Virus record (IMG/VR): IMGVR_UViG_2778261512_000011
Location: 1 to 5,098 of that record
Length of the DNA: 5,098 nucleotides
Source: a virus
Taxonomy: Duplodnaviria; Heunggongvirae; Uroviricota; Caudoviricetes
Strand: one strand, 5' to 3'
The first letter of the stretch is position 1; each line of letters opens with the position of its first letter. The notes beneath the pieces are model-generated. The model had not been told where the DNA came from. It did no database searches and saw only the letters and a program-made list of their open reading frames with translations. Made by a program: the position numbers and the translations under genes. Shown here piece after piece: positions 1 through 5,098 of this stretch.

Positions 1-127
1 CGCCTGAATAAGCCTCAAGCAGCATATTTGATAGTCTGGCGTAACCATCATCGAGATCTGCCACATTACGCTCCTGTCCGGCAAAGTTACCTCTGCCGAA
101 GTTGAGTATTTTTGCTGTATTTGTCAT
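1..127 (-). CDS. O: Replication initiation protein O, N-terminal 42 codons (runs off the left edge of the window)
   Basis: Seen in sequence: minus-strand ATG at 127-125 preceded by an AGGAG Shine-Dalgarno (plus 132-136); translation reads MTNTAKILNFGRGNFAGQERNVADLDDGYARLSNMLLEAYSG, which matches the N-terminus of lambda O as I recall it. Not in the ORF track because it has no stop in the window. Confidence 0.9.
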   Translation of the reverse strand, partial: MTNTAKILNFGRGNFAGQERNVADLDDGYARLSNMLLEAYSG

Positions 128-130
128 AAT
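102..130 (+). promoter_or_regulatory. pO-like promoter for oop antisense RNA (-35 TTGAGT 102-107, 17-nt spacer, -10 CATAAT 125-130)
   Basis: Seen in sequence: sigma70-like hexamers with 17-nt spacing, placed just upstream of the oop-like transcript. Established knowledge: in lambda pO lies inside the start of O and fires antisense to cII. Confidence 0.5.
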
Positions 131-137
131 GACTCCT

Positions 138-213
138 GTTGATAGTTCCAGTAATAACCTCAGAATTCCATCTGGATTTGTTCAGAACGCTCGGTTGCCG
201 CCGGGCGTTTTTT
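138..213 (+). ncRNA. oop: oop antisense RNA (about 77 nt), overlapping the 3' end of cII, with its intrinsic terminator (stem CGCTCGG 188-194 / CCGGGCG 201-207, then TTTTTT 208-213)
   Basis: Seen in sequence: plus strand 138-213 reads GTTGATAGTTCCAGTAATAACCTCAGAATTCCATCTGGATTTGTTCAGAACGCTCGGTTGCCGCCGGGCGTTTTTTATT, nearly identical to the lambda oop RNA as I recall it, ending in a GC hairpin plus U-tract. It is antisense to the cII stop region (cII stop at 160-162). Confidence 0.75.
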
Positions 214-453
214 ATTGGTGAGAATCGAAGCAACTTGTCGTGCCAATCGAGCCATGTCGTCGTCGACGACACCCCATTCAAGAACAGCAAGCAGCATTGA
301 GAACTTTGGAATCCAATCCCTCTTCCACCTGCTGATCTGCGACTTATCAACTCCCACAGCTTCCGCTGTCTTCTCAGTTCCAAGCATTGCGATTTTGTTA
401 AGCAACGCACTCTCGATTCGTAGAGCCTCGTTGCGTTTGTTTGCACGAACCAT
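160..453 (-). CDS. cII: Transcriptional activator CII (97 aa)
   Basis: Seen in sequence: the track ORF 160..513 (minus) contains MVRANKRNEALRIESALLNKIAMLGTEKTAEAVGVDKSQISRWKRDWIPKFSMLLAVLEWGVVDDDMARLARQVASILTNKKRPAATERSEQIQMEF from its 21st codon (minus ATG at 453-451). This is lambda CII with at most one substitution from my recollection. The 20-codon upstream extension in the track is not part of the gene. Confidence 0.95.
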   Translation of the reverse strand: MVRANKRNEALRIESALLNKIAMLGTEKTAEAVGVDKSQISRWKRDWIPKFSMLLAVLEWGVVDDDMARLARQVASILTNKKRPAATERSEQIQMEF

Positions 454-470
454 ATGTAAGTATTTCCTTA
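431..470 (+). promoter_or_regulatory. pRE-like promoter region with CII-binding direct repeat TTGC-N6-TTGC (431-434 and 441-444), directed toward cI
   Basis: Seen in sequence: TTGCGTTTGTTTGC at 431-444 on the plus strand, inside the first codons of cII on the other strand. Established knowledge: CII binds TTGCN6TTGC flanking the -35 of pRE, which is transcribed antisense through cro into cI. Confidence 0.7.
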
Positions 471-532
471 GATAACAATTGATTGAATGTATGCAAATAA
501 ATGCATACACCATAGGTGTGGTTTATTTTGAT

Positions 533-564
533 GCCCTTTTTCAGGGCTGGGATGTGTAAGAGCG
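533..564 (-). promoter_or_regulatory. nutR (boxB hairpin 533-547, boxA 551-564 as read on the minus strand)
   Basis: Seen in sequence: the minus strand reads CGCTCTTACACATCCCAGCCCTGAAAAAGGGC, i.e. boxA CGCTCTTA followed by the boxB stem-loop GCCCTGAAAAAGGGC, between cro and cII as in lambda. Confidence 0.8.
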
Positions 565-571
565 GGGTTAT

Positions 572-781
<210 letters not shown>

Positions 782-796
782 TTAGTACATGCAACT

Positions 797-825
797 ATTA
801 TCACCGCTAGAGGTAAAATAGTCAA
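797..825 (-). promoter_or_regulatory. pR promoter for cro (minus strand: -35 TTGACT = plus 820-825, -10 GATAAT = plus 797-802)
   Basis: Seen in sequence: the hexamers overlap OR2 and OR1 with a 17-nt spacer, and cro starts at 772 downstream on the minus strand. Confidence 0.8.
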
Positions 826-837
826 CACGCACGGTGT

Positions 838-862
<25 letters not shown>
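799..862. promoter_or_regulatory. Right operator OR: OR1 799-815, OR2 823-839, OR3 846-862 (17-bp CI/Cro sites)
   Basis: Seen in sequence: three 17-bp sites with the lambda half-site TATCACCGC / CGGTGATA. In lambda orientation they read OR3 TATCACCGCGAGGGATA, OR2 TAACACCGTGCGTGTTG, OR1 TACCTCTAGCGGTGATA. OR2 matches lambda exactly; OR1 and OR3 each differ by one base from the lambda sequences as I remember them. Confidence 0.85.
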
Positions 863-1586
<724 letters not shown>

Positions 1587-1758
1587 TTTCTCTGTTTGTT
1601 TTTTAAGCTATCAATCTCTGGCTTGTGGATAAGTTGGAAGGTATTCGCTGCTAATGTATTGACATTTACAAAATATAGGTATTTTGGGGTTGTCTAAAAT
1701 TACCTATAGGGTAAACTTCACTTAAGCTCCTACATGAGAGCTTCTGAGGAGAGATAAA

Positions 1759-2055
1759 ATGAAAACCTTACGTTGCATGGCCTACCAGCAGAACGGCGTT
1801 TACGTAGCTGCATGTTTAGACCTGTCATTGGCAGCGCAAGCAGATACTATGAAAGAAGCTGTAAACAAACTGGATGAGCAGATTAAAGATTTTTTCACTG
1901 AAGCGCTATCAGAGCCGGAATATGCAAAACAACTACTAAGTCGGAAAGCACCTTTATCTATGTGGCTTAAGTATTGGGTAATTGCATTTCAGGTTTTTGT
2001 CAGAAAACGAGGTGAAGCAAAACTCTTTGCTGAGCCTTGTGATGCTCATGCTTAG
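1759..2055 (+). CDS. HicB-like antitoxin candidate (98 aa; N-terminal HicB/UPF0150-type fold, no recognisable C-terminal DNA-binding domain)
   Basis: Seen in sequence: ORF with a GAGGAG Shine-Dalgarno at 1746-1751, eight nt before the ATG. Its N-terminal segment NGVYVAACLDLSLAAQADTMKEAVNKLDEQI follows the pattern of HicB N-domains (compare E. coli HicB GGYMVSFVDIPEALTQGETVAEAMEAAKDAL, from memory). It sits 11 nt upstream of a HicA-like ORF. Function is inferred from motif resemblance only. Confidence 0.6.
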   Translation: MKTLRCMAYQQNGVYVAACLDLSLAAQADTMKEAVNKLDEQIKDFFTEALSEPEYAKQLLSRKAPLSMWLKYWVIAFQVFVRKRGEAKLFAEPCDAHA

Positions 2056-2066
2056 GGTTACATTAC

Positions 2067-2351
2067 ATGTTCTTGAAAAAGCTTACTCCTTTGAAATACG
2101 ACGAGGTAATCAGGGGACTTAAGAAAATGGGGTTTGAAATGAAACCTAAAACAGGAACCTCTCACGAACAGTGGGTTCTCAAGAACAGTAAAGGAAAATG
2201 GGTGGTTACAGTTGATAAGCATCACGCCCCATTCTCCAGAGATTTAATAAAATCCATGGCTAAGCAAGCTGGACTGAAAGCTCGTCACTTTCATGCGTTA
2301 TGCAGAGGTGACGCAACGCTTGAGGATATAGGATTCCAAATCATTAGCTAA
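2067..2351 (+). CDS. HicA-like toxin candidate (94 aa; putative mRNA interferase with short N- and C-terminal extensions)
   Basis: Seen in sequence: residues 10-70 (KYDEVIRGLKKMGFEMKPKTGTSHEQWVLKNSKGKWVVTVDKHHAPFSRDLIKSMAKQAGL) align by eye to the HicA signature GW/GF ... G-S-H ... VTV ... H ... DL ... I ... KQAGL (compare E. coli HicA EFRRWLESQGVDVANGSNHLKLRFHGRRSVMPRHPCDEIKEPLRKAILKQLGL, from memory). The Shine-Dalgarno is weak, but the gene sits close behind the upstream ORF, consistent with coupled expression. Confidence 0.6.
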   Translation: MFLKKLTPLKYDEVIRGLKKMGFEMKPKTGTSHEQWVLKNSKGKWVVTVDKHHAPFSRDLIKSMAKQAGLKARHFHALCRGDATLEDIGFQIIS

Positions 2352-2379
2352 AACCCGGCCACCGCGCCGGGTTTTCTTT
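2351..2379 (+). terminator. Rho-independent terminator ending the cI-side transcription unit (stem 2353-2359 / 2366-2372, loop CACCGC, then TTTTCTTT)
   Basis: Seen in sequence: AAACCCGGCcaccgcGCCGGGTTTTCTTT directly after the HicA-like stop codon (2349-2351): a GC-rich 7-9 bp stem followed by a T-tract. Confidence 0.7.
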
Positions 2380-2530
2380 GCCTCACGTTCGCCCCAAAAC
2401 ACATAACCAATTGTATTTATTTGAAAATTAATAGATACAACTCACTAAACATCGCAATTCAGATCTCTCGATCACCTCCCAAGCCACACACCCCTGCAAA
2501 AAAATAAATCTATATAAAAAACATACAGAT

Positions 2531-2593
2531 AACCATCTGCGGTGATAAATTATCTCTGGCGGTGTTGACATAAATACCACTGGCGGTGATACT
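2531..2593 (+). promoter_or_regulatory. Left operator and pL promoter: OL3 2531-2547, OL2 2551-2567, OL1 2575-2591; pL -35 TTGACA 2565-2570, -10 GATACT 2588-2593
   Basis: Seen in sequence: three 17-bp sites that, read on the other strand, are TATCACCGCAGATGGTT, CAACACCGCCAGAGATA and TATCACCGCCAGTGGTA, identical to lambda OL3/OL2/OL1 as I recall them. The hexamers are near-consensus with a 17-nt spacer and point toward N. Confidence 0.85.
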
Positions 2594-2632
2594 AAGCACA
2601 TCAGCAGGACGCACTGACCACCATGAAGGTGA

Positions 2633-2663
2633 GGCTCTTAAAAATTAAGCCCTGAAGAAGGGC
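2633..2663 (+). promoter_or_regulatory. nutL (boxA 2633-2648, boxB hairpin GCCCTGAAGAAGGGC 2649-2663)
   Basis: Seen in sequence: GGCTCTTAAAAATTAAGCCCTGAAGAAGGGC in the pL leader. The boxB stem-loop matches lambda nutL; boxA begins GGCTCTTA rather than the CGCTCTTA I recall for lambda. Confidence 0.8.
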
Positions 2664-2773
2664 AGCATTCAAAGCAGAAAGCTTTGAGTAGCGCGAAATG
2701 CAGCTGCAAGACAGCAACCGTGGAGATAAGCATCACGGCGCGTTACTCAAAGCTAACTGACAGGAGAATCCAG

Positions 2774-3097
2774 ATGGATGCACAAACACGCCGCCGCGAA
2801 CGTCGCGCAGAGAAACAGGCTCAATGGAAAGCAGCAAATCCCCTGTTGGTTGGGGTAAGCGCTAAACCAGTTAACCGCCCTATTCTCTCGCTGAATCGCA
2901 AACCGAAATCACGAGTAGAAAGCGCACTGAATCCGATAGACCTTACGGTGCTGGCTGAATACCACGAACAGATTGAAAGCAACCTGCAACGTATTGAGCG
3001 CAAGAATCATCGAGTTTGGTATAGCAAGCCAGGTGAGTTCGGTATAACTTGTCAAGGAAGACAAAAGGTTAAAGGGGAATCCATTCCATTGGCATGA
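2774..3097 (+). CDS. N: Antitermination protein N (107 aa)
   Basis: Seen in sequence: ATG at 2774 preceded by AGGAGAA; MDAQTRRRERRAEKQAQWKAANPLLVGVSAKPVNRPILSLNRKPKSRVESALNPIDLTVLAEYH... is the lambda N arginine-rich motif and N-terminal region. The track ORF from 2684 is an in-frame upstream extension through the leader and is not the gene. The last 45 or so residues differ at several positions from lambda N as I recall it. Confidence 0.93.
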   Translation: MDAQTRRRERRAEKQAQWKAANPLLVGVSAKPVNRPILSLNRKPKSRVESALNPIDLTVLAEYHEQIESNLQRIERKNHRVWYSKPGEFGITCQGRQKVKGESIPLA

Positions 3098-3105
3098 GGT
3101 ACGTA

Positions 3106-3975
3106 ATGAAGAAGATTGATTACAAGTCCATACCAAAACCAATAGACTCAGCATCAGAGCGAAAAAAACACAAAAAAGAGGCTGAAAAATTAGCAAATTA
3201 TATCAGTTTTATTAGAAACAATGCTCACGGCGATGGCGACAAGAAGTTGCTTTCAGATGCTCGGACCCAAGCGTTCGGTATACTTCGTAAGCAGATGCAA
3301 TATCGTCTTCATCCTGGCTACATAATTGAAATTCGCCCTACTGAAAGACAATTGTTCTTATTAAACTCTGTCTTTGACTTTGTAAACGTAGTTGGAGATC
3401 TTATCGACAGGTCTGTAGATAAGGATCCTGATACAAATAGTTTTCTTCTAACAAATAAAGAATACTTATATGGTAAATTCGGTATAAACGGATGGCAAAA
3501 ATATGTACGCTTCTTACGTGCATTCGTTGATGCGTATAAAAATTCCGACATGATTTATACATATTTGCCTGGTGGTGATAATTGTACGCTTTCGGCAGAC
3601 AATAGAATATTCATACCTGTACTTGGTCTTGGGCTGATTAATGCAGTAAATGAAAAAGATGTTATAATTGTTAAGCAGTGGCGAAAATATGAGGGATATA
3701 GATATCTGCCATGCTTTGATATATTAAAAATACAGAATAAATTCTATGTAAAAATTAAATATAAAGAAGATATTTTCTTCCTCAGAAAAAACATAGATCT
3801 TTTACAAGAACTTTCTGGTACAATAGATGTCATCTTAGGTTCTAGGTTTATAAAAGAACTGAAAGAAAGCAGGTCTTTCTCTCGTGTAGAGATAAGCGAG
3901 TCAGAGTTATGGGGTATATCAAATAATCCTGTAAACCACGCTCACCAACGAAACCCAAACAAAAAGTGGTCATAA
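3106..3975 (+). CDS. Hypothetical protein, AT-rich moron in the sieB/ral position (289 aa from ATG 3106; 293 aa if the ATG at 3094 overlapping the N stop is used); function unknown, candidate superinfection-exclusion / abortive-infection or anti-defence protein
   Basis: Seen in sequence: a long uninterrupted plus-strand ORF directly after N. ATG 3106 has a GAGGT Shine-Dalgarno 5 nt upstream; the alternative ATG 3094 overlaps the N stop as ATGA. The stretch is visibly much more AT-rich than the flanking lambda-like DNA (many AAA/AAT/ATA/TTT codons). No Walker, nuclease, HTH or transmembrane motif recognised. The functional call is inference from position only. Confidence 0.75.
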   Translation: MKKIDYKSIPKPIDSASERKKHKKEAEKLANYISFIRNNAHGDGDKKLLSDARTQAFGILRKQMQYRLHPGYIIEIRPTERQLFLLNSVFDFVNVVGDLIDRSVDKDPDTNSFLLTNKEYLYGKFGINGWQKYVRFLRAFVDAYKNSDMIYTYLPGGDNCTLSADNRIFIPVLGLGLINAVNEKDVIIVKQWRKYEGYRYLPCFDILKIQNKFYVKIKYKEDIFFLRKNIDLLQELSGTIDVILGSRFIKELKESRSFSRVEISESELWGISNNPVNHAHQRNPNKKWS

Positions 3976-4025
3976 CCCGCTCAGGCGGATTTCATTTTCA
4001 CGCAAACAACAGAATAAACACAGCG

Positions 4026-4057
4026 CTGTGTATTCATTCCAACGAGTGAATACACGG
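4026..4057 (+). other. Stable hairpin in the intergenic region (stem GTGTATTCA 4028-4036 / TGAATACAC 4047-4055, 10-nt loop; extendable by about 2 bp), possible RNA processing or attenuator structure
   Basis: Seen in sequence: a perfect 9-bp inverted repeat with 10-nt spacer, extendable with a G-U pair; no T-tract follows. Function unknown. Confidence 0.35.
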
Positions 4058-4117
4058 AGCAATGTCGCTCGTAACTAAACAGGAGCCGACTTGTTCTGAT
4101 TATTGGAAATCTTCTTT

Positions 4118-4143
4118 GCCCTCCAAGATGAGGGCGATTTTTT
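4118..4143 (+). terminator. Candidate intrinsic terminator upstream of ea10 (stem GCCCTC 4118-4123 / GAGGGC 4130-4135, loop CAAGAT, then GATTTTTTAT)
   Basis: Seen in sequence: a 6-bp GC-rich stem followed by a T-run, on the pL-transcribed strand between the orphan ORF and ea10. Likely read through by N-modified RNA polymerase. Confidence 0.5.
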
Positions 4144-4163
4144 ATCTGTGAGGATATGAACAG

Positions 4164-4532
4164 ATGTCAAACATCAAAAAATACATCATTGATTACGACT
4201 GGAAAGCATCAATAGAAATTGAAATCGACCATGACGTAATGACAGAGGAAAAACTTCACCAGATTAATAATTTCTGGTCAGACTCTGAATACCGACTCAA
4301 TAAACACGGCTCTGTATTAAATGCTGTATTAATCATGCTGGCGCAACATGCTCTGCTTATAGCAATTTCAAGCGACTTAAATGCATATGGTGTTGTGTGT
4401 GAGTTCGACTGGAATGATGGAAATGGTCAGGAAGGATGGCCTCCAATGGATGGTAGTGAAGGAATAAGAATTACCGATATCGATACATCAGGAATATTTG
4501 ATTCAGATGATATGACTATCAAGGCCGCCTGA
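4164..4532 (+). CDS. ea10: Ea10-like early protein (122 aa)
   Basis: Seen in sequence: a 122-aa ORF with a GAGGA Shine-Dalgarno about 9 nt upstream, immediately upstream of cIII. This is the same size and position as lambda ea10 (established knowledge of the lambda pL operon order ...ea10-cIII-kil-gam). I cannot recall the Ea10 sequence residue by residue, so the identity is positional. Confidence 0.7.
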   Translation: MSNIKKYIIDYDWKASIEIEIDHDVMTEEKLHQINNFWSDSEYRLNKHGSVLNAVLIMLAQHALLIAISSDLNAYGVVCEFDWNDGNGQEGWPPMDGSEGIRITDIDTSGIFDSDDMTIKAA

Positions 4533-4604
4533 GCGCGGCGTTACCGCATACCAATTACGCTTCACTCGAGGCGTTTTTCGTTATGTATAAATAAGGAGCA
4601 CACC

Positions 4605-4769
4605 ATGCAATATGCCATTGCAGGGTGGCCTGTTGCTGGCTGCCCTTCCGAATCTTTACTTGAACGAATCACCCGTAAATTACGTGACGGATGGAAACGC
4701 CTTATCGACATACTTAATCAGCCAGGAGTCCCAAAAAATGGATCAAACAATTATGGCTATCCAGACTAA
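4605..4769 (+). CDS. cIII: CIII, inhibitor of FtsH-mediated CII degradation (54 aa)
   Basis: Seen in sequence: ATG 4605 preceded by AAGGAG (4593-4598); translation [54 protein letters not shown] matches lambda CIII. Not in the ORF track, presumably because it is below the length cutoff. Confidence 0.9.
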   Translation: MQYAIAGWPVAGCPSESLLERITRKLRDGWKRLIDILNQPGVPKNGSNNYGYPD

Positions 4770-4881
4770 ATTCACTATCGCCACTTTTATTGGCGATGAA
4801 AAGATGTTTCGTGAGGCCGTCGACGCTTATAAAAAATGGATATTAATACTGAAACTGAGATCAAGCAAAAGCATTCACTAA
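4738..4881 (+). CDS. kil: Kil, host cell-division inhibitor (47 aa)
   Basis: Seen in sequence: the internal ATG at 4738 of track ORF 4612..4881 gives [47 protein letters not shown], matching lambda Kil. It overlaps the cIII 3' end by 32 nt, as in lambda. The first 42 codons of the track ORF are a spurious extension in the cIII-overlapping frame. Confidence 0.85.
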
Positions 4882-5098
4882 CCCCCTTTCCTGTTTTCCT
4901 AATCAGCCCGGCATTTCGCGGGCGATATTTTCACAGCTATTTCAGGAGTTCGGCCATGAACGCTTATTACATTCAGGATCGTCTTGAGGCTCAGAGCTGG
5001 GCGCGTCACTACCAGCAGATAGCCCGTGAAGAGAAAGAGGCAGAACTGGCAGACGACATGGAAAAAGGCCTGCCCCAGCACCTGTTTGAATCGCTATG
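4836..5098 (+). CDS. gam: Gam, RecBCD inhibitor, N-terminal 87 codons (runs off the right edge; the GamS internal start would be ATG 4956)
   Basis: Seen in sequence: from ATG 4836 the translation is [87 protein letters not shown], which is lambda Gam. It overlaps kil by 46 nt, as in lambda. Absent from the ORF track because there is no stop in the window. Confidence 0.9.

Follow-up and report, generated by a model that had tools for sequence, protein, structure and literature searches.

Which genes take the place of rexAB in a lambdoid immunity region that lacks them, and what might they do for the lysogen? These questions are raised by the 5098-base stretch of phage DNA analysed here (hereafter, the window), a lambdoid phage immunity region whose orientation is reversed with respect to the lambda map. 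About two thirds of the window were 96–97% identical to lambda and its relatives, and the remainder, including 1587-2351, had no lambda counterpart. The following features were recognised:

before cI, minus strand: cII and cro
873-1586, plus strand: cI repressor gene of lambda immunity type (237-aa ORF; Pfam Peptidase_S24 at 99.9 bits, plus HTH_3)
1587-1758, plus strand: leader of the cassette, 172 nt (from the homology break after the cI stop and the RNA fold)
1690-1717, plus strand: candidate cassette promoter TTGTCT-16-TAAACT, 8/12 matches (our own scan; position and spacing conserved)
1724-1743, plus strand: leader hairpin, AAGCTC-8 nt-GAGCTT (from the RNA fold)
1746-1751, plus strand: Shine-Dalgarno sequence GAGGAG, directly after the leader hairpin
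1759-2055, plus strand: hicB-like antitoxin gene, 98 aa, ATG start (predicted HicB N-domain, partial RNase H fold)
2067-2351, plus strand: hicA toxin gene, 94 aa, ATG start (predicted dsRBD-like RNase toxin, G30-x-x-H33 motif)
2350-2379, plus strand: intrinsic terminator Timm, the right-hand junction of the cassette (stem and U-rich tail; homology to lambda and mEp234)
2531-2593, plus strand: OL operators and pL promoter, the end of the immunity slot (TTGACA-17-GATACT at 2565-2593)
2774-3097, plus strand: N gene (Pfam N36)
after N: a 293-aa ORF, followed by an ea10 (DUF2528) homologue

The two co-oriented ORFs that make up the cassette, of 98 and 94 aa and separated by an 11-nt gap, lie at the predicted coordinates and on the same strand as cI. 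Their placement could be defined to the base. The cI gene of the window is nearly identical to lambda cI, with homology to lambda and mEp234 extending to the stop codon, and OL/pL are likewise near-identical to those of both phages. In alignments with lambda, mEp234 and an O157:H7 prophage, lambda homology ended right after the cI stop and resumed at AACCCGGCC, which is the first arm of the Timm hairpin; hence, the cassette replaces exactly the lambda rexA-rexB interval. The absence of rexA and rexB, as originally proposed, was borne out both by this loss of lambda homology from the cI stop to Timm and by a PADLOC scan of the window ORFs, which was empty.

The strong intrinsic terminator ascribed to the pair is real, but it is not specific to the cassette. 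A perfect 10-bp stem (2350-2359/2366-2375) is followed by a U-rich tail (−16.3 kcal/mol, z −3.07), and the hairpin overlaps the hicA stop codon, starting at its second base; a simple terminator scan of the plus strand did not list it. This hairpin is homologous to the 'Timm' of the mEp234 annotation, is present in lambda just past rexB, and also ends the shared DNA in heteroimmune copies of the cassette; it thus belongs to a backbone common to lambda, where the cargo is rexAB, and mEp234, where it is hicAB. The interval from the cI stop to Timm is best explained as a slot for exchangeable cargo, occupied by rexAB in lambda and by hicBA here.

A separate observation concerns the AT-rich ORF directly 3′ of N (3094-3975, plus strand, 289–293 aa, GC 0.35), for which no match was found in Pfam, NCBIfam or PADLOC. 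Its last 20 residues (...NPVNHAHQRNPNKKWS) matched the PHROG 'Nun-like transcription termination factor' (E 5e-5), and a phage 434 gene that bears the annotation 'Nun C-terminal peptide-containing protein' shares 99.7% identity with the ORF. The product may act in exclusion, with a Nun-type peptide at the C terminus of a large and otherwise unrelated protein.

With regard to the second gene of the cassette, its assignment as a HicA-type toxin was confirmed by profile search, in which the 94-aa protein matched Pfam HicA_toxin (PF07927) well above the gathering score (42.3 bits, cut-off 27; E 8.4e-11) and over profile positions 2-58 of 58. An AlphaFold2 model built from 30 homologues (pLDDT 81.2) displayed the order helix-strand-strand-(strand)-helix, that is, the dsRBD-like layout of HicA, and the protein is basic (pI 9.95). 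His33 was invariant in the 30 homologues and lies inside G30-T31-S32-H33, where a few homologues have Ala instead of Gly30; the spacing of G30 and H33 equals that of G28 and H31 in gp91 of phage Adephagia, residues that have been proposed to be catalytic there. Matches to the HicA fold were missed by Foldseek, and NCBIfam and PADLOC gave no match for either the 94-aa or the 98-aa protein. Taken together, the identity of the 94-aa protein as HicA is strongly supported. A sequence/profile match to PDB entry 1whz, with whose His residue H33 was aligned, pointed in the right direction but was weak (E 0.03–0.17), and was not used as evidence.

The 98-aa protein had been described as HicB-type, and this description held at the level of the fold, whereas every Pfam threshold was missed. 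None of the HicB-type families (HicB, HicB_lk_antitox, DUF1902, UPF0150) was matched above threshold, the best score being that of DUF1902 (16.4 bits against 22), a family that was also matched weakly and below threshold by 20 of the 31 members of the protein's own family (best E 2.9e-4); the RefSeq name of the protein is 'DUF1902 domain-containing protein'. For this reason, the assignment rests on the predicted structure. The model, of moderate confidence (pLDDT 79.7; 54–64 in the other four models), ran through three strands and a long helix to a final strand, with two additional helices ahead of the latter, which corresponds to the partial RNase H fold (beta-beta-beta-alpha-beta) of the HicA-binding N-domain. 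PDB matches to 1wv8 and 2yzt were weak (E 0.4–1.4) and were set aside. The modelled fold thus supports, with the reserve due to a predicted structure, a HicB-like antitoxin. [quoted passage not shown]

The two genes travel together. Of 39 species-level genomes, drawn from Enterobacterales, Pasteurellaceae, Neisseria, Xanthomonadales and Methylococcales, 33 had a HicA homologue immediately after the HicB homologue, as did 42 of 46 viral contigs from IMG/VR, and the gene order never varied. Between diverged copies of the cassette, purifying selection was strong on both hicB and hicA (dN/dS 0.02–0.10). Two exceptions to the pairing kept hicA fragments. In Photorhabdus akhurstii (L020, ~5300-5353) and Xenorhabdus koppenhoeferi (L030, ~2232-2333), a hicB-like gene was found beside a hicA fragment only, and these loci look like cases in which the toxin gene has decayed and the antitoxin has been kept.

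Among 5426 complete E. coli genomes, 20 carried the cassette, always annotated as 'DUF1902 domain-containing protein | HicA family toxin'; a DNA-level search of the phage GenBank collection did not find it, and a literature search for the RefSeq accessions of the proteins returned no mention. Whenever HicB identity was 82% or more, the copy, whether in an E. coli genome or an IMG/VR contig, lay immediately 3′ of a gene for an S24/HTH CI-type repressor and had the same orientation. These repressors fell into 11 clusters at 90% identity, i.e., at least 11 distinct S24 alleles, so that the cassette is common to many immunity types. The DNA shared by all copies ran from approximately window position 1710, just before the −10-like element, to 2382, through the terminator hairpin. 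Homologues with 75% identity or less were found elsewhere, namely between tail genes of Klebsiella prophages and at a chromosomal site in Atlantibacter. In the Pseudomonas syringae phage Medea1, a pair with 39–55% protein identity directly follows cI. The deposited annotation of this phage (MW862109; L004, 3629-4192) places a minus-strand hypothetical gene, Medea1_0056, across the plus-strand hicB-like/hicA-like pair, and this minus-strand call is probably a mis-annotation.

In several heteroimmune copies, remnants of the cI 3′ end (CAGTGGCC..GAGACGTTTGG) were duplicated ahead of the cassette. Two or three such remnants in tandem lie between the resident cI and the cassette in the IMG/VR contigs L059 and L062 (~3717-4000), where they read CAGTGGCC..GA(T/G)GAG(A/G)(C/T)GTTTGG when compared with window 1560-1586. 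Remnants of this kind look as if recombination at the cI 3′ boundary had exchanged the cargo, repeatedly in the tandem cases, and left scars. The recurrence of the cassette behind at least 11 repressor alleles, and behind the cI of a Pseudomonas phage, suggests selection for expression in the lysogen. This recurrence also supports the idea of the cI-to-Timm interval as a hotspot at which cargo of benefit to lysogens is exchanged.

How the cassette is expressed was approached through its leader. That no terminator separates cI from the cassette was verified, since a scan of the plus strand found none and the RNA fold consisted of AU-rich hairpins without a U-tail. Read-through from pRM/pRE into the cassette is structurally plausible, because the pair is co-oriented with cI, no terminator intervenes and Timm follows the pair. 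Apart from read-through, the cassette is probably also transcribed from a weak promoter of its own, judging by the conservation of the candidate element at 1690-1717. Its place and spacing were kept as TTGCCT-16-TAAACT in copies with ~91% DNA identity and as TTGTTA-16-TACACT in copies with ~77%; the same position in a Klebsiella prophage homologue holds TTGAAG-17-TAAACT, and the element aligned with promoters matching the consensus at 11/12 positions ahead of the Pseudomonas phage homologues (Medea1 and P27). The 6-bp stem of the leader hairpin was similarly conserved in the ~91% and ~77% identity copies. An Rfam search of 1500-2800 gave no match.

Two further elements of the leader were considered and rejected. 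An upstream TTGACA (1659-1664) had no acceptable −10 at 16–18 nt downstream and was discarded as a −35. An AT-rich inverted repeat (1674-1685/1697-1708) was dropped as an operator, as it was not conserved in the ~91% and ~77% identity copies. This repeat, TATAGGTATTTT / AAATTACCTATA (window 1674-1708), flanks the −35-like hexamer, and the equivalent upstream site in homologues holds unrelated short palindromes in Photorhabdus (CTATACGGTCTGTATAG), Xenorhabdus (TTATCAATTTGATAA) and a Klebsiella prophage (CAACCAAAGGTTG). Such palindromes occur although HicB here has no recognisable DNA-binding domain.

We consider it fairly probable that the pair constitutes a functional Class 2 hicBA toxin-antitoxin (TA) module, carried as exchangeable cargo of the slot and expressed in the lysogen, where it would most likely serve to exclude other phages. 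According to this proposal, HicA would be a small, basic, RNA-binding endoribonuclease with His33 in its active site, and the single-domain HicB would neutralise it by direct binding through the partial RNase H fold. Transcription in the lysogen would be provided by read-through from pRM, by pRE at establishment and probably also by the weak promoter of the cassette. Infection would cut the supply of HicB and release HicA, and other phages would thereby be excluded from the lysogen; prophage retention would be the next most likely role. Defence is plausible because the cassette sits in the Rex exclusion slot, which is transcribed in lysogens. The experimental record of related systems has nevertheless been negative so far: a 2024 review regards the anti-phage activity of HicAB as still in need of validation by experiment, HicAB2 of the Pseudomonas putida prophage P1 is a working TA system with no effect on phage plating or prophage stability, and no targeted phage was found for Adephagia gp90/91 among those tried. 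That the cassette is expressed in lysogens as a true abortive-infection system, and has again and again taken the place of Rex-type cargo behind numerous CI repressors, seems to us somewhat doubtful.

An unlikely explanation, though the main rival, is that the module acts purely in prophage addiction or retention and has no anti-phage role, so that upon loss of the prophage or of the immunity region the labile HicB would disappear and the longer-lived HicA would arrest the cells. TA modules on mobile elements classically serve to stabilise them; the HicAB of one Paracoccus prophage stabilised a plasmid, and that of an IncI2 plasmid is an addiction module. The failure of the tested prophage systems mentioned above (P1 HicAB2 and gp90/91) to give defence points the same way, and the Photorhabdus and Xenorhabdus remnants, with decayed hicA beside intact hicB, are as expected for decaying addiction modules. 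Yet P1 HicAB2 did not affect the stability of its own prophage either, an integrated lambdoid prophage is already very stable, and a recurrent position within the lysogenic operon, next to at least 11 cI alleles and in the slot that rexAB holds in lambda, would be more usual for lysogenic-conversion or exclusion cargo. It is very improbable that the cassette is either selfish, hitch-hiking cargo, as its occurrence in many unrelated contexts might indicate, or a counter-defence supplying HicB against HicA-type toxins of the host, in either case without an exclusion benefit to the lysogen. Phages do often carry antitoxins or antitoxin mimics as counter-measures, as summarised in reviews, but hicA, for which pure counter-defence would have no need, is undamaged here, catalytic His included, and purifying selection acts on it as strongly as on hicB.

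The same evidence can be weighed against the regulatory model of the original prediction, in which the cassette has neither a promoter nor autoregulation of its own and is expressed solely on the cI transcript, control having been handed to CI. The uninterrupted path from cI to hicB, the shared Timm, a HicB devoid of a DNA-binding domain and a standard promoter scan (9/12 threshold) that found nothing in 1587-1758 all fit this model. However, antitoxin-first order without a DNA-binding domain, which had been read as an adaptation to CI control, turned out to be a widespread trait of Gerdes Class 2 that is also found where no cI is near. Moreover, homologues of the pair are found isolated in chromosomes and between the tail genes of prophages, so the hicBA family must be able to express itself; this occurrence at sites lacking cI, a promoter-like element kept in position at only ~77% DNA identity and the promoters with 11/12 matches ahead of the Medea1 and P27 homologues argue against a transfer of control to CI. 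Were pRM the sole source of transcript, HicB would no longer be made after induction, and the lytic growth of the phage itself could be poisoned; in Adephagia the antitoxin is needed for normal lytic growth (PMC11373665). A CI-independent promoter, we infer, would keep HicB supplied after induction, when pRM is shut off. On balance, exclusive control by CI appears improbable. One possibility is that expression is tied to the immunity switch by pRM read-through together with the weak promoter, the balance between toxin and antitoxin reporting infection or loss of repression.

HicAB is among the commonest TA families, and its anti-phage role is so far a proposal, with two tested prophage systems negative. 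The preferred reading, that of a lysogen-expressed Class 2 module with a probable part in phage exclusion, can be put to the test unusually easily, since the cassette lies in the best-understood lysogenic operon, exactly in the Rex slot and under lambda immunity. Its main value is therefore that of a convenient test case for the defence of lysogens by HicAB. Should the abortive-infection reading be true, phage defence would have been shown for a HicAB system for the first time; should the cassette be inert against phages, it would add to the evidence for a non-defence role of prophage HicAB modules.

In comparison with known systems, the cassette agrees with Class 2 hicBA as described by Gerdes (2024, mBio, PMC10865869), in which hicB comes first, HicB has 63–103 codons and no DNA-binding domain, and the genes are closely linked; the corresponding features here are 98 codons, no DNA-binding domain and an 11-nt gap. 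The folds are also shared, i.e., alpha-beta-beta-beta-alpha (dsRBD-like) for HicA and beta-beta-beta-alpha-beta (partial RNase H) for HicB. It differs from Class 2 in the length of HicA (94 aa compared with the typical 60–85 aa), which has an extra C-terminal helix and a variable tail, in the two extra helices of HicB between alpha1 and the last strand, and in its placement in the cI operon, which is not treated in PMC10865869. The classical hicAB arrangement (Gerdes Classes 3 and 4), with the toxin gene first and a C-terminal HTH or RHH domain of HicB that autoregulates the operon, was not found in the cassette.

An experimentally validated parallel in a temperate phage is the Class 2 HicB/HicA pair gp90/gp91 of the mycobacteriophage Adephagia, for which toxicity and neutralisation were shown experimentally and whose antitoxin is expressed in lysogens (PMC11373665). 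Both are hicBA modules of temperate phages with a G-x-x-H motif in the toxin and an antitoxin without a DNA-binding domain, while the Adephagia proteins are smaller (65 and 71 aa).

The cassette shares with lambda RexA/RexB the slot, the orientation, the terminator and the two-gene format, and both are presumably transcribed with cI in the lysogen. The proteins differ, as neither PADLOC nor DNA alignment revealed homology to RexA/RexB. Rex consists of a RexA sensor and the membrane channel RexB, which depolarises the cell; a HicA toxin cleaves RNA.

The presence of HicAB in the rex slot is itself not new, having been annotated earlier in the lambda-immunity phages mEp234 and HK106 (GenBank EF120460 and EF120461, deposited 2007), where hicAB likewise replaces rexAB between cI and Timm and is co-oriented with cI. 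We take Degnan et al. (2007, Mol Microbiol) to be the source publication of these entries. HicA and HicB of that cassette both scored above the Pfam thresholds, and the arrangement differs from that in the window: it is canonical and toxin-first, HicB is 152 aa long with a C-terminal extension, and a third gene follows. In mEp234 this third gene (L006, 2526-2951, 141 aa, after hicA-hicB) had no Pfam match. The mEp234/HK106 pair and that of the window belong to different HicAB classes and bear no detectable sequence similarity to each other (hhalign probability <2%), and they therefore represent independent acquisitions by the same slot.

What the first reader, a model, noticed from the sequence alone, without database searches (positions are those of the whole stretch)
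3094..3975. AT-rich orphan ORF directly after N, occupying the sieB/ral slot
Seen in sequence: a 289-293 aa ORF starts at or overlapping the N stop codon (ATGA at 3094-3097; second ATG at 3106 with a GAGGT Shine-Dalgarno). No terminator separates it from N, so pL transcripts will enter it. Its base composition is conspicuously AT-rich against roughly 50% GC lambda-like flanks, which is the typical signature of a recently acquired moron. I recognise no domain in it. Established knowledge: in lambda this position holds ral (anti-restriction) and sieB (superinfection exclusion). Inference: it is a candidate novel exclusion/abortive-infection protein or an early-expressed anti-defence factor.
Basis: partly seen in the sequence, partly recalled or inferred. 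Interest (0 to 1): 0.8.

Follow-up and report, generated by a model that had tools for sequence, protein, structure and literature searches.

The report
TnpB-derived protein carrying Nun's arrest peptide
The gene after N is not an orphan: it is a conserved, unstudied gene of phage 434 whose protein joins a domain that appears derived from the DNA/RNA-recognition half of the transposon nuclease TnpB to the short peptide that phage HK022 Nun uses to jam RNA polymerase, so it is most likely a new type of transcription-arrest factor.

Summary
The ORF is real: true start 3106, 289 aa, 8 nt after N, no intervening terminator, GC 0.35 against 0.42-0.49 in the flanks. It is not an orphan. It is phage 434 gene CPT_434_48 (99.9% nt identity), occurs in 83 of 5,426 complete E. 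coli genomes, and has 36-68% identical relatives in other Enterobacterales prophages.

The last 14 residues (VNHAHQRNPNKKWS) are identical to HK022 Nun residues 96-109, the peptide that threads into RNA polymerase and blocks translocation. All 12 full-length relatives keep the functionally implicated residues through synonymous codon changes, and the tail is the most conserved block of the protein.

Most likely function (inferred): a Nun-type polymerase-arrest factor aimed by a TnpB-derived domain instead of Nun's RNA-binding motif, expressed with N from pL. Target and phenotype are unknown. I rate it a new variant of a known kind, interest 0.72.

The parts
2565..2593 (+). pL promoter (TTGACA-17-GATACT), the only promoter-like site upstream of the ORF on this strand
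   Evidence: lambda-type oL/pL sequence read
2649..2663 (+). nutL boxB (GCCCTGAAGAAGGGC), lambda type, which is the RNA target of canonical HK022 Nun
   Evidence: read; the hairpin is flagged; the identification as lambda nutL rests on my own knowledge
2774..3097 (+). N antiterminator gene (107 aa, 434/lambda type); its stop overlaps the upstream ATG of the ORF
   Evidence: Pfam N36 E = 1.8e-26; annotated antiterminator in 434
3097..3100 (+). Shine-Dalgarno GAGG, 5 nt before the ATG at 3106
   Evidence: annotated as RBS in 434
3106..3975 (+). the gene: 289 aa plus stop (alternative upstream ATG at 3094 unlikely to be used); equals phage 434 CPT_434_48 and RefSeq WP_001299183.1
   Evidence: dN/dS about 0.25
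3106..3300 (+). residues 1-65: N-terminal extension found only in the Nun-tail subfamily (two predicted helices); it contains the most variable, basic segment (residues 21-30)
   Evidence: AF2 model; entropy profile; absent from the distant relatives
3301..3771 (+). residues 66-222: core domain resembling the TnpB/Cas12 REC lobe (WED beta-barrel with inserted helical REC domain)
3772..3930 (+). residues 223-275: low-confidence helices and a flexible linker, including the conserved motif ESRSFSRVEISES (residues 254-266, nt 3865-3903), which the distant relatives share
3931..3972 (+). residues 276-289, VNHAHQRNPNKKWS: identical to HK022/HK75 Nun residues 96-109 (RNAP arrest peptide); predicted disordered
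   Evidence: structural role from PMC5386594
3930..4140 (+). DNA segment about 95% identical to the HK75/HK022 nun 3' end plus downstream spacer; the mosaic joint falls inside the ORF, just upstream of the tail codons
   Evidence: megablast hit 837-882 of the query
3977..3999 (+). decayed remnant (4-bp stem, -6.9 kcal/mol, interrupted T run) of the terminator that follows the stop codon in other tail-bearing genes
   Evidence: strong hairpins in L005 and L003
4116..4147 (+). intrinsic terminator (8-bp stem plus T run) ending the N-ORF unit before ea10/cIII; annotated as terminator in 434

Best explanation
The gene encodes a two-part transcription-arrest factor.

Part 1 (shown by sequence): the extreme C-terminus is the HK022 Nun arrest peptide. 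[quoted passage not shown]

Part 2 (shown by structure prediction, fold search and profile comparison): the body is a basic, folded domain of about 220 aa whose core corresponds to the WED+REC lobe of TnpB/Cas12. In TnpB that lobe reads a short DNA duplex motif and holds the RNA-DNA heteroduplex. Here the RuvC/TNB nuclease lobe is absent.

Inferred mechanism: the TnpB-derived domain replaces Nun's boxB-binding arginine-rich motif as the targeting module. It docks on a nucleic-acid feature of particular transcription complexes, and a disordered linker of about 30 residues lets the tail enter the polymerase beside the upstream DNA fork and freeze it.

Inferred expression: the gene abuts N and has no promoter of its own in this window, so the protein is made from pL as an immediate-early product together with N.

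Inferred role, held with less confidence: competition with other phages, or with co-induced prophages, whose transcription complexes it arrests. The resident phage's own lambda-type N/nut system is spared because the protein lacks Nun's boxB-binding ARM.
For: Tail:
- 14 of 14 residues are identical to Nun 96-109. PHROG 'Nun-like' matches residues 274-293 only, E = 7e-5. PDB 6alg_N: E = 9.5e-4 with the sequence, 4.7e-4 with the profile. hhalign, long family against short Nun-like proteins: 43 C-terminal columns, probability 97.6%, E = 3.5e-12.
- Only Nun 87-109 is ordered in the RNAP complex and it holds all known arrest determinants. N97, H98, H100, R102, K106, K107 and W108 make the contacts. 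N103 makes none. Removing the last 13 residues abolishes RNAP binding (PMC5386594). The segment is described as sufficient for arrest (PMC6391919).
- In all 12 full-length family members at 41-68% identity, the equivalents of V96, N97, H98, A99, H100, R102, K106, K107 and W108 are kept, while Q101, N103, P104, N105 and S109 vary.
- In the 13 tail codons, 6-7 differ only synonymously and 3 non-synonymously between lineages.
- The tail is the most conserved block of the protein, 0.39-0.68 bits of entropy against 0.7-1.9 elsewhere.

Position:
- In a putL-type, N-less phage the homologue sits in the nun slot: cI, pL, putL, gene, terminator.
- Elsewhere it abuts N by 1-8 nt, as do most short Nun-tail genes.
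- A terminator directly follows the stop codon.

Body:
- AF2 pLDDT is about 90 over residues 11-220, and the tail is disordered.
- Foldseek ranks Cas12f and viral TnpB-like proteins first, but weakly.
- hhalign of a 36-sequence family profile against a 10-sequence TnpB N-half: 143 collinear columns, window residues 66-222 against TnpB 1-175, score 33.0, P = 3.4e-4. Controls: reversed 13.3; 100 column shuffles at most 21.5; 100 block shuffles at most 24.6.
- The domain is basic, pI 9.5, net +11.

Selection: dN/dS is about 0.25.
Against: - There is no experiment on this protein. RNAP binding, arrest and any phage phenotype are untested.
- Nun H93 and R94 contact upstream DNA, and R94A strongly weakens RNAP binding. 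They are not conserved here (NN, NS, DK, GS or GQ).
- Some members lack the terminal Ser whose carboxylate pairs with R102.
- In this lineage the tail codons and the downstream spacer are about 95% identical in DNA to HK75, so here the tail was exchanged recently by recombination.
- No promoter that could express the gene in a repressed prophage was found. HK022 nun has its own constitutive promoter (my recollection of King et al. 2000, not read here). Classical lysogen-based exclusion is therefore not supported.
- The TnpB link is moderate, not conclusive: hhalign probability 38%, Foldseek E at best 0.02, no Pfam TnpB hit, and it rests on a predicted structure.
- The ligand of the body is unknown.
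Confidence: 0.55

Rival explanations
1. Host shut-off. The tail works as in Nun, but the protein acts generally. Made at high level from pL early in lytic growth, it arrests unmodified host elongation complexes, while the phage's own N-modified (or put-modified) complexes are protected.
For: Nun at high concentration arrests any elongation complex and is toxic when over-expressed; its Kd for a non-specific complex is about 300 nM (PMC5386594). The gene is co-expressed with the antitermination device in every lineage, either N or putL. No lysogen promoter was found.
Against: A conserved, folded domain of about 220 aa under purifying selection would not be needed for untargeted arrest. Protection of N- or put-modified complexes from the tail has not been shown; I found no statement of it in the papers read. 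Lambda-type phages are not known to need transcriptional host shut-off (my own knowledge).
Confidence: 0.15
2. Self-regulation. The protein arrests or terminates the phage's own early transcription, for example by limiting pL read-through or opposing N, and so tunes the lysis-lysogeny decision.
For: Tight, conserved abutment to N. A terminator directly follows the gene. In L008 a short Nun-tail protein shares a 58% identical ARM with its own phage's N (E = 7e-10), so some tail proteins may bind their own nut RNA.
Against: The long family has no detectable ARM. It occurs next to very different N types and next to putL, so it does not track one nut specificity. HK022 Nun, the only characterised member, acts on a foreign phage.
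Confidence: 0.12
3. Passenger tail. The Nun peptide is a by-product of mosaic recombination at a conserved linker sequence, and the protein's real activity lies only in the TnpB-like body, for example DNA binding or repression as in TldR.
For: The mosaic joint lies just upstream of the tail codons, and the DNA from there through the downstream spacer is about 95% identical to HK75. Distant relatives of the body work with a different C-terminus.
Against: The tail is retained in 12 of 12 full-length members at 41-68% identity, and in the more distant P0045, with synonymous codon changes and substitutions only at positions that are variable or make no important contact in Nun. It is the most conserved block of the protein. 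The distant relatives also have a strongly conserved extreme C-terminal peptide, so that position carries function.
Confidence: 0.1
4. One reading: a SieB-like abortive-infection protein, a Ral-like anti-restriction protein, or another anti-defence factor.
For: Only the position: sieB occupies this slot in related lambda-immunity prophages.
Against: No similarity to any SieB, Ral, defence or anti-defence model in Pfam, NCBIfam, PADLOC or PHROGs. No membrane segments are predicted in the model, whereas SieB is a membrane protein (my own knowledge).
Confidence: 0.03

Closest known systems
HK022 Nun transcription termination/arrest factor (P18683; PDB 6ALG)
   Same: The last 14 residues are identical, and the similarity extends over about 43 C-terminal columns. 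All residues implicated in RNAP and nucleic-acid contacts from N97 to W108 are conserved. Same genomic slot at the start of the pL operon, followed by a terminator; in L003 it follows putL exactly as nun does.
   Different: 289 aa with a folded domain, against 109 aa that are intrinsically disordered. No boxB-binding ARM. H93 and R94 are not conserved. It coexists with a lambda-type N/nut system, which canonical Nun would attack. No PNun-like promoter in this window.
TnpB (IS200/IS605 OrfB) and the Cas12 family
   Different: The whole NUC lobe (RuvC D-E-D, TNB zinc finger) is missing. There are only two cysteines. No TnpA gene or IS ends are nearby. No guide-RNA-like element was found (and inspection of the flanks). 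It has acquired a C-terminal effector peptide.
TldR, TnpB-like nuclease-dead repressors of prophages (PMC10705468)
   Same: A TnpB derivative domesticated by temperate phages of Enterobacterales to interfere with transcription.
   Different: TldRs keep the overall TnpB fold with a decayed RuvC domain, use an adjacent guide RNA, and block initiation by occupying promoters. This protein keeps only the REC lobe and carries a peptide that acts on elongating polymerase. Use of a guide RNA is unknown and doubtful.
Short Nun-tail proteins of other prophages (79-103 aa; L008, L023, L039, L043, L065, L069, L086 and P0015-P0044)
   Same: Same tail, same N-adjacent position, same terminator.
   Different: Their targeting part is an N-type arginine-rich motif of varying kinds, in one case 58% identical to the resident N. 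It is not a folded domain.
Lambda SieB and Ral
   Same: Occupy the same slot downstream of N.
   Different: No sequence or structural relation.

Membership tests
Nun-type transcription arrest factors (HK022 Nun) | Extreme C-terminal arrest peptide with N97, H98, H100, R102, K106, K107 and W108 | tested here: met
   VNHAHQRNPNKKWS is identical to Nun 96-109. These positions are invariant in 12 of 12 full-length relatives. Contacts taken from PMC5386594.
Nun-type transcription arrest factors (HK022 Nun) | N-terminal arginine-rich motif that binds boxB of nut RNA | tested here: not met
   hhalign aligns only the C-terminal 43 columns. The N-terminal leader/ARM comparison gives probability 2.3%, E = 0.021.
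Nun-type transcription arrest factors (HK022 Nun) | Small (about 109 aa), intrinsically disordered protein | tested here: not met
   289 aa; residues 11-220 are predicted folded at pLDDT about 90.
Nun-type transcription arrest factors (HK022 Nun) | Located at the head of the pL operon (N/nun slot), followed by a terminator | tested here: met
Nun-type transcription arrest factors (HK022 Nun) | Expressed constitutively in the lysogen from its own promoter | tested here: inconclusive
   No promoter-like site in the 300 nt upstream, even at lenient thresholds. A consensus scan cannot exclude a weak promoter, and no RNA data are available.
Nun-type transcription arrest factors (HK022 Nun) | Arrests RNAP translocation and excludes a heterologous phage | not testable with these tools
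   Needs biochemistry and phage genetics.
TnpB/Cas12 (IS200/IS605 OrfB) superfamily | WED beta-barrel with inserted helical REC domain (REC lobe) | tested here: met
TnpB/Cas12 (IS200/IS605 OrfB) superfamily | RuvC nuclease domain with D-E-D triad | tested here: not met
   The alignment ends at TnpB residue 175. Only about 35 structured residues follow the core. No OrfB_IS605 Pfam hit in 13 members.
TnpB/Cas12 (IS200/IS605 OrfB) superfamily | TNB zinc finger (CCCC) | tested here: not met
   The protein has two cysteines in total (translation).
TnpB/Cas12 (IS200/IS605 OrfB) superfamily | Guide (omega) RNA encoded at or after the 3' end of the gene | tested here: inconclusive
   No Rfam hit. The stop codon is followed within 1-25 nt by a terminator hairpin. 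Codon changes in the 3' end look protein-constrained. No dedicated covariation search was done.
TnpB/Cas12 (IS200/IS605 OrfB) superfamily | Association with TnpA or IS ends | tested here: not met
   The neighbours are N, ea10, cIII and cI in all lambdoid contexts.
SieB / Ral (occupants of this slot in lambda) | Sequence membership in the SieB or Ral families | tested here: not met
   No hits in Pfam, NCBIfam, PADLOC or PHROGs.
Moron (autonomous promoter-gene-terminator insert) | Deviant composition, own promoter, own terminator | tested here: inconclusive
   Composition deviant. A terminator is present in relatives but decayed here. No own promoter was found.

The most novel reading that the evidence does not exclude
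The protein belongs to an undescribed class of TnpB derivatives. These have shed the nuclease lobe, keep the nucleic-acid-recognition lobe, and carry short interchangeable C-terminal effector peptides. One branch carries the Nun peptide and would be a sequence-directed brake on elongating RNA polymerase, used in warfare between lambdoid prophages. The other branch ends in ...GGLPSLGK(R/K)R, with an unknown target. The linker motif (SFSRVEI) is native to this body family, and Nun has a similar FPRDVEKIE at the same place. HK022 Nun itself may therefore have arisen by fusing this family's C-terminal module to an N-type arginine-rich motif.
Probability: 0.3. Interest if true: 0.88.

Novelty: new variant of a known kind. 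Interest (0 to 1): 0.72.

Why it matters
Nun is the textbook case of a phage protein that freezes RNA polymerase, and only the single HK022 protein with its boxB-binding motif has been studied. This finding has four consequences.

- Nun's arrest peptide is a portable module spread across Enterobacterales prophages on many different targeting parts.
- Phage 434, a classical model phage, carries an unstudied version right next to N. The gene also occurs in prophages of EHEC O103, O111, O121 and O145 strains.
- The targeting part of this version appears to be a domesticated half of TnpB, the ancestor of Cas12. That would be another route by which temperate phages have repurposed TnpB to control transcription, and the first to act on elongation through a polymerase-plugging peptide.
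- The hypothesis is directly testable with existing Nun assays, Nun-resistant rpoC alleles and 434 genetics. A domain that delivers an arrest peptide to chosen transcription complexes could also be of engineering interest.

Tried and rejected
- Pfam, NCBIfam and PADLOC on the ORF found nothing. Pfam on all 13 family members at E <= 10, and on 10 distant relatives, found nothing relevant.
- The N-terminus (MKKIDYKS...SERKKHKKEAEKL) looked by eye like an N/Nun-type leader plus ARM. hhalign gave probability 2.3%, so I rejected this as unsupported.
- The first AF2 run with 3 sequences gave pLDDT 45 and was unusable. Only the 13-sequence run was used.
- Foldseek against the PDB and BFVD ranked Cas12f and viral TnpB-like proteins first, but none reached E <= 1e-3. 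The afdb50 library was unavailable.
- hhalign against a single TnpB sequence gave the right register but was not significant, E = 0.044. It became informative only with a 10-sequence TnpB profile and shuffling controls.
- A promoter inside the 3' end of N: none at 9/12, 8/12 or extended -10.
- nut- or put-like repeats in L003 by repeat search were uninformative. Direct alignment to HK75 revealed putL.
- Rfam found no RNA family near the gene.
- The whole window is not present intact in any complete E. coli genome; the best match covers 84%.
- The literature holds no discussion of this gene in the 434 genome announcement, and no paper combines TnpB, Nun and prophage.
- The tail-profile search in the 5.8-billion-protein set returned only short proteins. 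It did not list classic Nun or the long family, so it is not a census.
Full report
CONTEXT. The window is the immunity and early-left region of a lambdoid prophage, shown so that the leftward operon reads on the + strand. The order is cII and cro (- strand), oR, a lambda-type cI (873-1586), a HicB-like/HicA cassette in the rexAB slot (1759-2351), a GC-rich hairpin terminator, oL/pL (2565-2593), lambda-type nutL, N (2774-3097), the ORF in question, a spacer with a terminator (4116-4137), then ea10/DUF2528, cIII and kil.

OBSERVATION. The ORF runs 3094-3975. Its first ATG overlaps N's TGA, and a second ATG lies at 3106 behind GAGG. No terminator separates it from N, and the base composition is lower than the surroundings: GC 0.346 and GC3 0.303, against N 0.488, cI 0.458 and the window 0.424.

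The working start is 3106 (289 aa). Every homologue begins there, the PHROG profile starts at residue 5, and both the 434 and RefSeq annotations use it. In locus L005 the upstream ATG is followed at once by an in-frame TAA. Twelve close nucleotide variants give dN/dS of about 0.25, so this is a working gene.

NOT AN ORPHAN. The gene is 99.9% identical to CPT_434_48 of phage 434, whose depositors named it 'Nun C-terminal peptide-containing protein'. The genome announcement does not discuss it. Among 50,697 GenBank phage records, only 434 and 434B encode the body. Of 5,426 complete E. coli genomes, 117 have a match and 83 carry a full-length copy. These include EHEC O103:H2, O111, O121 and O145:H28, and the gene is annotated 'hypothetical protein'. 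A profile search of 5.8 billion proteins found only 14 clusters, all 286-296 aa apart from two truncated entries, from Escherichia, Hafnia, Pectobacterium and unnamed enterobacterial assemblies.

THE TAIL. PHROGs gave the first clue. Besides phrog_12139 (unknown function, E = 8e-206), residues 274-293 match the last 20 positions of the 'Nun-like transcription termination factor' family. The last 14 residues, VNHAHQRNPNKKWS, are identical to residues 96-109 of HK022/HK75 Nun.

Kang et al. 2017 (PMC5386594) report the following. Only Nun 87-109 is ordered in the polymerase complex. This segment holds all known determinants of arrest. [quoted passage not shown] R102 pairs with the C-terminal carboxylate. 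K106, K107 and W108 contact the beta' subunit and DNA. N103 makes no important contact. Nun lacking its last 13 residues neither binds polymerase nor works. A review calls the segment sufficient for arrest (PMC6391919).

In the 12 full-length members of this family (41-68% identical to the window protein), the equivalents of V96, N97, H98, A99, H100, R102, K106, K107 and W108 never change, while positions 101, 103, 104, 105 and 109 vary. At codon level, 6-7 of the 13 tail codons differ only synonymously between lineages and 3 differ non-synonymously. The tail is also the least variable stretch of the whole protein. So the tail is under selection as a peptide and is not merely shared DNA.

There are caveats. 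H93 and R94 of Nun are not conserved. Some members end in ...KKW without the final Ser. In this particular lineage the DNA from about 3930 through the stop to about 4140 is about 95% identical to HK75, so the tail and the downstream spacer were recently exchanged with an HK022-like phage.

A PORTABLE MODULE IN A FIXED SLOT. A degenerate DNA pattern for the tail found 98 loci in IMG/VR. The carriers fall into three groups:
- classic Nun (112 or 117 aa);
- at least seven different short proteins (79-103 aa) with different arginine-rich N-termini;
- the 289-290-aa family, including two further divergent lineages (L011 and L082).

A tail profile also retrieves short proteins from Providencia, Proteus, Photorhabdus, Serratia, Yersinia, Cronobacter and Pantoea.

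Every tail gene examined is followed directly by a hairpin terminator, which has decayed to a 4-bp stem in this window. Almost every one, short or long, abuts an N gene by 1-8 nt. The long family follows lambda-type N (window, L005), a 104-aa N (L082), a Hafnia N_peptide-type N (L104) and an 87-aa N36-type N (L105). The exception is informative. In L003 and L093 there is no N gene. The leader instead carries a 95% identical copy of the HK022 putL antitermination RNA, and the 290-aa homologue sits exactly where nun sits in HK022. Profile comparison of the long family with the short ones aligns only the C-terminal 43 columns (probability 97.6%, E = 3.5e-12).

THE BODY. With a 13-sequence alignment, AlphaFold gives pLDDT of about 90 over residues 11-220 (pTM 0.69), while residues 247-289 are disordered.

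The exhaustive HMMER search of 1.84 billion representatives added about 25 clusters of distant relatives, mostly 213-326 aa, that match profile positions about 74-220. That defines a core which begins with a beta-strand, continues with a helical bundle, and ends in a beta-rich part with one helix. This is the order Nakagawa et al. 2023 describe for the TnpB REC lobe: WED beta1, a four-helix REC insertion, then the WED barrel with a flanking helix, residues 1-176 (PMC10097598).

I recovered the real ISDra2 TnpB residues 1-203 from PDB alignments and fetched nine phage TnpB N-terminal halves. I then ran hhalign locally with a 36-sequence family profile against the 10-sequence TnpB profile. It gives one collinear alignment of 143 columns, window residues 66-222 against TnpB 1-175, with score 33.0, P = 3.4e-4 and probability 38%. 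The motif pairs are:
- IIEIRPTERQ with VVRLYPNAAQ;
- AYKN with AYKNF;
- IFIPVLGLGLI with LKLPKLGWV;
- NKFYVKIKYKE with EGHYEASVLCEV.

Controls scored 13.3 (reversed), at most 21.5 (100 column shuffles) and at most 24.6 (100 ten-column block shuffles).

I conclude, with roughly 75% confidence, that the core is a TnpB/Cas12-type WED+REC lobe. The nuclease lobe is absent. The alignment stops at TnpB residue 175, only about 35 structured residues follow, the protein has two cysteines, and no OrfB Pfam model matches. The domain is basic, with pI 9.5.

A SECOND TAIL. The distant relatives share the body and the linker motif S-x-x-[YF]-[SA]-R-V-[DE]-[FI], which is SFSRVEI here. Instead of the Nun peptide they end in another strongly conserved C-terminal peptide...[EQ]-G-[RKW]-x-[VI]-x-G-G-L-P-S-L-G-K-[RK]-R. 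They occur on metagenomic contigs beside methyltransferase, HNH, DUF4365 and helicase genes, not in lambdoid immunity regions, and match nothing in Pfam or PADLOC. So the body family generally carries a conserved peptide at its extreme C-terminus, and the enterobacterial prophage branch carries Nun's. I could not identify the partner of the other peptide.

EXPRESSION. On the + strand, the only promoter-like site upstream of the gene is pL. Nothing appears within 300 nt upstream even at 8/12 matches or with an extended -10. The cI-hicBA transcript should stop at the 10-bp GC hairpin at 2350-2375. The supported route is therefore pL, immediate-early, probably coupled to N translation. L003 has an extended -10 candidate about 40 nt before its start, and L104 has a 9/12 site inside N, so lysogen expression elsewhere is not excluded.

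MECHANISM. Shown: the Nun arrest peptide is present, at the extreme C-terminus, and selectively maintained; the body is a folded basic domain with a TnpB REC-lobe-like core; a flexible linker joins them; the slot is that of nun and N.

Inferred: the tail enters the polymerase cleft as in Nun and blocks translocation. The body replaces Nun's ARM as the targeting device. In Nun, the chain leaves the complex near the upstream DNA fork and the RNA exit channel. A domain that binds duplex DNA, a hybrid or RNA could sit there.

The resident phage uses lambda-type N and nutL, which is exactly what canonical Nun attacks. A boxB-directed tail protein would be self-destructive here, which fits the absence of an ARM. 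The most plausible role is competition with other lambdoid phages or with co-induced prophages. Rivals are general host shut-off, self-regulation of early transcription, and a passenger tail. I weight them at about 0.15, 0.12 and 0.10.

COMPARISON AND NOVELTY. The protein works like Nun in its effector, but it fails two defining features of the Nun family (the ARM, and the small disordered protein). I therefore file it as a new variant, not a member. It has the REC lobe of TnpB but none of the features that define a TnpB nuclease.

The closest precedent for a phage-domesticated TnpB acting on transcription is TldR (PMC10705468). TldR keeps the full fold, uses guide RNAs and blocks initiation. 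I found no paper linking TnpB and Nun. The only prior note on this gene is the GenBank product name.

LIMITS. Everything about function is inference from sequence and predicted structure. The TnpB relationship rests on a predicted model plus a moderate profile score. The ligand, the target and the timing remain open.

Noticed in passing
window 1759-2351: A HicB-like antitoxin (phrog_12841; weak DUF1902) and a HicA toxin (Pfam HicA_toxin, E = 8.4e-11) occupy the rexA/rexB slot after a lambda-type cI. A 10-bp GC hairpin terminator follows at 2350-2375 (-16.3 kcal/mol), which the scan tool did not flag.
   Followed up: partly
window 4592-4650: Rfam Lambda_thermo (cIII thermoregulator) matches at 88.5 bits. 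Ea10/DUF2528 lies at 4164-4532.
   Followed up: no
window 4028-4055: A 9-bp perfect hairpin (GTGTATTCA...TGAATACAC) in the HK022-like spacer downstream of the gene, conserved in HK75. Function unknown.
   Followed up: no
L043 (IMG/VR), upstream ORF plus 3251-3490: Two Nun-tail genes in tandem. The first (88 aa) joins a lambda-N-like ARM (MNSQEKRRERRKLKQQEWKKENPTLVG) to a tail variant, VVNHAHARDGKKKW. The second is 79 aa.
   Followed up: no
L008 (IMG/VR) 4824-5132 and the abutting upstream N: The phage's own N and the adjacent 102-aa Nun-tail protein share a 58% identical ARM over 36 residues (E = 7e-10). This suggests short Nun-like proteins arise by N duplication plus a tail, and may bind nut sites like their own.
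   Followed up: partly
L009 and similar IMG/VR loci: A phage-21-type N reading frame abuts classic nun (gap 2 nt) and runs through the HK022 pre-nun leader. N and canonical Nun therefore coexist in phages with non-lambda nut specificity.
   Followed up: no
L003 2935-3010 and L093: An HK022-type putL RNA (95% identical over 63 nt) lies upstream of the 290-aa homologue, in a phage with a P22-like early-left region and no N gene.
   Followed up: partly
P0048-P0075 (distant relatives; loci L108-L112): About 25 clusters share the TnpB-like core but end in a different, highly conserved peptide, ...EG(R/K)xVxGGLPSLGK(R/K)R. Two members (440-473 aa) have long N-terminal extensions. The partner of this peptide is unknown.
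   Followed up: partly
window 3817-3840 (residues 238-245, GTIDVILG): Possible vestige of the TnpB RuvC-I strand (AGVDVGIK, catalytic D191), at roughly the right distance after the WED domain. The position is D or E across the family. AF2 confidence is low here. Not tested.
   Followed up: no
L035 and L077 (IMG/VR): Decayed copies of the long gene: a 5'-truncated 226-codon frame, and a 46-codon remnant that retains only the linker and tail.
   Followed up: no
L107 (E. coli O103:H2 FWSEC0007) 12013-12882: An identical copy lies in a prophage with 434-type immunity integrated beside ybhC, with an IS3 element inserted between kil and gam.
   Followed up: no
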